Part shown: in pieces, positions 1 to 64,000 of the stretch | Numbering within the stretch: the first letter of the stretch is position 1 | Layout of the letters: every line of letters starts with the position of its first letter | From: Callorhinchus milii | Taxonomy: Eukaryota | Direction: 5' to 3' | DNA: 64,000 nucleotides | Assembly: GCF_018977255.1 (NCBI RefSeq) | Contig: NW_024704742.1 | Location: forward strand, 58,592,001-58,656,000 | Notes under the pieces: generated by a model | Told to the model about the DNA's origin: nothing | What the model saw: the letters and a program-made list of their open reading frames with translations, nothing else | Database searches by the model: none | Made by a program: the position numbers and the translations under genes

Positions 1-226
1 TTCCTTACTCCACACGCCTAATAATAATCCCTCCAAAAAAAGGCAGTCATAAATTGGTCATTTTCAATCTATGACTGTTTGTGGGACATTGCTGTGCGCA
101 ATTGGCTGCTGCATTTTGCCCACAAAATATACAGTCAAATCACTTTACAGTATATTCTGTGAAGCGCTTTGAGACGTCTCATCAACACGATAAGGCGCTT
201 TATCAAACACAAGGATTATTTTTATT
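1..226 (+). mobile_element. Young tRNA-Ala-headed SINE, short subtype, 5' part outside the window
   Basis: Matches the body and tail of the full copy at 51055-51368; ends aaggattatt. Confidence 0.85.
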
Positions 227-327
227 AAATAAATGCCACTTAGCATGGAGTTTCCACTATGTATGGAATGTGCTCTCTCTTCGCCAAAGGGGTGCCCCCT
301 GATTACTTAATTCTGGAAAGTATTGGG

Positions 328-385
328 CAACAACAACAACAACTTGCATTTATATAGCTCCCTTCACGCAGCCTGGAGCGCTTAA
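328..385 (-). mobile_element. L2 LINE 3' tail fragment with (GTT)n end
   Basis: (caa)5-cttgcatttatatagc, the same tail as the L2 at 62207. Similar tails near 24178, 34418, 53421, 54860 and 55530. Confidence 0.6.
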
Positions 386-2479
386 GAGTGGTGGAGCACG
401 ACTGACCTTAGGCACAGGTTGCTGAGAACCAAGATCTTGGGACAGTATTGCTTTAGGTGAGGCATTTCATCAGGACAGAAGTAAATTTAAACCGAATGAA
501 GAATATCCCCATTTTTTCCTGGCATGGAGATCATTCACTGTTGAAATTCTTTTTTGGATCACTTAAAGAGTGTAATAAGACCATTGTGTTTTTTTTCAAA
601 AAACAATCTTTTGCTAAAAATGGCAGACAGTGAAACCCAATGATTTATACTGCACATTCAGCACCAAGGCAATATACTTTTGTGTCAAATTGGAACTAAA
701 AATGGAGTATAAATCAGGATTTGGGGACATCGATTCAATTCCAAACTCCACTCTCAAACCCCAAACCATAGCAATAGCGTTTGAATAGAATCCTTGCCAT
801 CCAATGCAAGATAATTCCCATTCAAAATGCAGCTGATTCCTTTTAAACTTTAAAATGCCATGGCTTTTTAATATCATTAGAGAGTCTGTCATGAACCAGG
901 CTCTTAAATAACTTTACAAATGAGCCTGTGTACCCAACATTAACTTAATCATCTGCAGAGCTCTCCTCTGTCTCCCTCCCCTGATGATGATTGTTAGTGA
1001 TAACGTATATATATATATATATGGTATAACACATGCTAAGGAGTTAGTAGGTGAATTGTATTCCTTTTTTTTATGGATTCCATGAGACAATGACACCATG
1101 ATGATGCCTGATGATGTCCACAGTAAAGGATTAACAATTGGAAGGTAATGACTGCATGGTTATCGAGCCGTTTATAGTAAATAACAAGGTTAGTGAGTAT
1201 GTTAACATTTTCATTCCATCTTCTAAGGCTTTCTGTGTCTTGCTGAAAGGCTGAGAACGCAACCTTCGGTGAAGCTTCTGCGAGTGAAAGTCACCCAAAG
1301 AAGTCACACACTTTGAGGAGGGAGACGACTAAAAAAGAAAATTGGCAGAGAGAGAAAACCCCTCACCAGTTCCCTATTTGATTGTGAATTTGTAACCTTT
1401 CCTGATCTGTACAGCTCAGTGATACCACAGCACCCAGCAAGCTTTGCTTTTGTCCTTTACAGTATCATTGCTAAGCTGCACTGTGCACTGGAGTCTGCCA
1501 TTGCAATTGATAATGAAACAAGTGAAAAATCTTCCAACTTTCCCTTTAACTTGCAGTAACAATCATCTCTTCAAATAATACCCTAAAACCTACCCCTTCG
1601 ACTGTGCTTACGTTCACTGGCCCCTTTCCTCTCTTTCTTGTTTTATGTCTGTGCTCATCATTATTAAGCACTCTGAGGTGTTATACTATGTGAAAGGCAC
1701 TATATAAATGCAAGTTGTTGTAGATCTTTTCTTAACCGGTTCAAGTAGAAACACAGACTGAATGTTTTGAGTTTTTGCTTGGAACCGCTGTATCTCTTCA
1801 ACTAAATGGACACCTGGATGGCTCATTCCTGTTGCTCTGACATTATGCATGACATGAACAGAACTAATTGCTTCCTCTGTGTGCATGGCAAACAAGACCT
1901 ATGTACAACCCTAATGATATATTTTAATTTCCTTCAATTTAATTACGTTACAATATACATACGGCTCTTAATTCCCTTCTAATTGCGCTTGATAAAGCTA
2001 AAAAATACTCATTGACTATCCCCTCCAGCACTGACACCACAATAGCCTTTTATAAAGGTTATAATGTGCTATTCTGTCGTCCTGCACATGTTGCATTTTT
2101 TGCTTATATAGGACAAAATTCAGCAGAACTGGGGAACAGGACAGGATAATTCCCACAGTCTGCAACCAATACAATACTGACAATGCAATAATATTTGTAT
2201 GAATTTAATTTTATTGAGCCCACTTTATATACTTTTTAAAAAAAAAGACAAATACCAGAGATATCTGAAGGCTGTAATTTAATCCTGGGGTTGAGATGAT
2301 GCCTATAAACCAGACGGCCTTCCATCTTACTTTTTACCGTGCTATCTGCAGCCGAGGGATTGAATTGAAGCTTTATTGCTTACTTCCAGCCATTCATAAT
2401 CTTACACGTCAGGAGTGACGGGCATGACTGCATGAGACACCACATTCTGAAGCTTGCTCTCAGTGAACAGCCATACTGC

Positions 2480-2640
2480 AACAAGCTGTGGTTCAAGCAA
2501 AAAGCATCAACGTGTATAAAGAGAAACGTGATGCACACACAAGGGAGAAGGGAATAGGACAGGGCAATAGGAGGGTTGGGACTCTTGTGGGGTATAAACA
2601 CTAGTTGTGCCAAATGGCCTGTTTCCAAGCTGTATCATTC
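2480..2640 (+). mobile_element. CR1-clade LINE 3' end fragment
   Basis: Ends in gccaaatggcctgtttcc, a typical CR1 3' UTR. Related copies at about 4690-4825 (-), 11580-11780, 34465-34565 and 55110-55265. Confidence 0.6.
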
Positions 2641-3196
2641 TTTCATTCTAAAAATCAGAGCAATTGTGACATTTGCATCATCAAGAAAAAGCTGAAGACA
2701 TATTACGATCAAAAAAGGACTTACTTAGGGACTCATGTGGATGTTCAGGGGGCTGCTTGATGGCCCGGGGCCACTTCTGGGCCACTGGCCACAGATTGGC
2801 TGCCACTGCTTTGCTCAGTTCTGGGTCACTACATTTTTTGCAAAGCAACACAAAAGGCTACAACACAAGGGAGTGGAAAGCTAGGAATCTACTACCTATG
2901 TGTAACCTGACAATATACAAAGTGAGAAACATTCCAGAGTAGAAACTTAAAGGTGGCATTGACATTTCCCTGTATTATGATGGACCTGGTGCATTGTACT
3001 GTCAGCAAAAAACAATAACCATTCATTAAATACCGAGCAATTCATTCGTACTGGCCGTGCGCATTAACTGAAGTGTTAATTCTTTCCATATTAACCCTTA
3101 TTTGAGATCGTTTTTTTTTAAAAAAGGCTGTTCTTTGGACCAACAGTATTCTTTGGTCTCATGTGACTAAAGGACATTGCTGCTGCTTTGCAGTAC

Positions 3197-3434
3197 CTGG
3201 TCTCCAGGGGCACATTGCTGCCAAGAACCCAGCTATCCTGCAGCTGGACAGATTCGGGCGTGGTGGGCAGCTCGCTGGGCAGCACGGCCGGTGGGGCCGG
3301 GCTCTGGTTCCTCCGCTGAGTCAGTGAGTTCCTGTTGAGCGAGGTGACCGAGGGCTGCTGCTGGGTCAAGTGCTGCTTATGCAAAGGTGGAAGTGGCTGT
3401 AAGGTCGACTGGCTCTGTTGGTTTGGCGGTTGTT
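3197..3434 (-). CDS. TENM3: Teneurin-3 internal coding exon (intracellular domain), 238 bp, phase 1 to phase 2
   Basis: Translates (E)[78 protein letters not shown](R), matching the recalled TENM3 segment [22 protein letters not shown]...[40 protein letters not shown]. Acceptor tccctttcttttAG at 3436-3435, donor CAG|GTACTG at 3196-3195. Confidence 0.96.
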
Positions 3435-5144
3435 CTAAAAGAAAGGGACACAGAAGAAGAAATCAATTGAAAAGCATCAAGGCTTGTATCAACTCGCCTG
3501 TTCATCACAATTGCATTCTGCCAAAATAATGTCAGTTAGATCCATTGAAGATCAGTTGAAAGCAGTTAATCTACTGAACTGGCTTTATATTGGAATCAAT
3601 TGGAATATATATTTGCCTCCAAATGTACATCAGTATTGGCATGAGGTTAGCAGTATAGCACCACCTAGACTTCTAGCAGATGTTAGGTAGGTTGTCAATT
3701 CTGCATCAGCTCCACTGTAATCCACAATGTGACACCACAGCACAATACATAGAATCTGCTTTACTTCTTTACTTGTGCAAGTCTGATTCTCCCCTCCCCA
3801 ACATTCCTCTAGACAAAACAAATGGGCATTCACTTCATGGTTGTTTGTGGGACACTGCTGCGTGCAAATTGGCTGCATGTTTGTTTATAAAATACACAGC
3901 AACTAGACTTTACAGTAAATCCTGCGAAGCTTTGAAATGTCTTTCCAACATGAAAGGTAATATAACAGATGTAAGGATTATTATTACTATTTACATTTAC
4001 TCTTTCATGTTGGAAGAATGGCTCACAGTGCTTCACACAGTTGACTGGGAACCTGAACGGGGGTGGGGTGGGGGGTTGGAGATTAGGAGAGAAAGTGGAG
4101 GAGTGGGAAAGATGACTGAAAGCATGTTTGAAAAAAATAAGTCTTAAGTACTACAACAACGACAAGCCCCATAACTCCAGCAGCACAAATGAGGCAGGCA
4201 GCACTTTTTAAAGCATCTAATCACTCCAGTGCCTCAAGGCCTACTATGTATGACAGCACTGGAGAGTAAGTGCCCCCATCAGTGCATTTTTATAAGTTAC
4301 AAAGAATTATAATGAACGTCCATTTGTTCATTCTTGTTTAATAGTCAGTGTTGATAACATCATTGCAGGAAGTGGCTTGGAGGAGTTACTGAGCCTGACC
4401 CTTGGGGAGATGAAATAACACACACTTGAAATGATACAAGCGCTGAAGCACACTGTTGCTCTACTGATGTTAATTCAGTTCTATCACAGTTTCACTCAAA
4501 AATACTTGCATTTGAATATAGTGACTTATCACGTCAAAATGTCTCAAGATACTTCAGAGAAAGCACGTTTTGAAGTACAGACTTTTGTTAGGTAGGCAGC
4601 TAAACTGCCAATAACTTCCCACAAACAGCAATGTGAGGAACAACCAATTAATTTGTACTTTGGGTGAATATGGAAGATTTGCAAAGACTGACGCAGGCCA
4701 TTCGGCCCAACCAGTCTATGCCAGTGTTTATACTTCACATGAGTTTCCATCCATTCCTATACTCCCTCCCACATCCTTCTATTCCCTGCACCCTCATGTG
4801 AAGATCTAGCTTCCTCTTGAACGAAGAGGGAAGAACAATGACCAGAGCACTGCGAGAATTACCTTCTCTTTAAAATAGTGCCTAGGAAACTTCAACATCT
4901 ACCTGAATCACCAACACCAGAACAGGCAGAGTGGACCTCAGTTGAACATTAATCCAGTCTTGTATTCCTAACACATTTCACTGCTTACAATGCTTTCTGT
5001 CCAAACAAACAATAACTAAACAAAAGAGTTATTGCAATTCTTCACCCCAAATTCTCAAAAGGATTTTGTTTGACAGTCGCTATTATGTTTAAACAGAGAA
5101 GTTTGACCTATTTGAAATAACAATACTTGAATTTGACACAGTAC

Positions 5145-5523
5145 CTTACCACATCAAAACATGTCAAAGCACTTCACAGTAGATACTGATAAATGTGGTG
5201 ACTGTGTACTTGTAGGCAAATGCAATTTATAGGCCAATTTACACAGAACAACGTTCCACAAAAGTGAATGGTCAATTTAACTGGAGGATGTTGGCCAAGA
5301 CACCAACTCCCTTCTCTTTTTAAATAGTGGCATGGGATCCTTAATGTCCATCTGAACAGGCAGACAGATCTTTGATTTAATGTCTCAGCCAAAGGAGCAT
5401 CTCCAACAATCCACCACTCCCCCAATGCTATATTAGGGTTTTGGCCTAGATGATTAGATGAGTCTTGAACATACAACCTTCTGTTCCAGCGGCAAGAGTG
5501 CTACCAACTGAGCCAGGCTGACA
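5145..5523 (-). mobile_element. Deu-domain tRNA-derived SINE (older family)
   Basis: Reverse strand gives head tgtcagcctggctcagttggtagcactcttgcc, Deu-like core ctgcctgttcagatggacattaaggatcccatgccactatt, and the shared 3' tail. Confidence 0.75.
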
Positions 5524-7325
5524 TCCAAATGACTCTAATTCACATATTTGTCTCATGCTCACGTGACAGAGGCACACTGTTACAGCTGTGGTCTGTTGAA
5601 GATACAGATCTCAATGGTGACGGTTGCTCTCAAGTTTAAACAGAACAGCTCATGCCACCCCTTTGAAATGGCTCTGATTTAGATACTTTGGACCTCACGC
5701 TCACATGACCCACAAAATATACGCCCACAAAATATACAGTATATTCTGTGAAGTGCTTTGAGATGTCTCGAAGACTTGATCAAATGCAAGGATTATTATT
5801 ATTATGACGGAGACACACTGTCAGAGCGGCAGTCTGGTGCAGATGGATTGTGCCTGCAGCTCATGGGACGTTCAGCCGTGCGCAGCCTCCCACTTGTTGA
5901 GAGAGAACAGGACGAGTCGCCCTGCAGTGCACCGGTAATGCTTCACGTTCCACTCAGTGAGCAGGAGTATTCTTCACACACTTACTTTGGCACAAACCCA
6001 TTCTGTAGAGCAGATGTTCCTTCATGCCTATTTTACAGATTGTAGCACAGCTGATCATAGCGCTCGAAACATCATGTACCTAATGACCATTAAATCCATT
6101 AGACTATCCATTTCCTCAACTCACGCTGCAGATTTTCTGATCTTACAGGATGCACACAATGGGACGCCTGGATGAGGGTTCAGGAACCTCTGCTGAGCAG
6201 TTGGCACCCACCCTAGTACTTACACAGCCGACTCCTCATTAGTACAGATCTACTTTGCCAAGAAAGACTGGCCTTGGATCAGGCTTCTGTAGACTGCTTT
6301 AAAGGACATCGCTGACCTCAATCAACAAAAGGATTCTGCAGGGTGGCTCAGTTCCTGAAATAATCAGGCACATACCAGTCTGCACTATTCTGTTGCTACA
6401 GTAAATGCAACTTGTAGTAACTAAATGTGAAAGATGCTGTGTCAAATGTGAGTGTTGTTACAGCAAATGACTTTCTTCTTTGCATAATGGCACATTTGCA
6501 AACTGACTGACTTTGAAGAGAAAACAATAATTATAAAATTGAGATATTCCCAAATCTAAAACAAACTGTGAAACGGAGATAGGAGGCACAACAATAATAA
6601 TAATCCTTGCATTTGATAATAGCGCCTTGTCATGTCATTGAGACATCTCAAAGCACTTCACAGAATATACTGCAAATTGAATTGACTGTATATTTTGTGG
6701 GCGGAAGCAAATTAAACAGGTACATTCCTTCTACGGAAGAAAACTCTGACATGAGCAGTTATCTCTTTGTATTCCATGGTATCCTCTGATAATGACAATG
6801 AGAGAAATGCTGCAAAGGTTAGAGAAACCAAGATGCCATCAGGTCATGTTAACCATGTGTCATAGCAGGCACAGCCGAGTTCATTACTGTGTGTACCTAT
6901 GCCTGCTGCTGGTTGATAAAGGCCATGCTACAGAAGAGAGGTGGAAGTGCTATTGATCAAGACCTTCTTGGCACTATAATGCATTATATACAGACACTGA
7001 AATACAGAGTGAGATGAATCTGAATAGAACGAGACCCTAAGCACCACACAAAGCAAAATTTATGGTATGGTTAAAAATTCCAGTCTTCAATAGAAATGAA
7101 AAAAAGATCAGGTTTAAAAGGAGGTACTTAACCCATGATTTTTCAATGCCACATTATCATGTGTGGCCATTAGTAATATGTTATTTCAAAAGATTCATAT
7201 CCCGTGGAAGAACTAAAACTACATCCTTTACTGTTTCCATTTAATGGGGCTGAGTGGTATCCATTGAATCTTTTTTATAGTCTTGTTTAATTTGAGGTTA
7301 TTTTTTGCTAGTTTTGTTCTACTTA

Positions 7326-7720
7326 TAAGAACATAAGAACTTTAAGGCAAAAGAAGACCAAGCTCCATTTAGTTCATTTTCCACCATCCTGCAGTCGCTT
7401 GACATGTCGTGTCCCTAACTATACACTGTATCCTGAGATATTATTTTCTAGCAGAATTCTATCTAATTCTATCTTGATACAAATGAAATTTTCTGCTTGC
7501 GCTGTTTCTCTATGGAGCCTGTTCCATAAGTTTACTACTCTCTCACTGAAGCAGTGTTACCACAAATTTGTTCTGAATTTAACCCCTCTCAGTCGTAGGC
7601 CGTGTCCTCTGGTTCTACTGTTCAGTACAAGATAAAACAGCTTATTATGGTCTACATTATCTATTCCCTTCAGAATCTTAAAGACCATAATCATATCACC
7701 CCTCAACCTTCATCTATCTT
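7326..7720 (-). mobile_element. CR1 LINE 3' fragment
   Basis: Reverse translation includes GDMIMVFKILKGIDNV (CR1 ORF2 C-terminus); terminal (ttcttatg)n microsatellite. Related 3' end at about 48010-48160 (+). Confidence 0.75.
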
Positions 7721-7835
7721 CTTACAGAAGGCTGGTTTAAGCTTTGTTGTATTTCACGTGCTATGATGGTGAAGTGAGAAGTCACATAAAGTATACAACA
7801 ATAAAACCCATCAAAGCCATCTTCTTCCCCACACG

Positions 7836-8170
7836 TGTCAGCCTGGCTCAGTTGGCAGCTCTCTCACCTCTGAGTCAGAAAGTTGTGGGTTCAAGCTCCA
7901 AGTCAGGACATTGAGCTCACAAGTCTCGGTTGACAGTCCATAACAGTGCTGGGTTGCTACAATGATGGAGATATCGTCGTTCAGATGACATGTTAACCTA
8001 GTGCTGACTGCCTGTTCAGGTGGGCAAAAAAGATCCCATGGCTCTATTAGAAAAGAGAATGGAGTTTCTCCTGTGTCCTGGACCACTGTCACCCAATAAA
8101 ATTAGTCATTCACTTCATGGCTATTTGTTGGACACTACTTGGATAAATTAGCTGCCATTTGAGTGTAGAA
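7836..8170 (+). mobile_element. Deu-domain tRNA-derived SINE
   Basis: Pol III A box (tggctcagttgg) and B box (ggttcaagc); core ctgcctgttcaggtgg...aaagatcccatggc...tgtcctgg resembles the Deu domain of AmnSINE1/SacSINE1-type SINEs. Confidence 0.8.
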
Positions 8171-11100
8171 CAAGTAAACTGCTTTCTCCAATAGACCTGT
8201 ACACCAAGACGAGTCACTCACTGCTTTTAAAAAAAACAAAAGAAAAAGTATTCATTTTATTTTAACAAAATAGGTTTCCTATTTCTTTTTATGTTCAGAA
8301 TATTAAAAGACTAGCATATTGAAAGGGTAGTAAGCTACTAAATACATTAGATATGAAGGGAATGTGTTACTCGGAGGGTTAATGTTTCCATCTTCTGTTT
8401 CTCTTCTTGTTCCTAGGTTTTCACATATCTCTATTTTCTGCATTTCACTCACTATATTAAATTCCCATTGTTTGACAGGAAATGCAATATATTTCCATGT
8501 TTATATGTAATTCCAATTAAAATAAGGAAATTAAACTTTGCATAACAGCTCAGTATGTGGCATCTTTGTGGAAGATTAAGAGGCATCAGCAGCTTTGCAG
8601 CTGAGCTCCGAGCTTACTTCATATCCATTTTCTCTTCTTTTCGTATTTTGTGTCTCTCAAACATGAAGCAGTTCATCCTTGTGATATTTCAGGGGGTGCA
8701 AGAACAAACTACTTAATTTTCCTCTTGTAGTTCAGAATTGCAATGATTGGACATGATTATGGAATACTCTTTGTTTTTAAGACTAAAAATAAAAGTACAT
8801 CTCTGTACTAGATATATATTTAAGTAGAACAAGATGAGTGGTATAATTACCTTACACACTATGGCAGAGTTATGGAAGAAAATCACCAACGAAATTTGGT
8901 TTCACTTAATATTTTATAGTCATCTTTTCCCTCCTGACTAGCTCTTGGCTTCCAACCCAGCTCGATTGCCAATCCAGCATTGTCCTTCTGATATAAATTT
9001 GTATTGTATTTTTTAAAAAAGCAAATGCCAAATCATTACCAGCAAGTAGCACAGTGTAAATTTCAGGCAGGAATAGACTAATCATTTTGAAAAAGCTAGA
9101 AAGTGTTTGGTGATAGTATCTTTTTCATAACATTTCCTCACCTTCTCCCCCAAATGTGTCAAAAAAATCATTCTGCATATATCAGACTAGACATTGAGTA
9201 TTAGAAAGCTATGTGATGGGGTGGGGTGAGGGAAGGCATTGCTGTTAAGTGATCATGAGCAGAATTGATGGTTGTCCCGCCAATTAAGTAGTCTTGTCAT
9301 TCTGGATAATAAGGACTTAAACAATTTGCTTATTGAATGGCATGCTTATTTTACTTTAGAAAGTTTGAATGGTTTATATGTAAAAACAGGAGCTACAAAA
9401 AACTGAACTGTCCCAACACAGGAGTCATGATATAATGCAGATCCACTAAGTGTAGATCATTGGAATCCAAGTCAAAGAAAAACATATTTAAAGACAATTG
9501 CTCCATAAAAGATTGATGTTGCAGTTTCGGGAATTATTCCACACCAGCAAGAATGTGGAATGATAACACTGGCAGAGAAATGCTGGTGTGCTCACACCAA
9601 GATTTTATTTCTCTTTTGATTAAGTCAGTCTGATTATAGACAGAACATTTCAATAGCAGATAGAAATCTACAAGCCAGAAGAGACCATTATATCCATCTG
9701 CCTGGTCCCAAAGTAAAAAAAAATACTCAACCTCTTGTGTCCTTCAATTGATTTCTTCACCAATCAGCTCACCATACATCCCTCTTGAATTAGTCTATTA
9801 TACACATTATAATAATAGAATTATTGAAAACATTAACCTCTCTCTCTCTGTAAAGTAATCAAAACTGAACTATCTATTCATCTCTCCTCCCGCTTGAGTA
9901 GCCCTAACATGCCTGGTCAATATGGTCTTTTGTTAACATTTCAAAATAATATTTTGGAAATTTCTGGAAATGGGAATTGGTTTTCCACAGGTCCTTAAGT
10001 ACTGTGTAAAACTGGTTTGCACATTAGGATCGAATTTAGAAATGTTCTAAAATTCTCCATGATTTTACATTGTTGACAACTGTCTTAGAGCTGGCAATGG
10101 GAGAAATTTTAATCTTCCGAGTTTGAGTCCAGTCTCCTTGTAGTAGATTCATGGATCATGCAGTTTTATCACATGTCATTAGGGTTCATTTATCTATACA
10201 CTTTAGGATCATAAATAGTATGATACGATCTCCCTGATTATTCTCTTCTCCAGTGTTAACAAGCTCAGTTTCTGTAACATTTCTTGCAAACGCAAATGCC
10301 TAATTTCTAGCTATCAATTTAGTTATCTTGCATGATAACTTAGATATATACATGTTTTATTTATAAATGTGTACAAGTATGCAAGCATTTTGTACCATCA
10401 AATTGCACATGAATCACATCAAACTCTTCACATAAGCAAACTTGTACCTTTCTATTTGTTCCCAACTTGCCTTCATTCTGGTTCAAATGCATGGTTAATT
10501 TCTGGTTAATTTTGAACATTTCTGTGTTTGGTGACCTACTGAGCACCTTACTGTAGATGCCATTGTATCTCCATATAGTCTCGTTCACATTGAGTTTAAT
10601 TTACATATATCCTCGGGCCAAACAGCAGTGCACCCAAGGAGTCAAAGAGAACCAATTCCATGTCTGAAGGGCACCTTACCATAGGACATCACATTTACAT
10701 AACTAATGTCCCAACCTTGCGGAAATCATTAATGACATTGTCTCAGTTAGGAAAAGAATAGTAAATCTTAGTTGTGTCAGACTGCTGTACTTTCCTCTGC
10801 GTCTCTCTCTTTTTCTCTCTTTTGCTTGGTTTATACTACAGTCCTGCCACCATCACAATTTCTCTAGTTACCAGCTCAAGCAAAGGGAAAAAGAGGCAAC
10901 CTCTTTGGATGTGACAATGGCGGAAATTGTTCTGTGGTCATATTCCTTGTAGCTGATCAGCCAACTTTTATATTTGTTTGCTTTATGTGTGCATAGAATG
11001 TAAATAATCATGCACACACAGATTTTGTAGGCAAACATATGTTTGCATATGTATGCATATTATGTGATAACTTCACATGTTCTTCATAGGACATTGTTCT

Positions 11101-12699
11101 TCACATCTCTAATGGGAAATCCCTTTTGGGGCAGGGGGGTGAGGGGGCAGCCAGATATTTGATAAGAGCAGAAACTCACCAGCATGCTTACAAGTATCCA
11201 AACAGAGTGCCATGCATCTCGCCGATACATGGAAATTTGCAAGTTATTTAATGGAATGGGATGCACATTCTCTCCCTGAAGGAATGCATCCTGCTTACCT
11301 AATTCTGGAGAGTCATAAGTGCAGGTTGGCAAGAACCAAGGCCTGGGAACCCCAGACTGTGTATTGAGGTATTATTGGAGTATAACCAGCTAAAATTGCG
11401 TAGCTTGCCATTGAAAGCACTGTCTCACTGATTGTCTAGCTCAGAACACCCAGTACTGAGATGCCAAACTAAGCTCAAAACCTGGGGATTAAAGCCTAAA
11501 GCTTCTTACTCAAAGGTGACAGTGTTAACAAATGAACCAAACAACTGGGCATAAATATAAGACAGCCTGTAGTAGTTCTAATAGGGAGTTTAGGAAGAAC
11601 TTCTTTACGCAGAAGGCGGTGAGAATGCGGAACTCACTGTTTGATGCAAATAGCATCAATGTATTTAAGAGAACCTTGATGAATACATGAAGGAGGAGAA
11701 TAATTGGGAGAGGGTGAGGGAAATTTTCTATAGTGAAAAGGATTAGTGCAGACTAGTTAGGACTAGTTAACTCTGTAAATTTATAGTCGGAAAGACAATT
11801 TATTTCTTGTTTTACTGAGAGGATGTGGTTTTGCATTGCTGGAAGGAGAGAAGAGAGGTGGGCAAACAAATCTGTTCAGCCTTCAAGGAAAAGAAAGGGT
11901 TAATCCTAGGAGAGGAATGCAATAAAATGCTCCAAGCAGCTTTTAAAATATGCACATGTCATCTTGAAACAGCTGCAGAAATGAGTTTTGGTAAATAAAC
12001 ATAAGAATATATTTTCATCATTGAATTTTCTAGCAATCAGCCTCTAGATAAAATTGCAGTAATGATGCTACAACCATTAATCTTGTGAACCTTTGCCACA
12101 TATTGAGCAAATGGAGAGAGCTGGCATTGACACTAACAGGTGCGGCTGGCATATAAACTGCAAACCAGAGTAAAGATTCCCCTCCCCCCATTAAATTAAT
12201 GTAGTGTAGAATGCCACCAATAAAAAATACCCAGGGAACGATTCCAGAGCTTTAATATAATCTCGGCATTTTGACAAACTGCTCCAACTCAGCTTCTTTA
12301 GTTGATAGTGTTATCCCAACCTTTTGTTTTGATATCTACTTTATAATAAAGAAAAATCAGATTTTCCTTCGTGCTCATCACGGTGAAGGATGTCACTGCA
12401 GTAGAATGGAACAAATTTCCACTTTTGGAATCCAATATAAACATCGTACAATTCCACGTCAGGTCCAGTAGGAACTAAATACACAGTAAACTCTATGGGG
12501 ATATATCAAGTGGGGAGCTGAGACATAGAAAGCAAGTAGGTGCTAGATTTCACATTGCTCTGTGGGGATTTAGATAAGCTCAGCAAGGGATACATTGGGG
12601 TCACTGTTTGGGATTAAAACAGGTAAGGTTCTCAATTTATATCTAACTGTTCTGCTGGCATTGGTAGTACTGTACTTTTGTATGAACTAGAACATTGAG

Positions 12700-13025
12700 G
12701 GTTCAAGGCCACCTCAAGACTTTGAGCTCATAGTCAGCCTGACAATCCACTGCAGTGCTGCTGTGTTTTGGATAAGGAGTCCCGTTTACCTGTTCAAGTG
12801 GACGTTAGAGATCTCATGGCATTAATTGAAAAGTGAATGGAACTTCTCCCTTCCAGTTGTCCTGACCAACTATTGGTCACTCACACACTTCATGGCTGTT
12901 TGTAGCACATTGTTGTGTGCAAATTTGTACGGCGTTTGCATACAGTCGCTGTACAGAAAACTTTGTGAAGTGCTTTAAGATGATTCAATGTTACAAGATC
13001 CAAAACAAATACAAAAATTATTATT
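12700..13025 (+). mobile_element. Degenerate Deu-domain SINE
   Basis: cctgttcaagtggacgttagagatctcatggca core plus tail. Further copies at about 14430-14712 (-), 16155-16370 (+) and 20300-20563 (+). Confidence 0.65.
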
Positions 13026-16000
13026 AAAAAGGAATGGATGTCTTGTAACCTAATCTCTGGATAAATCAGAATTTTTCTTCCAAAATTATCCTTTGTTATA
13101 CAGGAAATCTCACATAAATTGTATCAGTTGGGACCATACATTTAATATGATTTATGCGAAATATGAGTTATGTGGAATTTATAAATAATAGGAAATTCAA
13201 TGGGACTTGGGCAGATGTACGAATTAGGCGATTATACAATTTATACAGATCAGATTTAAGCGTGTTTTATTGTAATCTGAGTAACTGTAACAATTTAGTG
13301 TTACTTTGTGTCAAAATATAAGAAGTTTTTATAATGTAAATTTACTGTCACTGGAACTGAGCTGAGACCAAACATTTCATTTTGGATCCTCACAGCAAGT
13401 ATACAGTGGAGACTTTCACTGTAATTTGGGCTAGATTCAGATAGGTCACAAAGTGCGTTTATATACTCCAGCAGCCATACCCTGGATTACAATACACTAA
13501 GCCACTCCAGGTACTCTCCACAATTTACTATTGAACACAACACTGCGAGTGTAGTAATATTAATAATAATCATCCTTACATCTGGTATAGTGCCTTTCAC
13601 ATTAGGATGATAGGCCAAAGTGCTTCACAGGATATATGGTGCAGTGACTACGTGCTTTTGTGGGCAAAATAAAACTTGAAAGGTTACTTCTAAATGAAAG
13701 GTGACCAGGCACTTAATGTGGGAAGATGTGTATGAATTTTAAAAGCCACCCTTTAGGAGATTTTTCTCAGAAGAAATCAAACAGATGACAAATCCATTGA
13801 TTATCATTTTGATACAGCAAAGAACCTACACTATTCTCAGAATATAGGGTCTACAACAATTAATTTTTAAATAGAACCCGCTGTCTTCATTTCTAACTGT
13901 TAAATAAATACTAAAACTCTTCAAACCTACCTTCATATAGAGTTAAGGATGTGATCAGGCTGCAGTGCATTTATTGCACCAGCTGGCTATCAATGAACAT
14001 TCATAGGGTCCCTGCTGAAGTTAGCTGCACAAACACTGCATGCCAGCCCCCAGAAAGGATAACCTGTACCATTCATTTCACACTTAAAAAAGGCACACTG
14101 CTCTACACACTTCTTTTCTTTTCCCTCAAGTATAAGAGCTCCGCATGTTTGGCAGTAAATCACTGCAATCTTAGCAGCGTTTCGCCACCCCCACCCCCAA
14201 ATATACAGGATTAATGTGGGTTAATTCAGCAAACTGTGCTGGAGTCTCATTTCCGACATGACTGAAGGGGGTTTCAGAAGCAGTGTGATTTGTCCCATAC
14301 AACATAAACTCAGCGGGTAAGAATTACACTGGCCTCTCTCCCTCGTGATCCAAATGATTGCTTGGGAGCATTCAATGAACCATTTTTAATTGTCGTTTTT
14401 AAAAGAGCTCATCATACAACCAGCTGTTTAATAATCCTTGCATTTATTATAGCTCTTTATCACATCAAAACATCTCAAAACACTTATCAGAGGTTCCTCT
14501 AAAGTGTTGTGACTATGCATTTGCCAGGAGCCAATTTGTGCAGCTATATGCCATAAACAGCTTGGAAGTTAATGACTACTTTTTCATTTGGAGGATTGTT
14601 GGCTGGGATAACAGGAGAAAGCTCTCTTTTCTTTATGATTAGCACCTTGGGATCTTTAACATTCACCTGAACAGGCGGAAGGGATCTCGGTTTAACGTCT
14701 CATTCGAAGGGCTAGCAAAAAAAAGATGTGAAATGAGAGGAAGAGACAGAGAAGAGAATGAGAAAAAAACAAGTGAGTGATACAGTATGTTGGTGCTTCA
14801 AAGTGTTATTATATGGAATCACTTGAAATGGATTTGAGCCCTCAATTTCCTACACTTTGAGCTCCCAATACCGAAATGTGCCATCAGGGGAAGGTAAGCG
14901 GACACCATTCATTTCCCCATGGGCAAGTCATTGCAAACCACTCAATCTCACCTCCCGAACAGAAGCTATCTGCAAATAGAGATGGATATTTCCATCCCCC
15001 TGAGGTTCAACACGTTGTTCAGCTGACGTAGAGAAAGCTGTAAAACATGACTTTTTTTAAAAAAAGGGAAGGAATTGCTATTTGGGAGCTGACAGTTAGA
15101 CACCTCATTTAGAAAATGACAATCTGTATGATTGAAGTTTGAGGACATCTCATCTAATTCTCACCTTGGATGAATAGGCTATTAACACATCTAAAAAAAA
15201 ATTATCTGACTATAATAGGCGTCTAATGGTACAGATTGTATGAATAAAGGTCCTCAAGGTCACTCATAGCCAAAACCTATACTAAATTCATGCGATGTGT
15301 GCTATAGACAATGTTCTACAATTTGCTGTAGAGACTGCCCTTCTTTAAAACTGGGCAGTTGTTACATTAACGGATGCACAATTACACAAGAGTGAATACA
15401 TTTAAAGTTATGAAGATGAAGGTGAAAGTACAAGCTTGTATCAAAATCGCAACTGATGTTTCTTTTCCCCTGAGGCTTGCTGCCTTACTCAATGGGACAG
15501 TATGATTGATACAAGTCAACGGAAGCAAATCCCTTCATTGTATTTTATGGAATTGGAGTGAGAAGTGAGGGGTTCAAAAGCTTGGCCACCACAGCATGAA
15601 GAATGGCTGCCTCGACATTTATCTTGCTGTGAGAGCAACACATCCTTTCTAAGCATTGAATCACATAGTGCAAAACACAGCAATGGACTGTATTTGAGTA
15701 ATAGAATCCAGGGGGAAGAAGTGGAGGCTAATAGAGGCAAAGATGTTCTTCAAGCTGCAGAACTCCAAAATTTATATTCTCTGTGTGACAGAGCACTGTT
15801 TACACAAAGAAGGTTATATTTAAAGAAACGTATTGATAAGAAGATGAGATCAGTAACCAGTAATATGGGATTTGCACTTTTCCTGGGGCCGTTTTTGGTG
15901 TTTGTTAATCACAGAAAAAGGAAAGTGGAGGGCAACAGAATAGGAGTTCACTTCTACTGCTCTCCACTGTTCAAATGTCAATAGATTTAAAACTGTTTGT

Positions 16001-18102
16001 ATGATTTTTCTTTGCTTCTGTCCTTTTCCCCAGAAAAAACACCGTCTGGGAAGCTTCCTGCTGCTGGTTAAGAAAGGGTGACCTTACATTTAGTTTGTAG
16101 GCATAATAGGAATGACCAGGAAGATTCCCTGCCCCAGTAATTTTTTTATTTGCCTATTCACGTGGACGTTAAAGATCTCATTACACCAAATGAAAAAAGA
16201 AGGGAGTTTCTTCCAGTGTTCAGGCTACTAATCTCCCAGATAAAACTTGTCATTCTCACCATGGCTGTTTGTGCGACATTGCTGTGTGATAACTGGCTGC
16301 TGCATTTGCTTACAAAGTATACAGTCGCTACACTTCGCTGAAAAATCCCATAAAACTCTTTTAAGATGTTTAAGAGAGGGTCCCAATAGAGGTGCTTAAA
16401 ATCATAAAAACAATATCAATAAGGTTAATATAAATAGGTTGTTCCCACTTGTTGGGAGAGTCGGTAAGCAGGGAAGATAAGTATACAATAGTGACTTGGG
16501 GATCTAAAAGAGAATTTCTTGCAGAGGGTAGTGAGATTATGGAATATCCTGTCTGATGTGGTGGTTGAATGAAATAGTATAGATGCAGTTACGAGGAAGC
16601 CAGATTTGAAATAGACCCATTGCACAAATGGTTGCTTGCCAAGATAGAAATACATGCAGTTGAAGGAGTCGGTGTGTATCATATATCATGATACCATTTC
16701 TGCGGGTTCCCTTTTGGTCTCAAGTTTGGTAGTGCTGGATTCGAAAGAGAGATAATGTTGGCCAGGACATGAGAAGAACTCCCAGTTCTTCTTTGAAATA
16801 GTAGCGTACCATCTTCAATGCAATATTGAATGCAGCCAGGTTAGTGTGAAACACATTCACCAGCAGCATTCAATATTTATGAATCCTTTGAAAATCCTGC
16901 ATTGCAGATCTCACTAGAGTACTCAGTTGAATAATAATTATAATAGTAATCCTTGCATTTGATATAGTGCCTTAGACCTTAATTGAGACGTCTCAAAGCG
17001 CTTCACGGAGTATACTGTAAAGTGGCTTGACTGTGATTTTGTAGATGCATCTAGCCACCAATGGTGAAAATGTGGCAGATGAAAACTAAAAATTGTAAAA
17101 ATGCGTACAGTACATATAATATACAGTAAATATAATACAATGTATGCAGTATACTGTACCTGCAATCTGATGGCAACTAGTTCAAATGCATCCATGTATG
17201 ATAGTATTATATTACAGTGCCAACTTTCACCATTGGTTTCAGCTTGTACCGAAACAGTGCAAAATGTGACCAAAGAGAAGCTACAAGCCTCCTAATATAA
17301 TATTCAATCTCCATTTTTTTTGTTAACAAAATAAATGAACGCAATCTTACAAATCTAAGTAGCAAAAATGTAGTTAAGGGAGATAATCAGACACTACAAT
17401 ATGCAATCACTACATCCATCGCGGGAAGAAAACAAGATGTGATAGAGGAGAAAATGAGCAAATGCGGGTTATTATTACGTGCTCCATTCAGATCGTATAT
17501 GTCCTCTGGTGATACATTAAAGTATTCTACAATGGTTTGTTTCCCCAAACAGCAAGCCAATATTCATCTAAGAACATCTTGATTTTTTTGAAGCACCTTG
17601 TTTAAATGCAATAGCTGGCAAGCTGCCAATAGAACGATTCTTGAGCACAAATCTCCAATTGAGCAATCCCTGCGTGTGCTCTCCTCTCCACCAGCTGAAG
17701 TAAATGTTATTGGAATTTTTTGTACTGGAAAATTGCTGCTTCCTTGTCTACTGCATCTGACAGCAGCAATTCTTAGTTAAAATATCAAGCCAAGAGACTG
17801 ACTGACCTGGAACTCAGATCTGAATGTGCTTCAACAAAATGGGGGTTAGTATTTGACTGAGCTCTAATGGGTAAGTGACAACAAGATATATGTCAGTGGT
17901 TCACTCAGACAGAGAAAGAGGCTTGTCGTGCAATGAAGCCTTTTGTTAGGACTAAGTGCAGAGAGGAGCTGTTTAGTAAAACGCTACAAGGCAAAATATC
18001 AAGTCGACCAGCGCTTTACAATCGCTCCCAGAATAGAAGATTTGCTCAAAAGTTAGAAAGTGCTAGGAGGCAGAGAAATTCAGAGAGCAGGCAACTTCTT
18101 AC

Positions 18103-18318
18103 CATTGGTGGGGACACAGACTGTGGCTGAACTGGCCTGAGCTAGATATGAGTTTGCATTGTACTCCTCATCATCAGTGTCAGAGTCATGACCCGGATGA
18201 GTGGCACTGTTGCCAAGCATCCGCCTTTGGTTGCCATTGACATTGGGTGATGGAAGTGGGGAATTGGATTGTTCAACAGCTGATGGACTGGATGAAGAGG
18301 AGGATGGCATGGGAGGAC
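18103..18318 (-). CDS. TENM3: Teneurin-3 upstream (probably cassette) coding exon, 216 bp, phase 1-1
   Basis: Acceptor ttttatttttcctcAG at 18320-18319, donor ATG|GTAAGA at 18102-18101. Open frame (G)PPMPSSSSSSPSAVEQSNSPLPSPNVNGNQRRMLGNSATHPGHDSDTDDEEYNANSYLAQASSATVCVPTN joins in frame (G|AA=E) to the 3434 exon. Resembles TENM2 GRPIPPTSSP...DTNPDEEFSPNSYLLRACS. Confidence 0.85.
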
Positions 18319-19554
18319 CTGAGGAAAAATAAAACCAGGTTTTGGTGTGCGATGGCAAAGACATCATCTTTCACTGTCATGCATACAGCAAATAAAACAT
18401 TCAATGGCAAAACTGGATATAAATGGGTATGAAAATCACAAAACAATGAAAAGCAATTTGCAACAATTGTCTCCTGTTATTTAAAGGTGAAGGACAGAAC
18501 GGAACAGATGTTTTGCGGATACTAATCCTTTCTACCAGATGTGGCTGCATTACCCAGCAGAGTGGTGCTAAACAATTACACATATTAATTATCTTCCGTG
18601 AAAAACATTTAAAAAATCACAGTCCATGGATTTCCACAAAGGCAACTGGGGACTGATGAGATATCAGCCGTCTTTCTTGCAACAAGCAGGGAAGTACTTA
18701 AGAAATAACACAGAAGGTAGTACCTTGAGATATGATACCGCAATATAATAGGAGAATTTTCACAAGATTACTTCAGCACTGATCTCTTTAACTAGCACAC
18801 GAAAGGCTTCAAACAGGCAATTGCTCTGCTCGAATCCTAGCACAGGGTCCAAACTGACCCCTTTCTTTCTTCATTAGTGAAAATTAACAGGATGCGTTCT
18901 CATGTTCAACTTATATTGCTTCTGCCAAATGTGAAGCACGATCACACTTCTGCTATTTGCTGGGGCGTGTTATTCCACTCAAAAGGAGTTCTCATTCACC
19001 TGTACTTCATTTTTCTTTTAAATAGCTGCCCTGTCTGATTCGCTACACAAACTAGGTGCTCTGCCAATGTTTAGCTGCACGGTATCCCCTTTAAAAGCCT
19101 GAATCTGTACATGCTATTCTCTTGTCCCATCCCTCAACCACTATCAAATATTTAGAATGCATTTAATCTGGAATGACAACCGTGGAAATTTGCTGCCCTC
19201 TAAACTATTGTCAAAATGAAAGCAGCGGCTGCTATACTGCTCTCATAGAGGAAGGAAGATTTTTTTCTTTTTTTAAAAAAAACTTTTGACAGGTTTGATT
19301 CAGAGCCATGAGAAAAAAGATCCTGTCCCAAGAGTAACTACCAGTCAGCAAGAATGAACATAAAATCTTATACAGATCACTCCCTTTAACACAGCCACTT
19401 TGCTATCAGTACACAAGACAATCATTTCCTAGCTTCATGAATACAGCCATTTTCAATGAGTACATTTTAATACAACTTGAGCAAAAGCAAACACAATTTC
19501 CCATCTCAGCAGAGAAATTAAATCACTAAAATTAAAGTAGCAATGATACGCTTA

Positions 19555-19800
19555 AAAAAAAGTAAAATAGCAATATAGCACACAACATAAACAATAAAAT
19601 AGCAAGAATGGCGTGTAAGATAACAGTAAAATAGCAACAGTTGCATGTAAAATCGCAATGAGAGCACCTAAAATATAAAGTAAAATAGAAACATTAGTAT
19701 GTAAAATGTAAAGTAAAATAAGAAAGATAGTATGTAAAATATAAAGTAAAATAGCACTGACGGCATGTACAATATAAAGTAAAAAAGCATTGATAGCTAG
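19555..19800. repeat. Degenerate AT-rich 33-bp minisatellite
   Basis: Units at 19669, 19702, 19735 and 19768 (taaaatataaagtaaaatag...atg), with more decayed units upstream. Confidence 0.75.
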
Positions 19801-21562
19801 CAAAATAAAAAGGACAACATCTGTAGCAATAAGAGTGTGTAAAATTAAAAGTAAAAATGATCAGTTACTTGCTTTTAATTCTGGAGAAAAAAATGATAAC
19901 TAATAATAATAATATTTGCTTAGCTTTATCCTATCTCCATCTGCCACTTTTCCCAAAACAACAGCAAACTAGGTTCTACATTTCTACGAGGTTAAGGGCT
20001 CAATACAGATTTTTTTTTGACATGCTAAAATGCTTTCCAACAACATTTGTTTTGTTAATTAATAATTCGGAGTTGGAAATAATTACCCCTGTGACTAATT
20101 ATTGTTTCACCTCATTCTGTGATGCTAAGCTGCCACCGATCTGCCACGTATGTGATGTTGTTCACAGCTCAACCTGGAGCAGTGAGAAGCGGCTGAGAAT
20201 ACTGACTGAATACTACGGAAATTACTTTTAACTCTTGCGGAGCGGGGGAAGAGACAGAATTAAAAACAAATGTGGCTCTGACATGACCATCACAGGTGTA
20301 TGTTTCAAAGATCTTATAGCACTGTTCAAAAAGCAAAAGGGATTTTTCCTGGTGTCCTGGCCAAAAATCACCCCCCCCCCCCCCCCCCCCCGATACAAAT
20401 TGGTGATTCCCTGCATGGCTGTTATGAGACATTCCTGAGCCAAATTGGTTGCCGTATTTCGCTTACAAAATACACAGTCCCTACACCTTACAGTAAGTCC
20501 TATGCAATGTTTTGAGATATTCTCCTGACATGAATGGCACATCAAATGCAAGGATTATTATTATGTGAAAAAACTAAATATTTTATAGTATTGTTGAAAG
20601 TATTTCCCTGAAAAAAATCCTTTCTTTTCGTACTTTATATTATAATCATTGACTGCAGTTTTAATAGAAATCTTTCCAATTTGTTAGAATTTTCAGCAGT
20701 TCTGTATAACTCAGGTTGTCGTTTCTTAACAACAATTACAATTCTGTACAGAATTATAGCAATCAAACAAGGATGGTTTACTTTTGTTTCCCAAATACTG
20801 TCCCAAGGTATAATAATTACTTCATTCCAGATGGAATTCAACCCTGTTGTAACAGACAAAAGGGCCGAGAGATAAAAAGCCACTCCGTTTTAATTAATTT
20901 GCATTTTATTAATTCCTGAAACAGCCTTTCATTCAACTGTGAAACTAAACGGTTGAGGAAAATAACAATAAGTGTGTTGGTTTAGAAAAAAGCAATTATT
21001 TCTGGCATCAGTTCACAGTAATGTGTGCAAACCAAAAACGAATGCAAGGGGAAAGAAAACTGTCTCAGTCTTCACGCTAACTGCGCTATAAACTAATAGA
21101 CAAATATTTTGATGTAAGTAACACAGCAGTGTCTCTGTTACTATTTTTTGGACCTCCCCGCTTTTCAAATGCTAAGTTACCTGAAGCAGAAATGGGGAAA
21201 TACACACAAGTGGGATCTTCAGAGGTCATTGCTGCCTGACCACCCTGTGTTTTAGTTGCTGGAGAGACTCATGTTCTGATCTTCATGTACGTATGTATAG
21301 ATTCAAGGGATTTTTCTTAATTATAATAATCCATGCATTTGCACATGATATAGTTAGTGCCTTATCATGTTGTCAAGACGTTTCAAAGAGCTTCGCAGGA
21401 TATGTTTATTGTAAAGTGGTGTGCCTGTGTCTTTTTAAAGGCAAACACGGCAATCAATTTGCACACAGCAACGGCACAAACAGCCATGAAATGAACTCGC
21501 TGTAATCTATGCAGCTCAGAATTAAAAATAATCCTTGCAATTGATATACTGCCATTCATGTT

Positions 21563-21875
21563 AATAATAATAATCTTTGCATTTGATATAGCGCTTTTCA
21601 CATCTTCTAGATGTCTCAAAGCGCTTCACAGAATATGCTGTAAAGTGAATTTGACTGTATATGTGTGGGTGAAACACGGCAGATAATTGCGCACAGCAGT
21701 GTCCTACAAACAGTCGTGGATTGAAAATGACCAATTTATTATTGTTTTTGTTTTTTTGAAGGGATTATTATTAGGCGTGTGGAGTAAAGAAACTTGCCTA
21801 AGGTTTTGCCCTGCCTGGAATCGAACCCAGGTGTCTCGCTTGCAAGGCGAGTGCTCTAACCACCGAGCTAAAGGG
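21563..21875 (-). mobile_element. Young tRNA-Ala-headed SINE, full length, short subtype
   Basis: Reverse strand: tagctcggtggttagagcactcgccttgcaagcgagacacctgggttcgattcc head (anticodon arm ctcgc-ctTGCaa-gcgag) and (att)n tail. Confidence 0.9.
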
Positions 21876-22124
21876 ATGTTGGAAGGATGTCTCATAGCAC
21901 GGGTAAAAATATTTCCTTTTGCAAATTTTTTTTAGCACTTCAAGTCATAGCTAATATTATTGACTGCGGTTTAATTAAAATTTGTTCGCATTTCTAGCAT
22001 TCCTGTGTAACGTCTAGAAGACGTGAAAAGTGCTATATCAAATGCAAGGATTATTATTATTATTATTATAACCCATGCTGTTATTACTTATCCACAATTA
22101 GTGTGTAGAATTGGAGCAATCAAA

Positions 22125-22480
22125 CAAATGCCTCACAGGGTTTACTGTAAAGTGGAGTGATTGTATTATGTAAGGTTGTAGGCGAATATGGCAGCCTATT
22201 TGCACACAGCAATGACCCACAAACAGCCATGAAGTGAAAAAACGATTTTATTTGAGGGATTGTTGGTCAGAACACTGTGACTAATTCCCTTCTCTGTTTC
22301 AATCGTGCCATGGGATCTTTAACGGTCATCTGAACAGGCAGAACATTTAACGTCTCTCATGGCACCTCCGAGAATGTGGGGTTTCTGTAGCACTGCATTG
22401 AATTGTCAGCGTTGTCTATAAAAGTTCAAAGTCCTAATGTGGGATTTGAACTCAAAGCCTTCTGATTCAAATGTGAGACT
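22125..22480 (-). mobile_element. Deu-domain SINE
   Basis: gtgccatgggatctttaac...catctgaacaggcag core in reverse orientation. Confidence 0.7.
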
Positions 22481-22729
22481 CTTTCAGCATTTAGTACGGT
22501 TAATCACTTGACCTTCAATAGACAAGGTAATTATTTTAAAGGGGCAGAGGCATGGTTATCATGTGGGGAGTTGTGCAACCCGGCTCAGCTTCTGGAACAG
22601 TTTTCCACATATGTACAAAGGTAGGAAGTTTTTTGGTAAACAATCCTCTGCAGCAGAAGCTATTCCCTAGTGGTTTAGTCATATAAACATCTTCAGTTAT
22701 ATTTGTAGTTTCAAAGGGCATAAAGAACT

Positions 22730-23120
22730 CTTGCCTCAGGGTCAGAAGGATGAGGTTCAAGTCTTACTTCAGGACATTGAACTCGAGGTCCAGGCTGATA
22801 TAATACAGCACTGGAGGAACGCTGCATTGTCAGTGATGCCGTCCTTTGGATGAGATGTTAAACTCATCCAAGCTGGACATTAAAGATCGCATGGCACTGT
22901 TAAAGAGAGTTTTTGACAGTGTTCTGGTCGACAAACCTCCAGATTAAAATTCCTCATTCACTCCATGGCTGTTTGTGGGATATTACTGTGTGCAAATTGT
23001 CTGCCGCATTCACCTACAAAATACAGTCATTACATTTTGCAGTAAATCCTTTGAGAGAGCTTTGAGATGGCTTGACAATGTGATAAGGCATTAAATCAAA
23101 ATGCAAAAAATATTATTATT
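22730..23120 (+). mobile_element. Deu-domain SINE, near full length
   Basis: B box ggttcaagtc, core tgccgtcctttggatgagatgttaaac...attaaagatcgcatggcac, tail ending tattattatt. Confidence 0.8.
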
Positions 23121-23699
23121 AAAGCAAAGTACACAAGGTGCCATGATGACATTCTTCATGCACGCAATGCCAAAAAAAAAATATTAAATGCCTTCGCTTT
23201 ACAGCCAGGTCCCTTTAAGAAAAGCTCTTTAGCGGATAGCAGAAAGGCTATTCGATCTGTGAGCCAAGATTTTACAAGTTCTTCAATTGGTTGTACTACA
23301 GCTGGCTTCAAGACACTGAAATTTAGACCCTGGCACTCTTGTGAGATTTCAGGACTCTATCGTAATCCCTTTAATTCCACACATTGATACTTGGAATTCT
23401 TCCAAATAATATATTATAAACTGAAGATGACCTGTGTTTGCATTATTGGAGGATGCACATAATTTTTACCCTGAGGTGAAAAGAATTTACACAATTGAAG
23501 ATTTTTCTTTGTTGAGGTCCGAAGGGTTACGTGCTCGATAATATTCAAAAGATCATTCAGCATTCCCAATAAAGGGATTAACATTTTTAAAGTGGTATAA
23601 ATTGAGCACACGCTTCTCTGTGCCGAGGGTATAGGGTAATCGGCGATGCTGGTCCGAAGCTTTTAATGAGCAAACTATTGAATAGACGTTGCATATTAA

Positions 23700-24110
23700 T
23701 ACAAAAAAAACTTACAGTTGATATAACGCCTTTCATGTTGAGAGGACATCTCAAAGCGCTTCACAGGATTTGTGTTTTGAAGATGAATGTGGCAGCCAAT
23801 TTGCACACAGCAACGTCCCACAAACAGCCGTGCAGTAAGTGACCAATTTACTAAACCACTGGGGCTTTTTGGGCAGGACACCAGGAGAAACTCTTCTCTT
23901 TACAAATTATGCCATGGGATCTTTAATGACCTGAAACTACGGTTTAACTTCTCACCCGAAGGACAGCACCTCCAACAATGCAGTGCATTCCCCAACACTG
24001 CATTGGAGTGTCAGCATCGTCTATATAAGTTTAAAGTCCCAATGTGGTACTTGAACCGATAACCTTTTAACTCGGAGGTGAGAATACAACCAACTAAACC
24101 AGACTGACAC
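23700..24110 (-). mobile_element. Deu-domain SINE, near full length
   Basis: tgccatgggatctttaatgacc...cggtttaacttctcacccgaaggacagcacctccaacaatgcagtgc is the reverse Deu core. Confidence 0.8.
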
Positions 24111-27100
24111 ATACTAACCAACAGTCAGCCAGTACAGGAGACCCTGAACCTACTGCACTCTTGTATTGACTAAGAGCAACAACAACAACAACTTGCATTT
24201 ACGCAGCACCCTTCATGCTGGATGGCGACTTGGATTGCTTGAAGAGCAGGTGGAAATGAAGTTCCAAATTAAACCTCTTCACTTGTGCAACAACACAATC
24301 AACTCACACCATCAAAGCCTATCTCACAACTCAATTTCCTTCAGCCACAGAGAGCGACACTTGGTTCAGAAGCCCGAGATTGCCATCATTTCCAATCAGG
24401 CTGGGTTGCGTAGATCAAAATGACTCTATCCAAGTTGCTTGAAGTGCGCCAGTTGAATTTCAAACTTTTCCAACAGAACAGAGTTGTTTAAAAGCTACTC
24501 CAAAAAAAACAATCTTACTAGAAATAGTCTTTTGTCAGAGCAAGCCCTGCAGCCTCAGGGGCTGAAATACTTAAGACAAGATTGTTGCAACTCGCTTTCC
24601 TGTACAATGTTTTGAGTGAATTAGAAACACGGATTCAGAATTCTGCTAAATCGCAACACACAACTCCCTGTCTATCTTGGCTTCAGGACTGCTGCTAGGC
24701 ATTGCATTTAACCTAAGTAATTGATTTCAAACATTCTGTAGCTACTGAAGTATTCAAACTCTACATTCATAACAGCTAAAATGCTTCCATTCATATGTAA
24801 GGTCGATTTGGGACAAGCTAAAAAAAATATATATATTATGTAGTTTTATGTTGTATAAAAAATATAAATGTTCCAGGATGGACCTGTCTTAAATAGTGCT
24901 ATATAATTGCAAGTTTTTGTAATAATAATACTTACATTTAATACAGTGCTTTCACGTCAAGTGGACATCATAAAACACTTCACAGGATACATTGTAAAGT
25001 GGAATCACTGGATATTTTATAGGCAAACATATGTAGAAATATATGTACTTGTTACCATATGTAATAATGTCAAAACGTCTTCTAGCCCTTTGTACCTTTG
25101 AAGTTCACTGACTGAAGTTAGTTAGGGAAACCCAACAACAATGTTGCACTCACAACACCCTGCAAACAGTGATTAGGTAAATGACCAATTACAATTTTGA
25201 GGCAAATTTGTGTGAGGGAGCAACACAAGACAAAAAATAATTAGGTCACCTCAATCCACGACTGTTTGTGGGACACTGCTGAGCGCAATTGACTGCCGCG
25301 TTTCGCCCACAAATATACAGTCAATTCACTTTACAGTATATTCTGTAAAGCACTTTGAGACGTCTTATCGACATGATAAGATACTGTATCAAATTCAAGG
25401 ATTACTATCATTATTATTGGTCATGAATTCTGGAGAACACCCAAAAGAGTGCTGTGGAATCTTTACCAGCCGCATCAACCACCAGAATATCAGGGGCAAC
25501 CTCAAATTGATGACTCTTACTAAGGATGGCACCTTTAACATTGTTTCACACCCTCACTGCACTTGTGTGTCAGCTAAGTGATGTGCTCAAGCCCTGTTTC
25601 AGAGCTACGGCTGAGCCAAATTGACCTGCGAAAACCGGTTACATTTACAGGCTGCAACCAAATAAATCTTATGGGTGCCAGTCCGGGATCACATACACAC
25701 GTCCAGTTTCAGTGTTGTTTGCTTCCTGATAACAGAGCTTGCAACAGACCCTGTCTGAAGGATGACAGTCACCAACAAACAGGCCGACTCCAAGCCAACC
25801 CATCATAACAACAGTCGCCAGCTTTTGTTAACCGCTTGTATTCCAAAGTACACAGGGAGAGGAATTTTACATTCGTTAAAAAAAAACTCACTGGCCTTTT
25901 TCAAGTTTCAGGTTTAACATCAAAATAACTTTGGAACACTTTGAAAGCTTCTGAATAATGCAATTCTCCAAGTTGAAAAACACCAATGAACTGCTCATTA
26001 TTTTTGCTCTCGATTTAGTATATTAATAATAAAATAAACCGCACAATTTTCCGCAACACAAATACATCCTTATTTCACACACCTACCAGTGTCACTGTTA
26101 TTCACACTTGGTCATATCTTACAGCCAGTTAGATAGACACTGAGCTAATCGATCACTGTACCATCCAACTTTCTCATTCACTCTGTTCCTTTTCATTTGA
26201 TTCCTCAAAGTGACCTTTTATGAAGGCCATAAATAGTTCCCAGCATCAGTTTTTTGGAAAAATAAGTGGTTGGGTTACGGTGAGTTCTCCTGGTGAAAGG
26301 ACAGAGGCTACTTACCTAAAGACACAACTGATTTTGAATCAAAACAGCCTGCAACGAGGATGTAATCTCAGTAAAGTAGTTTTCTTTAAAAATCCAGTCT
26401 TCGTAAATAACAATCTAGGTTTCAATGCACAGATGTTTATGGAACACACCAATTGCAGAGTTGCTTTCTTCTGTCACCCACTGTGAAAGGGTTAAATCCT
26501 CCAGTCTTGCTATCATTAACAGATAAAGTGAACCCGTTCTCAAAACTAGACAACCCCTCCACCGCCCATTCTTAATTTAGATTCTTGGTCAGAATACCTT
26601 CGAATAATAATTAACCCACAAAGGGCACTTTAAAGTATGGTCAAAAGAGCTGAGCACAATTAATCTTTTTATTTTGTTCAGGTCATTTTGGAGAAGACGG
26701 CAAATGAAGAAATATCCCCGTCTCCATATGCGTTCTGGATTCTCTTTTACAATACTCTATTCAGCAAAAAAATCCACAAGCTGCTCCTATTTAAAATTGG
26801 AAAATCAGTGCAGTATGCCGTCTTAAAGCTTTTTTCTGAACTGCAAATGCTTGAAGTGACCACAGCTATTTAATAATAACCCTTACATTTGTTACCCACC
26901 GATCAACTGCTGTCTCAGAATGGTTAAACTGAAATTATCCATTGCATTGAACTGTCAAACCTTAAGGTGCATTCAGACAGATGGACACACAATTAACCAC
27001 ACCTATCAAATAATTACCGCCCGCCCCATCACTGCTGACATGATTCTCCATGCTAACCGTGCCAGTGTTCACTTTTTCTTTCAACTTAACCAGCGCAAAT

Positions 27101-28419
27101 AAAAAAGACAAAAATATCTGTTTATAATTAAAATAGATCAAGATGCACAAAATTGACAGGCGGAAAAATATAATGAAACTTAAATAAATGCCAAAGTTAA
27201 GAATCTATACAGCATGAAATTGGTGGTAACACGCTGACATTAAAATGACAAGCAATTTCCAGCGTCAATAAAGCAGAACTACACGGCTGGTGTGAGATGT
27301 ACAGTGGGGAAGAGCAGCTTAAAGCAACTGAGAACATTTCTCCGCAACTCACCATGCTGACAGTCCATTGCTTTGTCACCACTAATGTCCATGGAGAAAA
27401 ATACAAGGTAAGTTCGCCTCTGGTTTGGGCAGAGTTCGTTGTTCATTTATTCCCTTTTGCCCCCAGGCTGCTATTGAGAAGCACTCAGGTTTAATCCCCA
27501 CTGCCTGGTGTCAAGCACAACACAAATCCTTTTTTTNCTAATGAACCTGTAGATGACTGGAATGATCAACCCATTTCCTACACTTGTACCACACATGAGC
27601 TGGGTCAGCATTTCAACAGGAAGGCAGAGACCAAGGTGAGAAGTAAACAAACAACAGCATCTGGGAAGAAATCATTCCCCGGGAAATTGTTCAGCCATTA
27701 TAATGGTTTTAAACACTGCCACTTGCAGCTTCTTGGCTCTCGGAGTACGTTTCTTTGAATAGTGAGCACTTAAAGGAGTATCATCGGAGCTTCTGCCATT
27801 CTGACTGTCTTCCATTAAGTTGTGTCCTAAAAAGAGAGATGAAACCTTTCTGCCCTGCCAAGCACAAGGCTTGTCATAATTCATTAATAACAGTGCTATG
27901 CTCAGGTTTCCATCAACTGAGCAGTCTCGAACTAAACTGCTGAGTGAACAGCAGCCTCTCCCGAGACACTGGGAGCATTCTGCTGCAACGTGCCAGCATC
28001 TGTGCAGCCAAGTGACAGGAAACGATGGACAACATCAGCGACCTCTGACATGATTGAAGCCTCCAGGTTGAAGGCAAAGGAATGGGGGGTAAGGCAGGAA
28101 TGTGCTTTGCTGCACTGCCCCTCTGGCGTGACTGTTTGCCCACAAGCATTCGGTTGCTCACTGTCTGTGAAAGCTTGGGGTGACGGTTATATCACATTAC
28201 CCTTTTCCCCCGCCCACGCAAGGAATCTTACACAAAGTAGCCAGCATCTAAAATAAACCCCTGCTGATAGGAAAGGCAACTTCAGAAATAAACAAGTCAA
28301 GAGGGACTGCAAGTAGCTGAGATTCCAAGACCTGCCTAAATATCATAGCTGTTACTTCATTTGAGCTCCAGACGTCTGTCAGCTGAATACAGTGCTCTGA
28401 TCTACCGACTTAAAAATCA

Positions 28420-28850
28420 TAATAATAATAATTCTTACATTTGTTATTGCAACTTTCACTTCTGGAGGACATCCCATAGCGCTTCACAAAATACACTGCA
28501 AATTGTAGTGACTATGTGTTTTGTTGGCGAATACTACAGCCAATTTGAACATAGCAATCTCCCACTTACAGCCTTCTAAAGTGAAGGACTAATTTTATTT
28601 GGAGGATAGTTGGCCCGTACACTTGGAGAAACTACTTCCTCTTTTCAAATAGTGCCATGGGATCTTTAACAGTTACTTGAACAGGCAGATGGATCTTGGT
28701 ATAAGGTCTCATCCAAAGGACAGCACCTCCGACACTACAATACCCCCACACCACTGAATTATTGAGTCACCTTAACTATACGAGCTCCAAGTCGTGACGT
28801 GGGGCTTGAATCCACAACTTTCTGACTCAGAGGCGAGAGTGCTACAAACT
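28420..28850 (-). mobile_element. Deu-domain SINE, near full length
   Basis: Head (reverse) tagcactctcgcctctgagtcagaaagttgtggattcaagcccc, Deu core and (att)n tail. Confidence 0.85.
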
Positions 28851-29704
28851 GCACCATTGGCTTACAGCTTTCTACAGCATGAAATAACGTGTTTCCATGC
28901 TGGTATCAATCCATATTTAAAGAGACATTGCCGTCCAGCTGGTGGGTAGCTTTGAACACTTACAATAATATTTTAAAATAACCTAAGCTGTCAACTAGAA
29001 TGACAGGGCACTGCAAACATGTCACAGTCATGTCTGTAACATTGTGGTAAAGCTTGGCAGTATTTTTCTTTAACCGATTCCTTGTGTTAATTAGTATAAG
29101 GAATTGGTTAAGAAATGCAGCATATTTTACTCCATTATTCATTAAGAGTTTAAAGAGTGCGATTTACAAACTGAAGTGGTTTCAACTGTTTAGAAGCTAT
29201 GTCATTCATGCATTACGAGCAGCTGGACTCTGCTAACGGGGAGATTGTTCAGGCAGCAACTTGTGCCTTGCAATACAGAAATTCAACTCAATTCTCATGC
29301 TTTTACTTTGTAGCTGCCAGAATTACGCCTCCCCCCCCTGCCACCATACACAAATTCTCAATGCCACACACAAACTCTAAGTGCCGTGCACACAAACACG
29401 CATACTCTCTTGTAAATATATGCACGCTCACACACATAGTGCTGTGTGAGTGGACTGTAAATGAAACTATCACAATTCAACAAATTTGTCTTTCGATTTG
29501 TAATTTATACAACAAAACAAATCAATTGAAAGATACAGTAAATTTTTCCAAGCTTGTTTTTAAACCTCATGGAGTTTGGGACCAGGATTGCAGGAATCAT
29601 GCTAGTTTGGCTTGTAAACACTGCCAAAGTGTGATAGCTCAATTACACACAGAAACATTATATTAGCTTGAAAAACAGCATTAGCTACAGTACACCTCCC
29701 GCCC

Positions 29705-30005
29705 GCCTGGTTTGTACACAGTTAGCTAATCACAGCCTCAGCAGCAGTTAGTGCTCTGCAATTGGCCTCAGTGACCCCTGGACTAAGCAGGGGTTAAAAA
29801 AACAGTCACGGTTCTTCCTACTGATTACCATCAAGTGACCCCATGTTGGAAAGTGCAATGTGTGTGAATGTTGGGTGAGGACAGAATCAAGCTCCGCTGT
29901 GATGTCCCTTATGGTCAAAAAGCAACCTGGCACTTGCCATCAAGGGTTTATACATGAAGAGATGCAGAAAGGCTTCCAGGGTCTGAGGAACTATTCCCTA
30001 GTGAG
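29705..30005 (+). mobile_element. AmnSINE2-like ancient SINE
   Basis: Blocks caattggcctcagtgacccctgg, ggaaagtgc...gggtgaggacagaatc...gctgtgatg and acatgaaga match the recalled AmnSINE2 consensus; colinear with the copy at 31502-31780. Confidence 0.6.
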
Positions 30006-31501
30006 ACGAGGGAAAAAAAACACCCAAAATATATTTTCAATAAAGTCAATGCTTCGATTGTTTTTCTCTCAGAATAATAATAATTATCATGATTATAATC
30101 CTTACATTTGATACATGTCGGGAAGATATCCCAAAGTGCTTCGCAGTATTCACAGTGTTGAAGAAATCTCAGTATTTTTGTAAGCCAACATGGCAGCCAA
30201 TGTTGTGCATAACAGAATATCCCATACCAGTCACAAAGTGAATGACTAGTTTTATATGGGGGAGTTGTTGGCCAGGACAACAAGTCCACCTAAACAATAA
30301 AACAGGCAGATATAAAAGAATAAAATGTACAGATGATTCTATGAAAAGAAACTCTGAATGATCTCATTCAGGGAATAGGTACTCAAGCCCATTGGTCCTC
30401 TTGTGACAATTGCAATGGTAGATTTAGGCCCAACCACTGTGCCAAAGTTGCACAGATGGGGGGATAGTTAACACCCACAGACAGTCAACATTTAGTATGA
30501 GCAGAATTTTTGACAATATGATTATTATTACTAGTGATAATCATCACATCTTGTATTTTTCACCCCATGGAACCCGGCCGTCTGCTTTTGAATTTGCACT
30601 ATGAAAACTTGCCCCCCACAAATCTCGTCTACAATCACCAAAACATTTTAAACATCCAGTTATGGTTTGTAAAACCCATTTGCCAATGATCTCAGCTAAT
30701 CTGGGGTAGATTGGTTTGCCAGAAAAAACAATAAATGGAATGTGGTATATAACGTTTCGTAAAAGGAATTTTTCAATCCAAGCATAAAATTTCTTGGCAA
30801 ACTGATTTTATATTCATCAGGATTCAACTATCTGTGATACTCTGTGGGCAGTTTCAGGAAGATCAATGAGAAATTGATCACAACCTGGAATAGTCTTGGT
30901 AGATGAGGAAGTTTCTAAATAGGAGTGGAGTTGAGATTCATAGATCCTGTGTATTACTATTGATTTGCCTTTCAGTCTAATTTTATTCAAGTAAGGTTGT
31001 CAAAAGAATAAGTGGGTTACAAGAAACGTTTAAGCCAATCGTTGCTTCAGGCTATCAAAAGGCTTGAAAATTCCAGATAAAAGAACAAAACGATAGAGGT
31101 TTAGAGTTGCAAAAGGCAATTACAGTAGATACCAGTGAGTTTTTATTTACACAGAGGGTAATTAACAACTTTACCAGGAAGGAAGGTTGAAGTTGGAAGG
31201 GCAGTAGGATGGGTATTCTGTAGAGATGAGATCAAATGGGACGAAGAGCCTTCTTTATCTTTATCCAAACTTGTGGATAAAGGTCTTTATAGGGAATTTG
31301 ACCTTTCATTTTCCATTCTAAGATGGTTTATACCCCATCGACCCTTATTGCGCTTTTCCATTTTTACAGATGAAGTGATGAAAATCTTAGCAAGATAAGT
31401 CAGCAGTTTAATCTTAAACGTCCCTTCTAGGAAAAAGCTTTTGATGCATTCTTTTATTTTGAAATAAATTAAAAGACGATCTTTTTTGAAGCAATTTCTT
31501 T

Positions 31502-31780
31502 AAAGTTCCATGAGCACCCTCTGGCACGTTGGTCATGTGGCCATCAGTTCATGTGTCAGCCTCCACTGTTGGTGTCGGCTGCTTGACCACAGGGGGATTC
31601 TTACAGCTGAGCCCAATGCTTTCTTCACCCAGCTGTCGCTGTTTAGAATTTAGGAGAGTGAAACTCTACCACAGGGGGTGATGAAGCCAATTACAAATGA
31701 GATCAGCGCACTCAGCACAGAAACTGGGAACATTCTGGTCTGTATGGCTCAACTACTCTCCAAATGAACTCACTGAACCA
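31502..31780 (-). mobile_element. AmnSINE2-like ancient SINE
   Basis: Reverse strand gagccatacagaccag...ctgtgctgagtgcgctgatctc...gccgacac...ggctgacacatgaa...atggccac. A degenerate third copy lies at about 39015-39180. Confidence 0.6.
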
Positions 31781-33589
31781 TCAGAAGCAATAGCGTTTTG
31801 TTTTGACTTAACCAACAGCCCTGCCAGTCGGACTATGTAGCTTCATTCACTGAAGCAACTTGTGGTGAATTCTAATACAAATAAACATTGTTGTTCTTTG
31901 CCACTCTGGAGTACTTCCTGTTGGACCCAAGTGGTCACAGCGAGAAGCTAATGATCTCTTTTACTTGCGCAAGTTATCATTTACTCAGCAGGAAGGCTTT
32001 GCTCAGTTTATTGGGAGCTGCAACAGGCAATTTCAAACATTTGCCTACTAGGAAATGCATTTTCAGCAGTGCACCACAAAACTGCCTACCAGACCCAATC
32101 TGTTTATGTTACCGTACTTTAACAAATGATAGGTACACAGGGACACACAACTGGAACTTCCCAGGTTTGTAACTATGACCTTGAAATGCACCGGGGACTA
32201 ATTCTGCCTGGACCTTGACACATTTTTTTTAGGGTTGAAATTATGTTATATATCCTGAGCTACCAGGAAGAAGTCTGGATGGTGGCGATCTCATTTTAGT
32301 AATGTTAAAACAGAAACAGTACAGTATTCCGGCTTCTTAATGATTCAACTCAGGCAGCACCAGCGGAGCTAATTGGAAGGTGAACTCAAGACTGAGGCTC
32401 TGATATTGAGTCAACAAGCACAAGAGGATGTCACTTATTGTGACAATATACCCCATGTTGATTGGGAAATGTTGAATGGATTATGCGTTTGAAGAAGCAG
32501 ACTGAGGAAGATGAGGGCTGGAGCAGAGGTCCTGGCTGTGCTGGCCATCTACATGATGTTAGTTTGGCACACGGTGTATGAGCCACACTGCTGAGGCATT
32601 GGAGGAGGACCACGGTTTGGAATCACAAAGCTGTCTGTCTATGCCTCTCACAGCCCTTCAAGTGTTGAAGGCCAGCACAAAGGTAAGAATTATACAGGAC
32701 AAAGTTCTAGATGAGACCACTTATTTGCTATTATAAATTGTTCTAACTGAGAGGATTCAAGAGGTGAGATCTGTCATTACAGTACTGCAATACTGAACCG
32801 TTCCCATGAATCCAAAATAGTAATCCTTGTATGTGCTAAAGCATATAAAGTATAAACATCCCATAGCACTTCCCAGGTAATTGCTATCGAGTGCAGCAAC
32901 TGTATATTCATAGGCAAATTTGGCAGCCAGTTTTCACACAGCAAGGTCCCCAAAACAGTCATAAAGTGAATTCTATTACTGAACCATCAATGTGGAATGA
33001 ATAACTATTTCATCTGGAGGATTGTTAGCAAGGACTCTGGGAGAAGCTTCCTCTTTTCGAATGGCATCCTGAGATGTTTGATGTCTCCCGGAAAACATCT
33101 CATCTGATCTTTCCCAAAGAGAAATTAAATGTTTCATACCGCAATAGTCAACCATGTATATTAAATACAATATTAGTGAATTTTATGCAAGCATTCAAGG
33201 CAAGAATATACACATCAAAAATAAAACAATACACAATCTAAAAATAGTAGTGACACTTAAGATGTACAGTGTGATCGGGAATATTTTCAGACCTTGAGTA
33301 CTCACTAAACTAATAAGCATGGACGCAGAAGGTCACTGGGACCGCAGACACTTAAAGGGAATTATTTCAAGAGAAGTGTTTGAAGAGGAAGTGTATTCAT
33401 GTGATTTACCACATAATGCTATATATTTGCAAAAGGAGACATTTATGCACTTACTGGTATTTCTCAGCTCTCCCAGCTATTTTGTGTACTGCTCTTTAAA
33501 ATTACTGGTCAGAAAGAAAAAAATGCTTTTCATAGCTCTTTAACACATCAAAACATCTCAAAGGCTTTTACAAGTTATTGGTGTCAAAT

Positions 33590-33939
33590 GGAGCCCCATA
33601 ATATAGTGGTTAGCACACTCCCCACGCAAGCGAGAGAACTCAAGTTCGATTACTGGGCACTGTGAAACCTTAAGCAAGTTTCCTTACCCACACCTCTCCG
33701 TTTAGTAGAAACCCGGTTATTAGTCGATTGGCTGGATCTCTTTCTGGGTAATTAATACAAAAATCCTTTCGGAACAAATAAATAATAATAATGTGGCCAC
33801 TCAATCCATGGCTTTTGTGGGACACTGCTGTGAGCAAATGGCTGCCGTGTTTGTCCCACAAAAACATACACAGACAATCCATTTTACAATATATTCTGTG
33901 AAGTGCTTTGAGACATCTCAAATGCAAGGATTATTATTA
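33590..33939 (+). mobile_element. tRNA-Ala-headed SINE, long subtype, diverged
   Basis: Head, gcaagtttccttac, gaaacccggttattagtcgattgg insert block and tail. Confidence 0.8.
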
Positions 33940-33954
33940 ATTGTAGTAACTGTA

Positions 33955-34375
33955 TTTGTTGGCAAACAATAGATGTTAGAGGTGGTTCAGTGGAGACCAA
34001 CGGGGATGTTCCTCAGTTTAGATGAATGAGCTGTAAGCAATACTTAGAAAAGCTAAGGCTCTTTAGTCTTGAAGAGATATCTAAGAGGGAACTATATGTA
34101 TAATATTTTAAATGGGAATCATAAAGTAAACTCAGAATAATATTTTTGGATCCACCAAGATAGTAGAAAAAGTGGATGTAGTTTAGCATTGCAACGTGCA
34201 ATTTCAGGACAGATACCAGAAAGTTTTACTTTACCCAAAGGGAATAACTGGAATAGAGAACCATAAAGGATGTTAAAGCCAGGATACTGTGATGGGAAGA
34301 CAGTAAGAGGGTATTCTGGACAGATTAGATAAAAAGGGCTGAAGGACCTTCTTCATCCAAACCAATCTACTGATC
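33955..34375 (+). mobile_element. CR1 LINE 3' fragment
   Basis: EKLRLFSLE-like translation; 3' end gaaggaccttcttcatccaaac is shared with the copies at about 31250 and 57140. Confidence 0.65.
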
Positions 34376-36337
34376 TGGTGGTGTGCGTCACATTTTATGT
34401 GTTCCCCTCTGCTGGTACAACAACAAAAACTTCCACTTATATAGCACCCTCCATGGGGCGCCTGAAAAGGGAGGAGTTGGGCTCATCTAGAATATAAAAA
34501 CTGGCACAGACTCATTGCGCCAAATGGCCTGTATCTGTGATGTAATGTTCTATGCAATTCTATGCAAAAACACTAAGGGGGATACAATTCCACTGATTCT
34601 CTTAAAAACTAGAAAACAGGTTTCAAAGACTCAATTCAACAAACTGCCAACTTCTGTATACTCTAAATTGTGATATAAGTAGAATATACCGGGATAGAAT
34701 TTTACCCCACAAGTTTCATCTTTAAGCTACCCCAACACCCTTATTGAGATTGTCAAATTGTTGTTTATAGAGAACAGCCAGTACAAGGCTAAATCCTACC
34801 GCTCCTTAAATGAACAGCATCACCAGTCTACCCTAGAAAATCATTAGTTTATCTGAATGAGAATGGATTTGAGACACAATTCATAGATGTTTGATATCTA
34901 GACTCCAAGCACATAAATTCATTGCTACTTGTTTTAAAAAAAGCACTTTCAGACCATTTCAGATACTGCCCAGAGGAATCAGATTAAAAAAATCCACCAG
35001 AAAATCTTTTCCTAGTGTATTGATCATACTAATGATTTCCACAGGTTTAATGCTGGGATATTATGGATTCAGTGTAGCAGGGACAGAATATCAAGTTCAA
35101 GTTGTTCATTTCTTCTGAGAGTCTGTTCCATCATTATCAAGTGTATTCAGTTTCACAATTGATCAAAAACTTCAGACTTAAACGTCCTGCTTTGTGCTGT
35201 GACTGGCCAACTGGATTTCACAAATTCTCATTCTGATGATTGCTAGTATTTCAATGGCTCCTAAGTCCTTATACTTACAGCCTTGTCATTGTGTCTGACA
35301 TACATGTTATTTCCTTTTCATCTTTTGGGGCTCTTTCCTTTTCCTTTCTCTTTAATAACCCATTCATGTATTCTTTGTTTCTCTTGGGAATCGAATGCCA
35401 TCGTCGATCTCTCCAAGCACTTTTGCCAAAACACTTTGCAGTTTGCTTCAGCCACAAAGTATAAACTGGCACAACTTGAATATAGCCCAGACATAGACTA
35501 CTGCAGAGGCTACTGCAGTACAGTGATGCAAGCCACATGAAGAATTGTTTTCCAATCTGCAAAGGAGCATATAAATGTGGGTTTAAAGGCCTCGTTACCA
35601 TTTTTTCCCATTAATCTGCATGATATTCCTCCTTTTCCTTCTCATTTCCTTAATTCCTAAACTCTAAGTTACCCTTCAGACCATTTGTTTTCAGACACAT
35701 TCCCTTATTGCAACAAAGGTAGAAAATTCTGTCTCAATGAGCCAGCAGCATCTATGACAGGAAATGGCATTCTCCCTCACTATCCAGAAAGATGGGAGCG
35801 GTTTGCTCCAGTGGCCCTGGTGAGAATTGATAACATTCAATCACACGAGGGAGAGGGAACCTTGGGACTCAAACTCACATCATGTCCTTCTCTTCTGCTC
35901 CTTATAATAATATTCAAAAGATCACAAGATTGGTCTGGAATTAAGAAGCCCCTTTGACCCATCTGACCTCATCCCTCCAGAACACTCACCTACCTTGCCC
36001 ACAGCACTCCATCAAGCTTTTTTAAACAAGTCCAGTGTCTTGGCTGCCAGCACCTTTCCTGGCAAACTGATCCAGTTGTTGATTATCCTCTGAGTAAAGG
36101 AAAACTTCCTGGTATCTGCTCTTTACAACTCTAAACCTATGTCCTCTTGATCTACTGTCATGACACATCCTAAACTATCAATCTGGATTTACTTTTTCAC
36201 AACCCTTGCATTTGATATAACAACAACTTACATTTATGCAGTGCCACTCACACAGGGTAGCATCTCAGAGCACATTATCACATTGTCGAGACCTCTGAAA
36301 GTACCTCACACTGTGAAGTCTGTATTTGTAAGTAAAG

Positions 36338-36720
36338 GGTCAGCTGATAGCACTCTCGCCTGAGTCAAAAGTTTGTGGGTTAAAACCCCCCATTTACTTG
36401 TAATCAAATGCAGTGTGGGAGAGGGGTCATTAAATTGTTGGAGGTGCTTTGGATAAGACATTAATATAGATCACATCTGCTGTTCAGGTGGACATCAACA
36501 ATGTCATAGATGGTACTATTGGAAAAGAAAAGGGAATTTCTCCCTGTGTTCTAGTCAACAATTCCCACAGATAAAATTGATCATTCACTCATGTTTGTGG
36601 GATATTGCCATGCGCAAATTGGCTGCCATGGTTGCCAACAAAAAAACAGCCTCTACACCTGACAGAAACGACTATGAAGCATTTTGAGATGTTTTGATGT
36701 TATAGATGTGATACCAAATT
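36338..36720 (+). mobile_element. Deu-domain SINE
   Basis: tagcactctcgcctgagtcaaaag head, tgttggaggtgc...ctgttcaggtggacatc core and tail. Confidence 0.7.
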
Positions 36721-37905
36721 CAATTTCTATAAGGAGGCCAGTCTGAGATTGTCTTCACCAGGGATTAGGTAAATCAGGATTAATTGGGGGTATTTCCCCT
36801 TTGATATTTTAACAGTTCTTCACTCTTGAATTCCTGGAAAGTTTGCCGACAGTGCTGTTTATACTATTGATTTCCTGAACAAATTGAGGAGCGATGGCTA
36901 AAATGACTAATTGAATAATAATCGATTGGGTCTCATAACCAATCAATCAGTAAAATAAATAACCTTCACACCCCTAATGGATTACACTGCGCTCTGGGCA
37001 ACACAACAGGACATAATGCTGATGGTAATTCTCTCCCTCTGGTTTCAGGTTTCATGTAAGTGCCTCCTAATATGTTTTTTCGGGAAAAATTATTCTCAAA
37101 TGATATTTCAGAAGATGTCATACTCATGAGAGGAAATAAAAAATCTCATCAGTCCACGGCAAATTCATTTCTAGCTTTTCTGGCAGTTCCAGAATAAAAA
37201 TAGCTCAACAGGCACGGTATTGCAGTCACAAATTACATGCTCTTTGTTTAAAAAATGTTGCATTTGGCAGCAAGCTTTTAAACCTCCCCAAAATATATGG
37301 CTGATATGGCACAGGATTCGACTGTGTTGAGACTCATAAATGCATCAGCATTTGGTGCAAGTTTAATCTCCCCACACAGCTAGTTCCCAATTCCAACCAT
37401 GCGGCTGTGAGATGCGTTGGACAGATGTTAAATTATTCCCCACAGAGATTATAAAATATAAAATATATAATATAAAGTAGTCTGACCTCACCTGATTCTT
37501 TACCTGCCATGACATGGCTTGGCACTGGTGAGAGAACTGTGAACAAGTCGATGACCTGTTTCGTTTTGGCCACAGATTTTGTATGATCTGGAGCAACAAG
37601 TACATTAAGAGAGAAATCGAGTATGATTCTCCAGGAAAGTGTTCTTGCCTCCAAGTGTAGCCCCCTTGACCATGTGCATTCATCATGTGTTAATTCACAT
37701 CATCAAAGTCTCTCGTTAAAGTAGAGTACGGAATTTCTCTTTCACAGTCCCAGGCTAATCAGTCTTGAGATAACAGCTTCAAAGGAAATGAACTTTTAAC
37801 AACACAACTGTTAAATCTCTCAGTTTTATATTTTCTCCTCATCTCGGTGTGTTTATGTACCTTTGTGGAGAAATTTCAGCTGGCTCCAGAATTACTTCAA
37901 TTCAT

Positions 37906-38098
37906 TAGCATTTCAGATCACCCAGAATTTGGCAAATTGTTCAATTCAGTCTTAACTTTGAAGTTGTTTTTTCTTCAGTTCTTAAAAGAAACTTACAGCA
38001 AACTAGCTACAAAATTGGGGATGTATTTAAGAACGTGCCAAATTCTGGATGATCGAAAATGCTACATAAATAAAGTAACGAAGACCAGGTGGAATCCT
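37906..38098. repeat. Palindromic MITE-like repeat, copy 1
   Basis: Arms tagcatttcagatcacccagaatttggca and tgccaaattctggatgatcgaaaatgcta; homologous to 45280-45497. Confidence 0.7.
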
Positions 38099-38586
38099 GT
38101 CTTCCTATCTTTAGCCCCTGTTCCCCTCCTGACTATGTGACACATACTCAGGTATGGCTCCATAGGCACCAAGAACAATGACCAAGTGGCCTTCATTTTG
38201 AAGCCTGAACACCAATTGTCTAACTTTTTGGGGGGAGAGGCTAAGGATGAACAGGATCCTTTCTTCAATCCTGGACTAAGAACATCAACTCACTTTAACG
38301 TATCCTTGACTGAACACATTCTGGACTGTTAAGGAGTGCATCTACACTGCTCCCTAACCCTGTTAATGGATTTAAAAGCAAACAAACCTGACAAGACATT
38401 TGTCAAAATATTGGATATCTGATGTTCTTAGTCTATAAACTGGAATGATTTACTCATTATTGACATTTATTGAATCAAGCAAGAGAGTAAAGCTCCTGCA
38501 GTTCATTCTGTTCATGAAATTAAGTTATGTATTACAGATTAAGCATGCTTTGCACAGACTTCTCAGCAGATTAATAAATAATATTT

Positions 38587-38953
38587 ATAATACTTGCATT
38601 TGATAATAGCGCCTTATCACATCTTCGAGACGTATCAAAGTGCTTCACAGAATATACTGTAAAGTGAATTGACTGTATATTTCGTGGGCAAAACTGGGTA
38701 GCCAATTGTGCACAGCAGTGTCCAACAAGCAGTCGTGGATTGATTGACCAATTTATTATTATTATTTTTGAAGCAATTTCTAACCCCGGAAAAGCGATCC
38801 ACCAATCGACTAACAACCGGGTTCCTACTTACTGCTAGGTAAATAGAGACGTGTGGAGTAAGGAAACTTGCCCAGCATTTCACCCTGCCGGGAATCAAAC
38901 CCGGGTCTCTCGCTTGTGAGGCGAGTGCTCTAATCACTGAGCTACAGGAATCC
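38587..38953 (-). mobile_element. Young tRNA-Ala-headed SINE, full length, long subtype
   Basis: Head ggattcctgtagctcagtgattagagcactcgcc, insert block tttacctagcagtaagtaggaacccggttgttagtcgattgg and shared tail. Confidence 0.9.
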
Positions 38954-40999
38954 ACACAGAGACAAAAATGAAAACTTTACAATGTGTGTAAATGTTGTAC
39001 TTAGTGGCACATAGGATATTCCCGGTTTGTGCTGAGTTCACTGACATTATAGACTCTAAGCCAGGTTGACACCTAAATATCTCGAACTGGGGAGGCAAGA
39101 ATGTGCATTGCATCAGGTGAAGATCGGAAACACTTCATTTACCAGTCTGCCACTGCACTCACACACTGAATGATTCCTTGCACTCCTCCATTTTACTTGA
39201 AAGTCTCATCATCTCACACCAATTTGTCTAAAACGTCAGAGCACCAAAGACTCATGATGTGATAGTACAGGCAGGTTAATTTGATGACCGGTTCTTAAAA
39301 TGATAACTCTGGGGCATTACCAGGCGACATGAAACTTAGGAAAAACAGTTAGTTTCTGTTTATATGAGATGCAAATTCTGGAGAATTAAAAGAGACATCA
39401 GATGGTGCTAACATTGCACTGCAATTCACTGCACAACCCACTACTAATCCAATGGTTTATATGTAAGCTTGATACCCAAATTAGGTTTTCATATCAGGCA
39501 CTAACTCTGCCAAAGATACACACTCAAATTAAAGTGGATAAACTCATCAATGCATGTAAATGGCTGGATGAGCACAAATCCCACTCAAATTGATGCCATT
39601 TGAAAAATTAAGATGCTTTTAATGCCCTGATATGTTGTGCCACACTGACACATACTTACTGTGATCAGATCAATGTATGCACTTTGTAACCAAGATTTTA
39701 GTGCACACGGACATGGAAAGCGGAGGTGCAGTGGTTGGAGGAGGGAGCAAAGTATCAGCTTTTGTACATTTCCAAAGATCTCCTGAGTAGACAGGTGTGT
39801 AATACCCATCCATCAGCGCTCCAGAAGGGCAGAGATTTATCCAGAAATCTTAAATCCCTGATGTACTCGTAGTTTGTCAAACAGACACCAGAGATGAGTC
39901 ATAGTATATCAAACAAAACAATGGAGCAAAAGGTTTGGCTCAGGTAATGATGTATGTTCATGATTAGGTACGTGGAATATAAACCTAGCCACCTCCGCTC
40001 CTGTTTTTGCTTTTATTCTTAAAACATTTTGCAAAATAACCCACTTGGAAAATGCTGTAATGCTACTCCTTATAGTGTATTTTCTGTGTGTTCAGCTCTC
40101 CAAATTGTCCCCACATGTAGTGATGTGATAGACTGCATTCTACCCACCGTTGACACGTTCACAGTATAAGTCTAAACTACTTAAATCCCCAAAAATCTGT
40201 GTAACAGAATACTCATCCGACTTAAAAACTCTAGCCTATATCTGTCCAAATATTTCATTCATAAGGAATGGGTGACAAGGCCACTGGATCTATAGGCAGA
40301 AGATATTTCCTTATTGTTGGTGTCAGTACTATCCCCAGAGCAAACATTGCTCTCATTATATGTGTCCACTTACTGTTATAAGGGATGAAGTCATCCCAGC
40401 ACTTCATTGTCTGTGACTGAGAGCAGCCAACACAAGATGCAAACAGATGGCGAGCAGCTTGGCAACTTGTTACAACTTAAGATTCAAAGTTAATTAGCAA
40501 TGAAATTTAATTTCAGCTCCTCCACTATTTTATGAGTTTTCTGTTGACCTTTTCAAGAATACAGAAAAGCCAAATTTCAAATCCCGTGTCAGCGCATGCA
40601 GATAGTGCTTTGCTGTTCTGACTATTGCTGCTTAAAACAATGTACAAACGGACAGGCAAAGGGAAGCTTGCCAGACAGTGCTTTCAATGGCAATCTGTGC
40701 AGTGTTAGTGGGTTAAATACTAACAACATACCAGCGCACACTCTGGAGTCCCCAAGCCTTGGCTCTTGTCCACCTGAGCCAAATACTTTCCAGTATTAGG
40801 TAAGCATGGTGCTTCCCTCTAGGCAGAGGGTGAGCAATCCATTCCAGACACAGGGAAATTTTCATATGTTGGTGGCAAACAGATGTGGAGTCTGGTTTGG
40901 ATACAGTTAAGTATAGTGATGGGTATCCGCATGTATCAGCCACCTGAGCGACCAGAAAACAATTCTATCCAAGCATATCTCCTGTTGCAGTCAGTTTGA

Positions 41000-41420
41000 A
41001 TGAGGGGTAAACTTTAGTCCTAGGGATGTTAGTTGACTCGGCACTCACTCTTGTCAAAACACGGTGAGGCAGCAACAAAGAAGGCAAAAAAATGCTAGAC
41101 AACATTGCTAAATCAGTAGAGTTTAGATCTCCAGATACCATACTTAGGCTGTGCAGTGCCCTGGTCAGACTGTACCTTGAATGCAGTTCTGGTTACCTTA
41201 ATATAAGGTTCCCGAGCTCCTAGAGGAATGCAGAGGAGAGCAACAAGGATGATTGCCCGTTGTTGGAGGCATGGGCCTCTAACAATGGGCAACAATTAGA
41301 CAAGCTGGAGCACTTTACTCTTGAGTGAAGACAATTCGGAGGGGACCTCATAAAGGTGTACAACATTTTAAATGGCGTTGAAAAAGTAAACCCAGATCAA
41401 TACTTTAGGATGATTCAAGA
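41000..41420 (+). mobile_element. CR1 LINE ORF2 C-terminal remnant
   Basis: GDLIKVYNILNGVEKV at about 41341 and an upstream ALVR..L / LEECRGE-like decayed segment. Confidence 0.75.
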
Positions 41421-44274
41421 AAAATCTTGGTCAACGAACGGATGTAGGTTTTGAAGCAGAGCCTAGGGTCAAACAGAAAACAGCTTGACCTGACAGCAAG
41501 TGTGGCAAATGACGAGAGAGTTTCAATTTGAGCATTTAATCCTGGTCATTTATTCACCATCCTATTTTATGACTGGATTATCTGAATTTGAAAATGGAGG
41601 TACTCTGGCAGCAGGTCAAACTGTGTGAAGGCAGAACATTTTCTTTTGTTTCACATTCTGGATAACTGCTGCTTGTATTTGTTTTAAAAAAGTCATCTGC
41701 CCGTGTTTGAACAACTACGAACATCCACATAAGATTAGTATTAATTATAGTGCTTGTGTTTGATATAGCGCCTTTCACATCAAGAGGACGTCTCAAAACG
41801 CTTCACAGGATTGACTGTAAAGTGTTTTTGTGCTTAGTAGGTGATATTACTGTTCCTTTAAGAACACATCGTAACACAGTGATGGATGACATCCACAACA
41901 CAATCACCACTTATTTACTGCAAGTTGCTTTTCAACTCACTTTTTCCATTGTTAGTGTTCTGAGGACAGCTCACTGGAGATCTTCAAATATAGTGCTTGT
42001 TGCCCAAGGGGCACAACAGTCGACAAATACAGCAAACCTATGTTAATGCTGTGGGGCTTTTGTGCAAGTGAGAGGAAGCTGTCCTCAACCATGTCAGATG
42101 AACTATCCTATTCACTCCATAAAGCTTTGTGAAAGCAGTACAGCGGCAGTAGGTAATGTGCACACAGAACAAAAAAACACACCCTCTCTCGCAGATAATT
42201 TTTTTTCCTTATGCAGAGCAAGTTGCTTTTTTTAAGCAGTGAAATAGCACTCTGCTCTCAAAATAAGCCTAATTTTGCCAAAACAATTTATAAAGGTCAT
42301 TATAATTTATAAGTTACATAAGGGTCTTTTTCATTGCTTTACATACTGCACTTATTGCACTGACTGTATAATTTCTCTTAATGTAGTACGATAACAGTTA
42401 ATTTAGTGAACGCTTAGGAGGTCATTGCCATGGCAAATCTATGCATAGGACACCTGCTCGATTTTGCCATGGTTTGCAGCTTTCTTTCCCACAAGATAAA
42501 TGGCAGCGGTCAATGCATGAAACAAAACCGAAGGAGCGTCTGAATTCCAAAGGAACATCATTAAAAATCCTGCTGGAAAACTTGATGGAATCATCTCAAG
42601 ATTCAAGCTGATTCACGGATTTCGCCTTTTCAAAGTTTATTCCGCAATCCAGAATATTTTTTCCCAGTAGACTTGATAAAAAATGATTAAAAAGCTTTGA
42701 AGCAAAGGATAGGACAAACTCAGAATGATCATATCCGTCACAAACCATTAATGTTAAAGCTGATAATATTTCCAATTAATTTGATAATTAATCAAAAGTG
42801 TACCATAAGTAGGCAGGAACCATTAAAAGGAAATTGAAAAGTCTCCATTGCGACTCAATGTAGAAGTACTTGCTTTGATTAATAATAGAAGCACAGATAT
42901 AAAATGAATGATTTTGATTCAGTTCTTTTGACCTCAGATAATAATCCTATCTTGGATTTAAATAACGTTAGTTCACGCTCAGTCTGTCTGACTTAATTCA
43001 GATCATGTTTTATTGATACTTTTTTGCTCTGTCATTCTGGCACCAAGCCTTTCAGACTGAAACTGTAATAAAGAGAATTCCTCTCAGCATTCTTACTTCG
43101 ATATAGGCAGCCTTGGCGATCAAAAACCTATAGATAAATGAAGCACCCTTCATTCCCTTTATTATTTTAGTTTGATCCAATCAAATACCCCTCTCCACCT
43201 ATCAGGGTACAAACAAACCAGCAATATGGAACCCGCAAGGCAAAGTCACCATTTGTCATTATCTTTCGCCCACACACCACCCTGCTTCCCACCACAACCA
43301 CTCACACGCTACTGCTAGTTTTATAATTATTTTTGATGAAGATCTTTTGAAAATGGTAAAAATCGATCTGCGATTCAGGAGACACAGCCAAAGTTTGAAA
43401 GGCTGCAAGTTGCAGTCTTTGGTATCATAAGAGTTGGGAGAGGGAGTGGGAGAGGAATTACATCAGATTGTCATCTTCATCAGATGTACAAATGCTGGTG
43501 CCATGTTATTTCGGATTGAGGTCACAAGCTGCACTTGTTCTAAACAGTTTGAGGCACAGAAAACCTGTTTCTTGCATTTATGAATTTTAAACAGAAAAAA
43601 CGTTAATGGATCAACACCAATGGTTTATAGTGTGATGTAGAGATGTGCATTCGAAAGTGTGACAGTGGCTTTAAATACACGAGTCTTACACCTAAAGCAC
43701 AAGGCTTGACAAATCTACATCGACATTCCAGTCTTCGCATTAATTATCGTTGATCAGGCTAAATTTACCTGTACATTTTATGGAAGTATTTTTCTACAGA
43801 AAAAAGACAAGTTGTCATTGCCATGGCCCTTGAGAGGTCCGAGGCATTCTGATTCCCAACGGACTTTTGTTTCTGAAGAATGAACACAACTGAATTCACA
43901 AGTTGGTTAGTGACAGACTCTTCCTGCTCGTAGGGGATCCAAAACAAAGGGATAATCTTAACATTAGACCTAAGTCAATTAGAAGTTAGCTCAGGAAGAT
44001 TTCTTCACACATGTTGAGCGAAGGCTGTGCAAGGAGAATCAATTAGGTTGTTTAATAGGGAAATAAGATAGGGGGTCAGGAAAGAAGAGTATTAAGGGAT
44101 ATAGAGAAAAAGAGAAGAAATGGGTTCAAAAGATTTACTGTGATTCAATAAATGGCAGACCAGGTTTGAATGGGCAGAATGGCTTACTCCTCAGGAACAG
44201 ACAGCAGATTTCTTAGTTTAAGTAAGACAATGTTCATGTGTCCCATTTGTACCTAATAAAAAGGAAAAGCCTCT

Positions 44275-44580
44275 TAGTTGTCTTCAAATCCTTCCAGCTC
44301 AAGCAAGTTACATTGCGTGGCACTGTTCAGAGTATTCTTTCTCAGTACATGGACCTCTCAGCTCTTTGTTTACTGATAATAATCTGATTCTATTGACTAC
44401 AGTATCATTTATAAATATTGTAAGATCAAGCTTTATTTTCCGTAAAGAAAATTTAAATCTCTGTAAAAGAAAATCTTCCAAACAGATTTGGTTCATCGTT
44501 TTTCCATTGTTTCTTATCCTTCCTCTATGAAATGCTCCAAACTGTACACAATACTCTAGTTTGGCCATCTAAATTCTTAC
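44275..44580 (-). mobile_element. CR1 LINE remnant
   Basis: KLEYCVQFG (CR1 HLEYCVQFW motif) in ORF 44308-44568. Confidence 0.65.
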
Positions 44581-44609
44581 ATGAGTGCAATATAAATTAA
44601 AAATGTTAA

Positions 44610-44787
44610 AATGTGGTCACTCAATCCAAGACTGTTGGTGGGACAATTCTGTGTGCAATTGGCTGGTGTGTGTCACCCACAAAATATACAGTTAATTCCC
44701 TTTACAGTATATTCTATGAAGCACTTTGAGACATCTCAAAGATGTGATAAGACACTTTATCAAATGCAAGGACTCTTATTATTATTA
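44610..44787 (+). mobile_element. 5'-truncated young SINE (3' half)
   Basis: Matches the SINE tail. Other tail-only copies at about 5709-5803, 6590-6705, 16930-17030, 25236-25418, 47878-47947, 52768-52850 and 57019-57123. Confidence 0.8.
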
Positions 44788-45279
44788 TCTAGATTGCACT
44801 AATTGCAGAGTAATGACATTACAGCTTTAAAGTGCACAGATTAAAGTTCTATCCGAAAATACTTAAAAGACCATATTTCTCACGAACAGTCTATCAAAGA
44901 CCTATAGGGTGGAATATTGTTTTCGCTGGTAGGTAAAGTTAACTGATCTTAGTGGCATGCGTTTATAATGGGATTTCTCCACCATAAGTCCATCATAAGC
45001 AACATCAGTAACTGCACAAATCAGTGCAAGGTCTTTCCTTCAAGCTACCAAGGAAGTCTAATGAAAGCTTTGCACGCTGTACTTTCACCTCTGGTTGACG
45101 TTTCTACTATCTCCTTGTGTGATAAGGGAAATGGTTTTAAGTAATCTCAAATCTTTGTGTAAAGTACCAATAATTCAGCATCAACTGGTGCTCGCTCACA
45201 GAGAGGGCAAAATGTGAGTTGTTTGGAAGAAAGGTAGCATCACATTTGTGTACTGTGGACTGCTCTTCTAAGATTGAAG

Positions 45280-45497
45280 TTCCACCAGATTTACTGTATA
45301 TGCTCAACATTTCAGAATCTCCAGAAATTTGCAAATCCTTGAATTCAGTCTTAATTTTGATATAGGTTTTCTGTGAGTTTATTTTACAAAACTACAGAAA
45401 ACTGGCTTCAAAGTTAATACTGAATTCAGCAAATTGCCAAATTCTGGACTCCCTGAAATGCTACATAAATAGGTAAATGTAGACCCAGGTGGAATTT
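45280..45497. repeat. Palindromic MITE-like repeat, copy 2
   Basis: 45308-45460 is an imperfect palindrome along its whole length (catttcag...tgaattcagt...ttttctgt / acagaaaa...actgaattca...ctgaaatg). Confidence 0.7.
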
Positions 45498-48180
45498 CTA
45501 CCCCTTGGTTGGGTGATACCAGAGTAGCAAATAACTCTAAAGAATGCTGGTACTGTAAGCAAAATAGGGAAAATGTGTCCTTCTATAAAGTAATGACATC
45601 CCTGACCTAAGCAGCACAAAAATCCTCCTTCCCTCAAATAATTATGAACAATTTTTTGGCAAAAGATTGATGCAGCACATCTTACTTTCAAGGCTATTGT
45701 GCAGTGTGTCAGGTTGGTTGCGTTACATTTAAGAAATACAAGTTACACTACTTTGCACAGTACTTATTTACCAATGATTTTCTGCACTGTAGAAAAAGCC
45801 CTGAGTAGATTTATATCGAAAATACTTCCTCTTTAACAACAGCTTATTCTTGTTTGCCAAGTGCTCTGATTCAACAGCAAATACATTTTTAATGAGAGCA
45901 CTTTTGAAGGCTTGTTGGTTGAAACATTTGGATGCACTTTGTTGAGTTTTAGCAAGGAAATATTTTGAAAGGCACTGTTATGTACATTGGTAAAATGAAA
46001 CACAAGAAAAGGCATTGCTATTCAAGTCAGACTCCCTACTGCTCTGTTAATATAGCTCTTACTCAAGAAAGCAAGACAGGCACAACATATATTCTGTCAA
46101 ATTTCAGATAACATCTTCACATTCCCTCACGTTCCTTCCTGCAGGGACCTTTTGAGCTATGATTTTCTCTTGTAATAAGACTGTTAGCTAGAGAGATCTC
46201 TACTGGAAAGTACATGGTTCTGGACATTCGGTCAGGACTGGATTGGGCACAGATGTAATATCCCTTCCTCCCAATATTAAACGTTCTGTCAAGACTCACT
46301 GTTGACGCTGGCATATGATAATAGACACTTGGGGACCGGTGGAAATGTATCCGAGTAAATAGAAACAAGAAAGCCAAATGGCAAGCCAAGAGGGAGAGGC
46401 ATTGGAGGAAAAATTATTTAATCATAAACAAAATAGATAGTTAATCAACCTCCATTTGGCTAGCAAGCTAACATGTTTCAGGGCTAATATATTGGCCAAA
46501 ATGAACTTCAAAAGTGCCAGATTCATTGAATGAAATATCAACCAAACTTTCCTGAGCTTTATGGCCAGAGATAAAAATTAGTAAAATTAACATCACATGG
46601 CTGTCAGTACTCAATGCTGGAGCCTTATTCTGAGAACCATTTTGGGTTTACAAGCATTCAATTCACTCGTCCTTTTAAATAAACTGCAGCAATTCTCAAT
46701 TACAGGACAATTTTGTAAGTTGAAAGTCTCAGCAATCTTTGTGTGCCCTCCCCGATGTAGAAATTAGACCATCAGTAAAACATAAAAATGTGCTTCAACA
46801 CTGAAATAACCCTTCAAGGAAAAAAGTTAGATTTGAATGATGATAGTAAAAGGGTGGACAAGCACAAGTTATATATTCGGTCGTTTCAGTTCAAAAGACA
46901 AAACTGTAATCCACAGTTTAATGTGTCTGAATCAATCATTTTGACAATCTCAGGGTGTAGGTGAGCAGATTTCTCACTTTCAGAAATAAAAGACAACACT
47001 CTGGAAACAGCCTGGAATTGAACACAGCAGGACATGTCTCTCCAATTGTTTTTTTTATTTATTCAGGAGTCTCTCTGGTCAATGACTGACTGACGTTTTC
47101 GGGGATTCAGCTGTTCTGGAACACAGCTCGGTCTCCGGGGGAATAGTTTAACTAACATTTCAATATTTTCATTGCTGCAGTAAAGATGTTATTCATTCCA
47201 CAAATCAATACTTACCCACCTCTCTCCCGTGTCCCCAACTCCCCTCCCACCCAAAATTGGTGAAAGACTACGCAACCAAAAACATACAATTTTCTTTCTC
47301 CATGCAAATACTGTATATACAATGTCTAATGGCAGTGTATAAATTAAGTGTAGCAAGCGCCAGTTGAGGTGGTGTGTTTATCTTGTACTTTTTTATAGGA
47401 ACACCACAATTGTGGAAAGCAATTCAGAGCCAATATTATAATAATGCTATAAGACAGTATATCAAATGCAAGGATTATTATTAATATAAATTGAGCCTAA
47501 TGCAGCATGAATCCTGTTTGAGCTCTGATCCTAACACCACCTAGATGAACAAGATTATCCCCCACTCCAGCGAAAAGGTGGTGGGTGTGAATCTTCTTTG
47601 ACTCACTGTGCCATAAGTCACTCTTAAAAGGTCTTGGATGCCTGAGATTCAGGCCGACCATTGTGTTAAATGTTATTAAACTACTGATTTTCCAACCGAG
47701 TTAAGGTGGGGAGTGTGAATCAGGCTTCCTGCTCCAGGCAGTACAGAGAGGGCACAAATTCAAGAAAATATTAATGGGGGAGGTTGGCGGTGGTTTGAAT
47801 GTGAAATCTCTGCCACAAGTTAGAAGGCAGAGTCTGAAAATTATAAAGGGAATTAGTAAGAAGCTTGAAGAGGAGCACAAGCGCTTTGGGACGTCCTCCC
47901 GACGTGAAAAGCGCTATATCAAATGCAAGGATTATTATTATTATTATAATGTTGAAAAGTATGGGGAACAAGTAGGAAATTATGATTTGATGGTTCATGT
48001 GGCAATAAACTCTGTTAGAAATTTTCTAAATTTCTGTTAGAAAATAATATCTTGGAATACAATATATAGTTTGGGACACAGTATGTCAAGCGATTGGCAA
48101 GATGGTGGAAGGCGAACTGGATGCAACTTGATCTTTCGCCTAGCAAACGCTTATGTTCTTGTGAAGCTTGTGAACAAGCT

Positions 48181-48555
48181 TCACAAGTGAGAGGTCCCAA
48201 TTCTTGGGTAGGGAGAAACTTCAGGCAAGTTTCCTTGCTCCACACTTACTAGCAGTAAGGAGGAACCTCTGAGACACTACCCTGGGTCGAGGGCGCTATA
48301 TAAGTGAAAGTTGTTGTTGTTGAACCTGGTTGTTAGTTGATTGGCAGATGGCTTTCCACGGGTATATAACCCCTTTTTAAAAAAATTGGTTACTGAAATC
48401 ACAACTGTTTGTGGGGCACTGTTGTGTGCAATTGGCTTCCACGTTTCGCCCATAAAATATAGTCAATTCACTTTAACAGTATATTCTGTGAAATGCTTTG
48501 AGATGTCTCAATGACATGATAATGCGCTATATCATACACAAAGATTATTATTATT
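48181..48555 (+). mobile_element. tRNA-Ala-headed SINE (long subtype) with a nested 54-bp L2 tail
   Basis: SINE body interrupted at 48268-48321 by ...gcgctatataagtgaaagttgttgttgtt, flanked by gaacc on both sides. Confidence 0.8.
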
Positions 48556-49059
48556 AATAATAAACAGCAGCAGAGTTGATGGGCCAAACAGTCTGTTTCT
48601 GTGCTATAAAATTCTATGATTCTGTAACATTGGTATAATGCCAGGAATGAAACACTTTTATGACAGGATTATGTTAACGTTCCCTTTAGCTACTCCAGCT
48701 CCTAAATCCAGCATCAGAAGAGCACCCCTGCTGCATCAGAGTAATATTTTCATTTTCTGCACAAATGGTTCTTACAATTTCTTCTGAGTAAGAATGCTCC
48801 ATTAGTGTTGAATTGTATCTAGTTGTGGTTGTCAGACCTTATGGGTGTCAGATCTGTCGGCTGAGAACTGGATTGAAGTTGGCCAAAATAACATCAGACA
48901 TAGACATTCAGAGAGAAGGTCTGCATCCCATCAGTCTTGACTGGATTCATCTCAGATTCAACGCAAAAACTTGTCCACACTGTCCACATTTTGTTTTTCA
49001 AAGTCTGGCATTGTTGACAAAAACATTTCATCTTTCGAGACTAAGAATAACACAGTTAT

Positions 49060-49986
49060 GGAGCTCTCTAGCTTAATTGTTAGAGCACTCGCCTCGCAAG
49101 CGAGAGGATGTGGGTTTGATTCCCAGGCAGACGAAACGTTGGGCAAGTTTCCTAACTCCACGCACCTCTGTTTACGTAGCAGTATGTAAGAACCCAGTTG
49201 TTAGTCGATTGGTGAATTGCTTTTCCGGTGGTAATAATCCCTTCAAAAAAAAATAATAATAATAATTTGGCCACTCAATCCACGAGTGTTTGCAGGACAC
49301 TGCTGTGCACAATTGGCTGCCGCGTTTCACACACAGTCACTGCACTTTACAGTATATACATACAGGTAGTTTTTGTTAATACCACAAATCAATTTACACT
49401 CCCATCTGTATATCACTCTGATTTGAAGTTTAAACGCATTAAATGGATTATCCTCCCAGCAGGAAAGGTGCTATATAAATGTAATTTGTTGTTGTTAAAC
49501 ACAAGGGAGTTTCTCCCAGAGTCCTACAATCCTTCAGATGAAATTAGTCATTACATTTTACAGCAATCCTGTGGAGCGCTTTGAGGTGACTAATCGACGT
49601 GATAATGCACTGCATCAAATATAAAGGTGATTATTATTATAATATCAAATGTAACTTAACAGCATTGCACACTAGCTGGCAATGCAGTTTTCTGCCTCAG
49701 TTGACCAAAGTAATCTTGAATAGGTGAGAAGTCAACTGTTCATTCATTTGGGAGTTTTCATCTTAGCAACGTGATTTAACATTAATTCTTCCACTTGATT
49801 GAATTTTCAAATCTATTTCTGGGTGGTATTAGCCTAGTTTTTTTTGAACGATCTATGAAAATTTACATTCACAAAGTGCATGTCAAACAGATGCAGCTCA
49901 ATTACATTAACAATTACAGTATATTCTGTGAAGCGCTTTGAGATGTCTCGAAGACGTGATAAGGCGCTGTATCAAATTATTATTAT
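49060..49986 (+). mobile_element. Young tRNA-Ala-headed SINE (long subtype) split by a templated insertion
   Basis: SINE 5' part 49060-49357 and 3' part 49914-49986; the intervening DNA is copied from downstream. Confidence 0.85.
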
Positions 49987-50065
49987 AATATCAATTCTTC
50001 AGTGATATACAGATGGGAGTGTAAATTGATTTGTGGTATTAACAAAAACTACCTGTATGTATATA
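49353..50065. repeat. 65-bp perfect inverted repeat (49353-49417 and 50001-50065)
   Basis: tatatacatacaggtagtttttg...ctgtatatcact is the exact reverse complement of agtgatatacag...cctgtatgtatata. Confidence 0.95.
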
Positions 50066-50819
50066 GCATCCTTCATGCAAAGGGGGGCCTGTGTGGCATC
50101 TCAGAGAGCTCAACAATGGTGTAATTTGTGGCCATGCTTGGGAGAAAGGGCAGGTGACAGGAGGCACATCAAAGATAAAATCCTTCAGGTACAATCTAAA
50201 GACAGGCAAAGAGGGACAAGGCGGAGGGATTGAGGCAGGGGCTTTGGGATACAGTGACTGAAAGCACAGTTTTTATATGTGACTGACAAGGTAGGGCGTG
50301 ATCAAACGTAAGAAATTGTCTGCCTCTGATTTGAAGTTTAAACGCATTAAATGGATTATCCTCCCAGCAGGAAAGGTGCTATATAAATGTAATTTGTTGT
50401 TGTTAAACACAAGGGAGTTTCTCCCAGAGTCCTACAATCCTTCAGATGAAATTAGTCATTACATTTTACAGCAATCCTGTGGAGCGCTTTGAGGTGACTA
50501 ATCGACGTGATAATGCACTGCATCAAATATAAAGGTGATTATTATTATAATATCAAATGTAACTTAACAGCATTGCACACTAGCTGGCAATGCAGTTTTC
50601 TGCCTCAGTTGACCAAAGTAATCTTGAATAGGTGAGAAGTCAACTGTTCATTCATTTGGGAGTTTTCATCTTAGCAACGTGATTTAACATTAATTCTTCC
50701 ACTTGATTGAATTTTCAAATCTATTTCTGGGTGGTATTAGCCTAGTTTTTTTTGAACGATCTATGAAAATTTACATTCACAAAGTGCATGTCAAACAGAT
50801 GCAGCTCAATTACATTAAC
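49416..50819 (+). repeat. 496-bp direct repeat (49416-49911 and 50324-50819)
   Basis: Identical by eye from ctctgatttgaag to attacattaac, offset 908 bp. The ORF track shows the same peptide (SDLKFKRIKW...SCGAL) twice. Confidence 0.95.
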
Positions 50820-51054
50820 GTTAATGCAATTCAGTTTAACTTTCTTAAACCAAAATGTTTCAGAGTGATTTGAACAAAAATCTAGATCTTTGTCTACCTG
50901 CAACGAATGAGAAAGCCCTAGTTAAACAAATGAATATTAGTGTCCACTGGAAAGTCAGGCAGGAACTTGGCATATGTGGACGTAACTCAGACTGAGTTCA
51001 TGTGTTGGCAGCACTCTCGCCTCTTGAGTCAGAAGCTTGTATGGCCTCAGCCCT

Positions 51055-51368
51055 GGAGTCCTGTAGCTCAGTGGTTAGAGCACTCACCTTGCGAGCGAGA
51101 CACCTGGGTTCAATTCCAGGCACAGGGCGAAACCTTGGGCAAGCTTCCTTACTCCACACGCCTAATAATAATCCCTCCAAAAAACAATAATAAATTGGTC
51201 ATTTTCAATCCATGACTGTTTGTGGGACACTTCTGTGTGCAATTGGCTGCCACGTTTCGCCCACAAATATACGGTCAATTCACTTCACAGTATATTATGT
51301 GAACCGCTTTGAGACGTCGAGAAGACGTGAAAAGTACTATATCAAATGCAAGGATTATTATTTATTAT
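51055..51368 (+). mobile_element. Young tRNA-Ala-headed SINE, full length, short subtype, nested in an older Deu SINE (about 51004-51054 and 51369-51630)
   Basis: ggagtcctgtagctcagtggttagagc head with A and B boxes and (att)n tail. The older SINE's head precedes it and its Deu core follows it. Confidence 0.9.
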
Positions 51369-54300
51369 GTTGGAACTTTGAGCTCTACTCAACAGCTCTG
51401 CTGAGCTACAGCTGCATTGTTGGAAGTGCTGTCCTTCAGATGAAGATGCTGTCAGGTTGCTGTTGTAGATTCCACTGTACTTTTCGAAAAGAGAAAGAAG
51501 TTTCTCCCAGTGTCCTGGCCAACAATCCCCCAGATAAAATTGGTCATTCACTGAACGACTGTTCGTACTGTGTGCAAAATGGCTGCCACGTTAGCCTTCA
51601 AATACATTCACTTAAATGTTGTAGTAAATCCAGTGATACTGGTGATAATTATCACATCAGAGATGAATGTGAGCAATGAACCCAGTTAACAACTAAAAAT
51701 GCCGAGATGTGACCCACCCCCTCCCACTCACCTAAATAATTCCTTCACATTGGCTGGAGGTTAGCAGAACTCACCAAACTCAGAATAAAACAGCATATTG
51801 CTAAGTGGGCTGACCACTGTGGACAGTTTTGGGCCCAACAGTTGTAAGAGAGTTGGAAGGAATAGAAAAAGAATTAGCTTTGCAGACAGTCTTCAGTGAC
51901 TGACTAGTCATATTGACTATATTTATCAATAATGTGATGACTTTTATCCATATGTCAAATTCATTACACTTAATGGCAATCTGTATGAAAACAAATGAAC
52001 ATGGTGCCAGTAAACCAGACGAGCATGGTCGATGATACAACCACAAGATGGAAAAAAAATGTGGATAAAAATAAATATTGTGCCAATGTCAAAATCACCA
52101 AAATTACATTCTCTGGGTGCTTATTGGTGCTTGCGAATAACATGAAGTGTAATTCTTTGTGAATGTGAATTCTTTATCTCCTGTTAGTGTCCACAAAAGG
52201 GATTGTTCTCATGAGCTTTAAAGGAAACGGTATCCATTTCCTTGAAGCTGGATTTTGCATTCCTTGTTGGAATTATAGGATATAAAGATCATTAAAGCAT
52301 GCAAAAGCAAGCAAGGGAACACCACAAATGACCTACACAAAACATTCTACACTGTATGTGATTTCTGTATCATTTGTTCATATACTAGTGCATGGATAGA
52401 CAGGTAACACAAATATAAATTATATCATTGCTTGGGGATTCACTCAACCAGTGCAGGATACCTTACTCAGGAGAGTGGTAGAAAGAACCAGAAAGAACAT
52501 CCTGAAGATCAACAAAGGCAAGTATGTGCTGAGTATGAATGAACTCATATTCATCATCAGACTGAGTCAGAGATCAAAGTCAGAGAGAAACAAATAGTGA
52601 GAAAGAGGAGTAAATAATTAACATGGAGAGTGCCAACACAAATGTTAGGAATTACAATGATTTCCTAGAATAGTATCTGAACTGATGCCAAACCTGCTTA
52701 CCAGATCAATATTGGGAAATTTAATCAGTGTCAGTGGCCTGTATGAGCAGAAAATGTAATAATTAAAATAATAATAATACTTGCATTTGATATAGTGCCT
52801 TATCACGTCATCAGGAAGTCTGAAGCACTTCACAGGATATACCGTAAAGAGTTTTTGACTATTTTGTGAGCGAAGTGGCACAGTTTAAAAAAAAGTATGA
52901 TATTCAGTGCGCATTCCACCCATTTGACACTTTGTCACAGGTAAAGATTGTTAAAGTTGAAGTGATGCTGAAGTTACAGTGCACCTGTACACTACAATAG
53001 CATCAGCTGCAATAACCAAACAGGGGATATAAGCAGATCCGACAGTGATACACAGCATTTCCAAAGACCTGCAACATTATGGCCCCTGTCTTGTCGAAAC
53101 ATGGGAATGAGTGTCAGATTGAATAATGCAGATTTTAATCTTACAATTGGGTTATCTTAGGTGGTCAGGCAGTCATTACAGAGTTTTGGTCTGCTGTCAC
53201 TCTACCTTTGCTTATTTTCGATTTGTTTCAGCAGATTGAGTGAAGTAAAATTGAGCACCTCAACTCTCGAATCTTCTCCTAACCTACTCCTCTGCTTAAA
53301 CCTTCCGCCCAGTTAACTTGGGCTTGCTGTGTGCTCCCTGCCCTCTCTGAGCCACTAATCAGTGGCTGAGCCTTTAGTTCCTATGTCGCCAACCTGTGGA
53401 ACTCCCTCCCTCTACCACTCAACAACAACTTGCATTTATGTAGCCCCACTCATGCAGGGTAGGATACCAGAGAACTTAATTACTCCATCTCACCTCTGAT
53501 AGTCTGAATGGACTCTATGACTCATATGTTTTTACATTCTATCCTTATTCAATGTTTGGATATATCAGACAAAACAACTGCAATTTTCAGCGAGACATGA
53601 AGACAACTGCAGTGGTGTGGCAAGCTCATTAGTTCAGCCAATCAACAAATTCAAAAGAAAACACTTACTGATGTTCGGTTTGACTAGATTTTAAAAAAAG
53701 TCACATTATCTGAAAACTGAAATGGTTCTCCATAACCGTTCAACTACAGCAAAGTTCATAGAGATTCATGCTGTGACATACCTACACAAAGAAAAAAAGC
53801 AACCTTTGCATCTCTTATCAATCTTGACACACAAAGCAACTGTTTAATTAGATACACCAGTGCCAAATGAAGTGCCTGTGTCAATCTGTCCCATCAGAGA
53901 CTATGCAGCAATTTATCTCTGTATTATCATACACTAGGACTAAAACAATCAAAATGCAGCCAAGGAACAGATCTTGAATGCTTCACTGCGCTGTTGGTGT
54001 GATTTGGGAATATATTATTCATGAATCATTCTGTTATGAGTGTAAACACACCCCGGGTCATGTTAAAATAAACGGAAGAACAGAATAAATTCTTTTGTTT
54101 TCATTTACAGGAGAGCTCTGTTAGTGTGAAGGTGATATTAGTACTACTGGTATTTTTGCTTGGTGGGAAACTGCAGCGTTAAAAAGATTCTCAATGCAAG
54201 ACAGAGCACCTCGGGGTGTAAAAGGCGTCTCATCTGAGCAATCTTGTGATCGTCACACCGATCCGCGACAACTCAGCTACGATCCCAAGACTTTGCCGGA

Positions 54301-57131
54301 GCTGAGTTCATGCGGAGTTGACGTGAGGTACGTGAGGGTTTCTGGAGGCAACCCACTGTAAGCCTTAGTTACTTTTCATGGAGGTATGCACCATTTAAAG
54401 TGTCTGTTTCCCTGAGTGATGTCAATTCCCTCAATTCCCATTTGTGACTTTCCACCATTTCTCTTGTGCTCAAACCAACTGGTGAAAACAATTGCTGCGT
54501 TTTAAGCCATGTATTTTTCAAAGTGTCTGGTCATTTGGATCATTTTGCCTTGCAGCTGTGATAAGGCAAAGCTCTTAAAGCAGCTCCACATGCAGCCTTG
54601 CAGAACATTAGCTTTTGTCTTACTAATTGCCAATAATCATTTACCCCAGCATCCCGCAATTCTAACGTGTTCCCTCTTTCAGGTGTGTCAGTGGGTGAGC
54701 TTCAATCATCCTGTCCCTGCTTTCTGGACAACTCTTAATTCCTTTTGCCTCTCACCCTCGGTTTCTGCTTTTGCTCCCCTCCCGCCACTTCTGATTTTTC
54801 ATTCTGCTCAGGCCTCCACTTCATTTTTGTAATGTGCTGTGAGACATTTTCTTACATCAAAGGCACTTTATAAATGCAAGTTATTGTTATTTCTTGTAGC
54901 AAAGTGAAAGCTCCATATAAACCTGGTATTGATTTATTTGATGAGATAGTATGTGGCTCACACTGGTGTACACACTCTCAAGAACTGTAATGGGATTTTG
55001 CATGTGTCAGCCACATGGCTGATCAAAAATAAGGTACAATGATTTATTAACGACTGTATGTGTTTTCCATTCCAACTGTTATAAAAACATCAGCCACTGA
55101 AAATAAGGAGAAAAGGAGTCGAAAAGTCTAATTGACAAATAGAGGATTGAAGGGCTGTGGGGATAAGCAAGCTGTGGGATTGAATGAACACCTTGCTGTG
55201 ATAGCTGAAGCAGACTCGATGGACTGAATGGCCTCCTTCTGCGCTGTATATTTTTATGATTCTATGAAACGCTTGGTGACTTTGGCTTTGTATGGTGACA
55301 TTTTACACTATGCAGGACTCGCATTTACACAGTCTGTGTGTTCAGGAAAGGTTCACTGCTCTTGTCATTGTACATTATTACCTTGTCTGCCAAAACCAGC
55401 TTTTGGAATGCTTTTGCAAAGAAGAACTTTTAACAAGAAAGGACTACAGTATTTATAGATTGTCATGGCATGTGAATTATATTTTATTATTGCACGGGTC
55501 AATGGCTCCGAGATGCTGTCCGGCGTGAATTGTGCTATCTAAATGCAAGTTGTTGTTATCAAAAAAATCTTGACTTGTATCATTTGATATGGATACAGGG
55601 TAGGTGGGGAGGTGGAATGGGGTTAGGGATCAGCCACCATCTTGGAAAATGATGGGGCAGGCTCGATGGACCTATCCCTGTGTTCCTGTGTCCATGTGCT
55701 GAGGCACTGATAAGCATATGGACAGAGAGCTGTTTCACTCTTTCAGCAGATTTAGATGAAAAGATTATTATTTTCCTGAAAAGTTATCCCATGTTTACAA
55801 ATGCGTTGCTGATGGCTGAGTATGGAACCCCCTCACCCCTGCCCACAACTACTGCACAACTAAAATTGATCTTAGTACATTATCCTTTCATCACATCAAG
55901 CCTAACCCACAACCTGGATTATAATAATCCTTACTTTTGATATAGCAGCTCATTGAAACATCTCAAATAATGGGATTTCATTGTGAAGTGACCATGTATC
56001 TGAAGGGAAAGCGATCCTTAAATAAAGGTGTGATTCTAAGATAGACATATCTCAGACATAGTAGTTAAAATGGAATGAAAACCTTCGAAGGTTACAATCA
56101 GCAGTTAGTTACTGTCCAGGTACAGAGATAACCCAATAGACTGAAGAATGGAAGTTACTGAGTACTTTCTCAACCTTGCCAATCTCTTCGTTGGTAATGT
56201 TTGGGCAGCCGGGTCCTGGCAGTATTCAGATCTCAATTGAAAGTGAAGATTAATCTCACTATGACAGGAGTGCCCTTGTAGTTTATGACACGGAAGCTGT
56301 TTTTTTTCATGGTAAACAGCTTCAATAAACTAGGTTCACCGCAAAACAGGATTCACGTCACCACACTTGATCACATGCTCATCATACAAATACAGCTTAA
56401 AACTTGTCTCTCCCTACGCCCTACTTCATTATAATGGGACATCTTGTTTATTTCTGAGAATGCTGCAGTCATGCACTGGGCACTCTTGACACATGCAAAT
56501 AACTTACGAAGAGTAAGAGTCACTGCGACTAAGTATGTTATCCACAGGACGTTAACTTTAATCTCCAAAACCAACAAAATGGAAAAGAGTAAATGCTCAG
56601 TGAGTGCCTTCTGCACAAACCTTATTGAAACATGTATTTTGCTCATATTTCATGTTTAGAAGGCAGAATGAAGTTAACTTAATCGAGAACCCACAGTGAA
56701 ATATCATAATGCAAAATCAAGCTCTGGATGATGCAAAGTCAGGTTTGAATTTAATTTCAGTCACTCAATTGGCACTAAAAAAATAAAGAATGATCTGGTA
56801 CTGATCAAGATTGGGACAAAATAAATACTTTTACGGTTTTTACTTTAAAGTGATAAATCTTAACAGAGTTCCTGTAGCCATGAAGGTGCACACAACAGGA
56901 AAAAAAGGCTTAAAAAGCCCTGTTGTCCAAATAATTCTAATGTGCCATGTGGTTTGCAGGAAAAGGTGCTACCTTGAAGCTGTCTTCATCTAGCAACGAA
57001 CGCCAGCAAAGATGATTCCAAAATATACAGCTCAATTGACTTTGCAGCATATTCTGTGAAACGTTTTGAGACGTCTCGAAGACGTGATAAGGCATTATAT
57101 CAAATGCAAGTATTATTATTATTGCATCACC

Positions 57132-58600
57132 AAAGAGGGTTTGGATGAAGAAAGGCCCTTTCGTTCATTTGACGTAATCCTTCCAGAATCCCCAATCTAT
57201 CATCCTCCATCATAGCATCAAGCTATTTTTGAATGAGTTCAGTATCCTGGTCTCAAATACCCTTCCCATTCCACTTGTTGATTACCTTCAGGAAATCTGG
57301 ACATCAGGAAGAAATTCTCCCGGACATCCCTCCTGAAATTTCCCTTTGCACCCCTGCACCTGTACTCTTGATCTGTTATTCTGGCTCATCTGAAAGTTGT
57401 GTTTTGAGGTTACTTTCTCAATTCCATTTAAAATATCATATATCTCTACAAAATACTGTATGAGACATCTCATTTCAAGGCTGAAGAGCCTTGGCTTGTC
57501 TGATTGTTTTTGTAGCTCATTCCTCTAACACTCAGGATCATCCATGCTATTCTCCTTTACACTGCCTCTGGAGCCAAGTCCTCTTGTGTCATGGTGACCA
57601 GAACTGCACACAGTACTTTAGGTGTAGCCTGACCAAAGCACTCGAGTATAAACGTTAGTGATCTGAACTCAACTGTTTTGGCAATATAACCCAACATACT
57701 GCTTGTCTTGCTTAATGGTTCTTAACACTGTTTTGACGTGGTGAACGATGAATCAACTTACACTCCGAGGTCTCTTTCACCTTCCCCCTTGGTAAGTTCT
57801 ATCCCATCCACAGAGTACATGTTTCCCATTCTTACTTCCGACATATATTTTTTGGTCAGCTGGGTGTCTGACACGGAAATCCATCACCATGCTTAAGATT
57901 ATCCAAACCAAACTGTATATCATACCCTATATATCATACCCTGCATTTAACTGCATTATACTTAATTTGCCTGTCATCAGCCCATGGGCATACCCCATCA
58001 AGCTCTCTTTGTAATACCTGTATTGCATTCTCTGATTCCACAACATTGAACCCCCCCACCCAGAAAAAAACTTTACCGGCAAATGTAACTGCTATACACT
58101 GGGTTTGGGATCCAGATCATTCATTTACACATGGAACAGCAGGAGTCTCTGAATAAACAACTGAGGCACCCTGCTTAATACCTCCCACTATTTTGACCTA
58201 GCTGCCTTAACAATGCTTCCTTCCCTTTAGCCAATTTTAATTCCATGTCCATCTCTTGTCCTTGATACCCAATGATTTCAGTTTGTGAAAGAATCTTCCA
58301 CAGGGACTTTATTACCTTTTGGAAGTCTAAACATACAATTTCATTTAGGTCAAATTGTAGTTTATCAATAGGTATCATTAACTGCAGCTGTCCACTCCTC
58401 AAAAGTCAGACAGATCTATTCCTTCTGAATTTGTGAACCTCACCACTAGTGATTGACTTCCTCATAAATGTCCATCAGTGCTTCACAAATTCCCTGCCTT
58501 GTCTCCTTAAGTACCCTGAGATACAGTTCATCCGTCCTGGTGAATTTGCTGGTTTTCAGCCCTTTGAGCCTATTTAGAACCACAACCTCACTTATATTCA
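57132..58600 (-). mobile_element. CR1 LINE, about 1.4 kb decayed RT / 3' region
   Basis: CLDFQK (CR1 YLDFxKAFD RT motif) in ORF 58175-58402 and EIYDILNGIEKV...KGKF in ORF 57288-57473; many frameshifts. Confidence 0.8.
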
Positions 58601-58822
58601 AAGTCCTGAACTCAAAGAATGTTTGCTCAATGTTGGGAGGGTAACATGTTGGTATCTTTGGGTGATCCTCCTGACATGAAGGGCATTATATAAGTGTAAA
58701 TTACACGTTTTTTTCCAGGGAGAAGTCATTTGATATATTTCCCATCTTCTGTTCAATCTATTTTTCAACCCACTTTGGGTCCCTTAAGGTTTAACTTCTT
58801 CCCTCACTATCTTCTTACCATT

Positions 58823-59192
58823 ATCCACGACTCTTTGTGGGACACTGCTGTGCGCAATTGGTTGCCACTTTTCACCTGCAAAATATACAGTCAATTCACT
58901 TTACAGTATATTCTGTGAATGGCCAATTTATTATTAATATTATTTTTTTGAAGAAATTATTACCCCCGGAAAAGGAATCTGCCAATCAATTAACAACCGT
59001 GTTCCTACTTCCTGCTAGGTAAAAGGAGGTGTGTGGAGTAAGGAAACTTGCCCAACGTTTCGCCTGCCAGGTCTCTCCCTTGCGAGACGAGTGCTCTAAC
59101 CACTGAGCTACAGGATTCCATCATCTCCATCATCGAGAGATATCTCGATGATATGATAAGGCGCTATATCAAATGCAAGGATTATTATTATT
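58823..59192. mobile_element. Internally rearranged young SINE (3' half +, 5' half inverted inside it)
   Basis: 58823-58919 SINE middle (+), about 58920-59119 SINE 5' half (-), about 59137-59192 SINE tail (+). Confidence 0.85.
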
Positions 59193-62100
59193 AACTTCCT
59201 TTGCATATACAATTTTACTAACCAGATATTTTCCATGTGTACGGATGGATCAGAAAAGCAGTGCTAATAAAAAAAAGGGAAATTCATTCAGTTGCAGCAG
59301 GGCTGTGACCGGAACTTGTCCTTTAACTTCTGTCGAGACGCTGATGCAGTTGGAGAAGACATTAATGAATTAATAATGAGTTTGTATAGTTTCATAATTG
59401 CTGCAAATAAAATGATGCCCAAGTACTGTGCATAGACTTTTGATAGAAACCCACATCAACCGGGAATGCAGTCCTGAAAGTTCTTTTTAAAAATGAATGA
59501 AGAGGAATAGTTTTCAGTTTAGAGGCAATCAGAGATGCCATTTTATGGACTCTGCGTGAATGAGAATATTAATTTTAAACAGGAGGTGGAGGGGCAGGAG
59601 GTGGTGGAGGCTAAAGCGGTCATGTGAGATGGTAAGGCTATTGAATTTGCCAATAACTTCTATTGCCAATTGTTTTTTCCATTCTTTAACAGATTTATCT
59701 TATAAATAAATTTAATATAACTGTATAGTTGTAAGTGGTAATACTACAGGTTGACTTTCATTCCACTGCTTCTGATCCCATGGGAGGCCACACAGATAGG
59801 GAGAGAAAAGGAGGAGAGGGGGAAATAAAAATATTTAAAAGTAATGTTGAAAAAACTCAATCTCTTCAAAGCATTGAATTAATAAGCAATATTGAACTTC
59901 CGCCTTCTGCAATAATTGTAAGTGGGGAAAAACTAATTTGATTTAAAAAAAAGTCTACGTTGTACAGGTAATAAATACATTTAAAATATTATCAATACAG
60001 TAGAACTCTGTTATAACCTGGCAATTCCAAACAGTCTTATAATGGGACGCTGTGAGATTGTAGAAAAAATCTTTTATACCTAGGAATAATTTTATACCTT
60101 TTAACCAACTATTAGACGAACAAAAAGCAAGTCCTGGGAAATGCAGACTCGGCAATGCCAGCTGCATCCTTATCTGCGCATTCCACAGAAGTAACTTCTG
60201 CAAACCTTGAAATGAATAAGACACTGTCTGACACAAACTCCATTGGAGATAAGCTTATGCCTCAATCGTCCCTGAATCCTCCCCTAACCTGAGCCCCCCT
60301 TCCTTCATTATTTCTTACTCTGTGTTATAAATTTAAAGGTTGCATTCTTGTTAGATAGCTTTAGAAAATATCTTGTGTACTTTAGACAACAGTATTAATC
60401 AGGTACATACTCTATGCCAATTATATTTTCTTGACTCTTAAAAGAATAATCAGCATGAATAGAGACTAATTAGTAGACGACATTTAACCTTGTTAAGAGA
60501 TATGGATTGATTGACGTCACCATTCGAATAGTTGTTGGAGCCACATGATTGATAATACGTTTTTAATTGCCTTTGTATGTGTTATGACCTTGAGCACCTT
60601 TTGGGGATAAAAAGGCTGCTTTAACTGACCATCGGCAGCTCATTCTTTTGACTGTCAGGTGCTCCACTTGGAGACTGTTGACTGCTCTTGAATCAGCTCT
60701 TACAATTGTAATAAAATCTTACTTTGGATATATCCACGGTGTATGGTCTGTTTGTAAGATGACGGTTGGGACGAACGGGGAAAAAATTACAACTCAATAA
60801 CGCGATTGATAGTCAGCGCTTCTGCATCATAACATAACCAACCAGCAATATCATTGTTCACTTGTCAGCTGTATTGAAAAAATGTGCTTCCCACTGGCTG
60901 TACATTGCGCAGCGTGCAGCAAATGACGTTGGCTGCGATCTGATGCCTTGGAATTTAGCCATTCATTCGCGCGCGAGAAGCTGGCTCCACAAGAACCCTG
61001 GGTTGTAGAGAGGTGTGTTATAACAGGACTTAGTGTATCTGTACAATATTAGTATCTGTCTTCTTATAGAAATAATGTCTTAATTGGCTTTGACGTTTGC
61101 CTGTTATCTTTGCTTATTGATAAAAATAACAATTCTATCGATTGATTATAGGTACCTTTCATTTCAGGAAGGCATTTGAAAGTGCTGAACTGTAAAAAGT
61201 GGACAGACTTCATACTTTGCAGGCCAACACCGTATTGTTTTACTTTTGTAGAATGGTTTACATGCATCTAAATTCAAGTTGCTTTTCGATTCATGTTTTG
61301 CTTGTTTGCATAGATGTCTCATGCAAGATTCACAACACAATAGTTTTATACTGACTGAAGACAGTCTGGGAAACAATTTGCGATATAATCATAAAGCAGA
61401 TTTAATGCGCTCACTTGCAACTTCTCTTCTGTAAAATTTGTGACCAGTGAACTGCGAATCCCACAGCAGCAAAGCCTGTAAGAACACCACAAGCAAAACA
61501 GCTCAGGTGTTTTGTTCGCAGGCCTTTTATCAGACTGTGCTGATCTAGGATTCACAAGCTGTGAAGTTCAGTGCAGTTTTTACAAAATTGCAACTAACAC
61601 AACAAATCTAATTTGCAAACATTGCAAATTACACCATAACATGGAATTACTGGATCTCTTTCATCCAGCCTTGCTGAAAAGGCAAACCTTTATAAAGATC
61701 TTGGGAGCTTTTAAGCTGTAGTATTTAGGAAAAATAAAAATAATTTAACAGAAGCTAAGAGCCTCAGAGCCTAAAGCAAAACAGCGTAAAAAATATACAA
61801 CTTGCACTGTGTTCTACAAAAAAGTAGAACAGGAATCTTACTGAGTACTTATTGTGAATTGCAACGCTTTATAAAAAGGATATTTTACAGTCTTGTTAAT
61901 GGTGTTTATTTTTCAATTAACTTACATTAAGAACATAAGAATTACATATCCCAAGTTATATACTGTAACCCAAGATATTATTTCCTAAAATAATATTAAC
62001 AAATTACCGTAACTGTCCTGGCAAATCTACCCCAGCAACAATGACACTGTTGGGCACAGAGATGTTTCAAGCTACACAATTGGGCACCTTCGATGAAAGG

Positions 62101-62206
62101 GACGGACAAGATAAACTGCTCCAAAATAAACCAAATTGTGTAGTATTGGTCAAACAGCAGCAAGGCAGAAGTCTAAAATAATGTTCTGGATTTATAAATT
62201 GTATTC

Positions 62207-62597
62207 AACAACAACAAAATTACATTTGAATAGCGCCTTTCACGTCGGGAGGACATCCCAAGGCGCTGGACAGACAGAGTTTCGGACCCGAGTTGGGGGT
62301 CGGGGTCAGGGAAGGTGGAGGGCAGAAGGTGGGGGGGGGGGGGAAGCAGGGAGATCAAAAGCATGGTCGAAGAGGAGGGTCTTGAGACGGGTCTTGAAGG
62401 AGGCAAGGGAGGAGGTGAGACTGTGGGATGGAGTTCTGCCCGCCAATAGTGGGGTGAGCAAGGCAGGGGACATGAAGCCCGCTGAGCGGAGGGAGCAAGC
62501 CGGATAGTAGGGATTTAGGAGGTCACAGAGGTAGGGGGGAGCAAGACCATGGAGGACTTTGAAGGTGAGGACCAGGACCTTGAACTGTATTCTCTGT
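62207..62597 (-). mobile_element. L2 LINE 3' fragment, GC-rich and relatively young
   Basis: Reverse translation QRIQFKVLVLTFKVLHGLAPPYLCDLLNPYYPACSLRS...SLASFKTRLKTLLF is the classic L2 ORF2 C-terminus; (gtt)n tail. Confidence 0.9.
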
Positions 62598-63003
62598 TTT
62601 CAGCAGGAAAAGGTTAAATCTCAAACAATTTCTAGTTAATCGGCCCATTTTCTTTGCCAATAGGATTTACATTTTTTATCAGCTTGCAAACTGAGAGTTT
62701 GTGTTTTACCGTGAATGTTTGTCAGGGAATTGCTGTCCTTCCTTATTTAACACTTGGCTCTGCAGTACTCGTTGGCAGAACTTGGAGGAGAACTGGGGGC
62801 AGGGATGCTTTCAAAACAGCTCCTATTAACGTACAAGCCAAAGGCCTATTGGGTAGTGTGGTTCTTGCTGAATTAAGTAGCATCAAGTTTGCCAGACAGC
62901 GCTTTCAATGGTACCTCTGGTCTTAGTTGATTGAACACCAGCAGTATCCAAAAAGCAAATTTCTCAAACCTTGACTCTCACTAACCTGATACGCTTGGCA
63001 ACG

Positions 63004-63176
63004 TATTAGGTAAGGAAGGTACCTCACTCCAGGGAGAGAGAGTACATTCCATTCCAGACACAGGGACATTTCCACATGTAAGTGGCATACATATGTAGAT
63101 GCCTCAGTTTGGTTTGGGTACTTTAAAGCACGGTGCTGGATTTTTATGTGTCAGACACCCAATCAACAAAAAAAAC
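63004..63176 (+). repeat. Unclassified interspersed repeat of about 170 bp
   Basis: tattaggtaag...tccattccagacacaggga...ggtttgg is shared with 40794-40960 (+) and about 11130-11305 (-); end fragments at 57848-57915, 63372-63415 and 63790-63815. Confidence 0.65.
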
Positions 63177-64000
63177 CTAGTCACTCAGTTCCACTTCTTT
63201 AAATTGATCATTATTGAGAATCAAGTATTTATACTGAATACATAATTCTTGTATATTTGGTCCAGATTTAAATAAATTTAATAAAACTCTGAAGCAATGA
63301 GAATAGGATATGATCAAGGATTTTCAGTTAAAGCAACTACTTTAAGTGATAGAATGAAACAACCATATTCTTTGGGTTTCCACATGTGTCAGGCACCCAG
63401 TTGAACCCCCAAAAATTAACACTTAACTTTTTTAAAAGGTTACAAAAACTATGTAGTCAATATTTCTATCCATATTTAATAGAACATCAGGTAACTAGCT
63501 TTTTTTAAAAAAAAGTTTCAATGTCTTTTATTTTTTCATTGCCAAACATTTCAGAAACTAGCTGAAGGTACGATTGATATTTTTCACATACGAAAGCGGA
63601 AAAGATATCTTTGATTGTTGCAACAATGTACTTGGGAGTAATTCTAATCTTGTTACTCCAGTTATATATTACATATTGTCTTTTAATATAATGTCACTGC
63701 ATTTGGAGCCTGGAGTTTCCGAGCTTGAATTCTGCACTTTAGAAGCTGATGGAAAAATGTGGTGTTTATTTTTTCTGGGCAAGGGAGCTTAGCTGGGTGC
63801 CTGACACATAAAACAAATACTAAATAATCCTTACATTTGGTATAATACTTTTCATATCAGAATGGCGTTCCAAAGTGCTTCACAAGAAATACTGTAAAGT
63901 GGTGTGTCTGTGGGTTTTGTAGGCGAATGCGGCATCCAAGTTGCACACTTTCTTTTGAGTTAGAAAGTTGGGGTTGAAGCCATAAATCGTTACACTGAAT

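Follow-up and report, generated by a model that had tools for sequence, protein, structure and literature searches.

The locus and its host elements

The stretch of DNA analysed here, referred to as the window, comprises 64,000 nucleotides. On its minus strand it encodes part of a teneurin gene, and it contains a tRNA-derived SINE that is interrupted by an insertion built from neighbouring DNA. The two teneurin exons, which may resemble those of TENM3, both have clean splice sites, and the exon at 18103-18318 is 216 nt long and frame-preserving. The elements that frame the insertion are as follows.

18103-18318, minus strand: teneurin intracellular-region exon, Ten_N profile 159-227 (Pfam PF06484, E 2.6e-8), with splice sites
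3197-3434, minus strand: next teneurin exon, Ten_N profile 227-310 (Pfam PF06484, E 1.8e-29), with splice sites
49060-49357, plus strand: 5' part of the host SINE, consisting of the tRNA-derived head (49069-49126), the body and the start of a LINE-like tail
49914-49990, plus strand: 3' tail of the host SINE, which resumes in register; the end is approximate and derives from the alignment of paralogues

Between 18.4 and 64 kb, Ten_N profile positions 1-158 were matched by none of the 103 minus-strand frames of at least 58 aa. The insertion is therefore probably located within a large intron in the upstream part of this minus-strand gene.

The head of the host SINE is recognised by the Rfam tRNA model with 37.9 bits. 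The element differs from the leave-one-out family majority at 37 of 277 columns (13.4%), which is the eighth-lowest divergence among 16 copies (range 9.3-27.7%). Its description as a young SINE in the first-pass annotation is not borne out by these values. At the SINE's own ends, a target duplication of at least 5 nt was not found. Fifteen paralogous SINE copies were aligned, and in all 12 that cover the site the region of the 11-mer flanking the insert is single and uninterrupted. Thus, the 11-bp duplication is real and came about with the insertion, at no loss of SINE bases. The host SINE is much older than the insertion. The SINE tail has a small stem-loop with an 8-pair stem and a 6-nt loop (-4.4 kcal/mol), a motif common to the family copies; in the insert-free allele (region 49345-49366) its loop contains the left of the two nicks proposed below. 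ARAGORN and Rfam tRNA calls at 21806-21876, 38880-38951 and 51062-51122 were rejected as tRNA genes and represent heads of the same SINE family. The window also contains a single N after a T run at position 27537.

Anatomy of the insertion and its junctions

A search for maximal exact matches in the whole window identified the two copies that make up the insertion as its two longest exact repeats: 49416-49911 equals 50324-50819 (496 nt, direct), and 49353-49417 is the reverse complement of 50001-50065 (65 nt). The third-longest exact repeat measures 40 nt. The parts of the insertion and their donors are listed below, with X1, X2, X3 and X5 denoting sequencing runs of other individuals.

49347-49357, plus strand: left copy of the 11-bp target duplication TTACAGTATAT, whose final 5 nt are common to the inverted donor
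49353-49417, minus strand: perfect inverted copy of 50001-50065, 65 nt including both overlaps and 60 nt beyond the duplication
49416-49911, plus strand: perfect direct copy of 50324-50819, 496 nt, sharing a CT overlap (2 nt) with the inverted piece
49911-49918, plus strand: third junction CAATTACA, equal to donor positions 50807-50814 and containing the "extra" bases 49912-49913
49914-49924, plus strand: right copy of the 11-bp duplication, whose opening 5 nt TTACA match donor positions 50810-50814
50001-50065, plus strand: donor 1, 77-141 nt downstream of the presumed break in the insert-free allele, native in X1, X2, X3 and X5
50324-50819, plus strand: donor 2, 400-895 nt downstream of the presumed break, native in X1, X2 and X3
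50805-50834, no strand: palindrome, perfect over 14 bp at 50813-50826, with 13/15 pairs overall and its axis between 50819 and 50820

A model in which the left flank is followed by four parts, namely the inverted 60 nt, the direct 494 nt, 2 nt and the 11-nt duplication, reproduces 49300-49924 letter for letter and gives a net insert of 567 nt. The donors supply 554 of the 567 nt from a distance of at most 895 nt, and the remainder consists of the duplication and the 2 nt. In agreement with the first-pass annotation, the coordinates of the 496-nt direct and the 65-nt inverted copy hold in both the whole-window matches and the model, the insert has the claimed size of about 567 bp, and the overlaps TATAT (5 nt) and CT (2 nt) are as stated there. 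Its reading as a microhomology-guided templated insertion from local DNA is supported. Copies and donors show 0 differences across 561 duplicated nt, which bounds their divergence at 0.53%. These two pairs are the only 100% self-matches of non-family DNA, the remaining five two-copy pairs reaching 72-80%. The 496-nt donor encloses an older SINE-tail remnant (50350-50550, approximately 72-76% to other copies), which was duplicated along with it.

For a complex local duplication, the SVAN definition (PMC12350158) asks that 75% or more of an insert align no farther than 2 kb away and in both orientations, which holds here, and that reads span the insertion, for which contigs of other samples were available. 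The insertion would thus fall into a known class. As the class is characterised in that source, the likeness consists in realignment no more than 2 kb from the breakpoint in both orientations, short microhomologies and polymorphism. The class described there is human, whereas the present insertion is a single case from a fish and carries an 11-bp target duplication. The SVAN class is descriptive and, as defined in PMC12350158, names no mechanism.

The left tip TATAT at junction 1 finds its inverted match on the + strand at 50061-50065, and matches of at least 5 nt are offered by 5 of 1570 nearby sites. Junction 2 has the 2-nt overlap CT. At junction 3, the right tip matches TTACA (5 nt) five bases before the donor end, with 4 of 1570 sites being equal. 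Across the three junctions, microhomology therefore amounts to 5, 2 and 1+5 nt. Other sites with a match of at least 5 nt went unused, some of them nearer to the break (50004 as well as 50459, 50466 and 50771), a point against the two-ended reading given below. The two bases "aa" before the return to the SINE had been taken as merely extra, which is not borne out, as they fit a templated 8-nt repeat equal to donor positions 50807-50814. Judged from the letters, they look templated, since they lie inside the repeat CAATTACA of the donor end, for which the chance is 2-3%.

The end of donor 2 (50819) coincides exactly with the axis of the palindrome CATTAACGTTAATG. Perfect arms of at least 7 occur at 17 of the 64,000 positions and 13/15 pairs at 3 positions. 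In two tests that were both chosen post hoc, after inspection of the data, a junction-spanning repeat of at least 8 nt was obtained for 2.0% and 3.3% of random junctions (two sets of 3000 each), and the chance that any of the four donor ends meets such a palindrome axis was 0.1-0.3%. A stable hairpin at the donor end was not found, the fold of the 61-nt context being weak (z -1.27) and equalled by 17 of 200 shuffles. It is speculation that a hairpin fixed the donor end via a nick at its tip, or that it released the TTACA-bearing nascent tail on re-forming. Deriving junction 3 from the palindrome's right arm would require a bulge, and this alternative was set aside. Further strong imperfect palindromes are located at 48157-48187 (14/15 pairs) and 17310-17339 (13/15 pairs), the former of which could be a small fold-back scar.

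Occurrence in other individuals

Among 24 listed sequencing runs, four belonging to one study contain at least half of the sequence words. Contigs of four runs (X1, X2, X3 and the small X5) were compared with 48600-50000. In all three well-covered other individuals (X1, X2 and X3), both donors are native and unbroken. One contig each (440, 440 and 437 nt, respectively) contains the 65-nt piece at record positions 41-105, and the 496-nt piece begins at 364. The resulting spacing of 323 is the native one, whereas the insertion would give a 1-nt spacing. Another contig in each of the three individuals continues for 170-221 nt beyond 49911 into other sequence, which is the length expected for the native donor. 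The unbroken contigs have depths of 8, 7.4 and 4.7 in X1, X2 and X3, compared with 9.8, 8.8 and 6.1 in the flank, and this flank-like depth argues that the junction paths are absent from these individuals. Among the contig pieces listed for the four runs, none crosses any of the three insertion junctions. The joint expected for the empty site, an exact skip of 567 nt, was not among the 15 of 258 joints listed, in a table swamped by paralogous SINEs.

Contigs drop rare paths, and simplification could remove junction paths beside the high-depth SINE. For this reason, most weight is placed on the unbroken path through junction 2. Record 9 of X2 stops at 49357 plus one unmatched letter, which is too weak to count, and X5 (depth approximately 2) contains native donor pieces only and is too thin to speak on the insertion. 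Donor depth shows no excess in X2 (8.9, flank 8.8) or X1 (4.29, flank 9.8), and in X3 the value of 7.91, compared with 6.1 and 4.7, is ambiguous as copy number. In X1, record 5, which covers donor positions 50380-50819 and beyond, has a depth of 4.29, while neighbouring contigs have 8-9.8; X1 may be heterozygous there for another haplotype or a deletion.

The insert allele is missing from approximately 4-6 haplotypes, which bounds its frequency only to below approximately 39-53%. Since the contigs of three individuals carry unbroken donors and show none of the junctions, the insertion is either a rare or private allele or an artefact. The first-pass annotation had called the event very recent and possibly polymorphic. 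That it is recent and not fixed stands, the donors being native in 3/3 individuals. The identity of the copies is a weak clock, because the listed unique pieces of those individuals also show 0 other letters compared with the window.

Proposed repair of a two-ended break and competing explanations

The insertion is tentatively interpreted as a recent, rare and perhaps private germ-line repair scar, produced by two-ended, DNA-templated repair, to which we give slightly less than an even chance. The anatomy, the microhomologies, the palindrome coincidence and the absence from three individuals are observed, and the break, the template strand, the order of steps and the enzyme are inferred. In this scheme, the SINE tail would be nicked twice at a distance of 11 bp, creating a break with complementary 3' overhangs. 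The template for both tips would be single-stranded + strand DNA just right of the break, that is, the strand lost or re-made during resection of the right end. The left tip would anneal with TATAT at 50061-50065 and copy 60 nt, yielding the inverted piece. The right tip would anneal to TTACA at 50810-50814, copy 2-3 nt and slip to the template end at 50819 on the palindrome axis, from where copying back to 50324 would yield the direct piece together with the two extra bases. Both new strands would then join on CT, and fill-in would leave the 11-bp duplication. A plausible candidate for the enzyme is a polymerase of alternative end joining, such as Pol theta.

Each tip of the duplication has a 5-nt match on the same (+) strand, and the return point is 11 nt upstream of the point of departure. 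A staggered two-ended break fits this upstream return better than serial switching does. In the systems described in PMC8355091, breaks with complementary 3' overhangs produce small tandem duplications, and the two-ended reading thus explains the 11-bp duplication directly. It also predicts the order of the pieces, the inverted one first and the direct one second, collinear on one strand. The upstream-return switch order was not seen among the 794 human-chimp template-switch events reported in PMC5453318, a four-point study of single switches, so that the missing type is indirect evidence here. As presented in PMC12807874, fragments of ssDNA whose sequence is complementary to a resected 3' overhang give non-overlapping donors in opposite orientations, with both strands engaged via microhomology. 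The present donors likewise are non-overlapping, measure at most 1 kb, lie beside the inferred 5' end, have opposite orientations and are joined at microhomologies, and the + strand would be complementary to the 3' overhang of the right end. The chains in that account are somatic, associated with chromothripsis and have distant junctions, with deamination marks revealing the strand; here only two pieces are present, which returned to their own break and bear no strand marks, and the break polarity is inferred. As there are 0 differences and hence no strand-marking mutations, break and template strand have left no direct trace. A further likeness is offered by the yeast mutants of PMC11724301, in which, among the cases given, two fragments of one locus were inserted in inverted orientation.

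The geometry of the junctions also allows a single strand to have switched four times in series, which counts against the two-ended reading; a 1-nt slip is required under both. Serial switching at one stalled fork (FoSTeS/MMBIR) by a single nascent strand would fit every base and is one of two geometrically valid readings, although we consider it doubtful. The nascent + strand would stall at 49357, copy the opposite strand backwards for 60 nt, jump to +400, copy 494 nt, generate TTACA by loop-out and re-enter 11 nt upstream. Three junctions with 5, 2 and 1+5 nt of microhomology and donors that are all within 895 nt are features of FoSTeS/MMBIR, and the short-range switches of PMC5453318, as described, share the local donors, the inverted segment and the microhomology at the switches. 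Human inverted duplications mostly have 1-15 bp of microhomology and are read as replicative in the account of PMC12350158, and junction 3 fits an SD-MMEJ loop-out with a 1-nt primer. In contrast to the switches in PMC5453318, the present event involves several switches, 554 copied nt and an upstream return; FoSTeS/MMBIR would return at or after the departure point, and a return upstream of it is unobserved in that dataset. A common strand and side of origin for the two donors, in collinear order, is likewise not predicted by serial switching, and among the insertion chains treated in PMC12807874 are ones with a strand pattern that excludes MMBIR. With regard to SD-MMEJ and Pol theta (PMC5728401), the likeness lies in the 8-nt repeat motif, the 1-nt primer and the 5-nt microhomology at junction 3, although the lenient 4-nt threshold of that scheme (a motif of at least 4 bp no farther than 30 bp, and at least 1 bp each of primer and microhomology repeat) is already reached by 57-74% of random junctions. 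The SD-MMEJ insertions described there are one to tens of bp long and derive from within approximately 30 bp, whereas here 60 and 494 nt were copied from +77 to +895.

An RNA template appears very improbable; in the version considered, the enzyme of a LINE or Penelope element would have reverse-transcribed a local + strand RNA by twin priming. LINE-like fragments are present in the window: the minus-strand frames at 57240-58690 and 62170-62600 resemble decayed CR1 and L2 reverse-transcriptase tails, and a Pfam match was not found for either. The succession of duplication, microhomology-primed inverted 5' piece, direct 3' piece and duplication resembles the L1 5'-inverted insertions of PMC11702581, as do the 5' microhomology TATAT and the 11-bp duplication (12-18 bp in the L1 cases given there). 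Co-insertion of nearby pre-mRNA by L1 has been seen once (PMC10191854). Against this stand the missing poly(A) tail (only 2 A are present, probably templated), the cut motif TT/AAAA, which fits neither nick, an inner gap of 258 nt compared with 1-10 nt in the L1 cases of PMC11702581, and a donor that is adjacent DNA. Moreover, the RNA would have to be + strand. The host teneurin gene is on the minus strand, the donor strand being opposite to its transcript, which argues against the copying of host pre-mRNA; nascent teneurin RNA or its R-loop was rejected as a template for being the wrong strand. Seven T runs of at least 4 between the SINE start and 50819 oppose Pol III read-through, and neither AATAAA nor ATTAAA was found in 50600-50860. 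A Penelope mechanism was rejected on the finding that the studied enzyme starts at sites non-homologous to the cut DNA; it also requires its own RNA (PMC11167929). With host pre-mRNA and read-through from the SINE failing as RNA templates, a DNA template is the more probable. The insertion is thus SD-MMEJ-like at junction 3 and twin-priming-like in layout, and it is a member of neither class.

An assembly or library artefact, such as a chimeric molecule or a gap-fill within the high-copy SINE between contig ends overlapping by 11 bp, is unlikely. It would be in line with the 0 differences in 561 duplicated nt, with the unbroken donors in X1, X2 and X3 and junctions that no listed piece from the 4 runs crosses, and with a site in sequence of paralogue-derived depth above 200,000, where contigs break. 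At 5, 2 and 1 nt, the overlaps fall short of what graph misjoins would require and are far below those generally used in assembly. A single molecule would need three chimeric joints in addition to the templated 8-mer, the end at the palindrome axis and the in-register return, and the frequency bound from the few haplotypes is loose. The first-pass annotation had likewise favoured a real event over misassembly, on the grounds of the junction geometry.

Alone, the insertion is of little weight, being one probably intronic structural variant. At this place, the reference sequence and three other individuals are 567 bp apart in length, which reflects either a rare allele or an error. The value of the insertion is that of an unusually legible repair record. 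All junctions are explained to the base, the donor strand runs counter to the host transcript and the donor ends at the palindrome axis, which bears on the debate between fork switching and single-stranded fragment capture as the origin of short templated insertions. If fragment capture is true, the template strand should depend on the break side rather than on transcriptional direction. Should the genome hold many such events, they would provide a natural population test of fragment capture against fork template switching.

No function of the insertion is expected. Through it, a perfect inverted pair of 65 bp arises at a spacing of 583 nt (49353-49417 and 50001-50065), which would be part of the teneurin pre-mRNA and might fold into double-stranded RNA.
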